Shown here: piece by piece, positions 1 to 64,000 of the stretch | Layout of the letters: each line of letters begins with the position of its first letter | Position numbering within the stretch: position 1 is the first letter of the stretch | Translations under genes and position numbers: made by a program | From: Halodesulfurarchaeum sp. | Lineage (GTDB): Archaea > Halobacteriota > Halobacteria > Halobacteriales > Halobacteriaceae | Reading direction: 5' to 3' | Length of the DNA: 64,000 nt | NCBI GenBank assembly: GCA_042216015.1 | Contig: JBDGUI010000015.1 | Location: 30,613 to 94,612 of the forward strand | The notes under the pieces: model-generated | Databases searched by the model: none | Told to the model about the DNA's origin: nothing | Seen by the model: the letters and a program-made list of their open reading frames with translations, nothing else

Positions 1-1067
1 CGCTGGTCGATGAAGGGCCACAGGACGACCGCGCCGATCACGACCGTCGGGAATGCGATCCCGCCCCAGAACTCCGCGGAGAGTTCAATCCCAGCGACGT
101 GAATCGTCGTCCAGCCGGGCAGGACCTTGAGGAAGCCGTACACCCACATCAGGAACCAGTCAGGCATGACCACTCCCGGCGTGCTCGCCGGATCGTTTGG
201 TCCGTAGGCCACGATATTGTGGACCGGCAGGAATCCGGCGAGCAGGGAGAGCACTCCGACCGTGAGCAGGAAGACCACCGCCCCGACCGCCGCCTGATTC
301 GGGTAGGCGGGGAGTCCCAGGACGACCGAGTCGTCGTCCTCGGCCACGTCGGCGCCGGCCGCCTCGTCCGCGGTCCGCTCGCCCTCCGTGTGCTTCTGTC
401 GGACAAGGATGGCCATGTGCACGGCGAGTAGGGCCATGATCGCCAGTGGGATGAGCAACACGTGGAGGAAGAACAGGCGCGGGATCGTCCCGGAGGCGGG
501 GAATTCTCCCGCGAACACGAGTTTCGCGACGAAGTCACCCACCACCGGGATCGAGGTACTGAGGTTGTACCCGATCCCCGTCGCCGTCGCCCCGAACTCG
601 TCGAACGGGAGGGCGTATCCGGTGTAACTCGCACCCATCGCCAGCACCGCAAGGAGCACGCCCACGACCCAGTTGATCTCCCGTGGATTCCGGTACGCGG
701 CCGTGAAGTACACCCGGAACATGTGAAGGGCGAGCGAGGCGATGAACAGGTGAGCCGCCCAGTGGTGCAGCCGACGAATGAACATCCCGAACGGAATCCC
801 GTAGGTGATGTGCAGGACGCTCACGAACGCCGCCGGGAGTTTCTCGCCCTGGAACTGGTCGACGACGCCCTGGTAGACCACCTCCGTCGTGCTCGGTTCG
901 TAGAAGGTGCCGAGGTAGATCCCAGAGAGGACGATGGCGACGAAGGAGAACAGGGCCACCTCGCCGAGGAGGAACGAGTCTTCGGCCGGGAACGCCTTTC
1001 CCAGCAGGCCCCGCTCGTCCTCGAGGTGCAGACGCTCGCTCACCCAGGAACGAACGCTCACGGTCAC
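1..1067 (-). CDS. Cytochrome b of a Rieske/cytochrome b complex (fused b + subunit IV; NarC/QcrB-like), runs off the left edge
   Basis: Absent from the ORF track (no stop in window). Manual translation from GTG 1067, which overlaps the Rieske stop, gives [17 protein letters not shown]...[15 protein letters not shown]...[19 protein letters not shown] and a Qo-site motif PDWF. Confidence 0.9.
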
Positions 1068-1651
1068 CCACCCCCCGGACCGATCGGTCCCTCGAAATTG
1101 CCCGTTGCCATGAGAAACCCGTCACTGGAGAGCGTGATCGGCAGCTGGGGCAGCGGGCGCGGGGCCGGTCCATCGATCACCCTCGCCCCGTTGGTCGGGT
1201 CGTACTTCGCGAAGTGGCAGGGACAGACCAGCGTGCCGTCCTCCTCGGCCTCCGCGACCATGCATCCCGCATGGGTGCACACCTTCGAGTACGCCGCATA
1301 CCCCGCGATGGTGAACGCCAGGTTCGTCGGCTCCGCGTAGGCCGATTCCTCGCGTCTGACGAGCAGCGTCGGCGCATCGGAGACCCCGGGGTGGCTCTCG
1401 GGAAACACGGTCATCCTGGATCCCACCTCCAGTGCGTCGGCCCTGAGCCGATCCCCGTTCTCGTCGACGAGATAGGTGCCCTCGGAGTAAATCTTGCCCG
1501 TGAACTCCCGGGAGAGCACATCAGTCATTCCCGTGGCTGGCACCGAGAGCGCGAGCGCGGTCGAGACACCCCCGAGACCCAGTGCGGCCTTTGCCACGTC
1601 ACGTCGCTGCCACTTGCCGATCGTTTCGTCGGTGTCAGATTCCTTAGCCAT
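1064..1651 (-). CDS. Rieske [2Fe-2S] protein with Tat-like anchor (NarB/QcrA-like)
   Basis: CTHAGC and CPCH Rieske boxes, GPAPRPLP, N-terminal QRRDVAK followed by a hydrophobic helix; start taken at ATG 1651. Confidence 0.92.
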
Positions 1652-2213
1652 GATGTCGCTCCTCCGCCACGATGACGTGTGGCACGAACCAGGCCGAATA
1701 GGCGGCGACCCCACCCGCGAGTGTCAGAAACATGCCGGTTACGTAGAGCCCGATGTACTGCGTGCGTGCCAGCGTGGAGAACTCGAGGATCGCGAGTGCG
1801 GCGAAGGCAACCGTCGCCGCGATCGATGCCACGACGACCCAGAGCCCCTCCTTGCTCTCCACGGCCCCCACGAATTCGGCAAGAGAGCGGGAGTCGGTCT
1901 GAAACCAGGGTCGAACTCCGTCCCCCGTGACCTCGCTTCCGGGCTCCGTCGTCCCTGGGCCATGCATGAATCGATGGAATCCCGCGAGCAGGACCGTGAG
2001 CAATCCGAGCGCGATCCAGATAACGACCCCCACCTGTGCCGGGGTGAACTCGTCGGGCGTGTCGATGATCGATTGCAGGGGACGCATGTCGGTTTTGCTC
2101 GTGTCGATCTCGACTTCGCCCGCCGCCTCACCGGTCGGCTGGAGGGCGGCAAACCACGTGGGGGCCAGGACGGCGAGGACCACGAGGGCGATTGCGATTG
2201 TCCGTGTATTCAT
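1644..2213 (-). CDS. Membrane protein, first gene of the Rieske/cyt b operon
   Basis: 189 aa with about 4 hydrophobic segments; overlaps the Rieske start by 8 nt. Confidence 0.75.
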   Translation of the reverse strand: MNTRTIAIALVVLAVLAPTWFAALQPTGEAAGEVEIDTSKTDMRPLQSIIDTPDEFTPAQVGVVIWIALGLLTVLLAGFHRFMHGPGTTEPGSEVTGDGVRPWFQTDSRSLAEFVGAVESKEGLWVVVASIAATVAFAALAILEFSTLARTQYIGLYVTGMFLTLAGGVAAYSAWFVPHVIVAEERHHG

Positions 2214-2602
2214 GGCTCAACGATCACTCGTTGGCACCCGCTTCGGCCGATTCGGGGCCCGATCACCCTGAGAGACGGGCCGATGGGCGAGGTGCGGATC
2301 GATAATTGGTCGGCGCTGTCCATAGAAGAATTACGACGGACATTGGGATATGATTGATTCTTTAATATAAAGGGGGTTTTTGAGTGGGAAAACACCAATA
2401 TCCAGGCTACAATGTCCCGAAAAACCGATTCTTGACAACGAATTCGTATTGTAATCTATATGTTATATTTGCAGAAACCAACGACTGGAATTCCCCCCCC
2501 CCGTTGTCTGCCATCGCCTCGATAGGAGTGGTATTCACCGTTCGGTCAATCACTCACCCGAGCTGTCACATCACACCCGTCGTTCACATTCCCGGGGCAC
2601 AC

Positions 2603-2836
2603 TCAGATCTTTGGGATGGTGGCGTGGAACTCGTTTGGTCCCCGCTTTTCAACTGTATACCCGTCGGCGTCGAAGGCATCGACCTCGGCGTCTAGCTGGT
2701 AGTATAGCGGCCGTGGATCGTGATCGTTGATCAGGTGCAGCGTTTCGCCCGACTCGAGATCGTCGAATTCGTCCATGACCTTCGGGTGCCGCTTTGCCGG
2801 TGGCAGATCGCGAAGGTCCAGTGTCACGGCCGCCAT
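2603..2836 (-). CDS. DUF2249 domain protein
   Basis: LDLRDLPPAKRHPKVMDEFDDL..GETLHLINDHDPRPLYYQL matches the DUF2249 NDHDPxPL signature; start trimmed to ATG 2836. Confidence 0.85.
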   Translation of the reverse strand: MAAVTLDLRDLPPAKRHPKVMDEFDDLESGETLHLINDHDPRPLYYQLDAEVDAFDADGYTVEKRGPNEFHATIPKI

Positions 2837-3199
2837 ACGCAATGGCAGGGCCGAACCCCCGATGGCCATTGCCCCGAACGTATTCGGTTCCATCCCGGCC
2901 GAGGCGAGATCGGCCCCGACACGCCGGTGAATCCGGGCGGGTTCGACGTCCACCTTTACACCTGAGCAGCTGGTCGATCGACGGGCATTGGGTTCAGTCA
3001 TCGCGTGTCCTGGCGCCTCGAAACGTGTGATCTCGGAATCGATTCGGAACACGCCGGACCACGGCGCCCCCTCAACCCTGCAACCGCCTCGAGAGATGTC
3101 CCGGGCCTACCGTCGATCGATTCGACAAATCAGTAACCCGACCGAGCCCCAATGGGTGATTCCCGATGGACCGGAATCAGTGATCTTCGATGGGCGGGA

Positions 3200-3622
3200 T
3201 CAATGGACCACCACGACCGGGATCTCCGAGCGCCTGACGACCTTCTCCGCGACGCTCCCGAACATGATCCGACCCACGCCCGAAATCCCCCGGCTGCCGA
3301 TGACGATCTCGTCGACGTCGTTTCGCTGGGCGTAGGCGAGGATTTCGTCGACCGGATCGCCGGTCTCGAGGGCGGTCTCGATGATCCCGCCCATCTCGGC
3401 GGCCTTCGATTCGACGTCATCGAGGAGGTCCTCGGCCTCCTCCGTCTGGTGTTCTACCTGCGGAAGGGATTCCGGATCGCTCGCGGACGCGGCGAAATAC
3501 CCCGTCGGCACCTCGACCACGTGCAACGCGGTGATGTCCTCTTCGGGGAAGTGGTCGATCGCGTAGCGCAATGCCTCCTCCGCGTGGGTCGAGCCGTCGA
3601 CCGGGACGAGTATTTCACCCAT
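3200..3622 (-). CDS. Universal stress protein (UspA family)
   Basis: ILVPVDGS...GSRG..G...GSVAEKVVRRSEIPVVVV. Confidence 0.93.
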   Translation of the reverse strand: MGEILVPVDGSTHAEEALRYAIDHFPEEDITALHVVEVPTGYFAASASDPESLPQVEHQTEEAEDLLDDVESKAAEMGGIIETALETGDPVDEILAYAQRNDVDEIVIGSRGISGVGRIMFGSVAEKVVRRSEIPVVVVH

Positions 3623-4031
3623 GATTCATTGTAGGGCCGACTCCAGTATTAAGGTACCCTCGATACTGGCCGGGTGCCATCCGGTGCTCCGGAAAATCCG
3701 GTCGGTCCCGGGTAAACGAAGCCACCACCGCCGAGTGTTACCCGGAGACGACGGTCCCAGATGCATATCGAAAGGGAAGGTGGTCGATCCGTGGCAAATC
3801 GGTTTGAACCGAGACTCGTCTCTGCAAGCGGCCTGTGCGTTCTGTCGAATACACCCGAGGCCAATTCTCGGCAGGGAACACCGGGAGTACCAGTTGGTTA
3901 AGAGTCCAATTCGAAGGTAACGAAGACGAGTGAGCTGTCTTCCCAATACTGCACACGACAGGGAGAAACGACGGCTCGGCCGGTGTGAGACGTTCGAATA
4001 GGCCTGCTACAGCCCAACTCGATCCCCCAAC

Positions 4032-4439
4032 ATGACGTACACAGTCACCACGACCGTCGACGCACCGTTCGAAGACGTTCTCGACGCAGTCACGACCGCC
4101 CTCGACGCGGAGGGATTCGGCATCCTCTCGGATGTCGACGTCCAGTCCACCTTCCGGGAGAAATTGGACGTCGAGATGGACCGGTACCGGATTCTCGGGG
4201 CCTGTAATCCCCCGCTTGCGAACGAGGGCATCGCCGCCGAATCCGACCTGGGTGCGCTGTTGCCGTGTAACGTCGCGATCTACGAGGCCTCGGCCGGGGA
4301 CGTCGTCGTGAGCGCGGTCGACCCCGAGGCGCTGCTCGACCTGCCCGACAATCCCGCCCTCGACCGAATCGGATCGACGGTGAAAGAGCGATTGGATCGG
4401 GTGATCGACGAGGTCGAGACCCGATTCGACCCGGCCTGA
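4032..4439 (+). CDS. DUF302 domain protein
   Basis: EGFGILSDVDV...YRILGACNP...GALLPCNV signature. Confidence 0.9.
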   Translation: MTYTVTTTVDAPFEDVLDAVTTALDAEGFGILSDVDVQSTFREKLDVEMDRYRILGACNPPLANEGIAAESDLGALLPCNVAIYEASAGDVVVSAVDPEALLDLPDNPALDRIGSTVKERLDRVIDEVETRFDPA

Positions 4440-4499
4440 GGAGAAGCATCCGGAATGCCGTGTGCCTTATCCATCCCCTGCCCCTAACTCGGGTGAGGA

Positions 4500-4679
4500 A
4501 TGGGCATCTTCAACCGGATCGGCCGAACGGTCGAGACGTTCAAACAGCGGGCCGAGACGGCGGCCGAAGAGGCCGCGGCGTACCAGTGTAGGGCCTGTGG
4601 ATCGCGTTTTCACGTCGATCACGAGACCTGTCCCGACTGTGGAGCCGACGCCGTCGAATTGATCTCGGACGAGGAGTGA
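4500..4679 (+). CDS. Small CPxCG-type zinc-ribbon protein (59 aa)
   Basis: Below the ORF-track cutoff. Translates to MGIFNRIGRTVETFKQRAETAAEEAAAYQCRACGSRFHVDHETCPDCGADAVELISDEE, with two CxxCG knuckles. Confidence 0.8.
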   Translation: MGIFNRIGRTVETFKQRAETAAEEAAAYQCRACGSRFHVDHETCPDCGADAVELISDEE

Positions 4680-4711
4680 CAGCACCCGGGGCCGATGAGA
4701 GTCTTCGACGA

Positions 4712-4909
4712 TCAGGCGGCGAATTCGTACCCAGCGCCCTCGACGGCCTCTTTGAGTGCCGCCCGTTCGGTCTCCCCCTCGATCACGACCGAATCGGCCG
4801 ACCGATCTGCCGTCGCCGACGAGATTCCCTCGAGCGCTTCGAGCGCGTCTTCGACCTTCTGTTCGCAGTGCCCACAGGTCATACCCAGGACCGATATCGT
4901 CCGTGTCAT
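4712..4909 (-). CDS. copZ: Copper chaperone (HMA domain)
   Basis: GMTCGHC motif, 65 aa, divergent from copA. Confidence 0.9.
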   Translation of the reverse strand: MTRTISVLGMTCGHCEQKVEDALEALEGISSATADRSADSVVIEGETERAALKEAVEGAGYEFAA

Positions 4910-5270
4910 TGCATGCTAACCGAGGGGGTCCTGATTGGAGGGATTTGTCGTTCAGAATCCGGGGCGAGAGCCCGATCGAAGAATCGAATGTAAAGTCCGC
5001 ACGTGCCGGCGAAAAACGCCCCAGAGAGGTCTGTCGGGGGAGCCCGAGACGCCCGCTCGGGCATTTCGAGGCGATCGACCCGGCTATTCCCGGCCACGAG
5101 TGACGCGTGAGGACTGACGATAATATCGTCGGGGCGTGGAGCTTCGAATGGGTCGGACGAACCAGCATTCCCCGGCCGTTTCGCTTTGGTATCGAAGGTC
5201 TCGTCCGTCAAAACCCGAAGGACCGAAGCAACAAACGGCCTAAGGATCGGACCCCTTCTCATACCCACCA

Positions 5271-7880
5271 ATGGAACCCAGGACTGCTCACCTCAATATC
5301 ACCGGGATGTCCTGTGCGAACTGCTCGGCATCCATCGAGGACGCCGTCGCATCACTCGAGGGAGTCAGCGACGTAAATGCAAATTACGCCACCGACGAGG
5401 GATCCGTCGAATACGATCCCGAGGCGGTGTCGCTCTCGGAGATCTTCGAGGCGATCGAGGACGCCGGGTACGGGGCCGTCACGGAGACCAGGTCGATCGC
5501 CATCACCGATATGACCTGTGCGAACTGTGCGGAAGCGAACGCGACCGCGCTGGAGGAGACCCCCGGCGTCATCCAGGCGGACGTCAACTACGCGACCGAC
5601 GAGGCACAGGTCACCTACAACCCCGAGGACGTCTCGCTCGAATCCCTCTATGACGCAATCGAGGGTGCCGGATATTCCCCGGTGCGCGAGAGGGAGGGGG
5701 AGAACTCGGACTCCGAAGAGAGTGCCCGCGACCTCGCCCGCCAGGCCGAGATCCGCAAGCAGCGCCGGTTGATACTGTTCGGAGCCGCGCTTACGGCGCC
5801 GCTGCTCTTCTTCCTCGCCGATCGGTTCCTCTTCGGCGGTGCAATCGTTCCGGAAACGGTCTTCGGGATCGAACTCGGCTGGATCGAGTTCCTGCTCGCC
5901 ACGCCGGTTCAGGCCGTCCTCGGCTGGCCCTTCTATAAGAACTCCTACAGCGCGCTCGTCACCAACGGCCGGGCCAACATGGATGTCCTCATCGCGCTTG
6001 GCTCCTCGACGGCCTATCTCTATTCCATCGCCGTGCTGGGGGGGCTCATCGCCGGTGGCCTGTACTTCGACACGGCCGCACTGATCCTCGTCTTCATCAC
6101 GCTGGGCAACTACCTGGAGGCGCGCTCGAAGGGGCAGGCCAGCGACGCACTCCGGAAACTCCTGGAGATGGAGGCCGAGACGGCCACCGCCATCGGACCG
6201 GACGGATCCGAATCGACCGTTCCGCTCGAGGAGGTCACGGAGGGAGACCTGCTCAAAGTCCGGCCGGGGGAGAAAATCCCGACGGATGGGATTGTGGTGA
6301 GCGGCCAGTCCGCCGTCGACGAGTCGATGGTGACCGGCGAATCCGTGCCCGTCGAGAAGCAAGAGGGTGACGAGGTTGTCGGCTCGACGATCAACGAGAA
6401 CGGTGTCCTCACCGTCAAGGCGACGAAGGTCGGCGAGGAGACCGCACTCAAGCAGATCGTCAAGACGGTCAAGGAGGCCCAGTCCCGCCAGCCCGACATC
6501 CAGAACCTCGCAGACCGCATCTCCGCGTACTTCGTCCCGGCCGTCATCGGAAACGCCGTTTTCTGGGGCACGGTCTGGTTCCTGTTCCCCGAGACGCTTG
6601 CCGGCTTCGTCGACTGGCTGCCGCTCTGGGGCCAGGTCGCCGGGGGACCGGCCGTGGTTGGCGGTGGGGTGTCGGTCTTCGAGTTCGCCGTGATCGTCTT
6701 TGCCTCCGCCGTCCTGATCGCCTGCCCCTGCGCGCTCGGACTCGCGACCCCCGCGGCGACCATGGTGGGGACGACCATCGGGGCACGAAACGGGGTCCTG
6801 TTCAAGGGAGGTGACGTCCTCGAGCGCGCAAAGGACGTCGACACGGTCGTCTTCGACAAGACGGGGACACTCACCGAGGGGGAGATGGAGTTGACCGACG
6901 TGATCGCGTTCGACGAAACCGGTACCGCCATTGCCGATGGCGGAAACCTCGCTGCAGCGGAGGGATCAGTCCCCGACCAGGATCGATTCTCGGAGGACGA
7001 GGTGCTCGGGCTTGCAGCCGCTGCTGAGCAGGGCAGCGAACACCCCCTCGCTAGAGCGATCGTCGAGGGCGCGACGGATCGCGGGATCGAGATCGGCAAG
7101 GCGTCAGCGTTCGAGAACGTCCCGGGCCACGGCATCCGGGCGACGGTCGACGGTCGGGCGGTGCTCGTCGGCAACCGGAAGCTGCTCGAGGAGGAGGGCA
7201 TCGCCACGGACCCGGCAAGCGAGTTCATGGAGCGCCTCGAGCGGGAGGGGAAAACGGCGATGCTCGTGGCGGTCGATGGCTCGCTTGCGGGCATCGTCGC
7301 GGACGCGGACACGGTCAAGCCCCAGTCCAAGCGGGCCGTAACGGCCCTCCAGGACCGCGGCATCGACGTGATGATGATCACCGGGGACAACGAGCGCACC
7401 GCTCGTGCCGTCGCCGGGCAGGTCGGGATCGACCCGGAAAACGTCAGGGCGGAGGTGCTTCCCGAGGACAAGTCCGATGCGGTCGAACAGATCCAATCCG
7501 AGGGTCGGTCGGCCATGATGGTCGGCGACGGGGTCAACGACGCCCCGGCTCTGGCCGTGGCGGCGGTCGGGACGGCACTCGGATCGGGAACGGACGTGGC
7601 GATCGAGGCGGCCGACGTCACCCTGATGCGCGATGACCCCCTCGACGTCGTGAAGGCCATCCGGATCTCGGATGCAACCCTCAAGAAGATCAAGCAGAAC
7701 CTCGGCTGGGCGCTCGGATACAACACCGCGATGATTCCGCTTGCCTCACTGGGGCTCCTCCAACCCGCCCTGGCGGCCGGGGCGATGGCCTTCTCGAGCG
7801 TTTCGGTGCTGTCGAACAGCCTGCTGTTCCGGCGGTACACGCCCGACCACGACTACCGACTCCTCGATCGGTTTCGATAA
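5271..7880 (+). CDS. copA: Cu+-translocating P1B-type ATPase
   Basis: Two CANC HMA domains, TGES, CPC, DKTGT, SEHP, GDGVND, and the YN...M..SS Cu+ motif. Confidence 0.95.
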
Positions 7881-7889
7881 CCGAGGAGG

Positions 7890-8226
7890 TTACCTGCTCG
7901 CCCTCGAGTGCCCGTCCCGTTCGAGCGCGGGGACGACGGCCCGTTCGATCGCCGCGGCGTACTGCATGAGCGTCGTTCCGAGTACGCTCATCACCAGGAC
8001 GTACCCCACGCTGAACGCATAAATCGTCTCCCCGACGCTTTCGGCAACGGTCCCGCCCGCTCCGGAGAGCGCGAGTGTGGCAATGATCAGGGTGAATTCG
8101 CCCCGCGTCACCATTCCAAGCCCGACTCGGGTCGAACGGCGGACATCGAGGTCGTAGATCCGTCCCCCGAGATACCCGCTCACCAGTTTCGTCGGGGTGG
8201 TGAGGAGGACGGCCACGAAGATCATC
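7890..8226 (-). pseudogene. 3' fragment of a CPA2 (KefB/KhtU-like) cation:proton antiporter
   Basis: KLVSGYLGG...GLGMVTRGEFTLIIA...YVLVMSVLGTTLM is the C-terminal ~110 aa only; the upstream sequence is unrelated. Confidence 0.7.
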
Positions 8227-8376
8227 GATGAGGTCGAATACGTGGAATTGGCGACACTGAACCGGTTCAACGACGAGTTCATGGAGTCCATGTTTCTCCC
8301 ACACCGATATCCCGAGCGCTATCCGAGCGTGAAACGGCGGCTCGAAGAAACCAGGGAATCGCTCGAGGAGTTCTGA
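8221..8376 (+). pseudogene. 3' fragment resembling the C-terminus of an ASKHA/DUF4445 (RACo) corrinoid reductive activator
   Basis: Frame reads IIDEVEYVELATLNRFNDEFMESMFLPHRYPERYPSVKRRLEETRESLEEF*. The YxEL...F..EF...MFLPH pattern was recognised by eye. Confidence 0.5.
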
Positions 8377-8779
8377 GAACGAAGATTCGTCCCCGAGTCG
8401 GGGGATGGGAGTGGAGACACGGACAAAAAGCTGGTTCCGATCGAGGCGAGGTTAACGATCGAATATCGGAGGGCCGTGGGTCGAATCCTCACGACTCTCC
8501 CGCTGGTTCACGTCGGACAGGGTCGTCACGGATATGGGTCGTCGAGAGAAAGGTGTGATCAGCACAGGCCTTTGAACGAAACACCGAGGGAAAACCGCGA
8601 ATTTGTGAAGAGGAATTCGTTTCCCTGCCTCACAATCCGGGTTAGTTTGCTTTCAGAGGCCCATCAGCTTCGGTTGATCCCCACGTAAGGGTTTAGAGGC
8701 TGAGAAACGCCGATACGGCGGATAGCAGATCTAAACGGGAACCACATTAAATCTCCATCCGGTAGAGGTAGCTGGCATG

Positions 8780-8884
8780 AACGGCCAGGATCTGTTCGAA
8801 GAGATGGCTGACAGAAACGGCCAGGATCTGTTCGAAAGCTATCGTCCACGCGTGGGGGCAAGCTATCGTCCACGAGTAGGGGCA
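8780..8884 (+). repeat. Two adjacent direct-repeat pairs (21 bp x2, period 36; 24 bp x2 tandem)
   Basis: AACGGCCAGGATCTGTTCGAA at 8780 and 8816; AGCTATCGTCCACG(C/A)GT(G/A)GGGGCA at 8837 and 8861. Confidence 0.9.
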
Positions 8885-9080
8885 GATCCAGTTCCCGGGT
8901 GGCCCGGACTGGTCGATCCAGCGTGGGCCAGTCCCATTGCTCCGGTGGGCATCAACTCACGAACCGACGCCGACTCCCAGGACTGCTTTTCTCCACGGAC
9001 GCCCCGGACAGCCTGTCGCTGTCGGTGAACCGGTCCGGCCAGGCACCGCTTCGAAATGACGCCCAAAACCCACAGCTCCA

Positions 9081-10067
9081 ATGACATCACAGACGACGCG
9101 ATTCGATTCAGTGCTCGAAACGATCGGCCAAACACCACTCGTCGAGCTGGAGACCGGACCAGACGAGGGCGACGTGTTCGCAAAACTCGAGACGTTCAAT
9201 CCCGGGGGCAGCGTGAAGGACCGCATCGGAAAATACATCCTCGAACGACTGCTCGAAACTGGCGATCTCCCACCCGGTGGGACGATCGTCGAACCCACCG
9301 CCGGAAACACCGGAATCGGGATGGCGCTCGCGGCGAGTCAACTCGGCGTCGAGCCCGTCTTCGTCGTCCCGACCGGATTCAGCGAGGAGAAAGAGACGCT
9401 CATGGCCGCCCTCGGCGGCGAGATCGTTCACACCCCAGGTGATGACGGGATGCAGGGGGCGATCGATCGCGCCCACGAAATCGCCAGGGATCGTCCCAAC
9501 GCCGTCGTTCCGCAGCAATTTGCCTCGTCGTACAACGTCGAGGCCCACGCCGAGACGACGGGGCCCGAGATCATCGACGCACTCGACGGGGAGATCGGGG
9601 CCGTCGTGGCGGGGGTGGGGTCCGGGGGAACGCTCATGGGGGTGGCCCGGGCGCTCGAGGAGGCCGACATCGAGGCGGCGATCGTCGCCGTCGAACCGGA
9701 GGGATCGACCTTCGGCCAGCTTCTCGGCCGGGATCCCGAGGAGGCCCCGTACAAGACCGAGGGGATCGGCACCCACGAGCCGGAACTCGCCGAGCTCGTC
9801 GACCCGGATCGGCTCGACGAGATCGTCGCCGTTTCCGACCGGGCTGCCCACGAGGAGGTCACGCGGCTGGCCCGGGAGGAAGGACACCTCGTCGGTTCGA
9901 GTGCCGGTGCCGCGAGTGTCGCCGCAGCCGAGGTCGCCGCACGGCTCGAGTCCGGCGGGATCGACACCCCTGCCGATACGGTCGTCACGATCTTCCCCGA
10001 CAGTGGTGAGCGGTACCTCTCGAAGGGGCTGTATGACAGCTTCGAGAACTGGGAGGGAAAGGCATGA
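9081..10067 (+). CDS. PLP-dependent cysteine synthase family protein (CBS/MccA-like)
   Basis: KLETFNPGGSVKDR, EPTAGNTG, GSGGT, YKTEGIG, FPDSGERYLS. Confidence 0.9.
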   Translation: MTSQTTRFDSVLETIGQTPLVELETGPDEGDVFAKLETFNPGGSVKDRIGKYILERLLETGDLPPGGTIVEPTAGNTGIGMALAASQLGVEPVFVVPTGFSEEKETLMAALGGEIVHTPGDDGMQGAIDRAHEIARDRPNAVVPQQFASSYNVEAHAETTGPEIIDALDGEIGAVVAGVGSGGTLMGVARALEEADIEAAIVAVEPEGSTFGQLLGRDPEEAPYKTEGIGTHEPELAELVDPDRLDEIVAVSDRAAHEEVTRLAREEGHLVGSSAGAASVAAAEVAARLESGGIDTPADTVVTIFPDSGERYLSKGLYDSFENWEGKA

Positions 10068-11236
10068 CCGAGAAGAATTCCCAACCCGATCCGACGTTCG
10101 AAACGGCGGCGATCCACGGCGGCCTCGAACCGGACCCGGAGACGGGAGCGGTCATGACGCCCATCTATGCCTCCTCTACCTTCGCCCAGGACGCCCCCGG
10201 CGAGCACCGGGGCTATGAGTACTCCCGATCGGGGAACCCGACGCGCTCGGCGCTCGAGGCGAACCTGGCCCGCCTCGAGGGAGGGTCCCACGCTCGGGCC
10301 TTCGCGAGCGGGCTCGGGGCGATCAACACCGTCCTCAACCTCCTCCAGTCCGGGGATCACGTGGTGGTGGGCAACGACGTCTACGGGGGAACCCACCGAC
10401 TGTTCCGGGAGGTCTACGAGGACTACGACCTCGAATTCGACTTCGTCGAGATGACAGAGTCCTCTTCGGTCGAGGCGGCGGTCGGGCCATCGACCGAACT
10501 CGTGTGGGTCGAAACGCCGACGAATCCGCTCCTTCGAATCGTCGACATCGAGGCGATAGCCGATATCGCTCACGACGCCGACGCGCTCCTCGCGGTCGAT
10601 AACACCTTCGCGACGCCGTTCCTGCAGCGACCGCTCGAACTCGGTGCCGACGTCGTCGCACACTCGCTGACGAAGTACCTCGGCGGCCACTCTGACGTGA
10701 TCGGCGGCGGACTCGTCACCGACGACGAGAAGATCGAGGAGCGACTGGGATTCTATCAGAACAGCGTCGGGGCCACGCCGGGACCGTTCGACGCGTTCCT
10801 CGTCCTTCGCGGGATCAAGACGCTGCCGGTTCGGATGGAGCGCCATTGCGAAAATGCGGTGGCACTCGCCGAGTGGCTCGAGGGCAAGCAATCCGTCTCG
10901 CAGGTCCTCTATCCCGGCCTCGAGTCACACCCACAGCACGAGTTGGCCGCCCGTCAGATGGACGACTTCGGCGGAATGGTCGGCCTCGAATTCGATCTTC
11001 CCCTCGAGACGGTCGAGGAGATCGTCTCGGAAACCGCGGTGTTCACGCTCGCGGAGAGTCTCGGCGGCGTCGAAAGCCTCATCGAACAGCCCGCGACCAT
11101 GACCCACGGGGCGGTCCCACGGGAGGAGCGACTCGACGCGGGCGTGACCGACGGGTTGGTCCGGTTGAGCGTCGGCCTCGAAGGGATCGAGGACCTGAAA
11201 CGGGATCTGGATCGGGCCATCGTCGAAGCCACGTAG
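10064..11236 (+). CDS. metB: Cystathionine gamma-synthase/gamma-lyase (MetB/MccB)
   Basis: [42 protein letters not shown] overlap with the upstream gene. Confidence 0.9.
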
Positions 11237-11263
11237 CGCAGGGTGGACCTCGAAAGTCCCCAT

Positions 11264-12127
11264 TCAACCCGCGAGGAGCCGCCAGAGGAAGAGAATCGTT
11301 CCCGCCCCGAGGAAGGTGCTCGCCACGGCACTGAGCTTGGTCCGATGGAGGTCCCGCGAACACTGAATCGACCCGTGTCCGGTCGAATCGGCGTGGGACC
11401 CCCCGTGTGAACATCGGGGAAGCATGTCGATGGCGACGTGGGCGAACACGCCGGTCGAAATCCCGTAGACGACCGCCTTCACGACCGGCCCGAGTGGGGG
11501 AGTCAAAACGGCCAGCGGAATCGCCGAGATCGCCACGGCGGCGGCCGGAATGACCATCACGACCGTCGGCAGTCCGGACTGTTTGACGGATTCCGAGCCG
11601 GTGAACCCGGCAGGGAACTTGTGGGCGAGGATCCCGAACCCGAAAAGTGCCGAGAGCTGGGGAAGCGAGCCGTAGACCACGCCCATGATCGATCCGGCCG
11701 CGAGCGCGTGGAGCGTGAGTTCGCCGGCGGCCGCGTTCAGCGGCAGGTCGCGGTGGGACAGGAGATGGCCCAGTTCGTGACCCGCGTAGCCGATCAGGTA
11801 GCCGAAGGCGATGGCAAATCCACCGGAGGTGGGATTGGCCCCGATAGCTTTGGGTGCGAGCAACGCGCCGGCGCTGCCGAGCATCGCCCCGCTCGAGAGG
11901 CCGTAGGCCCAGACCTGTCGCAGCTCGGACTCGAAGTCGACGACGTGACTGATCGACACGCCAGCGAGCATCGCGAGAAAGCCGAAGACGACGACGCCGG
12001 TCAACTTCGTCCGCCCGGAGAGGAATCCGAGCGCGATCACCCCGAGAAAGACCAGAACGGTGAGACCGCTCGCGAGGAGCGGAACTCTCCCGTTGGGAGC
12101 TGAGCTCGAATCGGCCGCCACTACCAT
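11264..12127 (-). CDS. ZIP-family-like metal transporter
   Basis: About 8 TM segments; LHALAAG and AHKFPAG align with the ZIP TM4/TM5 motifs; His-rich loop near the C-terminus. Confidence 0.7.
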   Translation of the reverse strand: MVVAADSSSAPNGRVPLLASGLTVLVFLGVIALGFLSGRTKLTGVVVFGFLAMLAGVSISHVVDFESELRQVWAYGLSSGAMLGSAGALLAPKAIGANPTSGGFAIAFGYLIGYAGHELGHLLSHRDLPLNAAAGELTLHALAAGSIMGVVYGSLPQLSALFGFGILAHKFPAGFTGSESVKQSGLPTVVMVIPAAAVAISAIPLAVLTPPLGPVVKAVVYGISTGVFAHVAIDMLPRCSHGGSHADSTGHGSIQCSRDLHRTKLSAVASTFLGAGTILFLWRLLAG

Positions 12128-12375
12128 GGGCGATCACGTGAGTTGCCGTCTCCGACCGTCGAAGTGGGACTCCAACGCCCGGTACCCTCGTTCGCGCGTG
12201 TGAAGGGTCCTCCACAGCGGAAACTGCGCTGTGCCATTCGGTAATAAGGAGATGTCGCCACGGGGTAAAAATGGATATCGATGGAACAGCGAGGGTATTC
12301 GGGCAGGAATCCCACTCACATCGAGATTGTCGCGAACCCGAAACCCGGCGATTCGGCCCCGAGCTTTGCATCGGT

Positions 12376-14802
12376 TCACGGTCGGGAAGAAGTGCCGGGG
12401 ACGTCAGCACCGACCTCCCGTTCCGCGGCTGTGGCCACGATCGCCTGCCCGTACGAAATGCCGGCATCCCCAGGGGGGACACGCTCGTGATCGACGTACT
12501 CGAATCCAGCCGCCGAGACGTGCCGGTCGATCCGGTCGGATATCGCCTCGTTGTACGCCACCCCGCCGGAGAATCCGATCGCCTCGATTCCCCGACGTTC
12601 CGCCTCCCTGACGGCCATATCGGCCAACCCCCTTGCCAGCACATCCTGGGCCGTCGCGGCAACCGCGGCCGTCGATTCGGTCTCGGCGAGCTCGTCCAGC
12701 CGGCGGGCCAGCGTACGAACGTCGAGGACACGCGTCCCATCCCGTCGGCAGAACGGGGGATCCAATTCCAGGGGCGTCACACCTGCGGCTGCGGCCTCGA
12801 GCCTGATCGCCGGTTCTCCTTCGTACCGCCGTTCGGGACAGACGCCGAGTAGCGCACTCACGGCGTCGAGAAACCGGCCGGCACTCGTCGTGACCGGTGC
12901 GTTGACCCCCGCCTCGAGACTGTCCAGAACCGTCCCCGCTTCGATCTCATCGAGCGGGGTCCTGAGGGTCAACAACCACTCGATACGATCCGGATCGTCG
13001 AGGAGGCTCGCGAGAATTCGCGTGGGACGTTCGATGGCCGCCTCACCCCCGGGAAGCCGGAACGCGTCGAGGCCACCGACGCGCTCGAAATCCGTCCGCG
13101 TCGCATCCAGTACCTCACCACCCCAGATCGTCCCGTCCGAGCCGTATCCGGTTCCATCCGCGACGATCACCACCGCCCGATCGAGGTCGTGCTCGCCGAG
13201 CAGCGAGGCCGCGTGTGCGTGGTGATGCTGGACCCTGATCGGCCCCTCCGGGGTGGATCGGTCCCGCGAAGCCGACCGTGGCGCCCGGTCCGTACGGATC
13301 CGATCTGCGTACTCCGCGGCGAACCGGCTCGTGAGGAAGTCCGGATGGGCGTCGCAGGCGACGAGGGCGGGCTCGACGCCGAGCAGGCCAGTAAGGTGGT
13401 CGACCGTCTCCCGGAGAAATTCCTCCGTCGTGGGGCCATCGACGTCGCCTAGATGCTGAGAGGGAAACACCTCGTCGTCCCGTGCAACCGAGATCGTATT
13501 GTCGAATTCGGCCCCGACCGCGAGAATCGGGGGCCCGTCACCCCGTCGGGGAAGGGGCTGGGGAACCCACCCCCGGGACCGACGAAGGAAACGACGTGAC
13601 CCGTCGACGGATCGGACGACGCTGTCATCACACCGGGCGACGATCTCGCGATCGTGGACGAGCGCGGCGTCGATGACCGGACCGAGCGTGTCGAAAATCG
13701 AATCGCCGGTCACGCACATCGGCTCCCCCGGCATGTTTCCGCTGGTCATCACGAGCGGGCCGTCGAGTTGGGGCCTGGAATCGGAGGTGGATTTCGAATC
13801 GGGATCCGGCTCGAACAGGAGGTGATGGAGTCCGGCGTAAGGGAGCATCACGCCGACCGTGTGCAGACCGGGAGCAACCTCCTCCAGCTGCCCGTCGTCG
13901 TCCCGGTCGAGGACCACGATCGGTCGCCGAACGTCCTCGAGCAACTCCCGTTCGGCCCCGGAAATCGACGCGAACGAACGGACGGTATCGAGCGTGGGGG
14001 CCATCACCGCGAATGGCTTCGCTGGCCGATTGGTCCGCTCTCGGAGCCGGGCGACGGCCTCGGGATCGGTCGCGTCGCAGGCGAGATGTGTCCCACCGAC
14101 GCCGCGAATCGCGAGGATGTCGCCACTCGCCAATCGCGCCGTGGCCGATTCGAGTGCCGCCACCCCGGTCGCCCGCTCCGTCGAGCCGTCCGCGGTCGGT
14201 TCCTGCAGCGAGAGCGTCGGTCCACACTCGGGACAGGCGATCGTCTGGGCGTGATAGCGGCGATCCGACGGGTCCTCGTATTCCGATTCGCAAGCCGGAC
14301 ACATGGGAAAGGCGTCCATCGAGGTCCGTGGACGGTCGTAGGGTAGTTCGCGAATGACGGTATACCGGGGGCCACAATCGACACAGGACGTCGCCCAGTA
14401 CCGGTGATATCGCGAGTCGGGATCGCGAATGTCCTCGAGACACGACTCACAGATGCCGGTGTCAGGTGGGATGGTCCCGGTTCCCCCCGCCGTGTCGACG
14501 GAGTCCAGGATCCGAAATTCGCCCGGGTGTTCGAGGGATTCGCCAGGGGATACCGACGAACGGTCGACCTCGACCGACTCCACCCGGGAGAGCGGCGGGG
14601 GGGAGGTCCGGAGATCGTCGAGGAAGGCGTCAATTGAAGCGGCGTCCCCCTGAAGGAAAATCTCGACGCCCGCGTCACCGGTGTTCCTGACTGTTCCCGA
14701 TAGGCCGTGATCGGTGGCCCGTCGATACACGAACGGTCGAAACCCGACCCCCTGCACGACTCCCTGTACCTGTACCGACGCCCGAATGCTGGAATCGGTC
14801 AT
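12376..14802 (-). CDS. hypF: Carbamoyltransferase HypF
   Basis: GVVQGVGFRPFV acylphosphatase domain, two CxxC-x18-CxxC fingers, QHHHAH, DGTGYG, PPGDAGISYGQ. Confidence 0.97.
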   Translation of the reverse strand: MTDSSIRASVQVQGVVQGVGFRPFVYRRATDHGLSGTVRNTGDAGVEIFLQGDAASIDAFLDDLRTSPPPLSRVESVEVDRSSVSPGESLEHPGEFRILDSVDTAGGTGTIPPDTGICESCLEDIRDPDSRYHRYWATSCVDCGPRYTVIRELPYDRPRTSMDAFPMCPACESEYEDPSDRRYHAQTIACPECGPTLSLQEPTADGSTERATGVAALESATARLASGDILAIRGVGGTHLACDATDPEAVARLRERTNRPAKPFAVMAPTLDTVRSFASISGAERELLEDVRRPIVVLDRDDDGQLEEVAPGLHTVGVMLPYAGLHHLLFEPDPDSKSTSDSRPQLDGPLVMTSGNMPGEPMCVTGDSIFDTLGPVIDAALVHDREIVARCDDSVVRSVDGSRRFLRRSRGWVPQPLPRRGDGPPILAVGAEFDNTISVARDDEVFPSQHLGDVDGPTTEEFLRETVDHLTGLLGVEPALVACDAHPDFLTSRFAAEYADRIRTDRAPRSASRDRSTPEGPIRVQHHHAHAASLLGEHDLDRAVVIVADGTGYGSDGTIWGGEVLDATRTDFERVGGLDAFRLPGGEAAIERPTRILASLLDDPDRIEWLLTLRTPLDEIEAGTVLDSLEAGVNAPVTTSAGRFLDAVSALLGVCPERRYEGEPAIRLEAAAAGVTPLELDPPFCRRDGTRVLDVRTLARRLDELAETESTAAVAATAQDVLARGLADMAVREAERRGIEAIGFSGGVAYNEAISDRIDRHVSAAGFEYVDHERVPPGDAGISYGQAIVATAAEREVGADVPGTSSRP

Positions 14803-14817
14803 CGAGCGCGGAGTGGG

Positions 14818-15744
14818 TTACTCCCCATCCTCCACCCCGCCTGTGTGACTGTGGGGCAGCCGATCCGGAATCGATCGCTCGGTACCGTGGGCGTGCACGT
14901 TCGCCTCCTGTGTCTGTCGGTGCGATCGCAGGAAGGCGGCGAGATCGTTCATCCCGTCTCCCTCCCTGGCGTTCGTCTCGAAGACCGGAAGCTCCGGGGC
15001 CGTTCGCTTGATGTCCCGCCGAACCCGATCGAGATCGGTCCCCACTGCCTCGGCGAGGTCGATCTTGTTGATCACTGCGGCGTCGGCAGCCTGGACGAGG
15101 AGCGGGTGTTTGGAGACGACGTCATCGCCCTCGGTCGTGCTGACGACCAGGATCCGGAGACTTGCCCCGAGAGGGAAGTCGGCCGGACAGACCATGTTGC
15201 CCACGTTCTCCACGTAGAGCGTATCGAGGGTTTCGAGGTCGAAACCCGCAAGCGCCGTCCCAACCCCCTCGGGATCGAGATGGCACTCCTTGCCCGTGTT
15301 GATGTTTTCGACTGGAATGCCGTACTCCCGGAGTCTGGTTGCGTCGTCCTCCCCGGCCACGTCGCCGACGACGGCCCCGATCCGTTCGTCCGCTGGTGCC
15401 CGCTCGAGCAATTGCTCGATCAACCGGGTCTTTCCGCCCCCCGTGCTTCCGACGAATTCGACGGCGAACACGCCGTGTTCGTGCACCAGTGTCTCGTGAA
15501 GTTCACCGGCCCGCTCGCGGATCGCGGCGAGCACGTCGGCCTCGGCGTCGCTCTCCTCCAGGTCCAATCCGAAGTCCTCGTGGCCCAGTCGATGGGCCCG
15601 GACGGGGTGCCGTGCCTTCCCCTCCCGGCCCATCCAGGCCACGTTCTGCAGTCGAACCAGGAGGGATTCGACTGCCGCGGAGAGGGGATGCTGCCGATTC
15701 GACGGGACGATGCGGGCCAATCCAGTCTGTGTGTCGTGGTACAT
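14818..15744 (-). CDS. hypB: Hydrogenase nickel-incorporation GTPase HypB
   Basis: GSTGGGKT, ECHL, ENVGNMVCPADF, STTEGDD, NKID; the start may be further downstream. Confidence 0.93.
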   Translation of the reverse strand: MYHDTQTGLARIVPSNRQHPLSAAVESLLVRLQNVAWMGREGKARHPVRAHRLGHEDFGLDLEESDAEADVLAAIRERAGELHETLVHEHGVFAVEFVGSTGGGKTRLIEQLLERAPADERIGAVVGDVAGEDDATRLREYGIPVENINTGKECHLDPEGVGTALAGFDLETLDTLYVENVGNMVCPADFPLGASLRILVVSTTEGDDVVSKHPLLVQAADAAVINKIDLAEAVGTDLDRVRRDIKRTAPELPVFETNAREGDGMNDLAAFLRSHRQTQEANVHAHGTERSIPDRLPHSHTGGVEDGE

Positions 15745-15750
15745 GAATCA

Positions 15751-16176
15751 CTACGAGTGCGGTGGGCGGGGATCCGGCTGGGGGTTGCTCTCGCCCGATT
15801 TCGGGACATCGGCCTGCTCGGGCACCTCGATGCTCGCGAGTCGACACTCCCTGCCGCGGTCGAGTTCGGCCCTGCCCCCGCAGTTCGGACAGCGGATATC
15901 GGGGGCAAAGCCGGCGGCGAGTGCCAGTTCGTCTGGCTCGCCGCGGAAGCCACAGTCACAGACGGCGATCGGATCGACCGTCTCGGTCCGGATCGTGGCG
16001 CCCGCTGCGAGGGTATCCTCGGCGATCGCCTCGAGACAGAAGACGAGCTGGTCCGGATTGACGTGGGTCGCCCGACCGATTTCCAGGGTCAGCTCGTCGA
16101 TCCGGTCGGCGTCGTGTTCCGCGGCTGCGGCGAGGGCCCGTTCGAGGATTGCGTGAGCGACGCTTACCTCGTGCAT
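15751..16176 (-). CDS. hypA: Nickel metallochaperone HypA
   Basis: MHE N-terminus, CDC and CPNC zinc site, GRE motif. Confidence 0.93.
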   Translation of the reverse strand: MHEVSVAHAILERALAAAAEHDADRIDELTLEIGRATHVNPDQLVFCLEAIAEDTLAAGATIRTETVDPIAVCDCGFRGEPDELALAAGFAPDIRCPNCGGRAELDRGRECRLASIEVPEQADVPKSGESNPQPDPRPPHS

Positions 16177-17285
16177 CAGCAGATCCGGGGGAGTGCCTCC
16201 CCCTCCGGCTCGGTGAGATACCGGCGGCCGAATCCCGTATCGAGGACGACTCGACCGGCGTGTTCCTCGACGGCGTGACCGACGATCTCGGCGTCTTCAC
16301 CGCCCGTGCAGCCACGGACCGCCTCGAGTACCGATTCGGCGTCCTCGGCATCGACGCCGAAAACGACCTTCCCCTCGTTCGCCACCGAGAGCGGGTCGAT
16401 CCCCAGCACTTCGCCCGCGGACGCGGTCGCCCCGGAAACGGGGATGGCCTGCTCGTCGAGTTCGATGCCCACGTCGCCCTTCTCGGCCATCTCGGTTGCG
16501 GCGTTCGCGAAGCCGCCGCGGGTCGGGTCCTTCATCGCCGAAATCCGCCCCGCGTCCATGGCCGCGCTGACGATATCGTTCACCGGCGCGACGTCGCTCC
16601 GGAGGTCGCCGGTGAAGTCGAAGCCCTCGCGTGCCGACAGGAGCGCGATTCCGTGGTCGCCCAGTTCGCCGCTCACGATGATCGCGTCGCCGGGTTCCAG
16701 GCCGGCATCGCTGACGGCCGTGTCGCGGCCGACGTAGGCGACCCCCGCCGTGTTGACGACGATTCCGTCCACCTCGCCGTTTCCCATCACCTTCGTGTCA
16801 CCCGTCGAAATCGTCGTCCCTGCCTCCGCCGCCGTCTCGGCCATCGATTCGACGACCCGTTCGACGTCGGCAGTCGGGGTCCCTTCCTCGAGAAGGAGCG
16901 AGCAGGTCAGGGCGACCGGCTCGGTGGCCCCCATGACGGCCAGATCGTTCACCGTGCCAGCCACAGCGAGACGGCCGATGTCCCCGCCCGGGAAGAATCG
17001 GGGCGTGACGACGTGACTGTCGGTCGTCACCACGAGGGAGCCCGCTTCGTTCACCGGATGGACGGCCCCATCATCTAGTTCGGGGAGTCCCACTTCCCCC
17101 TCGCCCGCTTCCCGGGCGTTTACGGCGCCTCCAGCCCCCGTCGTCCCGGGGTCCTCCCCATAGCCAGCAAACCGGGGGACGACGAGCTCTTGCAGGAGCG
17201 AGCGCATGGCCCCACCGCCGGCACCATGGGCCAGCGTCACGACGTCTTCGGACTCCGCCGACTCTGGTGGTGTGTGTCCGGTCAT
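16176..17285 (-). CDS. hypE: Hydrogenase maturation protein HypE
   Basis: HGAGG, TTDSHVV.P.FFPGGDIG, DPTRGG, C-terminal PRIC; start trimmed to ATG 17285. Confidence 0.96.
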   Translation of the reverse strand: MTGHTPPESAESEDVVTLAHGAGGGAMRSLLQELVVPRFAGYGEDPGTTGAGGAVNAREAGEGEVGLPELDDGAVHPVNEAGSLVVTTDSHVVTPRFFPGGDIGRLAVAGTVNDLAVMGATEPVALTCSLLLEEGTPTADVERVVESMAETAAEAGTTISTGDTKVMGNGEVDGIVVNTAGVAYVGRDTAVSDAGLEPGDAIIVSGELGDHGIALLSAREGFDFTGDLRSDVAPVNDIVSAAMDAGRISAMKDPTRGGFANAATEMAEKGDVGIELDEQAIPVSGATASAGEVLGIDPLSVANEGKVVFGVDAEDAESVLEAVRGCTGGEDAEIVGHAVEEHAGRVVLDTGFGRRYLTEPEGEALPRIC

Positions 17286-17287
17286 CG

Positions 17288-18394
17288 TTAGAGGTCCGGA
17301 TGGCCGCCGTACTCGTGCCAGATCTTGCAGGTACCCTCGCTGCTCACCATGCAGGCGCCCACGGGATTGCCGGGCGTGCACTCCTCGCCGAACAGGTCAC
17401 ACTCGTCCGGGTCCGCCTTCCCCGCCATGATGTCGCCACAGATGCACTGCTCGGTGAGCGGATCCGGGCCGCCGGTGGCCGGCTCGACGTCGAAGCGTTC
17501 TCTGGTGTCGTACTCGGCGTACTCCTCCCGAAGCACGAGGTTCGCTCCGGGGATCTCGGCGATTCCGCGCCACTCCCCCGAGGTCGTCTCGAAGACCGAC
17601 CACATGGTCTCGAGGGCGTCCACGTTCCCCTCCTCGGTCACACAGCGGGGGTAGGCGTTCTCCAGGCCGGCAACGTCCGCTTCGATGTACTCGAGGAGTC
17701 GTTCGACCCCCAGGAGCACGTCGACCGGTTCGAAGCCCCCGACGACGATCGGCAGGTCGAACTCCTCGACGAACGGCTCGAACAGGCCATATCCGGTGAT
17801 CGTGGCGGCGTGCCCGGCCGCGAGGAAGCCGTCGATGTCCACGTCCGGCATCTCCGCGACGACCTCCATCGCCGGCGGGACGTACTTGTGCGCCGAGAGA
17901 ACCGAGAAGTTCTCGGGTGGGTCTGCAGCCAGAATCGCCGCCGTCGGTGCCGCCGTGGTCTCGAAGCCCGTCGCAAAGAAGACGACTTCCCGATCGGGGT
18001 GCTCCTCGGCGAGTTCGACCGCCTCGCTGGCGGAGTAGACGACCTCGACGTCGGCGCCGTCCGCGCGGGCGTCCGCGAGGCTCTTTTCCGTTCCGGGGAC
18101 ACGGAACATGTCCCCATAGGTCGCGACGATGGCGTCCTGCTCTGCCACTGCGACCGCCTCGTCGACCTCCGGCATGTTCGTCACACAGACGGGACAGCCG
18201 GGGCCCATCCGGACCGAGAGCCCCTCTGGAAGCAGGCTTCGGAGGCCGAACTTCGCGATGGCCTGTTCGTGGGAGCCACAGACATGCATCAGCGTCACGG
18301 GCTCGTCGATCTCCGCCATCAGGGACTCGAGGCGGTCGGCCAGCCGTTCGGCCTGCTCCGGGTTCCTGAACTGGAGCGGTTTACTGCTACTCAT
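17288..18394 (-). CDS. hypD: Hydrogenase maturation protein HypD
   Basis: MHVCGSHE, GPGCPVC, GFETT, GACMVSSEGTC; start trimmed to ATG 18394. Confidence 0.96.
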   Translation of the reverse strand: MSSSKPLQFRNPEQAERLADRLESLMAEIDEPVTLMHVCGSHEQAIAKFGLRSLLPEGLSVRMGPGCPVCVTNMPEVDEAVAVAEQDAIVATYGDMFRVPGTEKSLADARADGADVEVVYSASEAVELAEEHPDREVVFFATGFETTAAPTAAILAADPPENFSVLSAHKYVPPAMEVVAEMPDVDIDGFLAAGHAATITGYGLFEPFVEEFDLPIVVGGFEPVDVLLGVERLLEYIEADVAGLENAYPRCVTEEGNVDALETMWSVFETTSGEWRGIAEIPGANLVLREEYAEYDTRERFDVEPATGGPDPLTEQCICGDIMAGKADPDECDLFGEECTPGNPVGACMVSSEGTCKIWHEYGGHPDL

Positions 18395-18791
18395 CGATAT
18401 CTGGCCTCGGCCCCGCCCCGTCCTCTTCGGTCCCGGTCCGTGCGTCACCCGGTCCCTGGGTGAGGCGATTCGTCGAGGTAACGGGCTGGTCGTCCTCGTC
18501 CAGGGCAGCCGGCCTGTCGCCGAACTGGAGCGTGGCATCCGTCGCACCGATCTCCTCGAGGGCGTCCTCCTCGTCGCCGCTCAACAGCGACTCGTAGAGT
18601 TCCATCGTCTCTGCGACCTCGTCGTCGGGAATCTTCCTGATCGCGAACCCGGCGTGGTTGAGGACGTAGTCCCCGACCTCGACGTCGTCGCCGACGATGT
18701 CGAGTCGAACCGCCTTCTCGACGTTCCAGAACTCCGCCCGGGCCGTCTGGCCGTCGATCTCGACGATCTCGCCTGGAATGCCCAGACACAT
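18387..18791 (-). CDS. hypC: HypC/HybG chaperone with an acidic C-terminal extension
   Basis: MCLGIPG N-terminus, GDYVLNHAGFAI. Confidence 0.95.
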   Translation of the reverse strand: MCLGIPGEIVEIDGQTARAEFWNVEKAVRLDIVGDDVEVGDYVLNHAGFAIRKIPDDEVAETMELYESLLSGDEEDALEEIGATDATLQFGDRPAALDEDDQPVTSTNRLTQGPGDARTGTEEDGAGPRPDIDE

Positions 18792-18997
18792 CAGTTCTCA
18801 CCCCCCTCCTCTCGGGAAACGGCCCCCGTCGAGTCGAGTGTGCCGTCGACCTCCACCTGCATGTTCCAGGGGTCATTGCCGAGGAGCCTGTCGGGGCGGA
18901 TCGCCCCCCTGACCTGATGGCCAGCCTCCTCGTGATCGGGAATATCGGCCTTCTCGATCTCGGTCTCGCAGTCGGTGCAGTACCAGCGGGCGGTCAT
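18791..18997 (-). CDS. Small C2H2-like metal-binding protein (68 aa)
   Basis: MTARWYCTDCETEIEKADIPDHEEAGH...; acidic; its stop overlaps the hypC ATG (TGATG). Confidence 0.7.
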   Translation of the reverse strand: MTARWYCTDCETEIEKADIPDHEEAGHQVRGAIRPDRLLGNDPWNMQVEVDGTLDSTGAVSREEGGEN

Positions 18998-19131
18998 GTG
19001 GAGATCACGCTCCGTGTGGTGGGTTCGCCGTCGGTTCTTCCGGGTTGGATCGGGATGTGCATAGTATTGTACATGTTCGGCAATCCGTTGTGTCGGGTCG
19101 ATTCTGTCTCGGCCACGGCATCGAATGGGGC

Positions 19132-19659
19132 TCACGATGGGGATTCGGGCACTTCCTCCTGAATGTGTTCCACGAGGTGGGGAACAGTTCGTTCGATCGG
19201 TTCGCTCAGTTCCATCGACATCTCGATCCTGGCCGGCTCGACCCCGAGGATGAGGACCTCATCGGGGATGTCATAGGCGTTGCGGCCGGCCTCGAGCGCC
19301 TCGGCGAAGGAGAAGTCATGCATCGTCATCTCCGGTATCTCGCCGGCGAAGGCCCCGTCGACGAAGCGGTACTGGTGAATGGTTCCCGGGTCGGCGCCGG
19401 TCGCGATCGCGTCGATCACGATCGCCCGTTCGCAGCCGCTCATCGCCTCGAGGGCGAAGAAGGCTGTCGTGCCGGCGTTGGCGAAGATGACGTCCTCGCG
19501 ATCGCCGAGGACCGATTCCTCGAGCGTCTCGACGACTCGGGCACCGACGCCATCGTCGCCCATGATCTGGTTGCCGACGCCGACGATCGCCAGACCCGAG
19601 TCGTCCGCGTCCGACCGGGTGAGCGCCGACGTTCCCCCCGAATCGACGGATCCAACCAT
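19132..19659 (-). CDS. Hydrogenase maturation endopeptidase (HyaD/HybD family)
   Basis: GVGNQIMGDDGVG, IVIDAI, MHD. Confidence 0.93.
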   Translation of the reverse strand: MVGSVDSGGTSALTRSDADDSGLAIVGVGNQIMGDDGVGARVVETLEESVLGDREDVIFANAGTTAFFALEAMSGCERAIVIDAIATGADPGTIHQYRFVDGAFAGEIPEMTMHDFSFAEALEAGRNAYDIPDEVLILGVEPARIEMSMELSEPIERTVPHLVEHIQEEVPESPS

Positions 19660-19662
19660 GGG

Positions 19663-20688
19663 TCAGGGCTCGTCGTCTCCGGTCGTGCTCTCTCCGCCTT
19701 CCGAGTCGGAACGAGCCAGCTGCTCTTCGAGTTGGGGATCCGTTCCAAGGAGCCGGGCGACGCCGGCGAGCGGTCTCGAGAGGGCGTCTTTCGATCGGGA
19801 GATGCCCCTGGACGGTGGTTTCGTCTCTTCGTCGACCCGCCAGCCCAGCAGTTTCCCGTGGATCATCGTGTAGAGCAGATCGTGATTCGACGGCATGAGC
19901 GGGAAGTAGGCGTGCAGGAGAATCGAGGCCACGAACACCGCAGTCGAGATGAGGTGGAGCCGGAGCATCCCCTCGAACGTCAACCACCCCTCCATGAATC
20001 CGAGCGCCGAGAGCCACCAGGCCGGATCGGTCGCGAGTTGCTTCCAGAGGGCGAATCCCGAAAGCGTCAACACCCCGACACCGAGCCAGGTCGCATACCA
20101 GAAAGCGGTCTGAGTTGGATGGTGAGCCACCCACTCCCCCTTTTCCTCGTCGTAGGTCCGGCGCGCCTGCTTGTAGCCGGGAATGTAGCTCGCGAGACCG
20201 AGAAACGCGAGCGCAATGATGATCTGTTCTTTTACCTGCTTGACCGTGACAATGGGGGACTTCCCGTCCACGACGAACGAATAGAACGGGTACAGGAGGA
20301 AGGCAAAGACCACGAGCAGGCCCCCCGCCCACACGTGACTGAGAAAGGCCACGTGGTAGCCGCCGAAGATTCCGATCTTCAGTGGCCCGTAGGTACCGAG
20401 CCACTTCGTCAGCCCGGTGACCGTCGCGATCACCATGAGGAGGACCATGAGCCAGTGCGAGAGGATCGTCCCCCAGCTGTGGAAGTCGAGATACGTTCGA
20501 TCCTCCTTGTTCAGGTACTCGAAGCGCTCGTGTTCGTCGGCGAGCGAGAGCCAGGTCCGCGCGAGCCAGCCGTCAGCCTCCCCCTCACCACCGGTATCCG
20601 AGGCCACCCCGCCATCGGGACGGGCGGTCTCCTCGTTCGTGTCCAGGCCGCGTTCGCGGTCCGGACCGCGTGTTCCCGCCCCAGTCAT
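19663..20688 (-). CDS. Hydrogenase b-type cytochrome subunit
   Basis: SHW...HVW...HHPTQ...LHL...LHAY heme-ligand histidines in 4 TM helices; ATG 20688 overlaps the large-subunit stop. Confidence 0.85.
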   Translation of the reverse strand: MTGAGTRGPDRERGLDTNEETARPDGGVASDTGGEGEADGWLARTWLSLADEHERFEYLNKEDRTYLDFHSWGTILSHWLMVLLMVIATVTGLTKWLGTYGPLKIGIFGGYHVAFLSHVWAGGLLVVFAFLLYPFYSFVVDGKSPIVTVKQVKEQIIIALAFLGLASYIPGYKQARRTYDEEKGEWVAHHPTQTAFWYATWLGVGVLTLSGFALWKQLATDPAWWLSALGFMEGWLTFEGMLRLHLISTAVFVASILLHAYFPLMPSNHDLLYTMIHGKLLGWRVDEETKPPSRGISRSKDALSRPLAGVARLLGTDPQLEEQLARSDSEGGESTTGDDEP

Positions 20689-22226
20689 CAGAGCCCTCCG
20701 GTGAGGTCCGGTTGGACCGGTTGAACCGAGGTTTCGAACTCCTCGTTCGGGCTTTGCAGGTGCACAGCACAGGCCAGACACGGATCCATCGAGCGGATGG
20801 TTCGCAACACGTTGATCGGGTTGTCCATGTCCTCGACCACGTCGCCGACGACACCCTCCTCGAGGGGACTTGGTTGTCCTTCGGCATCACGCGGCCCGAG
20901 GTTCCAGATCGTCGGCGTGATGATCTGGTAGCGCTCGATTTCGCCGTTCTTGACGTCCATGTAGTGCGAGAGGGTGCCGCGGGACGGTTCGAACAGCCCG
21001 ACGCCCTTGCCGGTGAAGTCGTCGGTCCAGTCATCGGCCATGAACGACTTCGACGGGTCGATGGCGTCGAGCCAGGTGAGCACCTGATCCCGGACGACCA
21101 GTGCCTCCTGGGCCCGGGCGATGAGCCGGTTGAGCGTGTTGCTCTTTGCTTTCCCCCCGCCGAGCGTCGCCCGCAGGTCGAAGGGGTCGAGATCCGAGAT
21201 GACCATCCGGGCCAGGGGACCGACCTCCATCGATTCGCCCTCGAACCGGGGGGCCTTGCCCCACGAGTACGCCTTCTCCTTGTCCGGGGCCGGGTTCGGG
21301 GGTTGGGCCTCCGTCGGCGCGCCGGCGGATTCGTCCGTGAACCAGGTGTACTCGGTGTCCTCCGTGATGCCGGCGACCACCTCCTCCTTGGTCAGTTCCT
21401 CGACGGCCCCGTCGCGATAGACCCCGCGGGTGAGGAACAGGTCGCCGGACTCGGGCTGCTCGAAGATGCCGTTGCTGTAGAATCGGCCCGGCCCCTGACC
21501 GATGTCCGCGGCCCCGGCCTCGGCCGCGGCGACGAGAATCGAGACGATGTCGTGCAGTCCGGGACCCAGCGAGGGGTCGAACTCGCCGTTTTTCACGTTC
21601 TCGATGACCTGCGGGACGGCATCGGTCGGTCCGAGCCAGTTGCTCACTTCCCCGACGTACGATTTCACCGACTCGATCGTGGTCTGATCGGGGCTGGTGG
21701 CCATTCCCCCCGGGACGTAGGATACCGGGTGCGGGGCACGCCCGCCGAATTCCGCGAGGGCCTTCATGACCTTTCGCTGGTTTTCCATCGCCGCCATGTA
21801 CCCGTCACCCTCTAGGGGATCGAGCCGTTCGAATCCGGTTCCGGCCACGGCGTCGCTATAATCGGGACCCGCGAGGGCGAACAGGTGAACGGCGTGGTTC
21901 CAGAGGTAGAAGATCCCCTCGACGGCGTCACGGAGCAGGACCGCGTTCTTGGGCGGACCCCCGAAGTCCACGTCGTCGGATTTCATGGCCGCGTCCTCTG
22001 CTGCCTTCGAGGAACAGAGCCGGTGACAGAGGAAACAGACCCCACAGACCATCCCCGTGATCTGTGGCGCATCAGATGGAGGCCGGCCGAGCGTGACGAT
22101 CTCGGCCCCCCGGAACATTTCCATGTGGCTTTTGGCCTCCGTGACCGTTCCGTCGGCGTCTACCTGCAGGGTGATCCCGTGATGGCCCTCGATTCGTGTC
22201 GTCGGATCGATTTCGATTTCTGGCAT
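20688..22226 (-). CDS. [NiFe]-hydrogenase large subunit (group 1, uptake type)
   Basis: DPTTRIEGH, CGVC, and DPCLACAVH followed by a cleavable C-terminal tail; no in-frame Sec codon. Confidence 0.96.
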   Translation of the reverse strand: MPEIEIDPTTRIEGHHGITLQVDADGTVTEAKSHMEMFRGAEIVTLGRPPSDAPQITGMVCGVCFLCHRLCSSKAAEDAAMKSDDVDFGGPPKNAVLLRDAVEGIFYLWNHAVHLFALAGPDYSDAVAGTGFERLDPLEGDGYMAAMENQRKVMKALAEFGGRAPHPVSYVPGGMATSPDQTTIESVKSYVGEVSNWLGPTDAVPQVIENVKNGEFDPSLGPGLHDIVSILVAAAEAGAADIGQGPGRFYSNGIFEQPESGDLFLTRGVYRDGAVEELTKEEVVAGITEDTEYTWFTDESAGAPTEAQPPNPAPDKEKAYSWGKAPRFEGESMEVGPLARMVISDLDPFDLRATLGGGKAKSNTLNRLIARAQEALVVRDQVLTWLDAIDPSKSFMADDWTDDFTGKGVGLFEPSRGTLSHYMDVKNGEIERYQIITPTIWNLGPRDAEGQPSPLEEGVVGDVVEDMDNPINVLRTIRSMDPCLACAVHLQSPNEEFETSVQPVQPDLTGGL

Positions 22227-22248
22227 GGTCTTCTATGAATTCCCGTGA

Positions 22249-23346
22249 TCAGTCGCTTTTCCCCTCGGCTCGCTCCGTCTCTTCGGCCGCTTCGAAGTTG
22301 CCGTATCCCATCGCCCGGCGCCCGAGATGCGCGCCGATTCCGGCGGCTCCGGCGATGACGGCGGCGCCTCCCACGTCGGTGGCGTCGACCTCGCCGAGAA
22401 TCGCGCTTCCCTCCATTTCCTGCTGGAAGGGGGTGAACCGGTCCCAGAAACCGGGCTCCATACACCCGATGCAGGGGGCACCGACGTTGAGACAGACGGT
22501 GGTCCCGTCGTTCCAGAGTCGTTGCTGGTCATCACAGTAGGTGTAGGGCCCCTTGCAGCCGGTTTTCAGGAGACAGCCCTCACCACCCGGTTTCTCGGCG
22601 AACTCCCCGCGGTCGAACTGGCCCCGATGGATGCAATTGTCGTGGACCAGCGGTTCGTAGAAGGGTTTCGGTCGGTTGTATTCGTCGAGTTCGGGGATGT
22701 GACCGTTCAGGACGGTCGCGAGGGTCAACAGAACGTACTCGGGGTTGGGTGGACAGCCGCTCAGGTTGACGACCGGGAGCCCGGCACCGCCGGTGAAATC
22801 CTCCCCGAGAAGGCCACCGATCTCCCGCTTCTCGAACTGCAACCCCTTCGCCCCGGTGACATTCTCGCCGAGGCCGTAGAGACGCTTTTTGTTCTCCGCG
22901 GCCGGCCACCCGCCGAACGAGGCACAGTTGCCGACGCTGACGACGATATCCGCCTTCGGGGCGAGGTCGGTGACCCAATCCTCGGCCGACTTGCCTCCGA
23001 TCATGGCTGCCTCCGGAATATCCGTCGGAATCGCCCCCTCGACGACGAGGATGTCTGGGTCCTTGCTCATCGACTCGATCGCCGACTCGCCCGCCTTGGC
23101 CATGATCGTCGGATGGAAGGTGACCTCGAGCCGAAAGGCGTTCAGGGCGTCCTCCAGGGTCGGGTACTGGGCCTGCAGGGTCGAAATCGTACAGCCCGTA
23201 CAGGATTGCCCCTGGAACCAGACGACCTCCTTTGTCCCATCGGTCGCCTGCTCGAGGGCCCGAGCGATATCTGTCGAGTACTGGGTGATGACTCCCCCGG
23301 CAGCGGTGGTGCCCGCGAGGCGGAGGAAGTTACGACGGGTTGTCAT
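22249..23346 (-). CDS. [NiFe]-hydrogenase small subunit with Tat signal and C-terminal membrane anchor
   Basis: TRRNFLR, CTGC, GNCA, GCPP, HDNC, CIGC; C-terminal helix carries His (GIGAHL). Confidence 0.95.
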   Translation of the reverse strand: MTTRRNFLRLAGTTAAGGVITQYSTDIARALEQATDGTKEVVWFQGQSCTGCTISTLQAQYPTLEDALNAFRLEVTFHPTIMAKAGESAIESMSKDPDILVVEGAIPTDIPEAAMIGGKSAEDWVTDLAPKADIVVSVGNCASFGGWPAAENKKRLYGLGENVTGAKGLQFEKREIGGLLGEDFTGGAGLPVVNLSGCPPNPEYVLLTLATVLNGHIPELDEYNRPKPFYEPLVHDNCIHRGQFDRGEFAEKPGGEGCLLKTGCKGPYTYCDDQQRLWNDGTTVCLNVGAPCIGCMEPGFWDRFTPFQQEMEGSAILGEVDATDVGGAAVIAGAAGIGAHLGRRAMGYGNFEAAEETERAEGKSD

Positions 23347-23676
23347 AGTTACAGGGTCACATGTATCAAAACCATCGGTAGTTCATTAAAAGCGGACTTT
23401 CGTTCTCAGCTGTTGCGAACACCCACACATCTGTCGTTCGGTTGCCCATATCAATACTCCAAGAGACGGGCGTAAGGAAGCTATCGTCCGGAGAAGACAG
23501 GTGATACGAACAATCAATAGTGTGTTATATTGTAATTTTCATACAACACATTTGGCCTGAGCCGGAGCTGGATTTTTGGTACCCACATAACCTACCGTCA
23601 AGATACCAGGTGCCCAATAGACGGTAATTCGGGTTGTCTGACGGGAGATGCAGGGAAGAGCCAGAACGTCATGGTC

Positions 23677-24366
23677 TCAACAGCGACGGTTCCCGATGAT
23701 CCCCTCGAAGTTTTCGAAAACCCGTGTCGCGACGCTGGCCTCCTCGTACCTCGATTCGGTGATTCCCGAGAGGACTTCCTCGATGCGCTCCTCGGCAAGA
23801 TCCTTTCGCTCGGTGACCTCGATCGCCGTCTCCATGTCGTATTCCGGGTGGAATTGCACCCCATAAGTGAGTCCCAGGCGAAACGCCTGATTGCCGACCT
23901 CGTTTTCGGCGAGTGACTCGGCACCGTCGGGCAGTTCGTACACGCGATCCGAGTGAGTCTCGAAGGCCACGAATTCCTCCGGAATTCCCTGGAGAAGACG
24001 GCTCTCTCGAATTCGTTCGATCGTCTTGTAGCCGAGCTCGTACCGGTCCATCGCCACGATCCGCCCGCCGAGTGCCTGGGCGAGGAACTGATGACCCCAA
24101 CAGATCCCGAGAGTCGGGATGCCGCCGGCGTGGACCCGCCGGGACCAGGACGTGAGCTCGTGAATCCACTCCCGGTCCTCGTACACCGAGCACTGTGAGC
24201 CGCTGATGAGCACCCCGTCAAACGTCCATTCCTCGGCCGTGGGCGGTGGCGGAATGTCCCCCTCGCTGACTTTGAACGTGGTCGTTTCAGCGGTCGTCAT
24301 CCGCTCCAGATTCTCCCTGGCTGGCGTTTCACCGATGGACGCGTCGATGATCGCGATGTGGATCAC
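23677..24366 (-). CDS. Type 1 glutamine amidotransferase (GMP synthase-like)
   Basis: ISGS, LGICWGHQ, QFHPE; start set at GTG 24366. Confidence 0.88.
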   Translation of the reverse strand: MIHIAIIDASIGETPARENLERMTTAETTTFKVSEGDIPPPPTAEEWTFDGVLISGSQCSVYEDREWIHELTSWSRRVHAGGIPTLGICWGHQFLAQALGGRIVAMDRYELGYKTIERIRESRLLQGIPEEFVAFETHSDRVYELPDGAESLAENEVGNQAFRLGLTYGVQFHPEYDMETAIEVTERKDLAEERIEEVLSGITESRYEEASVATRVFENFEGIIGNRRC

Positions 24367-24484
24367 GCGAAAGTCTATGCGACCGACCCGTATTATATTG
24401 TGGATTGGTCCCACAGCCGTCCGATATCGTGCTCCGTCGGGCCGCTCCGAGATGTTTAACCGACCGGGTCACGAACGGGGCCCC

Positions 24485-24931
24485 ATGTCGTTGACACTCG
24501 TCGGTACCCGTCTCGCCACCCCCGGTACGGAGTTCGTGTACCGGGGTGAGGCTGCCGGGTGTGACGGGTGTCCGTACCGCAAGCAGTGTCTCAATCTCGA
24601 GGAGGGAACCCGCTATCGGATCACCGAAGTGCGGGATGGCGGCGAAGTCCTGGACTGTGCAGTCCACGACGATGGCGTGCTGGCGGTGGACGTGGAGACG
24701 GCACAGGTCACGGCAAACGTCCCCTCGAAGGGGGCCTATGCCGGCAGTCGGGTGACCCTCGCCGGTCCCTGTCCACACACCGAGTGCCCGAGTCACGACC
24801 TCTGTGAACCGCTCGGTGCCGACATGGACGCCGAGTATCGAATCGTCGAGGTCGAGGGGGAGCCACCCCACGAGACGTGTCAGTTGAACCGCGCGCTCAC
24901 GAAGGCCACGCTCGCACCGACGAATCGCTAA
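24485..24931 (+). CDS. UPF0179 family protein
   Basis: TLVG.RLA..G.EF.Y.G....CDGCPYRKQCLNL, an archaeal Cys-rich family. Confidence 0.88.
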   Translation: MSLTLVGTRLATPGTEFVYRGEAAGCDGCPYRKQCLNLEEGTRYRITEVRDGGEVLDCAVHDDGVLAVDVETAQVTANVPSKGAYAGSRVTLAGPCPHTECPSHDLCEPLGADMDAEYRIVEVEGEPPHETCQLNRALTKATLAPTNR

Positions 24932-24990
24932 GCTGACCGGCGGTTTCCGAATCGTGGTCGTGTCGGTCCGCTGATAAGTGTCAGGGGTTC

Positions 24991-25779
24991 TCAGACTGGG
25001 GACACCGACCCCTGTCTCTCGCCCCGGTACCCGAAAATGTCCCGGTAGCCGTAGGCCGAGAGGAGCACCGGCCAGAAGGAGCGATCCGCGTGGATCGGTC
25101 GTCCGTCCGCGGCCGCAAACACGTCGCCCTCCTCGACGTGGGAGAAGTTGGCCACATACACCTCGTAACTCCCCGCTTCGGGTTTCTGAATCGGCGATCC
25201 GAGCTCGAAAAGCGGGTGTTCGACTGGATCGAGTTCACCCGGAAGCGCCCCCGTCGCGATCAGGAACTCCCGTGCCAGTCGCTTCGCGTTCTCGGTCGCC
25301 GCCTCGCTCCCCTGGTAGCCCGCCTCGATCTCGATCGCCGTGGCGGTCGTATCGAAGATCCGACCGTCCTCCGGCGGTCCGGCGTCGACGACGGCCTCGA
25401 CCGAGAGGCGGGAGACGATCGGCTCGACCCCCGCAGTCACCCCCGAAACGATCGCGAAGGGGTCCGCGCTCGACTGCGTCGAGTGAATCGAAAGGACCGT
25501 CTTGCCTCGGATCTGGCGTTCGAGGGTCCCCGCGAGAGTGGCCTCGTGGGCGCTCCCCACGGCCACGTAATCGAACGATCGGTTGAGATCGGCGTCGATG
25601 TACCGGACCTCCCGCTCGAGGGCCTCCTCGTTTGCCACGATTAGCTTGACCGGGCGTGAAACCGTCGGTCGTTCCTCGAGGAGCCACTCGACGGCCCGCT
25701 CGCCGCAGGGTTCATCGCCATGGACGCCCCCGACGATCACGAGTTCCGGATCGCCGGACCCGAGCTGTGCGACTCGCAT
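24991..25779 (-). CDS. Succinylglutamate desuccinylase/aspartoacylase family protein
   Basis: GGVHGDEPCG, RYIDADLNRSF, SIHST, IEAG; start ATG 25779. Confidence 0.88.
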   Translation of the reverse strand: MRVAQLGSGDPELVIVGGVHGDEPCGERAVEWLLEERPTVSRPVKLIVANEEALEREVRYIDADLNRSFDYVAVGSAHEATLAGTLERQIRGKTVLSIHSTQSSADPFAIVSGVTAGVEPIVSRLSVEAVVDAGPPEDGRIFDTTATAIEIEAGYQGSEAATENAKRLAREFLIATGALPGELDPVEHPLFELGSPIQKPEAGSYEVYVANFSHVEEGDVFAAADGRPIHADRSFWPVLLSAYGYRDIFGYRGERQGSVSPV

Positions 25780-25954
25780 CACTTCCCCGTCAGAGAGAGG
25801 CGAGTAAAAAGGGCGTGACTTCGTTGCCCATGCGATCCCTCGATCGACGGCCCCTGCCACACAAAAGTCGATGATTGGAGCCTCACGAAGGTCGACGGCC
25901 CCGGTTTCGCGACCCGCGATGGCCCCGACTCCCCAACGGCCGAATACCGAAGCC

Positions 25955-26443
25955 TCACGAAAGCGCAGCCGCGTATTCGAGATCCACATCCCTCGCGGTC
26001 GGATAGGCCCCGTCGAGGGCAATCTCGAGAGATTCGACCCTGGACGGTTTGTGCCGGATGGCCGTGATGTCGCCTCGAAGCGTCTCGACGTCGACCCCAT
26101 AGAATCGAGCGGGAATCCCGACCAGATAGCCGTGGGCCGAATCCAGAAGCTTCCGGAGGCCGGCTTCGTTCCCGAAGTCGACGTACTTGTACATCCCCGC
26201 GGCCACCTGGGTCATTCCCTGGAGGAAGGACTTCTCCATGGTCCCGTTGCCGTAGTTGAACCACTCGTCCTCGAAGCAGTCGTGGGCCGCGTGATACTCG
26301 CCAGCGTTCACGAGACGGACCCCGTGGATCGTGGCCCGCCGGAGGGTGTCGTGTTCCCATCGAACCTCCCCGGGCAGCCACCCCGGCGGGTTCCGGCCCG
26401 ACGGCGGTGGCTCGACCGACGGATCACGGGTGTGCTCGTCCAT
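25955..26443 (-). CDS. DUF309 domain protein
   Basis: NAGEYHAAHDCFEDEW...FLQGMTQVAAG. Confidence 0.85.
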   Translation of the reverse strand: MDEHTRDPSVEPPPSGRNPPGWLPGEVRWEHDTLRRATIHGVRLVNAGEYHAAHDCFEDEWFNYGNGTMEKSFLQGMTQVAAGMYKYVDFGNEAGLRKLLDSAHGYLVGIPARFYGVDVETLRGDITAIRHKPSRVESLEIALDGAYPTARDVDLEYAAALS

Positions 26444-26585
26444 GCAGCCAGAAAGGCAACAGATATCGGTGTACCCTCGGAAGGGCGATGGTTTCGCCGG
26501 TAATCGATGCCCAAGTGGCGGACCCCACCATCCTCGCCGGCCTTCGCAACGCTAAAGCGAGTCGGTTCCCAACCGCAATTCGCGT

Positions 26586-26669
26586 GCGAGGGTAGCCAAG
26601 CTCGGAAACGGCGGCGGACTCAAGATCCGCTCCTGTAGAGGTCCAAGGGTTCAAATCCCTTCCCTCGCA
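26586..26669 (+). tRNA. tRNA-Leu(CAA)
   Basis: Acceptor stem GCGAGGG/CCCTCGC, anticodon arm GCGGA-CTCAAGA-TCCGC, long variable arm, GGTTCAAATCC T-loop; CCA not encoded. Confidence 0.97.
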
Positions 26670-26873
26670 CTGCAAAGTGCAGAAGACCCGGAGCGGTCTT
26701 CCCTCGCAAACCTTCTCGGGAAACAAAATCGGACAACGACTATTGACGATCATATCTATTTCCCTTCCCTCGTGCTCGCGAGCACCCCGAGCGAGCGCCT
26801 GGAAGACGAACGGAGTGAGTCTTCCAACGGCACTGCAAAGTGCAGAAGACCCGGAGCGGTCTTCCCTCGCAAA
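26667..26873 (+). repeat. 44-bp direct repeat (x2) made of two hairpins, downstream of tRNA-Leu
   Basis: GCACTGCAAAGTGCAGAAGACCCGGAGCGGTCTTCCCTCGCAAA at 26667-26710 and 26830-26873. Confidence 0.9.
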
Positions 26874-27313
26874 ACGGGGTCGGGCGGTGAGACCTCGACG
26901 GCGAACGGGGCAGGACGACCCGACCCGCCCCTTTTTCCATGGCTGCTTCGCAGTCTCCACTCGCGGCGGCTAAGCCGCCGTTCGGGGTTCGTGGGGTCTT
27001 CGATCACATTCTGTCGAAAGACTAAAGAGAGGCCACAAGCAGAGGTGCCCATCAGGTGGAGTGCCGACAGGACTGGTTCACGACCGTTCCTGTCGCGGCA
27101 GGGGTTCGAATCCATTCCCCGGTTCTCACGAGCGAATCGAGAGCGTGGAGTATGCAAGCGTGGAGGGAATGAAAGTGCGGGGCCAAGTGGGGTCGTGGAT
27201 GTGAACCCAGATTCTCACGGATCGGTCCCCCACCATCCCGGGAAGATTGATCCGGGTCGCGCCCGTACGTCGATTGGCCACAGTCGCGGATCCACAGCCC
27301 CCGCGAGATCTGT

Positions 27314-28333
27314 ATGACTGGCCAAGACACCCACGCCCGAGACCGATCCGATCGGCTCGACGCACCGCGTCGCGAGTTGCTCCGACGGATCGGGATCGGC
27401 GCCATCGCCGGGGGTTTCGCCCGGGTGTTCTACGAGTATACGGGATTCGGTCACCTCACGGCCACGAATCTCAGACGACAGGACCTCGAGCCCCTTCTAC
27501 GGGACCGGCTCGAACCGTCCCCGTTCTCCGTCCCGGTCGCCGATGGGCGATTCTGGTTCACCGGCGAGGAGTGGAACAGCGCGGCGGCGGAAAACGGAGC
27601 CGAGCGGGGATCCGTGGCCGGATCGACGCGGCAAACTGACGGGCATCACGACCACCTGACGGACCGATTCAGCAGGGATCTACGGGCACTCAGGAGCGGC
27701 GATTTCACCGTCCCCGTGCTGTCACTGTCCGATTTTCTCGATCGAGGTGGGGAGGGACGTACCCGACCGCTCGCCGTCGCCGCGCTTCGGGGAGAGGGGT
27801 TCCAATCCCCGGATCCGGAAATGATTCGACGGTTCACTGGAGTGGATCCGGCCGACATCCGGGCGGTGATCGATGGACTCGGGTCGGGATTTAGGGCCCA
27901 CACTCATTTCGATGCCAGGCGGTACCTTGCCGCGGCAATCGAGCGGTACCTCCTGCTCGAGACGATCCCGGTGGCCGATCCGTCCCGCGACCCGACGGAT
28001 TTCGAAGCGATCCTCACGGGATCGACGGGCCTGTACTGTTACGAATACGCGCTGCGATCCATCGAAGCGTTTCACGCAATCGAGCCCACCAGACAGTCGA
28101 TCCCGGTCTTCGGGGGAATCGTCATCGACGACCGCCACAATCACGCGTACACGGCACTCGGGACCGTGCTCCGGGAAGCGGGCGGACTTCGGCTCCCGTT
28201 CACCTTCGTCGATTACTTCTATACGGCCCTCTTCGACTCGCTCCGGGCGGGGTGGCTGGTGGGAGAGGAGATCGGCGCGTACGACCGATTCCACCGGGCC
28301 ACCCGTGTGCACTATGACAACGTTTACGGGTGA
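27314..28333 (+). CDS. Hypothetical protein with Tat-like signal, possible transglutaminase-like fold
   Basis: PRRELLRR plus a hydrophobic stretch; GLYCYEYA...HNHAY...FVDY. Confidence 0.6.
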   Translation: MTGQDTHARDRSDRLDAPRRELLRRIGIGAIAGGFARVFYEYTGFGHLTATNLRRQDLEPLLRDRLEPSPFSVPVADGRFWFTGEEWNSAAAENGAERGSVAGSTRQTDGHHDHLTDRFSRDLRALRSGDFTVPVLSLSDFLDRGGEGRTRPLAVAALRGEGFQSPDPEMIRRFTGVDPADIRAVIDGLGSGFRAHTHFDARRYLAAAIERYLLLETIPVADPSRDPTDFEAILTGSTGLYCYEYALRSIEAFHAIEPTRQSIPVFGGIVIDDRHNHAYTALGTVLREAGGLRLPFTFVDYFYTALFDSLRAGWLVGEEIGAYDRFHRATRVHYDNVYG

Positions 28334-28440
28334 GGACGGCGGAATTTGCACATCACGACACGACTAAAACGGGCCGACTACTCAGAACGCTACATGGAAG
28401 ACGCTACCGTCGCCACCCGCCACGGGGACGGTGGGTGTTC

Positions 28441-29481
28441 ATGATCACGCCCACCGCAGCCGTCGTCGGGGCGAGTGGCTTCGCCGGCGGGGAGTTGTTG
28501 CGCCTCCTCGACGGCCATCCGAATCTCGCCCTGGTCGCGGCCACGAGTCGGCAGTTTACCAACCGCACCGTCGGATCGGTTCATCCGAATCTCCGGCACC
28601 TGGACCTCCGGTTTTCGGACCCCGGCGAACTCGAACCGGTCGACGTGCTGTTCACCGCGACGCCCCACGGTGTCTCGATGGAGCGGATCGAGGAGTTTCG
28701 AACCGTCGCTGACACCGTCGTCGACCTCAGTGCAGACTTCCGCCTTTCGGACCCCGCGGAGTATGACACCTGGTACGACGGACACGTCGCCCCCGAACTC
28801 CTCGAGGAGTCGGTCTATGGCCTGCCCGAACTGGGGCGAGAGCGGCTCGAAGGCGCCTCGCTCATCGCGACCGGCGGCTGTAATGCGACCGTCACGATCC
28901 TCGGCCTGTATCCGTTCGTCGAACACGGACTCATCGCCCCCGGGGATCGCGTCGTGGCCGACCTGAAGGTCGGCTCCTCGGAGGGCGGAGCGGGCGGCGG
29001 TCCCGCCTCCTCGCACCCCGAACGCTCGGGCGTCGTCAGACCCTATGCCCCGACGGGACACCGCCACGAGGCCGAAATCGAGGAGCAACTCGACCGAGGA
29101 GTCTCCTTCACCGTCCACGCCGTCGACATGGTCCGCGGAGCGGCGGCAACCAGCCACCTGTATCCGGGTGAACTCCCCGAGAAGGCCGACATCTGGAGGG
29201 CGATCCGCGAGACGTACGACGGGGAACCGTTCGTCAGGATCGTTACGGGGGGCGGTGGAATCTATCGATACCCCGAGCCCAAGGCCGTCGCGGGGACCAA
29301 CAACGCAGAGATCGGCTTCGAGATCGACGAGCGGAACGACCGGATCGTCGTCTTCAGCGCCATCGACAACGTGATGAAGGGGGCTGCCGGACAGGCGGTC
29401 CACGCCGCGAACGTCGCACTCGGGTTCGAGGAGACCGCCGGGCTGGAATTCACGGGACTGCACCCGGTCGGTTCGCCATGA
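28441..29481 (+). CDS. argC: [LysW]-aminoadipyl/glutamyl-phosphate reductase (LysY/ArgC)
   Basis: GASGFAGGEL, DLSADFRL, GGCNA, SHPERSG, HRH, DNVMKGAAGQAV; start ATG 28441. Confidence 0.95.
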   Translation: MITPTAAVVGASGFAGGELLRLLDGHPNLALVAATSRQFTNRTVGSVHPNLRHLDLRFSDPGELEPVDVLFTATPHGVSMERIEEFRTVADTVVDLSADFRLSDPAEYDTWYDGHVAPELLEESVYGLPELGRERLEGASLIATGGCNATVTILGLYPFVEHGLIAPGDRVVADLKVGSSEGGAGGGPASSHPERSGVVRPYAPTGHRHEAEIEEQLDRGVSFTVHAVDMVRGAAATSHLYPGELPEKADIWRAIRETYDGEPFVRIVTGGGGIYRYPEPKAVAGTNNAEIGFEIDERNDRIVVFSAIDNVMKGAAGQAVHAANVALGFEETAGLEFTGLHPVGSP

Positions 29482-30302
29482 CGGTCGTGGTGAAGATCGG
29501 CGGGGCCCGCGCAGTCGACCCCGGGGGAGCGCTGGCCGATGTCGCTGGACTCGTCGAACGCGGTGAATCAGTAGTCGTGGTCCATGGGGGCTCGACCGCG
29601 GTGGACGAGACCCTCGAGCGGCTGGGAATCGAACCGGAGTACGTCGAAACCCCGGCGGGCGTCGTTGGCCGATTCACCGACGCCGAGACGATGGAGGTCT
29701 TCAAGATGGTGTTCGGGCGATTGAACCTCGACCTCGTCACCCAACTCCAGGACATCGGGGTGGATGCCGTGGGCCTCTCCGGCCCCGACGGGCGGGTCCT
29801 CGAGGGGAAGCGGAAGTCCGCCGTCAGGGTTCTCGAGGACGGGAAGCGGAAGATCCGTCGCGGCGATCACTCGGGCACGATCGAGTCGGTGAACGACGAG
29901 TTGCTCGACCTGCTCCTCGAGGCCGGGCACATTCCGGTGGTCTCGGTTCCGATGTACGCCGAGGAGGGGACCGCCGTCAACAGCGACGCCGACCGGGCGG
30001 CGGCCGCCGTCGCCGGGGCACTCGAGGCGACCCTGGTCGAACTGACGGACGTGTCAGGGGTATATACGGACCCAGAGGATGCCGGGACGCGGATCGAGTC
30101 GGTCGAGACGCCGGCGGAATTCGACGACCTGGAAGCGGCAGCGGAGGGATTCATGGGTCGAAAGGTGATGGCCGCGAGAGAGGCACTCGAGTCGGGCGCC
30201 GAACGGGTCGTGATCGGCGACGCCAACGCCGAGGAGCCGATCACGCGGGCCCTCGACGGTGACGCCACGACGGTCGAACCGGGGGCGGTCCGGGAGCCAT
30301 GA
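29478..30302 (+). CDS. argB: [LysW]-aminoadipate/glutamate kinase (LysZ/ArgB)
   Basis: VVKIGG, VHGGS, GRFTD, NSDAD, TDVSG. Confidence 0.93.
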   Translation: MTVVVKIGGARAVDPGGALADVAGLVERGESVVVVHGGSTAVDETLERLGIEPEYVETPAGVVGRFTDAETMEVFKMVFGRLNLDLVTQLQDIGVDAVGLSGPDGRVLEGKRKSAVRVLEDGKRKIRRGDHSGTIESVNDELLDLLLEAGHIPVVSVPMYAEEGTAVNSDADRAAAAVAGALEATLVELTDVSGVYTDPEDAGTRIESVETPAEFDDLEAAAEGFMGRKVMAAREALESGAERVVIGDANAEEPITRALDGDATTVEPGAVREP

Positions 30303-31432
30303 CCGAGTTCGTCTTCTCCCCGAAGCCGATCCGGATCGAATCCGGAGATGGGGCCACCCTCCGTGCGGAGTCGGGCACGGAGTACCTCGACATGGGCGCG
30401 AGTTACGCCTGCACGCCGCTCGGACACTCCCATCCCGCAGTCGTCGAGGCGCTCACCGCCCAGGCCGAACAGTTGACCTACGTGCAGGGATCCTACCCCG
30501 TCCAGGTCCGCGAGGACCTCTATGACCTGCTCGCGGAGCTGGCACCGGATCCGATCGACCGGGCGTGGCTGAGCAACTCCGGGACCGAGGCCAACGAGGC
30601 CGCGATCAAGTTCGCTCGTCACGCGACGGGCCGCTCGAAGATCGTCGCCATGAAGAACGGCTTCCACGGCCGAACGCTTGGTTCGCTTGCTGCCACCTGG
30701 AAGCCGAAGTACCGCGAGGGGTTCGAACCCGTCGCCGGCGACTTCGAGTTCGTCGGCTACGACGACGAAACCGAACTCCGTGAGGCGGTCGATGGGGAGA
30801 CCGCCGCCGTGATCCTCGAACCGATCCAGGGAGAGGGTGGGATCAACCCCGCCAGTGAATCGTTCCTGGCGGCCGCCCGAGAGGCGACCGAATCCGTCGG
30901 GGCGGCCCTCATCTTCGACGAGATCCAGACCGGGATCGGCCGGACCGGAAGGATGTGGGCTGCCGACCAGTCCACGGTGACCCCGGATATCCTGACCGCA
31001 GCGAAGGGCATCGCCAACGGGCTCCCGCTCGGTGCGACGCTCGTCCGGGAGTGGATCGCGGAGGACGCGGGCAATCACGGCTCGACCTTCAGCGGCGGGC
31101 CGGCCATCGCGGCCGCCGGCAAGACCACCCTCGAAACGATACGGGATGAGGGGCTGCCGGCTCACGCCCGGTCACTGGGCGACCAGTTCCGTGCCGACCT
31201 CGAGGCCGAACTGGGCGATGCGGTCCGGGAGGTCCGGGGCGAGGGGCTCATGGTCGGCGTGCAGGTCAAGCGGGGTGCCAACCGGGTCGTCCGGGATCTC
31301 GCGATGGAGCATCGGATACTCGCGCTTCCGGCGGGCAGAACCGTGGTCCGGTTCTTGCCGCCCCTGATCGTCGAGGAGGCGGACGTGGAGCGGGCCGTCG
31401 ATGCGCTGGGCGACGTGATCGGTGGGGGCTGA
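30299..31432 (+). CDS. argD: [LysW]-semialdehyde transaminase (LysJ/ArgD)
   Basis: NSGTEANEAA, FHGRT, EPIQGEGG, DEIQTG, AKG. Confidence 0.93.
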   Translation: MTEFVFSPKPIRIESGDGATLRAESGTEYLDMGASYACTPLGHSHPAVVEALTAQAEQLTYVQGSYPVQVREDLYDLLAELAPDPIDRAWLSNSGTEANEAAIKFARHATGRSKIVAMKNGFHGRTLGSLAATWKPKYREGFEPVAGDFEFVGYDDETELREAVDGETAAVILEPIQGEGGINPASESFLAAAREATESVGAALIFDEIQTGIGRTGRMWAADQSTVTPDILTAAKGIANGLPLGATLVREWIAEDAGNHGSTFSGGPAIAAAGKTTLETIRDEGLPAHARSLGDQFRADLEAELGDAVREVRGEGLMVGVQVKRGANRVVRDLAMEHRILALPAGRTVVRFLPPLIVEEADVERAVDALGDVIGGG

Positions 31433-31433
31433 T

Positions 31434-32453
31434 ATGTCCGAGACCTCGGCATCTGAGGCACGTTCGCTCCTCCGCGAGATCGTCCAGACGCCCTCGGTCT
31501 CGGGGTCGGAGAACGAGTGTGCCGACCGGCTGGCCACCTTCTTCGACAACCACGACAGGGAGGTCTGGATCGACGACGTGGGAAACGTTCGGGCTCCGGC
31601 GGACGATTCCGTGCTGTTGACGTCCCACGTCGACACGGTACCCGGATCGGTCCCGGTCCGGGTCGAGGACGGCGTACTCTGGGGGCGGGGGAGCGTCGAC
31701 GCGAAGGGGCCGCTCGTGGCGATGGCCGTGGCGGCGGTGCAGGCCGGAGTGAGCTTCGTCGGCGTCGTGGAGGAGGAAACGACCTCCCGTGGCGCGAGAC
31801 ACCTCGTCGAGCATCGGGACGAGCCCGACGCAGTCATCAATGGCGAACCGTCGGGCTGGGACGCAATCACCGTCGGCTACCGGGGGATGCTTCGGGGTGA
31901 GTACACCGTCACCACGGAGGTCGGACACACCTCCCGGCCGGAACCGAATGCCATCCAGCGGGCGATCTCGTGGTGGCAGGCGGTCGAAGGGGAATTCGCG
32001 AGCGACACGGAATCGGTCTTCGAGCGGGTGACGCCGAAGCCGGTCTCCATAGAGGGGGGGACAAGCGCAGACGGGTTCGACTTCGAGGCCTGGGTTGACG
32101 CCCAGTTCCGGATTCCGCCGGCCGAAACCACCGATTCGATCGCGGAGACGGTGGAGGCACTGGGGGCGGGATCGATCGAGTGGACGGACGCCATCGAACC
32201 GATCTTTGAGAATCCCCGAAACCGGGTCGCGACCGCCCTCCGCCAGGGAATCCGGCGGCTCGACGGCGATCCGAGCCACCTCCGAAAGACCGGGACGAGT
32301 GACATGAACGTCTACGCCCAGTCCTGGGACGTCCCGATGGCGACCTATGGACCCGGCGATTCCGCACTCGATCACACGCCCGAGGAACACCTCGAGCTCG
32401 AGGCCTTCGACCGCGCCACCGACGTGTTGACCATCGCCGCACGGTCGCTCTGA
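31434..32453 (+). CDS. lysK: [LysW]-lysine/ornithine hydrolase (LysK/ArgE)
   Basis: SHVDTVPG, GRGSVDAKGPL, EE, GEPSG, TGTSDMN, YGPGDS.LDH. Confidence 0.92.
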   Translation: MSETSASEARSLLREIVQTPSVSGSENECADRLATFFDNHDREVWIDDVGNVRAPADDSVLLTSHVDTVPGSVPVRVEDGVLWGRGSVDAKGPLVAMAVAAVQAGVSFVGVVEEETTSRGARHLVEHRDEPDAVINGEPSGWDAITVGYRGMLRGEYTVTTEVGHTSRPEPNAIQRAISWWQAVEGEFASDTESVFERVTPKPVSIEGGTSADGFDFEAWVDAQFRIPPAETTDSIAETVEALGAGSIEWTDAIEPIFENPRNRVATALRQGIRRLDGDPSHLRKTGTSDMNVYAQSWDVPMATYGPGDSALDHTPEEHLELEAFDRATDVLTIAARSL

Positions 32454-32551
32454 GTCGCTGACCGAGTGGGCCAACCGGGGCCGACCGATTCGCTGGCCAG
32501 GATCGGGGGAGACCAAAACGCTGATGCCCGTGTTTTCCCACTCCATGACTG

Positions 32552-33679
32552 ATGGAATTTCCGAGTACCCGAATCGAGAAACTCTGGACGGCGGGTGTCG
32601 CAACGATCCTCGCGATTCTCGTCGGTGGGTCGGTCCTCTTTCCGAATCTGGTGTACGCACGCTTCATCTGGCAGTACTTCTGGGGACCGGTCGTCGCTGA
32701 CGCCCACCACGCCACGGCGGCGGCCTGGAACGGCGGGAACCCGCTCTTCTTCGATTCGGTCGCTGCGGCGGCGGGGGCCCCGGGACCGATCGCCCAGCCG
32801 GGCTATACCGTCGTCTCGGAGATCGGCTACGGCATCACGCTCCTGATCGCTCTCGGCGGGGTCGTCTTCCTCCTGAATCGGCTCGACTTCGAGGTAAAGG
32901 TCGGCCTCATCTATCCACTTTTCCCCTTCCTGCTCTTCGGCGGGGCTCTCCGGGTACTCGAGGACGCCCAGAACAGCCTCGCCGGTAGTGACTCGGCGCT
33001 GGTTCCCTTCCCCTGGAACGCACTCCTGATCAGTCCACTCATCTACTTCACCGTCTTCTTCATCACCCTGGGAACGCTCCTTCTCGCCCTCAGACTTCGG
33101 AAATCGGGCCACACCGAGTCGATCGAGTGGCCCATCGCCGTCGTGGGGAGCGGATTGCTCGGAGTGACCCTGGCCGCCATCGGCTGGCTCTCGGTGACCA
33201 CCACCGAAGTGGAGTTTCACCCGAGTTTCACGGTCCTGACGATCGGGGGATCGGCTTTCATCGCCGCCGTCGGCTGGTGGGCGATCCGGCGATACGTTCC
33301 CGAAGTCGCCAGTGGAACCCCCGTCCTCGGTGGCCTGATCCTCTGGGCACACGCAGTCGATGGACTGGCGAACGTGCTGGCCATCGACTGGGGCGCCGAA
33401 CTGGGACTCGCCGCCGACATGGTCCCGAAACACCCGGTCAACCGGTGGATCATCGAACTCACCGTGGCCGTCGTCCCCGAGGGCATCACCGCCGTCATCG
33501 GCGTGGCGTGGGGGTTCCTCCTGCTCAAGATCGCGGCGGCGCTGGTCGTGACCGGGCTCTTCGACCGGCGGATGCTCCGCGAAAGCCCCCGATTCAGCAC
33601 GCTCCTCCTCCTCGCAGTCATCGCGGTCGGACTCGGCCCGGGAACCCGCGACATGCTCAGGGCGACCTTCGGGGTGTAG
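32552..33679 (+). CDS. DUF63 family membrane protein
   Basis: GGALRVLEDA, LISPLIYF, AH..DG, PKHPV, GLGPGTRD. Confidence 0.85.
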   Translation: MEFPSTRIEKLWTAGVATILAILVGGSVLFPNLVYARFIWQYFWGPVVADAHHATAAAWNGGNPLFFDSVAAAAGAPGPIAQPGYTVVSEIGYGITLLIALGGVVFLLNRLDFEVKVGLIYPLFPFLLFGGALRVLEDAQNSLAGSDSALVPFPWNALLISPLIYFTVFFITLGTLLLALRLRKSGHTESIEWPIAVVGSGLLGVTLAAIGWLSVTTTEVEFHPSFTVLTIGGSAFIAAVGWWAIRRYVPEVASGTPVLGGLILWAHAVDGLANVLAIDWGAELGLAADMVPKHPVNRWIIELTVAVVPEGITAVIGVAWGFLLLKIAAALVVTGLFDRRMLRESPRFSTLLLLAVIAVGLGPGTRDMLRATFGV

Positions 33680-33695
33680 GGACCGGTCGAATCGA

Positions 33696-35450
33696 TCAGG
33701 GATAGGGATGGAACTCCCGGTCGAGCCGGGATTCGAATCCGAGCGTTTCGGGGACCGTCCGTGCCCGCTCGCCAAATACCGGCTCCTCGACGAAAAGCGG
33801 CTGGGCACCCGGTGACAGGACCCGAACGGCGGTGAATCCGAGCCGCTCGACATCCCGTGGGGTCAACGGAGCCGCTGCGGCCGAGAGGCCAGCGTCGGCC
33901 ATCCGATCGAGAACGGCGTCGAGTTCGCCACGGCCTTCGGGAACGGTATCGGGACCGACGGCCGCCGCCGTGACGGACTCGCTCGTCTCAAGCATGGATT
34001 CGGCCACGCCCGGATCCTCGGCGTAGCTGCCGATTTCGCCGCCCGCCGCGCCGGCTTCCTCCGGACCGAGATCTCGAAGCTCCACCCAGTTCTGGATGGC
34101 CTCGGAGAGCGCGTCGACGGCCGCAGCCTCGGCGTCGAGGTCCGCTGCCGAACCGAGCGCAAACCGGGGATAGTCCTCGCGATGGACCGCCACGGCAACG
34201 ACCGGCACGTCGACGTCCTGGGTGACCAACAGCGGGGTGACTGAGAGGCCTTCCCCCCGGGCCCGGTCGACGATCGACTGGAAGGTCGAGTCGGTCACGT
34301 CGAGCCCCAGAGGTTCGAACGTGGAGTACCAGCCGATCATGGTGGCGTCGCGCTCGAGCACCTCGTAGAGCCCCGAGAGGACGGCCTCCACGCCCCCGCT
34401 TCCCAGTCCGAGCCCGGTGGTGATCGAGGTGCCGAGTCGGCCCTCAGGTGGAGGGTAGAACACGAGATCCGCCGGGAGCTCGACCGGGTCCTCGGTGTGG
34501 AGATCGATCCCGCGAGCGAGCGGGATCGAGTCCATCGGTTCCCCGTCGCCGGATCGGGTGCGGTCGGCTGTGTCTCCCGCGGCTGCTGTCCCCTCACTCG
34601 AGCCGCCGATGCTGACGTAGGTGTCCAGGGCTGGCCCGTCGATCGCCGACGGATCGACTCGGTCGAGGGCCCCCGTCCGGTAGATGGCCGCGCTGTAGCG
34701 TTCCAGAGCCTCGCCGAGTGCCTTCATGAACGCCTCATCCCAGCTGGGCGCGACCCCCGCGGCTCGATCCGGGGCGGCCGCGTCGCTGAATCCCCCCGTC
34801 TCGGTCACCGTCGCGAGATAGTAGGGGAGCGGGAAGGATTCGTGTTCGCCGATCGCGGGAACGATCCCGAGGCGACCGTCGACCGCGCGTTCGGCCGCCT
34901 CGATCGCCTCCTCGAGGGGGCGATCGTTCTCGTCGAGTTCGAGTGTCCGGTCCCGTTCCGGCGCGTTCGGGCAGTTCGGCACGGGAAGCAGCGAGTGCTC
35001 GCCGTAGGGCACCTCGATGACGACCCCGGCGACCTCGGCCCCGGTGAAGGCGCGTATCGCCTGCAGTCCGGCATACGAGCCGGCCAGTCGGGCGGCGGGT
35101 CGCTCGGCGGTCGCCTCCTCGGCCGCCCCCAGGTCGTTCGCGGCCACGCGGGAGTGCAGACAGTCAAAGCAAACATAGCCCGGCTGGAAGGTCGTCACGG
35201 CCGCGGAGAGTTCCGCGACCGGGACGCCACCGATGCCGCCGAGTTCGACGGCGATCCAGGGCGTCTCGGATTCGTTCGCCCGGTCGTTGGCGGTCTCGAA
35301 CCCCGCACTCCCAGCGAGACCGACCACGATCGCCAGATCGGCCCCCGGAATATCGCCGAGACCGCCCCGCCTGACTGCCACCTCCGAGTCCTCGAGCATC
35401 GCCTCGGCCGATTCCACCGCCGGCCCCTCCCCGATCAGTAAAACGGCCAT
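33696..35450 (-). CDS. YcaO-family protein fused to an N-terminal E1-like domain
   Basis: GEALERYS, TTGLGLG, EVLERDA, ALSEAIQ, and a C-terminal HPYP. Confidence 0.9.
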   Translation of the reverse strand: MAVLLIGEGPAVESAEAMLEDSEVAVRRGGLGDIPGADLAIVVGLAGSAGFETANDRANESETPWIAVELGGIGGVPVAELSAAVTTFQPGYVCFDCLHSRVAANDLGAAEEATAERPAARLAGSYAGLQAIRAFTGAEVAGVVIEVPYGEHSLLPVPNCPNAPERDRTLELDENDRPLEEAIEAAERAVDGRLGIVPAIGEHESFPLPYYLATVTETGGFSDAAAPDRAAGVAPSWDEAFMKALGEALERYSAAIYRTGALDRVDPSAIDGPALDTYVSIGGSSEGTAAAGDTADRTRSGDGEPMDSIPLARGIDLHTEDPVELPADLVFYPPPEGRLGTSITTGLGLGSGGVEAVLSGLYEVLERDATMIGWYSTFEPLGLDVTDSTFQSIVDRARGEGLSVTPLLVTQDVDVPVVAVAVHREDYPRFALGSAADLDAEAAAVDALSEAIQNWVELRDLGPEEAGAAGGEIGSYAEDPGVAESMLETSESVTAAAVGPDTVPEGRGELDAVLDRMADAGLSAAAAPLTPRDVERLGFTAVRVLSPGAQPLFVEEPVFGERARTVPETLGFESRLDREFHPYP

Positions 35451-35574
35451 GAGTCCTCCCGTGCTGCGTGCATGGCCGTTTCAAGCCACAGCAGCGCCAA
35501 AAGGGTAGCGGGTCCCGGTCGCGGATTTTTCAGGGGTAGACAGACTTACAAAGAGCGCCGTGCGCACAGTTGGT

Positions 35575-36822
35575 ATGGACTTCGATCCGGTACAGTCGAC
35601 CGATCCGGCGGTTGCAGAGGCACTCGAAGGCGAGACGACACGCCAGCAGGACACGCTTGCGATGATCGCCAGCGAGAACCACGCCTCCGAGGCCGTGCTC
35701 GCCGCCCAGGGCAGCGCGCTCACGAACAAGTACGCGGAGGGCTATCCCGGCGCCCGCTACTACGGGGGCTGTGAGAACGCCGACACCGTCGAGGAACTGG
35801 CCCGCGAGCGAGCGAAGGAACTCTGGGGGGCGGATCACGCGAACGTCCAGCCCCATAGCGGGACCCAGGCCAACATGGCGGTCTACTTCAGCGTTCTCGA
35901 GCCCGGGGACAAGATCCTCTCGCTGGACCTCGAACACGGCGGCCACCTCAGTCACGGCCACCCCGTCAACTTCTCGGGCACCCTCTATGAGGTCGAGCAG
36001 TACGAGATGGACGCCGAGACCGGCCGCATCGACTACGATGGCCTCGACGAACACGCCCGCGAATTCGAGCCGGACATCATCGTCTCGGGGTACTCGGCCT
36101 ATCCCCGCGTCGTCGACTGGGAGCGCGTCCAGGAGACCGCAGACGCCGTCGGAGCCTACCACCTGGCGGACATGGCCCACATCACCGGTCTCGTCGCGGC
36201 CGGCGCTCACGATAATCCCGTCGGGATCGCCGACTTCGTCACCGGCTCGACCCACAAGACGATCCGCGCCGGACGCGGTGGCATGATCCTCACGGACGAG
36301 GAGTACGCCGACGTCATCGACCGGACCGTCTTCCCGGGCATCCAGGGCGGCCCGCTGATGCACAACATCGCCGGAAAGGCCGTCGGCTTCGGCGAAGCAC
36401 TCGAACCCGAGTTCGAGACGTACATCGACCAAGTCGTCGAGAACGCTCGCGCGCTGGGCGAATCCATGCAGGAGCAGGGATTCACCCTGGTCTCCGGCGG
36501 AACGGACACCCACCTGATCCTCGTCGACCTGCGGGATTCCCACCCCGAGGTCACCGGGAACGACGCCGCCGAAGCCCTCGAGGAGACCGGCATCGTCCTC
36601 AACGCCAACACCGTGCCGGGCGAGACCCGCTCGGCCAAGGAACCCTCGGGTATCCGCATCGGCTCGCCGGCGCTCACGACCCGTGGCTTCGACGCCGCGG
36701 AGATGCGCGAGGTCGGCCGACTCATCGGCCGGGTGCTCGACAACATCGACGACGACAGTGTGCGAGCCGAGGTCAGCGAGGCGGTCGACCGCCTGACCGA
36801 CGAGCACCCGCTCTACGAGTGA
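35575..36822 (+). CDS. glyA: Serine hydroxymethyltransferase
   Basis: IASEN, NKYAEGYPGARYYGG, GHLSHG, STHKT, SGIRIG. Confidence 0.97.
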   Translation: MDFDPVQSTDPAVAEALEGETTRQQDTLAMIASENHASEAVLAAQGSALTNKYAEGYPGARYYGGCENADTVEELARERAKELWGADHANVQPHSGTQANMAVYFSVLEPGDKILSLDLEHGGHLSHGHPVNFSGTLYEVEQYEMDAETGRIDYDGLDEHAREFEPDIIVSGYSAYPRVVDWERVQETADAVGAYHLADMAHITGLVAAGAHDNPVGIADFVTGSTHKTIRAGRGGMILTDEEYADVIDRTVFPGIQGGPLMHNIAGKAVGFGEALEPEFETYIDQVVENARALGESMQEQGFTLVSGGTDTHLILVDLRDSHPEVTGNDAAEALEETGIVLNANTVPGETRSAKEPSGIRIGSPALTTRGFDAAEMREVGRLIGRVLDNIDDDSVRAEVSEAVDRLTDEHPLYE

Positions 36823-36890
36823 GTTCAGGGAGGAACCGTCTCCCGCCGTTCGGATCTGTTGGCCTCCCCGACCGATCGATTCTTCGCCGG

Positions 36891-37610
36891 TCACTCGATC
36901 GATTCGAGCGCCCGCTCCACCGCCGACCTGCCGGATCCGGTCCGTGCGTAGTCCCCCAGCGCGCGGGCTGCGTCGAGAAGTTTCTCGGCCTCGCGCGGTT
37001 CAACCGCTCCATCGAGGGCGTTGACCCGGCAGACGTGACTGTCCAACCTCCCCAGGAGTCCGCCGACTGACACGTCGGCATCCGTGTCTTCCACCCAGTG
37101 TTTGACCGCGTCGTGATATGAGTCGACGGCGTCCGCGATGGCGAGTCCACGCGGCCCGGCCATCGTCTCGGGGACGTCAGCGGCCGCCGGCCGGTCACCC
37201 GCTGCTGCGGCCTCGAAGAGCGTCCGGACGTATCGCAGGTCGATGGCATCGTCGGCGATCAACGAGGGGGTGACCAGCCGCAAGCGCTGGGCGACGTGAC
37301 GGATCTCCCAGGCGGCGAGAAACGTCTCCTCGAGGGTCCGGAGGTCGCCTGCATCGACGAATCCTCGTCGACGGACGTACTCGCGGGCGGTCTCCTCGGC
37401 GGCTTCGCCGGCTTCGCGATGGCGATCGTCGGCCAGTGCCTCGATGGCGGCCGCGAGATCGAGTTCGGCGGGGCGGTCGGTGTGCAGGCGGCGCTCGCCA
37501 ATGCCCACACTCTGCAGGCTCCCACATTCCGGACAAGCGGGGCTTCCCGTCTCGTAGTAGGACCACCGGGTGCCACAGTTCTTGCATTCCCGGTCTCCCC
37601 GAACTTCCAT
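36891..37610 (-). CDS. Zinc-ribbon-containing haloarchaeal conserved protein
   Basis: RECKNCG.RWSYYETG...CPECGS N-terminus; start ATG 37610. Confidence 0.8.
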   Translation of the reverse strand: MEVRGDRECKNCGTRWSYYETGSPACPECGSLQSVGIGERRLHTDRPAELDLAAAIEALADDRHREAGEAAEETAREYVRRRGFVDAGDLRTLEETFLAAWEIRHVAQRLRLVTPSLIADDAIDLRYVRTLFEAAAAGDRPAAADVPETMAGPRGLAIADAVDSYHDAVKHWVEDTDADVSVGGLLGRLDSHVCRVNALDGAVEPREAEKLLDAARALGDYARTGSGRSAVERALESIE

Positions 37611-37694
37611 ATGGAGTGGTTCGTGTCCGGAGACCAAAGACCCCATGGTGGGAAGCGGGCCAACCCTTTTGCCCCGTCGGGAAAAGCGGTGTGT

Positions 37695-38621
37695 ATGCCA
37701 GTCAGACCGGCAACCTTCTCGATCGTGGCACGGAATCCCGGGCAGGAGGCCATCGGCGTGGCCGTGCAGTCGAAGTTCGTGAGCGTCGGGTCGGTCGTTC
37801 CCTTTGCCGCGGCCGACGCCGGTGCGATCGCCACCCAGAGCTACGCGAACGTGGCCTACGGACCCGATGGCCTGGAACGGCTTCGAGACGGGGCCGACGC
37901 CGAAACGGTGATCGAGGACCTGACCGCTGCTGACGAGGAGGCCGAAACGAGGCAGGTCGGCGTCGTCGACGCGGACGGGTCCGTCGCGGCCTTCACCGGC
38001 GAGGAGTGTCTCGAGTACGCCGGCGACCGACAGGGCGAGCAGTACACCGTCCAGGGCAACATCCTCGAAGGAGCGGCGACCCTCGACGCGATGGCCGAGG
38101 CCTACGAGACGACCGGTGGGGGACTTCCCGAGCGCCTGCTCGCGGCGCTCAAGGCCGGGAACGAGGCGGGCGGGGACCGACGCGGCGAGCAGTCAGCCGC
38201 GATGTACGTCGTCAAGCCCGAGGGGGGCTACGACGGGCGGAACGACCGCTGGATCGACGTCCGGGTGGACGACCACGAGTCCCCGATCGAGGAACTCGAG
38301 CGGGTCTTCAGGATCTACGACGTGACCCTCCTGGAACGCGAGACCCCCGAGGAGCTGCGGGAACTGTCGGGCCCGACCGCGGCGGCGGTCCTCGAAACCC
38401 TCGCCGAACTGGGCCAGTACGACGGGACGCCCTCGGAGAGCGTCGGGGAGAAAGAGCGTGAGGCCCTCGAGGCGTTTCGCGGGGTGAACAACTTCGAGAA
38501 CCACTCCCTGGCCGTGATCGAGGACGCCATCGCCCGGGGGTGGGACGAGGCCGAGGGAACCGGAGAGACGAGGCTCGTGAACGCCATCTGGCGGGGGCTC
38601 TCGCGACTCGACCGGGCCTGA
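37695..38621 (+). CDS. DUF1028 (Ntn-hydrolase-like) protein
   Basis: TFSIVAR, GVAVQSKF, GAIATQ, QGNIL, GGDRRGEQSAA, RVDDH. Confidence 0.9.
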   Translation: MPVRPATFSIVARNPGQEAIGVAVQSKFVSVGSVVPFAAADAGAIATQSYANVAYGPDGLERLRDGADAETVIEDLTAADEEAETRQVGVVDADGSVAAFTGEECLEYAGDRQGEQYTVQGNILEGAATLDAMAEAYETTGGGLPERLLAALKAGNEAGGDRRGEQSAAMYVVKPEGGYDGRNDRWIDVRVDDHESPIEELERVFRIYDVTLLERETPEELRELSGPTAAAVLETLAELGQYDGTPSESVGEKEREALEAFRGVNNFENHSLAVIEDAIARGWDEAEGTGETRLVNAIWRGLSRLDRA

Positions 38622-38727
38622 TCGGATCGGTCCCGGAGGTGGCTGCCGGAAATCGGACAACGATCGACGTGCCGCAGGAAGTGTTGAGGGTGACGGTAGA
38701 TTTAAGCCGACGCGTCCGTTGGGTTTT

Positions 38728-38814
38728 GATGACGCTTCGCTTTGGAGGGCCGAAGCGTCAGCGGGGACCAACTCAGGGCGGCAGCGGGATCGGGTTCCGA
38801 TCCCGCTTCCTTTT
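38728..38814 (+). ncRNA. Candidate intergenic sRNA (two hairpins, TATA box upstream, U-tract)
   Basis: TTTAAG at 38701; 10-bp stem 38730-39/38751-60; 11-bp stem 38783-93/38797-807; TTTT at 38811. Confidence 0.65.
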
Positions 38815-39076
38815 ACAAACGATTCCGGAGAGGCTTTGTCATCGGGACGGTCAGTCCCCGAATTCGAAATACGCCGACAGTCCGAACGATTCACTGGCCG
38901 TCTGGACACCCTCCCGCCCTGGCGAAACCCCGACCGTTCCCGAGAACCCGGCTGTTTGCAGGGATCCATTCCATGACCTGCCTGTTTGAACGGATGACGT
39001 TTCAGATTGCGTTCACACCGATGGAGTCCTCTCGAGGCACTCTCGACCCAATATACTTATGGGCACCTGGAAATTA

Positions 39077-39095
39077 CCCTGTATCAGGGTTCACA
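39077..39095. promoter_or_regulatory. Putative operator: TGT-N10-ACA overlapping a CCCTG-N3-CAGGG palindrome
   Basis: TGT(39080)ATCAGGGTTC ACA(39095), immediately before the ATG of the PadR gene. Confidence 0.5.
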
Positions 39096-39096
39096 C

Positions 39097-39375
39097 ATGT
39101 ATGACCTCACAGGCTTTCAACGGGATCTCCTCTACGTCGTGGCAGGTCTCGATGAGCCACACGGGCTCGCGATCAAGGAAGAACTCGAGAAGTACTACGA
39201 ATCCGAGATCCACCACGGTCGGCTCTACCCCAATCTCGACACGCTCGTGGAGAAGGGACTCATCGACAAGGGCGAGCGCGACCAGCGGACGAACTTCTAC
39301 ACCCTCACGCGACGGGGACGCCGAGAAATCGAGGCCCGACGGGAGTGGGAACTCGACTACGTCGACCTCGACTGA
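39097..39375 (+). CDS. PadR-family transcriptional regulator (RosR-like)
   Basis: LTGFQRDLL...PHGLAIKEEL..YY..EIHHGRLYPNLDTLV...RTN.Y.LT.RG. Confidence 0.9.
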   Translation: MYDLTGFQRDLLYVVAGLDEPHGLAIKEELEKYYESEIHHGRLYPNLDTLVEKGLIDKGERDQRTNFYTLTRRGRREIEARREWELDYVDLD

Positions 39376-39441
39376 CCGATCGGCGTCCAGAATTCACATC
39401 GACTCCCCAGCTTCCGCTATTTCTCGGCCCCCAGGCTCCCG

Positions 39442-40605
39442 CTATTCCTCGTCCCCCGAAACTGCCGGTTCCGATTCGCTCTCCGCTCCGTTGCCCTCCG
39501 AGCGATCGAGTCCCATCGGATCGGGAATTGCCTCCGGCTGGATCGGGGCCCCGGCAATCAGTTCCGGCAGCACCAGCGCGACGAAGTGAACGAGCAACAC
39601 CAGCAGCATCGGGCCGAAGAAGAGCCCGTACCAGCCAAAGAGCAACGGCCCGAAGATGTAGGCCAGCATCACCATCCCGAGGTGGAGGTTCCGACCCGAG
39701 ACGTAGGGCCGAAGGATCAGGTCCGGGATGACGTCGACGACGAAAAAGGAGACGACCACGAAGAGCACGGGAAACCAGAGAAGCGACGGGTTCCCGGCCG
39801 ACACGGCAAAGAGATAGATCGACCCGGGAACGTAGACGATCTTGATCCCGATGACCGGAATGAGGCTCGCCACGCCCGTGAGCAGGCCCAGGAGAGCAGG
39901 ATAGGGGAGCGAGACGCCGGCGGGAGAGACCAGATTGAGCGCCGAGTAGGCCCCGGCCCCGATGATCGCCGTGATGGCGGCGTTGAGGATGTTCCCGAAG
40001 AAGACGTTCGAGAAGTCCCGGTCCACGCGTGACATGTACTCCTCCATGACCCCCTCGGAGTCGGAGAAGCGGCGGCGCCACCAGCTCGCGAGTCGGTGGT
40101 CGTCCCGGAGCAGGTAGAAGGCGATCACGACGACGACGAACAGGTGCAGTGCCCCGAGCCCGAAAAAGCCCAGGTAGGTGCTTGCCTCCCGGAGAACCGT
40201 CTGTATCGCCTCCAGGGTGCTGGGACCCGAAATGAGCGAGAGCGGATCGGTGAATACTGCCGAGATGTCGAAGTAGGGGGCAAGGAGCGTCTCGAGGGGC
40301 TGGAAACCCGTTCCCCGCGCATCGAGGAACTTGTTCAGCTCCTGCAGGGCGATGGCGATCGTGTAGAACACGAGCATGATCGCCGGCAACACGAGGGCCA
40401 CGAGTGAGGTCCCCGCGGCGATCGACGGGGTGTGGATGACCCGTTTCACCCGCCGATAGATCGGTCGTGTGGCATAATAGACGAAGATCCCGAACACGAA
40501 GGTGCCAAGAAACGAGTAGAGGAGAAAAAGCACGAGCGCGCCGAGCGCGAACGCGATCGCCCACCAGCCGAGCCGATCGCGGTCGAGCCGTCCAATCCTT
40601 TCCAT
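39442..40605 (-). CDS. AI-2E family transporter
   Basis: YYATRP, FYLLRD, SLIPVIG, LRPYVSG, GLFFGP. Confidence 0.88.
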   Translation of the reverse strand: MERIGRLDRDRLGWWAIAFALGALVLFLLYSFLGTFVFGIFVYYATRPIYRRVKRVIHTPSIAAGTSLVALVLPAIMLVFYTIAIALQELNKFLDARGTGFQPLETLLAPYFDISAVFTDPLSLISGPSTLEAIQTVLREASTYLGFFGLGALHLFVVVVIAFYLLRDDHRLASWWRRRFSDSEGVMEEYMSRVDRDFSNVFFGNILNAAITAIIGAGAYSALNLVSPAGVSLPYPALLGLLTGVASLIPVIGIKIVYVPGSIYLFAVSAGNPSLLWFPVLFVVVSFFVVDVIPDLILRPYVSGRNLHLGMVMLAYIFGPLLFGWYGLFFGPMLLVLLVHFVALVLPELIAGAPIQPEAIPDPMGLDRSEGNGAESESEPAVSGDEE

Positions 40606-40716
40606 ACTCCATCCACGGCCGGGGCGGTAAAAACCTCATGGGCCCGCGGCGAACGGTCGATTCGCCCCTCGATCCGGCCGGGGCGTCGGCCCGGAACCTC
40701 CCTGTCCGGAGAGCTA

Positions 40717-41037
40717 TCAGAACTGATATCGGCGGTCGTCGTCCCCGCCGGAAAACTCGCCCATGCCGGGCATGTCGTCGTAGGTCATGCCGGAGAGGTA
40801 CTCGTCGTAGGTCACGTCGTAGCGGCCCCGGAGATGGAAGTCGAGTTTCCCGGTCTCTGCCGTCGACTGGAAGAGCACGTGAATCGCCCGGGAGACGAGC
40901 GCCGAGGGATCCTCCTCCTCGAGGGCCGTCTGTAACATGGCAAGTTCCAGCCGACTCTCCTCGTCGAGTGTGACGTCGATCCCATCGAGGTCGCCATAGG
41001 CCGTTTCGATGGCGTCGGTGAGTTCGTCGAGACTCAT
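40717..41037 (-). CDS. Conserved haloarchaeal hypothetical protein
   Basis: Acidic 106 aa with LDFHLR..YDVTYDEYLSGMTYD; start ATG 41037. Confidence 0.75.
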   Translation of the reverse strand: MSLDELTDAIETAYGDLDGIDVTLDEESRLELAMLQTALEEEDPSALVSRAIHVLFQSTAETGKLDFHLRGRYDVTYDEYLSGMTYDDMPGMGEFSGGDDDRRYQF

Positions 41038-41160
41038 GGAACACGTTCGTCGACCCACGGGAAAACCCGTTTCGGACGAGAAACGCGGCCCGGCCCGGCG
41101 AAACCGTCCGCCATCCCCACGCTTTCAAGGCACGGATGCCAAGCGACGCCGACAGACCCG

Positions 41161-42072
41161 ATGGCCACCACCCTCGCCGGGACCGATCTCGAGTCGGTTC
41201 GTGCGGCACTGCTGTCCTGGTACGAGACCGATCACCGCTCGTTTCCGTGGCGGGAGACCGACGCTCCCTACGAGATCCTGGTTTCCGAAGTGATGAGCCA
41301 GCAGACCCAGCTCGATCGAATCGTCGATCCCTGGCAGGATTTCACCGATCGGTGGCCCTCGTTCGAGGCCCTCGCCAGAGCCGATCGGAGCGAGGTCGTC
41401 GCGTTCTGGAGCGCCCACCGCCTCGGGTACAACAACCGCGCACGATACCTCCACGAGGCCGCAAAGCAGGTGGTTTCGGACTTCGGCGGGGAATTGCCCA
41501 CCGAACCCGAGCGGCTCGAATCACTCATGGGAGTCGGGCCGTACACCGCCACCGCCGTCGCCTCCTTCGCCTTTGGAACCGGCGGCGCCGTCGTCGACAC
41601 GAACGTGAAGCGGGTCCTGTACCGCGCGTTCGGGGTGCCGGATGACGAAGCCGCCTTCGAGGAGACGGCGGACGAACTGGTGCCGTTGGATTCGCCCGGA
41701 CAGTGGAACAACGCCATCATGGAACTCGGGGGCGTGGTCTGTTCGACGACCCCGCGCTGTGACGAGGCGGGATGTCCGTGGCGGGAGTGGTGCCGGGCCT
41801 ATGAGACGGGTGATTTCACCGCCCCCGACGTGCCGACCCAGCCCGCCTTCGAGGGGAGCCGGCGGCAGTTCAGGGGCCGGATCGTCCGGACGCTCTCGGC
41901 CCACGGCGCGTTGCCACTCGACGATCTGGGCCACCGAATCCGGGTCGAGTATCACCCGACCGGTGAACCGGGGCGTGACTGGCTCGAGGGGCTGCTCGGT
42001 GACCTCGAGTCCGAGGGATTGCTCGCCCTCGACCGGGAGGCCGAACCGCCGATCGTGCGGCTTCAGGAGTAG
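41161..42072 (+). CDS. mutY: A/G-specific adenine glycosylase (HhH-GPD)
   Basis: PWRET..PYEILVSEVMSQQTQ, GVGPYTA, VDTNV, four-Cys Fe-S motif. Confidence 0.9.
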   Translation: MATTLAGTDLESVRAALLSWYETDHRSFPWRETDAPYEILVSEVMSQQTQLDRIVDPWQDFTDRWPSFEALARADRSEVVAFWSAHRLGYNNRARYLHEAAKQVVSDFGGELPTEPERLESLMGVGPYTATAVASFAFGTGGAVVDTNVKRVLYRAFGVPDDEAAFEETADELVPLDSPGQWNNAIMELGGVVCSTTPRCDEAGCPWREWCRAYETGDFTAPDVPTQPAFEGSRRQFRGRIVRTLSAHGALPLDDLGHRIRVEYHPTGEPGRDWLEGLLGDLESEGLLALDREAEPPIVRLQE

Positions 42073-42144
42073 CCCCGGACCAGGCCCGGGGACGTCGTCC
42101 CGGCTGTCCACCCTTTTAGGTATCGAAGGCTCCAACCGTCTCGC

Positions 42145-42732
42145 ATGTCACCGAAAGTCGGCGCGATCGTCGGCAGCCTCAGGGACGGGAGTATCACGCG
42201 GATCGGGCTGGTGCGAGCCCTCCAGTCCGTCGAGGACCACGGCGGGACAGCCGAACTGCTCGATCTCGGTGAGTGCGACCTCCCGGTGTTCGACGCGGAC
42301 GAACGGGACGCCGGGGACGCACCGGAATTCCGCGCCGAGGTGCGGGATCTCGACGCGATCCTGCTCGGGACGCCGGTCTATCACGGCTCCTACTCGGCAC
42401 CGCTCAAGAACGCACTCGACTACTGTGGGTTCGACGAGTTCGAAAACACCACCGTTGGCCTGCTCGCAGTCGCCGGAGGCGGATTTCCCCTCCCGGCGTT
42501 AGATCACCTTCGCGGCGTGCTTCGGGCACTCGACGCCTGGGTGTTGCCGTTCCAGGCGGCGATCCCCGACTCGGGCGAGGCGGTGACGGACGGGGAGGTC
42601 ACCGACCCGGATCTCGAACGCAGACTCGACACGCTCGGCCAGCGAATCGTCGAATACGCCTTCATCGAGCCCGATCCAGTCACATTCGAGGGGCGACACA
42701 ACGTCGGCGCACACAAGGAGGAATCGGACTGA
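42145..42732 (+). CDS. NADPH-dependent FMN reductase
   Basis: GSLRDGS.T, TPVYHGSYSAPLKNALD. Confidence 0.92.
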   Translation: MSPKVGAIVGSLRDGSITRIGLVRALQSVEDHGGTAELLDLGECDLPVFDADERDAGDAPEFRAEVRDLDAILLGTPVYHGSYSAPLKNALDYCGFDEFENTTVGLLAVAGGGFPLPALDHLRGVLRALDAWVLPFQAAIPDSGEAVTDGEVTDPDLERRLDTLGQRIVEYAFIEPDPVTFEGRHNVGAHKEESD

Positions 42733-42761
42733 TTTTAGTGGGGCGTCCCCCTGGTCGAGCC

Positions 42762-43349
42762 ATGCGCGCGATCAGGGAGAACGGCTGGGTCGAGGTCATC
42801 TCGGGCTCGATGTTCTCCGGGAAGACCGAGGAGCTCCTCAGACGATTGCGACGGACAGAAATTGCGGGCCAGACCGTCGCCGCGTTCACGCCCGCCATCG
42901 ACGATCGCTACGGCGAGGCAGCCCTCGGCTCCCATGCAGGACACACCTGGGAGGCAACCGTCATCGACAACACGCCCGAGGGGGTTCACTCGATCCCCGA
43001 GCGGCTCGACGGGGAGTCCGTCGTCGCGATCGACGAGACGAACTTCTTCCCGGTCGAACTCGTCGATGTCGTCGACGACCTGGCGAACGAGGGACGTCGG
43101 GTGATCGTCAGCGGCACGGACCAGACCTTCCGCGGCGAGCCCTTCGAACCACTCGGCCAGCTGATGGCCAACGCCGAGTACGTCGACAAGCTCCGGGCGA
43201 TCTGTGCGGTCTGTGGCGAGCCGGCGACGCGAAACCAGCGACTCGTCGACGGCGAACCCGCCCACGTGGACGACCCGACGATCGTGGTCGGCGCCGAGGA
43301 ATCCTACGAGGCGCGGTGTCGGAACTGCCACGAGGTCCGACGGGACTGA
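42762..43349 (+). CDS. tdk: Thymidine kinase
   Basis: GSMFSGKTEEL, IDE, C..C and YEARCRNC; start ATG 42762. Confidence 0.95.
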   Translation: MRAIRENGWVEVISGSMFSGKTEELLRRLRRTEIAGQTVAAFTPAIDDRYGEAALGSHAGHTWEATVIDNTPEGVHSIPERLDGESVVAIDETNFFPVELVDVVDDLANEGRRVIVSGTDQTFRGEPFEPLGQLMANAEYVDKLRAICAVCGEPATRNQRLVDGEPAHVDDPTIVVGAEESYEARCRNCHEVRRD

Positions 43350-43399
43350 GCGGGCTTTCGACAAGCGTTTAGGAGTCCGGTGGCTTTCCCGTAGTAGAA

Positions 43400-45493
43400 A
43401 TGGGTACGTGTGTTATCTGTGGCTCACCCGCTGACGGCGACGTCTGTGGCACGCACGAGGAGGACGTGTTCTTCGAGTTTCGTGGCACCAGATCGAACCA
43501 ACTGACTGCGAACCGGTACTACCGCGGGAGCGTCGACGGCTTCGCGGAGTTCGGCGTCTTCGTGGACATCGGACCGGTGACCGGCCTGTTGCATCGAAGC
43601 GAGATCCCAAAGCGCCTCGAATCCCTGGACTGGGATCCGGGCGAGACGGTCTTCGTCAAGGTCCTCGAGGTCCACGACAACGGGAACATCGACCTCGGCT
43701 GGTCGCTCCGAGAGACCGAACGCGAGTTCCGGGGCCGCCTGATCGACGATCCGGAGATCGGAAAGCCCGTCCTTCCCGAGAACGCCGATGGCGAGGAAAC
43801 GGAGGAAGCCACCGAATCGGAGCCGTCGGCGGACTCCGGGGTCGGCAGTCCCTCGGCCGTGGAACGGGACGCGACGGACACCAGTTCGACCGACGGGGGC
43901 AGGACCCGGTCCGAGACGGCGGAGCCGGTCGAACCCGAACCGGAACCCGAACCCGAGAGCGAGTCCACGACGGCTGCCAAACCGACCGAAATCGAGCGCC
44001 TCCAGATCGACGCCCTCGACTCGGCTCTCGGGGAGACGATCGCGCTCGAGGGAACGGTCCGCTCCGTTCGCCAGACCGCCGGGCCGACGATCTTCGAGGT
44101 CGAGGACGAGACCGGCAGCGTGGACTGTGCGGCCTTCGAGGAGGCCGGCGTTCGGGCCTACCCCGACGTGGAGACGGGTGAGGTCGTCCGTCTCATCGGC
44201 GTCGTCGAGGAGCACCGGGGCGAAATACAGGTCGAGACCGAGGAACTCTCCGTGCTGGCCGACGAGGCCGCCGCGGCGGTCTCGGAGCGGCGGGAGAACG
44301 CGGTCGACGAACGGGCAGAACCGACGGAGACGGACCTGTTCGTCTCGGATCCGTCCATCGAACCCGTCCAGGACGAACTCCTCGACGCAGCGACGGCGAT
44401 TCGACGGGCCGTCATCGAGTCCAGGCCGGTCATCATTCGCCACACGGCCACTCTCGAGGGATACGTCGGCGGCGCGGCCCTCGAGCGTTCGGTGTTGCCG
44501 CTGATCCGCGAAGCGCACGCAGAAGCGGGCGCGGAGTACCACTACGTCGACCGACGACCCCTCGAGGACCCGATCTACGACGTCGAAGCCGCGACGAGTG
44601 ACGTCACGAGCATGCTCGAGGCCGCGGATCGGCACGGCGAGACCCATCCACTCTTCGTGCTCGTCGACGCGGGCTCGACGCGGGAATCCGTGGACGGGCT
44701 CGACCTGCTCTCGATCTACGACGCGGGAAGTGTGGTCGTCGACGGCGGATACGCCGATGCCAACGCGACCGAGACGTCGGACATCCTCGTCAGTCCGACC
44801 GCGGCCGGAGGCCGGCCGGTTTCGACCGGCGTGTTGGGCACCCATCTCGCAGCCCTCGTGAACGCCGAGGTCCGGGAGGATCTCTCACACCTGCCCGCGA
44901 CGAGTTTCTGGACCCAGGTCCCGGATCGATACGCCGACCTCGCGACCGACCACGGCCACGAGATGGGGACGATCGAGGACATCCGGAACGCGGTGGCCCT
45001 GGAGGCCTTCTACCAGTCCTATGAGGACAAGCGCGAGCTCATCGCCGATCTCTTCTGGGACGAGGGCAACGCCTCCCTGGCCGCGCCGCTCAGCGAGCAG
45101 TTCGAGACGAAACGGGAGACCGAGGTCGAAACCGCGCGACCGCATCTCGAGCGGCGGAGCGAGAACGGCGTCCAGATCGACGTGCTCGACGTGGCCGCCT
45201 ACACCCACCGCTATGACTTCCCACCGACGGACCTCCTGCTCGCGGAACTCCACCGGCGGGAATCCGCGGACAGTGGGGCGACGGTGACGATCGCACTCGA
45301 CGAGGACGAACTCTTCCTCGAGCGCTCGACCGCGCTCGACGTGCGCGCCATCGGCGAAGCCGTTGCCGACCGCGTGGAGGGTGGCGGCGTCACGCCGCGA
45401 GGCGGCCGGGACGGTCGAATAGAGTTCCTCTCCGGCCGGCGAGATGAGGTGCTCGAGGCCGTGATCGAGGAGGTCTCGGCCTGGCTCGGCTGA
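43400..45493 (+). CDS. RecJ-like/DHH-family protein with S1 and OB domains (degenerate catalytic motifs)
   Basis: N-terminal C..C knuckle, S1 (FGVFVDIG..TGLLH.SE), OB (QTAGPTIF...AF), and a DHH-like core lacking the DHH motif. Confidence 0.8.
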   Translation: MGTCVICGSPADGDVCGTHEEDVFFEFRGTRSNQLTANRYYRGSVDGFAEFGVFVDIGPVTGLLHRSEIPKRLESLDWDPGETVFVKVLEVHDNGNIDLGWSLRETEREFRGRLIDDPEIGKPVLPENADGEETEEATESEPSADSGVGSPSAVERDATDTSSTDGGRTRSETAEPVEPEPEPEPESESTTAAKPTEIERLQIDALDSALGETIALEGTVRSVRQTAGPTIFEVEDETGSVDCAAFEEAGVRAYPDVETGEVVRLIGVVEEHRGEIQVETEELSVLADEAAAAVSERRENAVDERAEPTETDLFVSDPSIEPVQDELLDAATAIRRAVIESRPVIIRHTATLEGYVGGAALERSVLPLIREAHAEAGAEYHYVDRRPLEDPIYDVEAATSDVTSMLEAADRHGETHPLFVLVDAGSTRESVDGLDLLSIYDAGSVVVDGGYADANATETSDILVSPTAAGGRPVSTGVLGTHLAALVNAEVREDLSHLPATSFWTQVPDRYADLATDHGHEMGTIEDIRNAVALEAFYQSYEDKRELIADLFWDEGNASLAAPLSEQFETKRETEVETARPHLERRSENGVQIDVLDVAAYTHRYDFPPTDLLLAELHRRESADSGATVTIALDEDELFLERSTALDVRAIGEAVADRVEGGGVTPRGGRDGRIEFLSGRRDEVLEAVIEEVSAWLG

Positions 45494-45530
45494 ACGACAC
45501 CCTTTTTGGCGGCTCTCTGCAGGCATCTAT

Positions 45531-47174
45531 ATGGACGCGACGGGTGAGCGACGCTTCGAGGCGGCATGTGAGGCCGTGCTCACCCGCATTCTCGAGGGCG
45601 AGGTGGACCGCGAGAATCTGGAACAGGCGAAGTTGGCGGCCTGTGGCGAGCACTCCTCGCCGAAGGTTCCCACAAATGGGGAACTGCTCCAGGCCGCCCC
45701 AGCGGACGCCCGCGAGCAGGTCGAACCGATCCTCCGCCGGAAGCCGGTTCGAACCGCCTCCGGGGTAACCCCGGTCGCCGTGATGACCAGTCCAGAGCCG
45801 TGCCCACACGGGAAGTGTCTCTACTGTCCCGGCGGGCCCGCCTCGGAGTTCTCCTCCGCACAGAGCTACACCGGGCACGAGCCAGCTGCGGCCCGTGCCG
45901 AACAGAACGACTACGACCCATACGGACAGGTCCGTCTCCGGTTGGCCCAGCTCCGACACATCGGTCACCCGGTCGACAAGGTCGAACTCATCGTGATGGG
46001 TGGCACGATGACGGCCCGGGATCCGGACTACCAGGAGTGGTTCGTCCGGCGGGCGATCCAGGCGATGAACGAGTTCGACCCGGCCGATCCGCCGGCGCCG
46101 ACCGAGGGCGAAAGTTTCGCCCAGGCACCCGAAGACGTGGTCGACCGGTCCCTCGAGAACGTCCTCCGAGCGAACGAGACGGCCTCGGTGCGGAACGTCG
46201 CGACGACCTTCGAGACCAAGCCGGACTGGTGTGGACCCGACCAGATCGACCGGATGCTGCGACTCGGGGTGACGAAGGTCGAGGTCGGCGTCCAGACGAC
46301 CTTCGAGGGAGTCAACCGCGAGATGCATCGCGGACATGGCGTGCAGGACGCCATCGACGCTGGCCGGCGCCTTCGTGATGCGGGCTTCAAGGTCGGCTTC
46401 CACCTGATGCCCGGGCAACCAGGGACCTCCCTGGCGATGGCGAGAGAGGACGCCCAACGCCTCTTCGAAGACGCCCGGTGGCGACCGGACTATCTCAAGA
46501 TCTATCCGACACTCGTGGTGCGCGGGACCAGGATCTACGACCTGTGGCGCCGGGACGAGTACGAGCCACTGACGAACGACCAGGCAGCCGAAATGGTCGC
46601 GGGGATCAAGGCCGATCTTCCCCAGTATGTGCGGCTCCAGCGGGTCCAGCGGGACATCCCGGCGGACTTCATCGACGCCGGCGTCTGGAAGTCGAACCTC
46701 CGCCAGCTGGCCCGCGAGCGGATGGCCGAGCACGGCTGGAGCTGTGACTGCATCCGCTGCCGGGAGGTCGGAATGAACGACGAGGAGCCCACGGGTGTCG
46801 AATTGACCGTGCAGACCTACGAGGCCGGCGGCGGCACCGAGCACTTCCTCAGTTTCGAAGCCCCAGCAGAGGACCTGCTGATCGGCTTTCTCAGGCTCCG
46901 CTTCCCTGGCGAGCCACGTCGCGAGGAACTCCAGGATGCGGCCCTGGTCCGGGAACTCCATGTCTACGGCAACGAGGTCGGGCTGGGTGAGACTGCCGAG
47001 GAGTTTCAACACCAGGGCTACGGCCGCAATCTCGTCCGTGAGGCCGAGTCGATGGCCGCGGCGGCGGGCTACGGGAAGCTCGTCGTCATCGCCGGAGTGG
47101 GAGCCCGGGAGTACTACCGTCGGGAACTGGGGTACCAGCAGGACGGCCCATACGTGAGCAAGTCACTCTATTGA
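45531..47174 (+). CDS. elp3: tRNA uridine(34) 5-carboxymethylation radical SAM/GNAT enzyme Elp3
   Basis: CPHGKCLYC, SYTG.EP, GGT, ETKPD, KIYPT, RELHVYG, QHQGYG. Confidence 0.96.
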   Translation: MDATGERRFEAACEAVLTRILEGEVDRENLEQAKLAACGEHSSPKVPTNGELLQAAPADAREQVEPILRRKPVRTASGVTPVAVMTSPEPCPHGKCLYCPGGPASEFSSAQSYTGHEPAAARAEQNDYDPYGQVRLRLAQLRHIGHPVDKVELIVMGGTMTARDPDYQEWFVRRAIQAMNEFDPADPPAPTEGESFAQAPEDVVDRSLENVLRANETASVRNVATTFETKPDWCGPDQIDRMLRLGVTKVEVGVQTTFEGVNREMHRGHGVQDAIDAGRRLRDAGFKVGFHLMPGQPGTSLAMAREDAQRLFEDARWRPDYLKIYPTLVVRGTRIYDLWRRDEYEPLTNDQAAEMVAGIKADLPQYVRLQRVQRDIPADFIDAGVWKSNLRQLARERMAEHGWSCDCIRCREVGMNDEEPTGVELTVQTYEAGGGTEHFLSFEAPAEDLLIGFLRLRFPGEPRREELQDAALVRELHVYGNEVGLGETAEEFQHQGYGRNLVREAESMAAAAGYGKLVVIAGVGAREYYRRELGYQQDGPYVSKSLY

Positions 47175-47488
47175 CCAGTCGCGTACCGGCTGGCTCTGGT
47201 GATCGAGCGCCGGCTGGCAGGGGTGGTCGAATACCGACCGGCCATGGTGAATCGAGTGCCGGCCGATCGAGGTGCATGGCACGTGGGGGCGAACAGGCGG
47301 CCTTGTCGCCGACGCGGTCGGCCGCGCTGCCGCGTGCCGCGCCGGGTTTTCCAAGCGGGGATGGACATGTCTGGCCCGGTAATTCGGTTTAAACGTTCGT
47401 TGGGAAGGGTGGTCGAGCGATGGAAGTTCGGTCTGTGGCCCTCCGTTCGACCGATGCCCCTAACCCGATCCTCCGTCTGGGTGTGACC

Positions 47489-49588
47489 ATGGACCCGAAG
47501 CGGGAAGTCACGAGCGTCGGATTGGTCGCCCTGGTGGGGGAACTGGGGGCCTACACCGGCGCAACCGTCGATAAGGCCTATCTCTATCCGGACGATCTCG
47601 TCCGTCTCAAGATGCGGGACTACGACCGGGGCCGGATCGAGTTGCTGGTGCAGGTTGGGGAGACGAAACGCGCCCACGTCACCGAGCCGGAGTTCGTTCC
47701 CCCCGCTCCGGACCGACCGCCGAACTTCGCGAAGATGCTCCGGAACCGCATCGCCGGGGCCGATTTCGCTCGCGTCTCTCAGCACGGTTTCGATCGCATC
47801 CTCGAGTTCGAGTTCCGCCGTGGCGACGAGGACACCACGGTCGTCGCGGAACTCTTCGGCGAGGGGAACCTCGCGGTGCTCGACGAGAGCGGCACGGTCG
47901 TCGACTCCCTCTCGACCGTGCGCCTCCAGTCCCGGACCGTCGCGCCGGGCGCCCAGTACGGCTTCCCCGAGAGCCGAATCAACCCGCTCGACATGGATGC
48001 CGAGGCGTTTCGTACCGCGATGGCCGAGTCCGATACCGACCTCGTCCGGACCCTCGCCACCCAGCTCAATCTCGGGGGCACCTACGCCGAGGAACTCTGC
48101 ACGCGGGCGGGCGTCGAGAAGACGAAGACCATCACCGAGGCAGACGAGTCGGATTTCGCCCCCCTCTATGCCGAGATGCGTGACCTGCTCGACCGGCTTC
48201 GTGAGGGCAACACCAATCCACGGGTGTACCGGGAGGACGGGGATCCGGTCGACGTGACCCCGGTCCCGCTCGAGGAGTACGCCCACCTCGAGAGCGAGGC
48301 CTTCGACTCGTTCAACGAGGCCCTCGATTCCTACTTTCGCTCCCTCGCCGAGGTAGCAAGCGAGCCGGCGACGGGCAGTGACTCGGCTGGCCCCGACTTC
48401 GACGCCGAAATCGAGCGCCGGGAGCGGATCATCGAACAGCAGCAACGGGCCATCGAGGACTTCGAGGCTGAGGCCGAGGTGGAGCGGGAAAAGGCCGAAC
48501 TGCTCTATGCGAACTACGAACTGGTCGACGAGATTCTCGAGACGGTCAGGGAGGCCCGATCGGCCGGCCATTCGTGGACTGACATCGAGGAGCGACTGGC
48601 GGAAGGGGCCGACCAGGGAATCGAGGCCGCAGAGGCGGTCACCGGAATCGACGAATCAGAGGGCCGTATCCGAGTCGAGATCGAAGGGCGGGAGATCTCC
48701 CTCGATCCGCACTCGGGGGTCGAGAAGAACGCCGACCGGCTGTACACCGGTGCCAAGGAGATCGAGGCGAAGCGGGAGGGCGCCCTCGAAGCCATCGAGG
48801 ACACCCGGGCCGAACTCGCCTCGCTCGAAAAACGCCGGGAGGAGTTCATCGAGGGAGAGAGTGACGAGAAGGTAGAAACGACGGAGGAAAAAGAATCCAC
48901 GGACTGGCTCGCCCGGAAATCCGTTCCGATCCGGAAGCCCGAGAAGTGGTACGACCGCTTTCGCTGGTTCCGGACGAGCGACGGCTTCCTGGTTCTCGGT
49001 GGGCGAAACGCCGATCAGAACGAGGAGCTGGTCGAGAAGTACATGGAGCACGCCGATCGGTTCTTCCACACCCAGGCCCACGGCGGCCCGGCGACGATCC
49101 TCAAGACGAGCGACCCGAGCGAGCCCACGACGGACATCGAGGTCCCCGAACGGAGTCTCGAGGAGGCCGCACAGTTCGCCGTGACCTTCTCGACGGTCTG
49201 GAAGGACGGGCGGTACAGCGGCGACGTCTATATGGTCGAAGGCGATCAGGTCTCGAAGACCCCCGAGAGCGGCGAATACCTCGAGAAGGGTGGCTTTGCC
49301 ATCAGGGGCGACCGGACCTACTTCGAGGACACGCCCGTCGGGGCCGCCGTGGGCATCGCCTGCGAGCCGGAAACCCGGGTCGTCGGCGGCCCGCCCGAGC
49401 CGATCGAGGCCCAGGCCGAGACGTCGATCCGGATCGAACCGGGTCGTTACGCCCAGGGCGACGTGGCAAAGCGGCTCTATCGCGAGTTCCGCGAGCGCTT
49501 CGCGGACACCACGTTCGTCCGGAAGGTCGCCAGTCCGGACGAGATCCAGAAGTTCATGCCGCCCGGGACGAGCCGGATCAGTGAGTAG
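47489..49588 (+). CDS. rqcH: Ribosome rescue protein RqcH (NFACT/Rqc2)
   Basis: FDRI, ELFGEGN, coiled coil, WYDRFRWF, GGRNA.QNE, QVSKTPESGEYL.KG.F.IRG; alternative ATG at 47420. Confidence 0.95.
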   Translation: MDPKREVTSVGLVALVGELGAYTGATVDKAYLYPDDLVRLKMRDYDRGRIELLVQVGETKRAHVTEPEFVPPAPDRPPNFAKMLRNRIAGADFARVSQHGFDRILEFEFRRGDEDTTVVAELFGEGNLAVLDESGTVVDSLSTVRLQSRTVAPGAQYGFPESRINPLDMDAEAFRTAMAESDTDLVRTLATQLNLGGTYAEELCTRAGVEKTKTITEADESDFAPLYAEMRDLLDRLREGNTNPRVYREDGDPVDVTPVPLEEYAHLESEAFDSFNEALDSYFRSLAEVASEPATGSDSAGPDFDAEIERRERIIEQQQRAIEDFEAEAEVEREKAELLYANYELVDEILETVREARSAGHSWTDIEERLAEGADQGIEAAEAVTGIDESEGRIRVEIEGREISLDPHSGVEKNADRLYTGAKEIEAKREGALEAIEDTRAELASLEKRREEFIEGESDEKVETTEEKESTDWLARKSVPIRKPEKWYDRFRWFRTSDGFLVLGGRNADQNEELVEKYMEHADRFFHTQAHGGPATILKTSDPSEPTTDIEVPERSLEEAAQFAVTFSTVWKDGRYSGDVYMVEGDQVSKTPESGEYLEKGGFAIRGDRTYFEDTPVGAAVGIACEPETRVVGGPPEPIEAQAETSIRIEPGRYAQGDVAKRLYREFRERFADTTFVRKVASPDEIQKFMPPGTSRISE

Positions 49589-49594
49589 GAGGGC

Positions 49595-49656
49595 GATTCT
49601 GCGAGTGAGAGGGGGAATCGGGAGTGAAGGGATTCTGCGAGTGAGAAGGGGAATCG
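49595..49656 (+). repeat. 26-bp direct repeat x2 (period 36) between rqcH and pelota
   Basis: GATTCTGCGAGTGAGA(G/A)GGGGAATCG at 49595 and 49631. Confidence 0.88.
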
Positions 49657-49684
49657 ACTTAGGCGAACACGAGGAAGTCCCAGT

Positions 49685-50749
49685 ATGCACGTCAGGGAGT
49701 GGTCGACGCGGGAGGGCGGTCGCGAGGCGGTCAGCCTCGTCCCCGAGAGTCTCGACGACCTCTGGCATCTCACCTACGTCATCGAGCCCGGCGATTTCGT
49801 CTCCGGTGACACCCACCGCCGCATCCAGCGAAAAGAGGACAACATGCGGGACACCGGCGGCGAGCGCGAACACATGCATGTCACCCTCGCCGTCGAGGAC
49901 GTCGAGTTCCACAAGTTCTCCAACCGCCTCCGAGTCGGGGGGACCATCGAGGACTGCTCCCGCGAGGACCAGCTTGGCCTTCATCACACCCTCAACGTCG
50001 AGGAACACGACACGATCGAGATCGAGAAGATCTGGAAGCCCGATCAACGGGAGCGAATCGAGGAGGCCGAAGCGGCCACTGACCAGCCCACCGTCGCCAT
50101 CGCGACCGTCGGCGAGGGCGAAGCCCACGTTCACACGGTCGCCCAGTACGGCGTCGACGAGTACGTCTCGCTGACGAAGACGACCGGCAAGGGCGAGTAC
50201 ACGGCCGGCCGCGAGGAACTCTTCGAGGAACTCGCCGACGCGCTGGGTCATCTCGACACGGACGCCGTCATCCTCGCTGGACCGGGGTTCACCAAGCAGG
50301 ACGCCCTCGAGCACATCGAGGCCAATCCGGAGATCACCGAGAGCGTCACGGTCGTCGACACCAGCGCAGTCGGTGGCCGGGGCGTCCACGAGGTACTCAA
50401 GCGGGGCGCCGTCGCCGACGTGCGCCGGGAAACCCGCATCGCCGAGGAAAGCGCAGCAATCGACGAATTGACCGAGCGAATGGCCGGCGACGGAGCAGCA
50501 GCCTACGGCATCGACGCCGTCGCCCAGGCGACCGAATACGGGGCCGTCGAGCAGCTCCTCATTCTCGACGAGCGACTCCGGCTGGAGCGGGCGGGGGAGG
50601 GCGACTGGGACCTGGACGCGAACGAGCTAATCCAACAGGTCGAGAACCAGGGCGGTGAGATCACCGTCTTCTCGCACGAGTTCGATCCGGGAAAGCAGCT
50701 CCGGAATCTGGGGGGTGTGGCGGCGCTGTTGCGGTATCCGATCGAGTGA
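49685..50749 (+). CDS. pelA: mRNA surveillance protein pelota
   Basis: [40 protein letters not shown]. Confidence 0.96.
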
Positions 50750-50776
50750 TCGACAGGCGAGAGATTCCTGGGGAGA

Positions 50777-51508
50777 TCAGAGCCCGACCTGCATCCCGTC
50801 CTCGGCCACCAGCACCTCGCCCTCGAAGCGGGACTCGATCGTCTCGACCATCCCGGCATGCTTGCCATCGGTGTGGGGGTAAAGATGCGTGAGATAGACC
50901 CGGTCGAGATCGGCGCTCTCGAGGACGCGGGCCAGCTTGCTCGGGTTCGTGTGGGTGTCACTCTCCACGTCGTCCGGGAAGGAACAATCGTGGACCAGCA
51001 CCGATCCGACCTCGGCGAAGTCGACGAGTGCCTGGAACTCCTGAGTGTCCCCCGAGATGGTGAGTCGATCGTCGAACCGGTAGGCAAAGCCCGCCATCGA
51101 GTGGCGATTCGCCATGGCGGTGACGTCGAATCCGGCGACGGTGGCCTGGCCCTCCTCGAGTTCCCTGACGGCAATCGACATCCGGCCCCGGAGGTAGTCG
51201 TGGACGTCGAGCAGCCCCTCCACGAGCGCCTCCGTTCCCCGAGGACCGACCACTGTGAGCGAGGACTCGCCGGCCAGCCACCGGGCTTTGTACAGGGACA
51301 TGAGATCGGCGACGTGATCGAGGTGATGGTGGGTCAGAAGGACCGTCTCGACGCCCTCGTACCCGGCTCCGGTGGCCGCGAGCCTGTTGAGGACGCCGCT
51401 CCCGACGTCGACGAGGAGTCGTCGATCGTCCGACGTGAGGAGCACGCCGGACTGAACCCTGTCGGCCGTCGGCATCGCGGAGCCGGTGCCGAGGAAGGTC
51501 AAGTGCAT
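50777..51508 (-). CDS. MBL-fold metallohydrolase (RNase Z-like)
   Basis: FLGTGS, THHHLDH, SGDT, LTHLYP; start ATG 51508. Confidence 0.9.
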   Translation of the reverse strand: MHLTFLGTGSAMPTADRVQSGVLLTSDDRRLLVDVGSGVLNRLAATGAGYEGVETVLLTHHHLDHVADLMSLYKARWLAGESSLTVVGPRGTEALVEGLLDVHDYLRGRMSIAVRELEEGQATVAGFDVTAMANRHSMAGFAYRFDDRLTISGDTQEFQALVDFAEVGSVLVHDCSFPDDVESDTHTNPSKLARVLESADLDRVYLTHLYPHTDGKHAGMVETIESRFEGEVLVAEDGMQVGL

Positions 51509-51641
51509 GGCGGTGGTCGGGATCGATCGGAGAAAACGGTTGTGGCCGGAGATACAGGATCCAGAGGCCTGCCCCGGGCGGCCGTTCGTGGAGACCGTCG
51601 GCCAACAGCTACAACCCCCCGGACGTTCTACCCGGTAGCGA

Positions 51642-54332
51642 ATGGGTACGGAGACGCCCGCGACGGTCCCCGATCCCGGGTCGGTCCCCGACAGTGACCT
51701 CCTCGAAATACTCGAACCGGCCGTCCGGGAGTGGTGGATCGAGCAGTTCGGCGAGTTCGTCCCTGACAATGGGGGCTACTTCACTCCGCCCCAGCGCGAG
51801 GCGATCCCCCACATCGCCGGGGGCGATCACACGCTCATCGCGAGCCCCACCGGGTCCGGCAAGACTCTGGCCAGCTTCACCGCGATCATCAACGAACTCT
51901 TCGTTCGGGAGCGATCCGAGGGGCTCGAGAACACCGTCTACTGCCTCTACGTCTCGCCGCTGAAGTCCCTCGCGAACGACATCCACCGAAACCTCGAGGG
52001 CCCCCTCGACGGGATCTGCGAGCGCCTCGAGGATCGCGGCGAGGAAGTCGAGGAGATCCGCCACGCGATCAGGCACGGCGACACGGACACCTCGACCAGG
52101 CAGGCGATGCTCGAGGAGACCCCACACATCCTCAACACGACCCCGGAGACCCTCGCCATCCTGCTCAACTCCCCCAAGTTCAGGGAGAAACTCCGGACCG
52201 TCGAGTACGTCATCGTCGACGAGATTCACAGCCTCGCCGACAACAAGCGGGGAACACACCTCGCGGTGAGTCTGGAGCGGCTCGCGGCCCTGGCCGAGAC
52301 GGAGCCGACCCGGATCGGGTGCTCGGCCACGGTGGAGCCCCTCGATGAGATCGGCGCGTTTCTCGGCGGACGCGAGAATGGCTCGCCCCGAGAGGTCGAA
52401 CAGGTCGATACGCGATTCATGCGGGAGTACGACATCGAACTCGTGACGCCGGCCGCGGACCTGATCGAGACCCCGCGGTCGGTCATCCAGGAGCGCTTCT
52501 ACGACCAGCTCTCCTCGTTGATCGAATCCCACGACAGCACCCTCGTGTTCACGAACACCCGCTCCGGGGCCGAACGGGTGCTCGAGAACCTCCGGGAGCG
52601 TGGTGACGTCGCGGAGGAGAGTTCGGGCGCCCATCACGGCTCGCTCTCAAAGGATCGGCGCCAGGCGGTCGAACGGGAATTGAAAGACGGGACACTCGAC
52701 GTGGTGACGACCTCGACGAGCCTCGAGCTGGGAATCGACATGCCACACATCGACCTGGTCGTTCAGGTCGGCTCCCCGAAGTCCGTCGCCGCGCTCCTCC
52801 AGCGGGTCGGACGGGCCGGCCACCAGCTCGGGGAGACCGTCACCGGTCGGGTGTTCGCCCTCGACCTCGACGAGCTGATCGAATGTGCGGTCATGCTCGA
52901 CCGGGCCGAGGACGGGTTCGTCGATCGGGTCCACATCCCCGAGCGGGCCCAGGACGTCGCCGCCCAGCAGGTCTACGGGATGGCGATCAACGGTCCCCGA
53001 CCGCTCGCGGAGGTGGAATCGATCCTGCGAGGGGCCCATCCATATCGGGACTACACGGACGCCGAATTCGACCAGTTGCTCCGCTACCTCCGGGCGGACT
53101 ACGAGGGCATGGAGGACCGCAACGTCTACGCGAAGATCTGGGTCGACGAGAACGACCCACCCGAGGGCGACCACCATTACCCCAACTACCCGGTCGGCGA
53201 GCGGTTGATCGGCAAGCGCGGTCGGCTCGCCCGGATGATCTACATGACGAACGTGGGGACGATTCCGGACTCGTTTTCCTGCAACGTCTTCGTCCGGGGC
53301 GAGGACCAGTGGGTCGGCGACCTCGACGAGGATTACCTCGACACCCTCGCCTCGGGGGACGTCTTCGTTCTCGGCGGGCAGAAATACGAGTTCCGCTACC
53401 GCCGCGGATCGAAGGTCTACGTCGATCGGACGAGCGAGCGGGCGACGGTCCCCTCGTGGTACTCCGAGCGCCTGCCCCGCTCGTTCGACCTCGGGGTCGA
53501 AATCGCGGCGTTTCAGGAACGCCTCCTCGACGTCGCCGAGGGCGGAATGGCCGGGCTTCGCTCTCGCCTCCGCGAGTTGCCCATCGACGAAAACAGCGTT
53601 CGGGCCCTCGCCCGCATGATCGACCGACAGCTCGCCTTCGCCGGCCCCGAGAGCGTGAGCACCACCGATCGGATGGTGATCGAACACGTCACCGACCACG
53701 AGGACTACCGGCGTCGGTACTACGTCCGGTCGCCGTACGGGCGTCGGTTCAACGACGGGCTCTCGCGGATCCTCGCCCACCAGATCGCCGTCGAGGCCAC
53801 CGCGAACGTGACGATCGCCGTGAGCGACTCGGGATTCACGCTCTCGATGCCGCTGAACCGGAAGGTCGATGTGGAGGGAGTGCTCGAATCGACGACCCCC
53901 GAGGAGGCCCGTCACCTCCTCGAATCGAGTCTCGACGGAACCGATCTCAGGGAGCGATACTTCCGGATCAACGCCACGCGCTCGCTGATGATTCTCAAGC
54001 GGTACAAGGGCCACGAGAAGAGCGCTAGCCGACAGCAGGTCTCTGCGGAGATGTTGCTCGGCTTCGCGGAGGACCTCGAGGATTTCGCCGTGCTCACAGA
54101 GACCCACCGGGAGATCGTCGAGGACAAACTCGACCTCGCCGGGATCGAGCGGATCCTCGGGGGGATCCAGGACGGGTCGATCGCCGTCGAGAGCCACACG
54201 CTCGACTCGCCCAGCCCGCTCTCGTTCGGACTCGCCACGCTCTCTGCCAGCGACGTCGTCCTCGCCGAGGACGAGGACGCCGTGCTCCGGGAGTTCCACG
54301 AGCGGGTCACCGAGGCGATCGAAGGGGAGTGA
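51642..54332 (+). CDS. lhr: Lhr-like SF2 ATP-dependent helicase
   Basis: SPTGSGKT, SPLKSL.ND, TTPE, DEIH, SAT, HHGS, SLELGID, QRVGRAGH, GTIPD. Confidence 0.93.
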   Translation: MGTETPATVPDPGSVPDSDLLEILEPAVREWWIEQFGEFVPDNGGYFTPPQREAIPHIAGGDHTLIASPTGSGKTLASFTAIINELFVRERSEGLENTVYCLYVSPLKSLANDIHRNLEGPLDGICERLEDRGEEVEEIRHAIRHGDTDTSTRQAMLEETPHILNTTPETLAILLNSPKFREKLRTVEYVIVDEIHSLADNKRGTHLAVSLERLAALAETEPTRIGCSATVEPLDEIGAFLGGRENGSPREVEQVDTRFMREYDIELVTPAADLIETPRSVIQERFYDQLSSLIESHDSTLVFTNTRSGAERVLENLRERGDVAEESSGAHHGSLSKDRRQAVERELKDGTLDVVTTSTSLELGIDMPHIDLVVQVGSPKSVAALLQRVGRAGHQLGETVTGRVFALDLDELIECAVMLDRAEDGFVDRVHIPERAQDVAAQQVYGMAINGPRPLAEVESILRGAHPYRDYTDAEFDQLLRYLRADYEGMEDRNVYAKIWVDENDPPEGDHHYPNYPVGERLIGKRGRLARMIYMTNVGTIPDSFSCNVFVRGEDQWVGDLDEDYLDTLASGDVFVLGGQKYEFRYRRGSKVYVDRTSERATVPSWYSERLPRSFDLGVEIAAFQERLLDVAEGGMAGLRSRLRELPIDENSVRALARMIDRQLAFAGPESVSTTDRMVIEHVTDHEDYRRRYYVRSPYGRRFNDGLSRILAHQIAVEATANVTIAVSDSGFTLSMPLNRKVDVEGVLESTTPEEARHLLESSLDGTDLRERYFRINATRSLMILKRYKGHEKSASRQQVSAEMLLGFAEDLEDFAVLTETHREIVEDKLDLAGIERILGGIQDGSIAVESHTLDSPSPLSFGLATLSASDVVLAEDEDAVLREFHERVTEAIEGE

Positions 54333-54333
54333 A

Positions 54334-55161
54334 CTAGCTCAGATCAGCCCGTCGGAATCGCCGGTATCCGAACACGAGCGGAAGGATCGTCCAGAGGACC
54401 AGAATCCCGAGGAAGAACGGGGCGTCGAGATACGCCGGGACCTCCCCTCCCAGCCGGGCCGCGAGCGCGGCGTCCGTGTCCACGAGCACGCGCTGGACGA
54501 GGGTGTTGTACGCCCCCGAGGGACTGGCCCGCTGGAGCAACAGAAACCAACCGGGAACGGTCGCCCCGGGCATCGACCCGGCGACCACCAGGTGGACGCC
54601 CTGGGGCACCATGTCCCAGAGCAGGGTCAAGACGAGGTAGGCCGCGACCGCGAGGGTCATCGCCCGGGAGCGGACCGCGGTGGTGGCCGAAATTCCCACC
54701 GCGATTCCGACGAAACAGATCCCGAGCGCCGCGGAGAGGAGTGTCACGCCGACGAAGTCGAGGACCGGAACCACCCCGTAGAGTGCACGGGTAATGACTC
54801 CCGAAATCGCGAATCCTGCGCCGACGCCGATTCCAACGACGCCGGCCCGTCCGAGGAACTTCCCGAGCAGAACCTCGCCGCGAGAGGGGGGAAGGCCCAG
54901 CAAGATCTTCAGGCTCCCGGACTCGCGTTCGCCGGCGATCGCGAGGTAGCCGGCGATCAGTGCCATGATCGGCACCAGCATGGCCGCGAACTGGGAAGCC
55001 GCACCGATGGCCGAAACGGGGTCGCCGGAGACGCCCGGAACGAGCACCATGACCCCGGCTGCGAGCGAGGTCATCGCCGCGATGAGGACGACGATGGCCC
55101 AGAGCATCCGCGAGCGGAGTGCGTCCTCGAATTCCTTCCGGGCGATGACGAGCCAGGTCAT
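54334..55161 (-). CDS. ABC-2 type transporter permease (NosY-like)
   Basis: IARKEF.D..RSR, GY.AIAGERESGSLK.LL..P.SR; start ATG 55161. Confidence 0.9.
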   Translation of the reverse strand: MTWLVIARKEFEDALRSRMLWAIVVLIAAMTSLAAGVMVLVPGVSGDPVSAIGAASQFAAMLVPIMALIAGYLAIAGERESGSLKILLGLPPSRGEVLLGKFLGRAGVVGIGVGAGFAISGVITRALYGVVPVLDFVGVTLLSAALGICFVGIAVGISATTAVRSRAMTLAVAAYLVLTLLWDMVPQGVHLVVAGSMPGATVPGWFLLLQRASPSGAYNTLVQRVLVDTDAALAARLGGEVPAYLDAPFFLGILVLWTILPLVFGYRRFRRADLS

Positions 55162-56119
55162 CGCCCACCCCCGACGCGTCGCTCCCTGACCGAGTCCGCC
55201 CGGTCGTGGCGGTAAAGAGGTCCTCCAGCGACGCGTCGTCGGTCGAGATGTCCAGAAGCGTCCCACCCGACTCCCGAACCCGGTCGATGACGGCGATCTT
55301 CGCCTCGGGATCGAGGATTTTCACTTCGATCTGCCGGTCGTCGATCGTCGCGGCACCGATCCCCACCAACTCACCGAGGGAGAGGTCGGGCGGCACCTCG
55401 TCGACGGTGAGCGTCATCGTCGATCCCGTTCCGAGGGACTCCCTGAGCCCGTCGATGGAATCGATCGCCACCAGCTGGCCCGAGTCGAGGATCGCCACCC
55501 GATCACAGACCGCCTCGACCTGGCTGAGAATGTGGCTCGAGAAGAAGACCGTCTTTCCGCGGTCTGCGTGATCGCGGGCGATCTCTCTCACCAGCCTGAC
55601 GCCGTTCGGATCCAGCCCCGAGGAAGGTTCGTCGAGAATGAGGAGGTCCGGGTCCCCCACCAGGGCAATCCCGAGAGCAAGCCGCTGGCCCATCCCCTTC
55701 GAGTACCCGCCGGTCTTCCGACGGGCGGCCTCCGCCGCGAGGCCGACGCGCTCGAGCAGTTCGTTGGGATCGTCGTCCGCGCCCTTGAGATCGATCGCGT
55801 ACTCGAGGTGTTCGAGCCCAGTGAGTCGGTCGTAGAGTCCGTATCCGTCCGGGAGAATCCCGACGCGGCGGTGGATTTCCCGTGTCTCCCGCTGGCTATC
55901 CAGACCCAGTACCGTGGCCGTTCCGGCCGTCGGGCGGGCGTAATCCATGAGCACGTCGATGGTCGTCGACTTCCCGGCTCCGTTCGGACCGAGGAAGCCG
56001 AAGATTTCGCCCGCGTGGACCGTGAGATCGAGGTCGTCGACGGCGAGAACGGACGCTCCATAGCGTTTCGTCAACCCGCTGGTCCGGATGGAGACGTCGG
56101 CCCCCTGAGAAGACTCCAT
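55158..56119 (-). CDS. ABC transporter ATP-binding protein (stop apparently lost by a 1-nt frameshift)
   Basis: [31 protein letters not shown]; as sequenced, the frame runs on to 54344. Confidence 0.85.
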
Positions 56120-56336
56120 GGGGGAATCAACAGAAGCGTGCGGGGACCACTCAGAATGGTTAGCTGCTTCAGAACCCATACCGAGGTATTTGGACCTGAC
56201 GGGTTATGTCGGTGTCGGCGACTGACAGGTCTGGGTCGAAATCGGTCGAATTCCATCGTCTCCTGGCGTGTGCGGATCGTTCTCACCGGGTGGGAACAAT
56301 CCACAATCCGATAGCCGTTGGCCACCTACCTTTCGT

Positions 56337-56663
56337 ATGGTTTCAAAGATCACCCTTTTCGAACCGCACTTCGACGGGGCACAGATCGGCCCGGCCAGCC
56401 TCGGAACCGAGGGGACAGACCTGGAACTGGGCGAATCAGCGCGCGAGCATGACAGTGCGACGAGGGAGCCCACGGCGTCCAGTCGACCCCCGCGTGCACG
56501 ACTGCTCGGTGGCGTCGCGGGCGTCACCGTCGGCCTGTTGGCGGGGCTCCTGGCCTGGCGACGCGTCAAGGGCGGCTCGAAAGCCGAGAGCGTGACAGGT
56601 TCCGAGTCGGCGGACGAACCGCGGATCGAGGAGCGACCCGTCGGAAACCTCACCGGGGAGTGA
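56337..56663 (+). CDS. Small membrane-anchored hypothetical protein
   Basis: KITLFEPHFDGAQIGP N-terminus, one TM helix, acidic tail. Confidence 0.65.
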   Translation: MVSKITLFEPHFDGAQIGPASLGTEGTDLELGESAREHDSATREPTASSRPPRARLLGGVAGVTVGLLAGLLAWRRVKGGSKAESVTGSESADEPRIEERPVGNLTGE

Positions 56664-56672
56664 TCCGCATCG

Positions 56673-57083
56673 ATGACGACCAATCGTGGACCGAGTTGGA
56701 AGCGATTCGTTCTCGTCCCGAGTGTGTTTTTCGCGGCGGGACTCCTGATCGGCGGTGCAGTGACCGCCCTGCTCGAACCTCGGATGGCGTTCTCGCTCCT
56801 CCTCGGCATCCCCGCCGGGTTGCTGGCTGGCGTCGTCGCTGCCGGTGCCGTGGCCGTCGGACTCACATCTGAGAATTCCCGGCGGCGACAGATTGGGAGG
56901 GGCATTGCTGGGTTCAGTCTCGCCTTTCTGTCTTCGTTCGCAGCGGCGTTGCTCGCTCTCGACCTGGGTACAGTCGTCTCACTCGGACTGGCGCTCGTCA
57001 TCGGACTGGCCGGGAGCGCGTTCGCGGTCCGCCGCGGTCCGCCCGAGACAGCGGAGCACCCCAGTTCGAAGACGCCGAACTGA
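56673..57083 (+). CDS. Hypothetical membrane protein (4 TM)
   Basis: Four hydrophobic helices; starts 9 nt after the upstream stop. Confidence 0.65.
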   Translation: MTTNRGPSWKRFVLVPSVFFAAGLLIGGAVTALLEPRMAFSLLLGIPAGLLAGVVAAGAVAVGLTSENSRRRQIGRGIAGFSLAFLSSFAAALLALDLGTVVSLGLALVIGLAGSAFAVRRGPPETAEHPSSKTPN

Positions 57084-57167
57084 CACGCGCAGTCGGGTGG
57101 GTCGGGAGTGACCCTTGCTCGCAAACATGTAGCTGTCTTTATTGATTATGGCGACCAAGTTGCCGAA

Positions 57168-57608
57168 ATGGTTCAAACGATGTCATCGACAGTCAGCGCA
57201 CAGTGGTTGGGTATTGCCGCCCTCCTCTATCCCCTCTGCGCCTGGCTCCTCATGGCCGTCCTGGCAGTGCTGAACGGCGGATTCAGGGAGGTCGTGCTCA
57301 TTCCCCGCATCGGGAACTATCCCGGCCACGTGCTCAGCACGGCGATTCTCGTGCTCGCGATTCTCGGCGTTTCGTTTCTGTTCTTCCGGACGATTCCCGT
57401 CGAGTACAGTCAGATTCAGTTGCTCCTCGTCGGTGCGGCCTGGGTCGTCATGACCGTGGGGTTCGAGTTCCTCGTCGGCTACGCCGAAGGGACGCCCGTC
57501 TCGGTGACGCTTGGACAGTACAACGTGCTCGCCGGACAGGTCTGGATCGCCGTTCCAATCACGCTGCTCGTGGCGCCGCTTCTCTTCGGCTGGTATCTCG
57601 CCTCCTGA
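57168..57608 (+). CDS. Hypothetical membrane protein
   Basis: W..MAVLAVLNG.FRE...TVGFEF..G...YNVLAG.VW; 4 TM. Confidence 0.75.
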   Translation: MVQTMSSTVSAQWLGIAALLYPLCAWLLMAVLAVLNGGFREVVLIPRIGNYPGHVLSTAILVLAILGVSFLFFRTIPVEYSQIQLLLVGAAWVVMTVGFEFLVGYAEGTPVSVTLGQYNVLAGQVWIAVPITLLVAPLLFGWYLAS

Positions 57609-57633
57609 ATCAACCATATCTGGTCGAGGCCGA

Positions 57634-60252
57634 TCACTGCCGAGCCCACTCGAGCATCCGGGCGTACCGTTCCCGGCTGGACAGCGCCTTCGGATCACCG
57701 ACCAGAACGAGGGATTTCTTCGCCCTCGTCAGCGCGACGTTCATTCGGCGCTCGTCCTCGAAGAGCGGCCCGTCGAGGCTTCCGGAGGCGACGAAGGAGA
57801 CCAGCAGGATCTCGGTGCTCGAGCCCTGGAACCGGTCGACGGTGTCGACGGTGATCCCCTCGGGAACCAGGGGGGCGATCGTCGACACCTGGGCGCGAAA
57901 CGGGGCGATGACGCCGACGTCCGCTGGGTCGGCACCGGCCTCGAGAAAGGACTCGACGATCGTCGCGACGCGTTCGGCCTCGACCTCGTCCCGGTGATCG
58001 GCGTCGGTACCGGCAACCGGTACGAAGGAAACACCGTCGTACACGTCAGTTCGGGATGGATCCAGTCCGAGGTCCGCGATCGATTGGCCCGCGACCGCGG
58101 CCGTCGCGGGCCGGAGGTCCCCGTCGTAGAACTCCCGGGACGCGAAGGCCTGAATCCGCTGGCTCATACGGTACTGTCGGTCGAGCATGACCGCCGCTTC
58201 GGAATACCGATCGATGAGCCGCTCGAAGAGCGAGGTCTCGAGGTCCGATGCGGACTGGACGACCGGCGGAAGCTGGCGATGATCGCCCACGAGCACGAAG
58301 CGGTCCCCGCGATTGATCGCGGCCAGCGTGTCGGGTTCGGTTAGCTGGCTGGCCTCGTCGACGACCACCACGTCGAAGGACTGCGAGCGCATCACCCGCG
58401 AGCCACAGGTCGAGGTGGTGGCGGCCACGACCGGTGCCGATTCGAGTGCCGAAGCCCGTTCCGCTGGGTCGCCGTCGGGTTCCAGGCGGAGGTGGATCAT
58501 GTCTTCACGCACGCCCGAGGCGGTTCCCATCCGGACGACGTCCGAGAATCCCCGATCGAGCAGCGCCTCGAGCGCGTTGTCGACCGCGCGGTTCGTGAAG
58601 GCCGAGAGCAACACCCGGTCACCCCGGTCGACCAGTTCGGCGACGAGCGTGGCGATCGTGTAGGTCTTCCCGGTTCCCGGTGGGCCGTGGATGAGCGCGA
58701 GATCCTCCGCCCCGAGCGCCCGGTTGATCGCCCGGTTCTGGGCCGGGTTGTTCTCGATGATATCCCGGTTTGGCTCGTCGAAACCGGGCTGCTCCCGACC
58801 GAACAGGAGGTCCCGGCGGCGACCGGGGCCCTTGAGGACCCCGTCATGGAGGGCCGTCAACATCCGGTCGACGGAGAACTCCGAGGGATAGACGTCGAGG
58901 CGTCGCAGGTCGAGGGGTTCGTCCACTGAGACGACCACCTCGGGACCGAGCGACTCGACGACGGCGAGTTCCGATCGGCCCGTTAAAGGGTCGCCGTCGC
59001 TCGCGAGGACGCGATCACCGACCCTGATCTTCGACACGGCGTCGGGTGCCCGGTTCGCGCTGAGGTGCCATCGCCCACTCGAGCGTTGCTCCCGACCGCT
59101 CGGTTCGAGATCCACGAGGGCACGATCCGCCGCGGCGCGTTCGGCCGAGGTCTGCTCCCAGAGTTTGGCGTACTCGCGGTGAATGGCCCCGCGCTCGGTT
59201 TCGATGGCCTCGTACTGGGCTTCGAAGTACTCCCGCTCTTCGGCCGGAAGGGGGTCGCCGACCGACCCGGCCTTCGACCGCTGATCGAGCCGACCGGAGA
59301 CGACGAGACAGGTGTCCTGCTCGAAGCAGTACTGGCAGGTGGCATCGGCCTCGTACCCGGTCGGGACCGAGAAGTCGAACTCCATGGCCGCGATCTCGTT
59401 TCGGGTCCGGAGGACGAAGTCCGTGAGTCCGGTCCCGATCGAGAAGTCCTTGGCCGGGGAGAGATCCCCCGTCTCCTCCTCGAGGGCCGCGTTTTTGGTG
59501 TAGAGCAACGTCCCCGTGTCGACGTCGACCCCGCGCTCTTCGAGCAACAGCGCGTACGCAGCCGCCTGTATCTTGTCCTGGAACCGTGGACTCCGGCTCG
59601 TGTTCTTCCCGGTCTTGAGTTCGACGGGGGTCCCCCGCCTGATCGCGTCACACCGTCCCTTCATCCCGTACGTGTCACTGAGCAGGCTAACCTCGGAGCG
59701 CCAATCGTCCCCCTCGAGTCGGCCCTGCTCGAGCCAGGTCTCGATCGCCCCTGCGTTCCTCCGCACCTCCGCCGTGACCGATTCGCGATCGCGGCCGAGC
59801 AGTCCCAGTTCCAGGGCGGCCTCGGAGACGCGTTTCTCGACGGCCGAGTCGAGATCGCGTCCCCGCAGGAGGTCCCCGAAGACCTCGTGGACGATCGTCC
59901 CCTTGGTGACCGGATATTCCAGCGGGAGGCCGCCGATCTTGTTGAGATAGTAGAGCCGAGGACACTGGACCCAGGATCGGATGTCCGTGACGTCGACGAG
60001 GAAGTCGGGTTCGACGACGACTTTCGAGGCCTGGGTCGTCGACAGCTCCTCCGCCTGTCGCTCGAGGCCTGACACGTAAAGGTCCATTCCGGGTTCCAGA
60101 ATCCGCGCGGTTTCGGCCCAGTCCCCCCACAGCGAAATCGCGACCCGGTCGTCGCCGACCTGCACCTGTATCGTCGCAACGTCACGGTCACCCGCGCCGG
60201 TGGATTCGGTTCGGATTTCGCCGACGTTTCGGACGTCGCCCCGACGGTTCAC
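57634..60252 (-). CDS. Dna2-like nuclease-helicase (OB fold + Cas4-like Fe-S nuclease + SF1 helicase)
   Basis: CPR...GTIVH...GRCD...ELKTG...Q...Y...CQYC.....C; GPPGTGKT, DEASQ, GDHRQL, QYRM, TVDRFQG, NVALTRAK. Confidence 0.9.
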   Translation of the reverse strand: MNRRGDVRNVGEIRTESTGAGDRDVATIQVQVGDDRVAISLWGDWAETARILEPGMDLYVSGLERQAEELSTTQASKVVVEPDFLVDVTDIRSWVQCPRLYYLNKIGGLPLEYPVTKGTIVHEVFGDLLRGRDLDSAVEKRVSEAALELGLLGRDRESVTAEVRRNAGAIETWLEQGRLEGDDWRSEVSLLSDTYGMKGRCDAIRRGTPVELKTGKNTSRSPRFQDKIQAAAYALLLEERGVDVDTGTLLYTKNAALEEETGDLSPAKDFSIGTGLTDFVLRTRNEIAAMEFDFSVPTGYEADATCQYCFEQDTCLVVSGRLDQRSKAGSVGDPLPAEEREYFEAQYEAIETERGAIHREYAKLWEQTSAERAAADRALVDLEPSGREQRSSGRWHLSANRAPDAVSKIRVGDRVLASDGDPLTGRSELAVVESLGPEVVVSVDEPLDLRRLDVYPSEFSVDRMLTALHDGVLKGPGRRRDLLFGREQPGFDEPNRDIIENNPAQNRAINRALGAEDLALIHGPPGTGKTYTIATLVAELVDRGDRVLLSAFTNRAVDNALEALLDRGFSDVVRMGTASGVREDMIHLRLEPDGDPAERASALESAPVVAATTSTCGSRVMRSQSFDVVVVDEASQLTEPDTLAAINRGDRFVLVGDHRQLPPVVQSASDLETSLFERLIDRYSEAAVMLDRQYRMSQRIQAFASREFYDGDLRPATAAVAGQSIADLGLDPSRTDVYDGVSFVPVAGTDADHRDEVEAERVATIVESFLEAGADPADVGVIAPFRAQVSTIAPLVPEGITVDTVDRFQGSSTEILLVSFVASGSLDGPLFEDERRMNVALTRAKKSLVLVGDPKALSSRERYARMLEWARQ

Positions 60253-60319
60253 AATCGGGTGGAGGGGGGCCGGGCCGAAAACGATGTCGCTCCGCCTCGA
60301 GTGTTCCGCCTGCTGCCGT

Positions 60320-61276
60320 TCAATTTTTCGGGGACATCCTGTCGAGCCACCGTGCCGGGGACTCCAGTTCTGCCTCCCGGGGCAGATTGTCCGGAGTGGC
60401 CCAGACCAGTCCGGCCCCCTTTACCCCTCGCGCTGCCACGATGGCCTCGAAAAACCGGCTGCCCCGTTCGTACTGAGCCCGTTTGACGTCGAGGCCGAGC
60501 AGCCTGGCGACGAGCCTCGAAAGTGGACCGCCTCCCGCCCGGCGCTCGTCGAGTTTTCGGCGAAGGTCGGCCGTCGCCTGGTCGATGGCCTCGTCCATGA
60601 GAAGTTCGGCGTAGCCCTCCACGGCGGTCATCGCCCGGTTCAGCTCCCCATACTGCACCCGGGGAATCGACCCGGTCGCGAGTTCGGAGATGACGCCCCT
60701 GACCCGAGTTGCCAGGTAGTCCCGCAACCAGGGCGCCATCCCGAACTCCGCGGCGTGAGCGACCTCATGAAAGGCGATCCAGCGGCGAAATCGATCGACG
60801 GAAACGTCGAGTTCCGTGGCGACCCGGACGACGTTGGGATGGACGATGTAGAGTGTGGGAGACCGATCCCCGGCGAACAGCCGTGGATCGTATTGACCCA
60901 TCACCCGCCGGGAGAGGTATGCAACCGAGCCAGCGACTGAAGCGGTGTTGAGCGGTCCCGTAATGGCGGGGAATCGACCGGCATCGGTCCCGAGCGGTTC
61001 GAATGCCGCTTCGAGTGTGGAGAGCGTGGCGTCGATCCAGTGGCGCCGGTTCTGTACCTCGACGGTCCCCGGGAGGTCGAACTCGATCCCCGTGGCAGAC
61101 TGGATTCCCGCCCGGGCCTCGCGGATGTCGGCAGCGTAGGCGTCTCTCGAGGCCGAGTCGAGATCGAGGTCGCCCGGATCGACCATCGCTCGAGCGGCCG
61201 TACGAGTGGCAGGCCAGTCGATGCCGTCCCTGCCCGCTGCTCCGACGATCGCCCGGGCGCCCCCCAGTGGGTCCAT
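60320..61276 (-). CDS. Zinc-dependent metalloprotease-like (DUF2342/zincin) protein
   Basis: IDW, RVMGQYD, FHEVAHAAEF (HExxH), MTAVEGYAE, K..QYE.G; start ATG 61276. Confidence 0.85.
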   Translation of the reverse strand: MDPLGGARAIVGAAGRDGIDWPATRTAARAMVDPGDLDLDSASRDAYAADIREARAGIQSATGIEFDLPGTVEVQNRRHWIDATLSTLEAAFEPLGTDAGRFPAITGPLNTASVAGSVAYLSRRVMGQYDPRLFAGDRSPTLYIVHPNVVRVATELDVSVDRFRRWIAFHEVAHAAEFGMAPWLRDYLATRVRGVISELATGSIPRVQYGELNRAMTAVEGYAELLMDEAIDQATADLRRKLDERRAGGGPLSRLVARLLGLDVKRAQYERGSRFFEAIVAARGVKGAGLVWATPDNLPREAELESPARWLDRMSPKN

Positions 61277-61323
61277 GAGAGCACTACTGGAGCAAGAGAG
61301 GAAGTCCTTCCGGCCACGGTCGG

Positions 61324-61407
61324 CGGGTCGGGGAGTACCCACGTCCTGGTTCGGGATTTTCTGGTCATGGGTGACGGGTCGGGGAATGCCCACGTTTCGG
61401 TTCGGGA
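61324..61407. repeat. 33-bp imperfect direct repeat x2 in a divergent promoter region
   Basis: CGGGTCGGGGAGTACCCACGTCCTGGTTCGGGA (61324) vs CGGGTCGGGGAATGCCCACGTTTCGGTTCGGGA (61375), 28/33 identical. Confidence 0.8.
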
Positions 61408-61482
61408 GTGACCCGGTCACTTCTGGATCCCATCCCTGCGGACCAATACCACTATACGCGGTGCTGGAATAGTCATTCACCA

Positions 61483-62088
61483 ATGGCGGACACGCTCTCG
61501 TTCCTCGAGGAGCCCGCGAACACGCGCGAAGCCATCATGAAGGCCACGTATATCGCGCTCTGTGAACACGGCTACGCGGGGCTGACCATCGCCCGGATCG
61601 CCGACGAGTTCGAGAAGAGCAAGTCGCTGCTCTATCACCACTACGACAGCAAGGACGAGTTGTTGCTGGATTTTCTCGGCTTCATGCTCGAGGCCTTCCA
61701 GCGGGCGATCCCCGAGGGGGATTCCGAACCCCCCGAAGAACGGCTCGAGGCCTTCATCGAGGGATCCCTCGAACCCGAGAGGTGGGACGAGGATCTCGAA
61801 TTCACCAGCGCCATGACCGAACTCCGGGCCCAGGCGGCCCACGACGAACGATTCAAGAAGCATTTCACCGATCACGACCGGGTCTTCAAGGAGACGCTGG
61901 TCGACACGATCGAGACCGGCATCGAGGAGGGGGTATTTCGCGACGTCGACCCCGAGCAGGTGGCATCCTTCATCGTCGCGACGCTCTCCGGCGGGATGAA
62001 CCAGTTGGCGACTACGGAGTCGGAAACCCGAACGTCGATCCGGGACGAACTCGACCGATACGTTTCGACGGTCCTGCTCGTGGAGTGA
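61483..62088 (+). CDS. TetR/AcrR family transcriptional regulator
   Basis: IMKATY.AL.EHGYA.LTI..IA.E..KSKSLLYHHYDSKDELL helix-turn-helix. Confidence 0.93.
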   Translation: MADTLSFLEEPANTREAIMKATYIALCEHGYAGLTIARIADEFEKSKSLLYHHYDSKDELLLDFLGFMLEAFQRAIPEGDSEPPEERLEAFIEGSLEPERWDEDLEFTSAMTELRAQAAHDERFKKHFTDHDRVFKETLVDTIETGIEEGVFRDVDPEQVASFIVATLSGGMNQLATTESETRTSIRDELDRYVSTVLLVE

Positions 62089-62089
62089 C

Positions 62090-62335
62090 TCAACAGTGGA
62101 GCGCGAGTTTCTCGTCGACGATCCCCTTGAGCCGTGCGAGAACGAAAGCCAGGATCATCGCGCCGATCGATACCGCGAGAACACGCGCCGGTGAAACCGG
62201 GAGATCGCGGTCCCTCACAGCGTTTTTCTTAGTGGTCGGTTCGTCCCGATCCGCCCCCTCGCTGCCGCCGAAGAGGACGACCTTCGGGACGGTCTGAACG
62301 TCGAGACGATCCACGTGTATTTCGATGATGTCCAT
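62090..62335 (-). CDS. Small hypothetical membrane-anchored protein
   Basis: 81 aa with one C-terminal TM helix; fills the gap between TetR and the M42 peptidase. Confidence 0.45.
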   Translation of the reverse strand: MDIIEIHVDRLDVQTVPKVVLFGGSEGADRDEPTTKKNAVRDRDLPVSPARVLAVSIGAMILAFVLARLKGIVDEKLALHC

Positions 62336-62417
62336 GTGTCCCTCTCGGGCACGTGAAATGATAGGCTTTCTCCCGAATGACCGGGCGTTTCAAATCCCTC
62401 CGGAGACGTGTTCCCGT

Positions 62418-63482
62418 ATGGACAGCGACCGACGCGACTTCCTCGAAACGTTGCTCGAAACGCCGAGTCCGTCCGGATACGAGACGCCGGCTCTGAAAGC
62501 CTGGGTGCGCGAGGTCTCGACGTTCGTCGATCGAGTGGAAACGGACGCCTATGGAAACGCCGTCGCCACCCACGAGGGAAGTGAGGACCTCTCGATCGCC
62601 GTGACCGGCCACGCCGACGAGATCGGGTATGCCATCTCCTCGATCACGGAGGAGGGATTCCTCCGCATCATCCCGGTGGGGGGCTCGGATCCGACCGTCT
62701 CCAGAGGAACCCCGATCGAGATCCAGACCGCGGACGGTCCCGTCAATGGCGTCATCACACAGACCGCCATCCACCTGCGGGATCACGGGGAGACTGGAGA
62801 CGTTCCGGACATCGCCGCCCAGCACGTGGACATCGGCGCGGCGGACGAAGAGGCGGCCAGGAACCTCGTCGAAGTGGGAGATCCGGCAATCCCCGCCATC
62901 GGGCTACAGGACCTGGCGGGGAGTCGAATCACGGCCCGGGGGATCGACAATCGGGCCGGCACCTGGGTCGCGGCCGAGGCGCTCCGGCGGGCCGTCGAAC
63001 GGGACGTCGACGTCACGGTTCACGCCGTCGCGACCGTTCAGGAGGAACTCGGACTGAAGGGCGCAGAGATGATCGGGACCGAGATCGACGCGGACGCCGT
63101 GATCGCGGTGGACGTGACACACGCCTCCGACAACCCGGCCTACCCCGAGAAACAGGCAAACGACGTCGCTCTCGGCGAGGGACCGGTCGTCGGTCGCGGA
63201 ACGGCGAATCACCCGGAACTCGTCGCGGCCGTTCGTGAGGCCGCCGAGGGGGCCGATCTGCCGATTCAACTCGCAGCGTCCGGCCGCCGGACCGGCACCG
63301 ACGCGGACGCCTTCTACACCCAGCGTGGTGGCACGCCCAGCCTGAACCTCGGCATTCCGAATCGGTACATGCACACGCCGGTCGAGGTCATCGACCTCGA
63401 GGACCTCGACGGGGCAGCCGAGGTCGCCGTCGAGACGGCCGCGCAGGCCGCGGGTCGCACCGACTTCGAGGTATCGCTGTAA
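62418..63482 (+). CDS. M42 family aminopeptidase (TET-like)
   Basis: PSGYE, GHADEIG, DNRAG, VQEELG, VDVT, GTDAD, RYMHTPVE. Confidence 0.93.
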   Translation: MDSDRRDFLETLLETPSPSGYETPALKAWVREVSTFVDRVETDAYGNAVATHEGSEDLSIAVTGHADEIGYAISSITEEGFLRIIPVGGSDPTVSRGTPIEIQTADGPVNGVITQTAIHLRDHGETGDVPDIAAQHVDIGAADEEAARNLVEVGDPAIPAIGLQDLAGSRITARGIDNRAGTWVAAEALRRAVERDVDVTVHAVATVQEELGLKGAEMIGTEIDADAVIAVDVTHASDNPAYPEKQANDVALGEGPVVGRGTANHPELVAAVREAAEGADLPIQLAASGRRTGTDADAFYTQRGGTPSLNLGIPNRYMHTPVEVIDLEDLDGAAEVAVETAAQAAGRTDFEVSL

Positions 63483-63562
63483 CCGGGTCGGACCCTGCTG
63501 GTGGTTCCTGCCGTCTCAATTCGTTCCGGTGCGTTTATGCGACAGAGGGCGTTTTCGAGCGT

Positions 63563-63748
63563 ATGAGCGGACGACCTCTCGACGTTCTCGAGGAAACTCT
63601 CGACGAGTCCGTGACGGTCTCGCTGAAGGACGGTGAGACAGTGAGTGGCGTCCTCGAAGGTTATGACCAGCACATGAATCTCGTCCTGAACGGGGATGAA
63701 GACACAACCGTTATACGCGGCGATAACGTCGTCTCGATAGAGATATGA
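63563..63748 (+). CDS. LSm/SmAP1 protein
   Basis: RPLDVL...V.LK.G....[12 protein letters not shown]...IRGDNVV. Confidence 0.95.
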
Positions 63749-63918
63749 CTGGATCCGGAACGCCGAGTCAGGGCAAAAAGAACACCAAAACCCACGTGAA
63801 GTGTCGACGGTGTGGCGAGAAGTCCTACCACGTGAAAAAGGGCGTCTGTTCGAGCTGTGGCTTCGGGAAGTCCGCCAAGCGCCGGGATTACGCCTGGCAG
63901 GAAAAGGCCGGCGAGTAG
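63745..63918 (+). CDS. rpl37e: 50S ribosomal protein L37e
   Basis: Below the ORF-track cutoff. [61 protein letters not shown] overlap with LSm. Confidence 0.97.
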
Positions 63919-64000
63919 TCGACGAACGGTGCGACAGTCTCGATTTCGCATCCGAGATGGTTCGGACCCGTCACTTCTGAGGTCGTCCCGTATCCGTCAC

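What the first reader, a model, noticed from the sequence alone, without database searches (positions are those of the whole stretch)
38699..38814. Complete unannotated sRNA transcription unit upstream of the RosR-like regulator
Seen: in a 475-bp gap, a TATA-like TTTAAG (38701) lies about 27 nt before a perfect 10-bp stem (TGACGCTTCG/CGAAGCGTCA). A 22-nt unpaired linker (GCGGGGACCAACTCAGGGCGGC), a perfect 11-bp stem (AGCGGGATCGG/CCGATCCCGCT) and a TTTT tract follow. Established: this is the promoter/terminator layout of archaeal small RNAs. Inference: an ~85-nt sRNA whose exposed linker is a seed or protein-binding site, possibly forming a regulatory module with the downstream PadR/RosR-like gene. 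I cannot assign it to a named family.
Basis: partly seen in the sequence, partly recalled or inferred. Interest (0 to 1): 0.72.

Follow-up and report, generated by a model that had tools for sequence, protein, structure and literature searches.

The report
Conserved haloarchaeal small RNA gene
This is a real, separately transcribed small RNA gene, the counterpart of the published Haloferax volcanii sRNA Hts10; nearly all salt-loving archaea keep its front half almost letter for letter, usually just upstream of a PadR-type regulator gene, and its job is still unknown.

Summary
The two hairpins, the linker, the TATA-like box and the T tract are all at the stated coordinates, and the fold is better than chance. 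No Rfam family fits.

The element is a stand-alone RNA gene. A covariance model finds it in 149 of 151 genomes sampled from class Halobacteria. Outside the class it gave one borderline hit in 132 genomes of the phylum. The 5' hairpin plus AGCGGGGACC never varies. The 3' hairpin varies with compensatory changes.

It is the orthologue of two published H. volcanii sRNAs, HVO_2213s (Hts10) and HVO_2868s. Published primers, probe and promoter strings match. In that species both have dRNA-seq start sites with a TATA box at -28 and mapped 3' ends 92-93 nt on, and Hts10 gave a northern band. By homology the window RNA runs from G38731 to about 38813.

One copy usually lies 0.24-0.8 kb upstream of a highly conserved PadR-family gene, which has its own promoter.

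Function is unresolved. I favour a trans-acting RNA whose invariant 5' domain binds a conserved partner. It is a new member of a known but uncharacterised family.

The parts
38692..38706 (+). Promoter: CGGTAGATTTAAG with the TATA box TTTAAG at 38701-38706
   Evidence: Sequence. A TTTAAG/TTTATG/TTTATT box preceded by GGTA-like letters lies at the same distance from the core in all 17 relatives' loci that hold the upstream DNA. The two H. volcanii orthologues have the TATA box centred at -28 of a dRNA-seq start site.
38731..38731 (+). Inferred transcription start (G of GAUG|ACG)
   Evidence: Inferred by homology. Model column 4 is the published start site of both H. volcanii genes (2078668 and 2705352; model hits start at 2078665 and 2705349). 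In the window the model hit starts at 38728, so column 4 is 38731. Not measured in this organism.
38730..38760 (+). P1: invariant 5' hairpin (10-bp DNA repeat, 9 bp in the RNA if it starts at 38731) with the loop CUUUGGAGGGC (38740-38750)
   Evidence: Of the 10 pairs, 8 never vary and 1 varies on one side only (A-U to G-U) in 16 sequences from 7 genera. The loop differs only by a 1-nt indel or GCUUU>GUCU in some copies.
38760..38773 (+). Single-stranded run AGCGGGGACC (invariant) + AACU
   Evidence: It is invariant in A1, apart from one G>A and one C>U. It is kept in 27 of 27 model hits (printed). Downstream of ACC the sequence diverges in some Halorubrum- and Halolamina-type copies.
38780..38810 (+). 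P2: 3' hairpin (GG.AGCGGGAUCGG / CCGAUCCCGCU.CC), variable in sequence and conserved in structure
   Evidence: On a MAFFT alignment, 8 of 13 P2 pairs show changes on both sides, 96.5% of cells are paired, and 0 of 500 shuffles reach the covariation score. Slid controls give 31-56% paired.
38811..38814 (+). U tract; inferred 3' end
   Evidence: Sequence. A pyrimidine/T-rich tail follows P2 in the relatives. The H. volcanii 3' ends at 2078760 and 2705443 fall 93 and 92 nt after the start sites, inside the equivalent tail.
39051..39060 (+). The PadR gene's own promoter (ATATACTTAT)
   Evidence: A (C)GATATAYTTAT box about 40-50 nt before the ATG recurs in most of the 78 distinct upstream regions printed. 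The PadR gene is therefore a separate transcription unit.
39097..39375 (+). Linked PadR-family regulator gene (92 aa)
   Evidence: Pfam PadR PF03551, E 8.8e-17. It matches hsRosR chains at E 6e-24. In 148 of 151 class genomes the best match has E <= 7.7e-47, and the listed rows are 80-100% identical.

Best explanation
Window 38731 to about 38813 (+) is an independently transcribed, abundant small non-coding RNA. It is the single-copy orthologue of the H. volcanii sRNAs HVO_2868s (PadR-linked copy) and HVO_2213s (Hts10). A strong TATA promoter starts it at G38731. P2 and the U tract end and stabilise it. These steps are shown in H. volcanii and inferred here by homology. The working part is the 5' domain, meaning the P1 hairpin with its UGGAGGGC loop and the single-stranded AGCGGGGACC. 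This domain is frozen across the whole class. I infer that it acts in trans by binding a partner that is equally conserved. I put a protein or RNP partner at about 45%, with short-seed pairing to mRNAs second at about 35%. The reason is that both strands of P1 and its loop are invariant, where a mere structural stem would covary. Its lasting linkage and shared distribution with one PadR-family regulator suggest that the two work in the same pathway. This last step is inference only.
For: Conservation: BLAST matches in 38 of 41 relatives. The covariance model hits 149 of 151 class genomes and 56 of 57 genera. Outside the class, 132 genomes of the phylum gave one borderline hit (E 0.0099, 27.6 bits). 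Of the invariant columns, 47 of 48 lie in the first 55 positions. Not coding: there is a 1-nt indel inside the invariant core (CTTTGG/CTTGG), and all three codon positions are frozen. Structure: P2 covaries (8 pairs with double changes; 0 of 500 shuffles reach the score). Independent unit: the TATA box is at a fixed distance. Second copies, and some single copies, have convergent or unrelated neighbours. The PadR gene has its own promoter. Identity with the published RNAs: the hts10 deletion primer, the northern probe and the IntaRNA input sequence match the Haloferax copy. The dRNA-seq rows are: start 2078668, coverage 611, HVO_2213s; start 2705352, coverage 387, HVO_2868s. Both are enriched in all three replicates (e111) and have the TATA box at -28. 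The two model hits and the PadR hit in one class genome (G059) lie at those same coordinates. Hts10 gave a northern band of about 110 nt under standard conditions (stationary phase) and sequencing reads under all six conditions (passages and Suppl. Table 1 of PMC3495736). The 3' ends are at 2078760 and 2705443. RNA libraries: two runs of one sample hold more than 1,100 contigs over the core, with summed word depth up to 1.5-1.6 million. Linkage: the PadR gene lies downstream on the same strand in 13 of 19, 24 of 30 and 42 of 74 loci, at distances of 240-815 nt. The four genomes without the RNA that I tested (G035, G057, G034, G026) have only 44-53% identical PadR-family hits.
Against: Nothing was measured in this organism. 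The two RNA-seq contigs from relatives (X4, X10) are at depth 2.2 and run into the promoter, so they could be DNA. No partner was found by any test I could run. Deleting hts10 in H. volcanii gave only mild growth effects. That mutant keeps the paralogue with the same 5' domain, so the result is weak evidence either way. The link to PadR rests on kin, which are not independent. The lineages lacking both may reflect a single event. One genome (G013, 99% complete) has the RNA but no close PadR orthologue. In some genomes the two are far apart. Preferring a protein over an mRNA partner is an argument from the pattern of conservation, not a result.
Confidence: 0.8

Rival explanations
1. It is a classical base-pairing sRNA. 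The invariant single-stranded AGCGGGGACC, perhaps together with the GGAGG-containing loop, acts as a short seed that pairs with several mRNAs and changes their stability or translation.
For: The architecture matches bacterial and archaeal seed-type sRNAs: a 5' functional part, then a terminator hairpin and a U tail. Heyer et al. predicted with IntaRNA that this very stretch of Hts10 pairs with mRNAs that rise in the deletion mutant. The HVO_0255-0271 region rose up to 55-fold. These are predictions only.
Against: No long complement exists. The reverse complement of the linker, with up to 3 mismatches, hits only the gene itself; 33 of 41 genomes have a match and none has a second site. In the own genome, duplexes with the G-rich run are everywhere and none stands out. 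The 9-mer complement is not enriched: 54 observed against 58.8 +/- 39.7 for shuffled words. The upregulated H. volcanii region codes for an integrase and phage-type repressors, and I did not test its conservation. A seed model also does not explain why both strands of P1 never covary.
Confidence: 0.3
2. It is a cis-acting leader or attenuator of the downstream PadR gene. Transcription starts at the RNA promoter, and regulated read-through of P2 feeds the PadR gene.
For: It lies on the same strand and upstream in most genomes. In H. volcanii a second 3' end lies 127 nt past the first (2705570). An unannotated stretch, 2705409-2705600, has RNA-seq and Ribo-seq signal. Some read-through therefore exists.
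Against: The distance to the ATG varies from 240 to 815 nt, and the spacer is not conserved beyond the genus. The PadR gene has its own conserved TATA box about 45 nt before the ATG. Second copies and several single copies face convergent or unrelated genes. In some genomes a transporter gene on the opposite strand sits between the RNA and the PadR gene.
Confidence: 0.05
3. The constraint is on the DNA. The perfect palindrome TGACGCTTCG-N11-CGAAGCGTCA is an operator for a dimeric winged-helix protein such as the neighbouring PadR, and the RNA is a by-product.
For: The stem never covaries, as expected for a protein-read DNA palindrome. A PadR-family gene is next door.
Against: The non-palindromic loop and the AGCGGGGACC run are just as invariant. 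The palindrome occurs once in the own genome, and its half-site is not enriched: 27 observed against 27.9 +/- 50 for shuffled words. The second copies are far from any PadR gene. The RNA is made at high level in H. volcanii.
Confidence: 0.05
4. It is only the 3' UTR and terminator of the upstream DUF1028 gene, or a 3'-UTR-derived fragment of that gene.
For: The DUF1028 gene is on the same strand and ends 109 nt before P1. It is also the upstream neighbour in several relatives.
Against: The element has its own TATA box at a fixed distance, and primary (enriched) start sites in H. volcanii. It keeps its sequence where the upstream gene is different or divergent.
Confidence: 0.02

Closest known systems
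Hts10 = HVO_2213s of Haloferax volcanii (Heyer et al. 2012, PMC3495736; Jaschinski et al. 2014, PMC3956466)
   Same: It is homologous. The first ~50 nt are the same sequence, the plan is the same (P1 + single strand + P2 + U tail), the promoter geometry is the same, and it is an independent gene. The published primer, probe and promoter strings match the Haloferax loci that my model aligns with the window RNA.
   Different: Hts10 is the second, PadR-unlinked copy found in Haloferacaceae-type genomes, next to a transducer gene. The window genome has one copy, and it is the PadR-linked one. P2 differs in sequence and is shorter here (about 83 nt against 93 nt).
HVO_2868s of H. volcanii (listed in Babski et al. 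2016, PMC4983044, and Berkemer et al. 2020, PMC7237163, supplements)
   Same: It is the positional orthologue: the same RNA, 462 nt upstream of a PadR-family gene (HVO_RS18570, 2705814-2706101) on the same strand.
   Different: I found no functional study of it. Searches for its locus tag and its neighbours' tags found no such paper.
Bacterial Hfq-type trans-acting sRNAs (general class)
   Same: It works like them in layout: a conserved 5' functional part, a Rho-independent-like hairpin and a U tail.
   Different: There is no homology. Archaea terminate differently and use Lsm rather than Hfq (recalled, not tested here). An invariant, non-covarying stem is unusual for that class.
Protein-binding regulatory RNAs such as 6S or CsrB-type decoys (general class)
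   Same: It is abundant, its loop and single-stranded motifs are invariant, and no long antisense target exists.
   Different: There is no sequence or structural similarity, no repeated motif array, and no partner is known. This is a functional analogy only.
Rfam COG2827 RNA (RF02938)
   Same: It is the only Rfam model with any score on the element.
   Different: It scores 18 bits against a gathering score of 49.1, with E 2.2. This is a chance-level match.

Membership tests
Hts10 / HVO_2213s-HVO_2868s sRNA family of Halobacteria | Sequence homology to the published H. volcanii RNA | tested here: met
   The reverse complements of primer hts10IP1 and probe hts10#1, and the 5' end of the IntaRNA input, match Haloferax loci L066/L088/L142. 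Model R1 aligns those loci with the window RNA at 113.8 bits.
Hts10 / HVO_2213s-HVO_2868s sRNA family of Halobacteria | Own promoter with the TATA box about 28 nt before a primary start at the G of GUG|ACG | tested here: met
   The sequence side is met: TTTAAG at 38701-38706 is centred 27-28 nt before G38731. The start site itself was not measured in this organism.
Hts10 / HVO_2213s-HVO_2868s sRNA family of Halobacteria | 3' hairpin followed by a U-rich tail, where the RNA ends | tested here: met
   P2 is at 38780-38810 and TTTT at 38811-38814. P2 covaries. The published 3' ends fall in the homologous tail.
Hts10 / HVO_2213s-HVO_2868s sRNA family of Halobacteria | Expression as a discrete ~80-110 nt RNA | tested here: inconclusive
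   This is shown for H. volcanii in the papers. For the window's genus there are only two low-depth RNA-library contigs that also cover the promoter.
Any Rfam 15 family | Score at or above the family's gathering threshold | tested here: not met
   Nothing at this place over the whole window. In the permissive scan the best hit is 18 bits, E 2.2.
Archaeal C/D box sRNA | Conserved C box (RUGAUGA) and D box (CUGA), usually with C'/D' | tested here: not met
   TGATGA at 38727-38732 exists in only some members of this genus. Other relatives have GGTGAC, AGTGAC or CCTGAC. There is no CTGA anywhere in 38728-38814.
Archaeal H/ACA sRNA | Hairpin with an internal pseudouridylation pocket and a conserved ACA 3' of it | tested here: not met
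   P1 and P2 are continuous helices without a pocket. The ACA after the T tract is found only in this genus. There is no rRNA complementarity above shuffled controls.
Riboswitch / cis leader | Always upstream of, and co-transcribed with, the regulated gene | tested here: not met
   Convergent or unrelated downstream genes are found at second copies and at some single copies. The PadR gene has its own promoter.
tRNA / tmRNA | Cloverleaf recognised by ARAGORN or the Rfam tRNA model | tested here: not met
   The only tRNA found is tRNA-Leu at 26586-26670.

The most novel reading that the evidence does not exclude
The RNA and the neighbouring, equally frozen PadR-family protein are a dedicated pair found across Halobacteria. 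The invariant hairpin and AGCGGGGACC run would be bound by that winged-helix protein, as a decoy or co-regulator, or would be its main regulatory output. That would make an RNA-transcription-factor module specific to Halobacteria. This would explain the non-covarying stem, the linkage kept across the class, and the joint absence in the lineages that lack the RNA.
Probability: 0.12. Interest if true: 0.8.

Novelty: new member of a known kind. Interest (0 to 1): 0.45.

Why it matters
Most haloarchaeal sRNAs are reported to be species-specific: 22 of 27 tested H. volcanii sRNA genes had no homologue elsewhere (PMC3956466). This family is the opposite. Its ~40-50-nt 5' domain is frozen across a whole class, it is present in 149 of 151 sampled genomes, and it is highly expressed where measured. 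It has no Rfam model and no assigned function. The published mild phenotype came from deleting one of two copies that share the 5' domain. The question 'what does the most conserved haloarchaeal sRNA do?' is therefore still open, and it can be tested directly with a double deletion. For this genome, the practical result is an annotation: an sRNA gene at 38731 to about 38813 (+).

Tried and rejected
Rfam: no family fits. ARAGORN finds no tRNA here.

Long antisense target: the reverse complement of the linker, with up to 3 mismatches, hits only the gene itself in the relatives.

Own-genome duplex scan with loop and linker: 1,943 seed hits, and nothing stands out except the antisense of the gene itself.

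rRNA guide idea: the best duplexes of the loop and single strand with the 16S and 23S rRNA of a same-genus genome lie within the range of shuffled queries.

Pairing with the PadR mRNA (-40 to +120): weaker than random windows in most loci; z < -1 in 3 of 71.

Loop-linker pseudoknot (UUGG with CCAA): at most 4 bp. Where the linker letters change there are no compensating loop changes. Not supported.

DNA operator or regulon: the palindrome is unique in the genome and the half-site is not enriched.

H225.2R, another 'conserved' H. volcanii sRNA, as the PadR-linked copy: rejected. It is HVO_1727s2, next to the 16S rRNA gene HVO_1728.

The ribosome-occupied sRNAs of PMC12482152: no sRNA row turned up at either locus in the supplement as held, which was cut when stored.

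Back-joints in runs X5/X6 (for example 38783 back to 38735/38740, depth 17-529) could suggest a circular or concatenated RNA. They amount to about 0.03% or less of a summed depth above 1.5 million, so library chimeras are the more likely cause. I leave this unresolved.

Read laying cannot give RNA ends here. All four runs are contigs, and in other genera only the conserved core can be laid. No control stretch could be laid.

Full-text search for a 26-nt core string found no paper. Earlier findings of this scan gave nothing relevant.

Full report
**What is there.** The window is high-GC DNA of a haloarchaeon. Between a DUF1028/PG_binding_2 gene (stop at 38621) and a 92-aa PadR-family gene (ATG at 39097) lies a 475-bp gap.
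- TTTAAG at 38701-38706.
- A perfect 10-bp inverted repeat, 38730-38739 / 38751-38760, with an 11-nt loop.
- The 22-nt stretch 38761-38782.
- A perfect 11-bp repeat, 38783-38793 / 38797-38807, which extends to 38780-38810 with one mismatch.
- TTTT at 38811-38814.

The + strand RNA folds at -43.9 kcal/mol against -32.1 +/- 3.1 for shuffles (z -3.84; 1 of 200 as good). The - strand folds as well, so the strand has to come from other evidence. The simple terminator scan is not significant on its own (2 found, 1.3 expected).

**Not a listed family.** Rfam 15 at gathering thresholds finds only a tRNA at 26586 in the whole window. A permissive scan of 38400-39300 gives two chance-level hits, the best being COG2827 at 18 bits against 49.1 needed, E 2.2. 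ARAGORN finds nothing here. The element is single-copy in the window's own assembly.

**Conservation.**
- BLAST with the whole gap matched 38 of 41 genomes (the window's own genome and its 40 closest relatives). Outside the genus only window 38730-38787 matched, at 91-98% identity.
- Seen side by side, the loci share an unchanged core, RGTGACGCTTCGCTTTGGAGGGCCGAAGCGTCAGCGGGGACCAAYTCAGGGCGGC. A hairpin of varying sequence and a pyrimidine/T-rich tail follow it. A TTTAAG/TTTATG/TTTATT box precedes it at a fixed distance.
- In a MAFFT alignment of 16 sequences from 7 genera, 47 of the 48 invariant columns lie in the first 55 positions.
- A covariance model built from that alignment hits 149 of 151 genomes sampled evenly from the class, and 56 of 57 genera. 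Only the two genomes of family f12 lack it. Most genomes of family f6 have two copies.
- In a phylum-wide sample, the 132 genomes outside the class gave one borderline hit (E 0.0099, 27.6 bits).
- Named records with the exact 26-nt core include Halorubrum, Haloferax, Haloarcula, Natrinema, Natrialba, Haloquadratum, Halobacterium and Halodesulfurarchaeum.
- The loci were chosen by an exact core match. They therefore say nothing about core conservation. I use them only for P2, for gene context and for organism names.

**RNA, not protein.** The core carries a 1-nt indel (CTTTGG / CTTGG) and is frozen at every codon position. P2 keeps its pairing through compensatory changes. On the MAFFT alignment, 8 of 13 P2 pairs change on both sides, 96.5% of cells pair, and 0 of 500 shuffles reach the covariation score. 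Slid registers pair at only 31-56%. P1 tells a different story: 8 of 10 pairs never vary and none shows a double change. Its sequence is constrained, not only its shape. Folding the 3' parts of 99 distinct sequences shows that in many relatives CAGGGCGGC pairs with the 3' tail and lengthens P2. The dependable single strand is therefore AGCGGGGACC plus a few letters. In some Halorubrum- and Halolamina-type copies everything after GGGGACC diverges.

**An independent gene.**
- One copy usually lies upstream of the PadR gene on the same strand. Counts are 13 of 19 BLAST-found loci, 24 of 30 model-found loci and 42 of 74 pattern-found loci, at distances of 240-815 nt. Flanks of 1.2-1.5 kb make these lower bounds, and the sets include second copies.
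- The spacer is not conserved beyond the genus.
- The PadR gene has its own conserved (C)GATATAYTTAT box about 45 nt before the ATG.
- Second copies and several single copies are followed by convergent or unrelated genes.
- In some genomes of genus g6 a transporter gene on the opposite strand sits between the RNA and the PadR gene, which then lies 2.1-2.5 kb away.
- This rules out an obligate leader or riboswitch.

**Identity with published RNAs.** I saw passages, Table 1 and supplement rows of the papers named here, not whole texts.
- Heyer et al. 2012 (PMC3495736) describe Hts10. It lies between HVO_2213 and the transducer gene HVO_2214. It gave sequencing reads under all six conditions and a northern band of about 110 nt under standard conditions in stationary phase.
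- Their deletion primer hts10IP1, their northern probe hts10#1 and the 5' end of their IntaRNA input match, as reverse complements or directly, the second-copy sequence in Haloferax loci L066, L088 and L142. My model aligns those loci with the window RNA. The gene context also fits: a convergent methyl-accepting protein gene lies at 2078874-2081267.
- Babski et al. 2016 (PMC4983044, Suppl. Table S1) list a primary start at chromosome position 2078668 (+): coverage 611, enriched in all three replicates (e111), TATA box at -28, 'HVO_2213s'.
- The same table lists a second start at 2705352 (+): coverage 387, e111, TATA box at -28, 'HVO_2868s'. I found this row by searching for a promoter string taken from PadR-linked loci.
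- Both 70-nt upstream strings end in ...GTG, directly before ACGCTTCG.
- One genome of the class sample (G059) has its two model hits at 2078665-2078764 and 2705349-2705446 and its PadR hit at 2705814. The supplement of PMC12482152 lists 'PadR family transcriptional regulator' HVO_RS18570 at 2705814-2706101.
- The start sites therefore fall on model column 4, which is G38731 in the window.
- Berkemer et al. 2020 (PMC7237163; I saw only the abstract start and supplement rows) list RNA 3' ends at 2078760 and 2705443. The two RNAs are thus 93 and 92 nt long and end in the tail after P2. A further 3' end lies at 2705570.
- By homology the window RNA runs from 38731 to about 38811-38814, roughly 83 nt, because its P2 is shorter.

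**Direct RNA evidence from public runs is limited.** Two runs of one sample (an RNA library of type 'OTHER', rRNA-depleted, single-end) hold 1,125 and 1,134 contigs on 38731-38784, with summed word depth up to 1.5-1.6 million. Their loose ends read on into both P2 variants seen in Haloferax-type loci. This fits a very abundant RNA. However, summed contig depth is a poor measure, and no control stretch could be laid. Two RNA-seq contigs from closer relatives (depth 2.2) also cover the promoter, so they may be DNA.

**What is known of function.** Deleting hts10 gave small changes in growth yield, and a set of transcripts went up. The HVO_0255-0271 region, which codes for an integrase and phage-type repressors, rose up to 55-fold. 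Jaschinski et al. 2014 found hts10 homologues in 18 other haloarchaeal genomes. In the same survey 22 of 27 sRNA genes were unique to H. volcanii. That mutant still carries HVO_2868s with the same 5' domain. The mild phenotype is therefore not informative. I found no paper on HVO_2868s, on the PadR linkage or on the class-wide distribution.

**Link with the PadR gene.**
- The protein is PadR family (PF03551, E 8.8e-17). It matches hsRosR chains only at E 6e-24.
- In 148 of 151 class genomes the best match has E <= 7.7e-47, and the listed rows are 80-100% identical. It is thus a separate and very conserved paralogue.
- The two class-sample genomes without the RNA (G035, G057) have only 52-53% identical hits. 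Two further relatives without it have hits of 44% (G034, 92% complete) and 52% (G026, only 61% complete).
- One genome (G013) has the RNA but no close orthologue.
- These lineages may share one history, so this is a hint rather than a statistic.

**Search for a partner.** Every test was negative:
- No site with 3 or fewer mismatches to the linker's complement outside the gene itself.
- No outstanding duplex in the own genome.
- No 16S or 23S rRNA complementarity beyond shuffled controls.
- No pairing with the PadR mRNA start region (z < -1 in 3 of 71 loci).
- No supported loop-linker pseudoknot.
- No second copy of the palindrome and no enrichment of its half-site.

**Verdict.** The element is the orthologue of a published, experimentally mapped, functionally uncharacterised sRNA family that is missing from Rfam. 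I take it as a trans-acting RNA whose frozen 5' domain binds a conserved partner. I favour a protein partner (about 45%) over short-seed mRNA pairing (about 35%), and it may work with the neighbouring PadR-type regulator.

Noticed in passing
window 38985-39017: Upstream of the PadR gene, in this genus only, there is a conserved block, GGATGACGTTTCAGATTGCGTTCAC, with the inverted repeat TGAACG...CGTTCA. Its start (GATGACGTTTC) resembles the 5' end of the sRNA (GATGACGCTTCG). It could be a genus-specific operator.
   Followed up: partly
H. volcanii chromosome 2705409-2705600 and 3' end 2705570 (supplements of PMC12482152 and PMC7237163): An 'Unannotated64' stretch begins inside the 3' part of HVO_2868s. 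Its RNA-seq TPM goes from 82 to 208 and its Ribo-seq TPM from 679 to 1414 with peroxide. A second RNA 3' end lies at 2705570. Some read-through past P2 toward the PadR gene therefore seems to occur.
   Followed up: no
H. volcanii HVO_2213s and HVO_2868s (Babski 2016 Suppl. Table S1): For both genes the earlier annotated start lies exactly 28 nt after the dRNA-seq start, inside the 3' arm of P1. This could be a shared processing site, a reverse-transcription stop at the hairpin, or a mapping effect of the identical 5' parts.
   Followed up: no
window 38733-38783, runs X5/X6: Low-share back-joints were seen, such as 38783 joined back to 38735/38740 with 1-5 extra letters. They may be library chimeras of a very abundant RNA, or a minor circular or concatenated form.
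   Followed up: partly
L119 (Haloarcula montana plasmid unnamed2, 309807-312232): A further, more divergent copy of the RNA sits on a plasmid. Its P1 loop is GUCUUGG, its linker is different, and no obvious TATA box lies at the usual distance.
   Followed up: no
window 37686-40605 and relatives' loci: The gene order DUF1028/PG_binding_2 gene, sRNA, PadR gene, then AI-2E-family transporter gene on the opposite strand is shared by many loci of the window's family and by some loci of other families.
   Followed up: partly
window 26586-26670: tRNA-Leu (CAA). It is the only RNA in the window that Rfam and ARAGORN recognise.
   Followed up: yes
genomes G035, G057 (family f12), G034 (f11), G026 (f3): These members of the order lack both the sRNA and the close PadR orthologue. 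G035, G057 and G034 are small genomes of about 2 Mb. Whether they form one early-branching group was not examined.
   Followed up: partly
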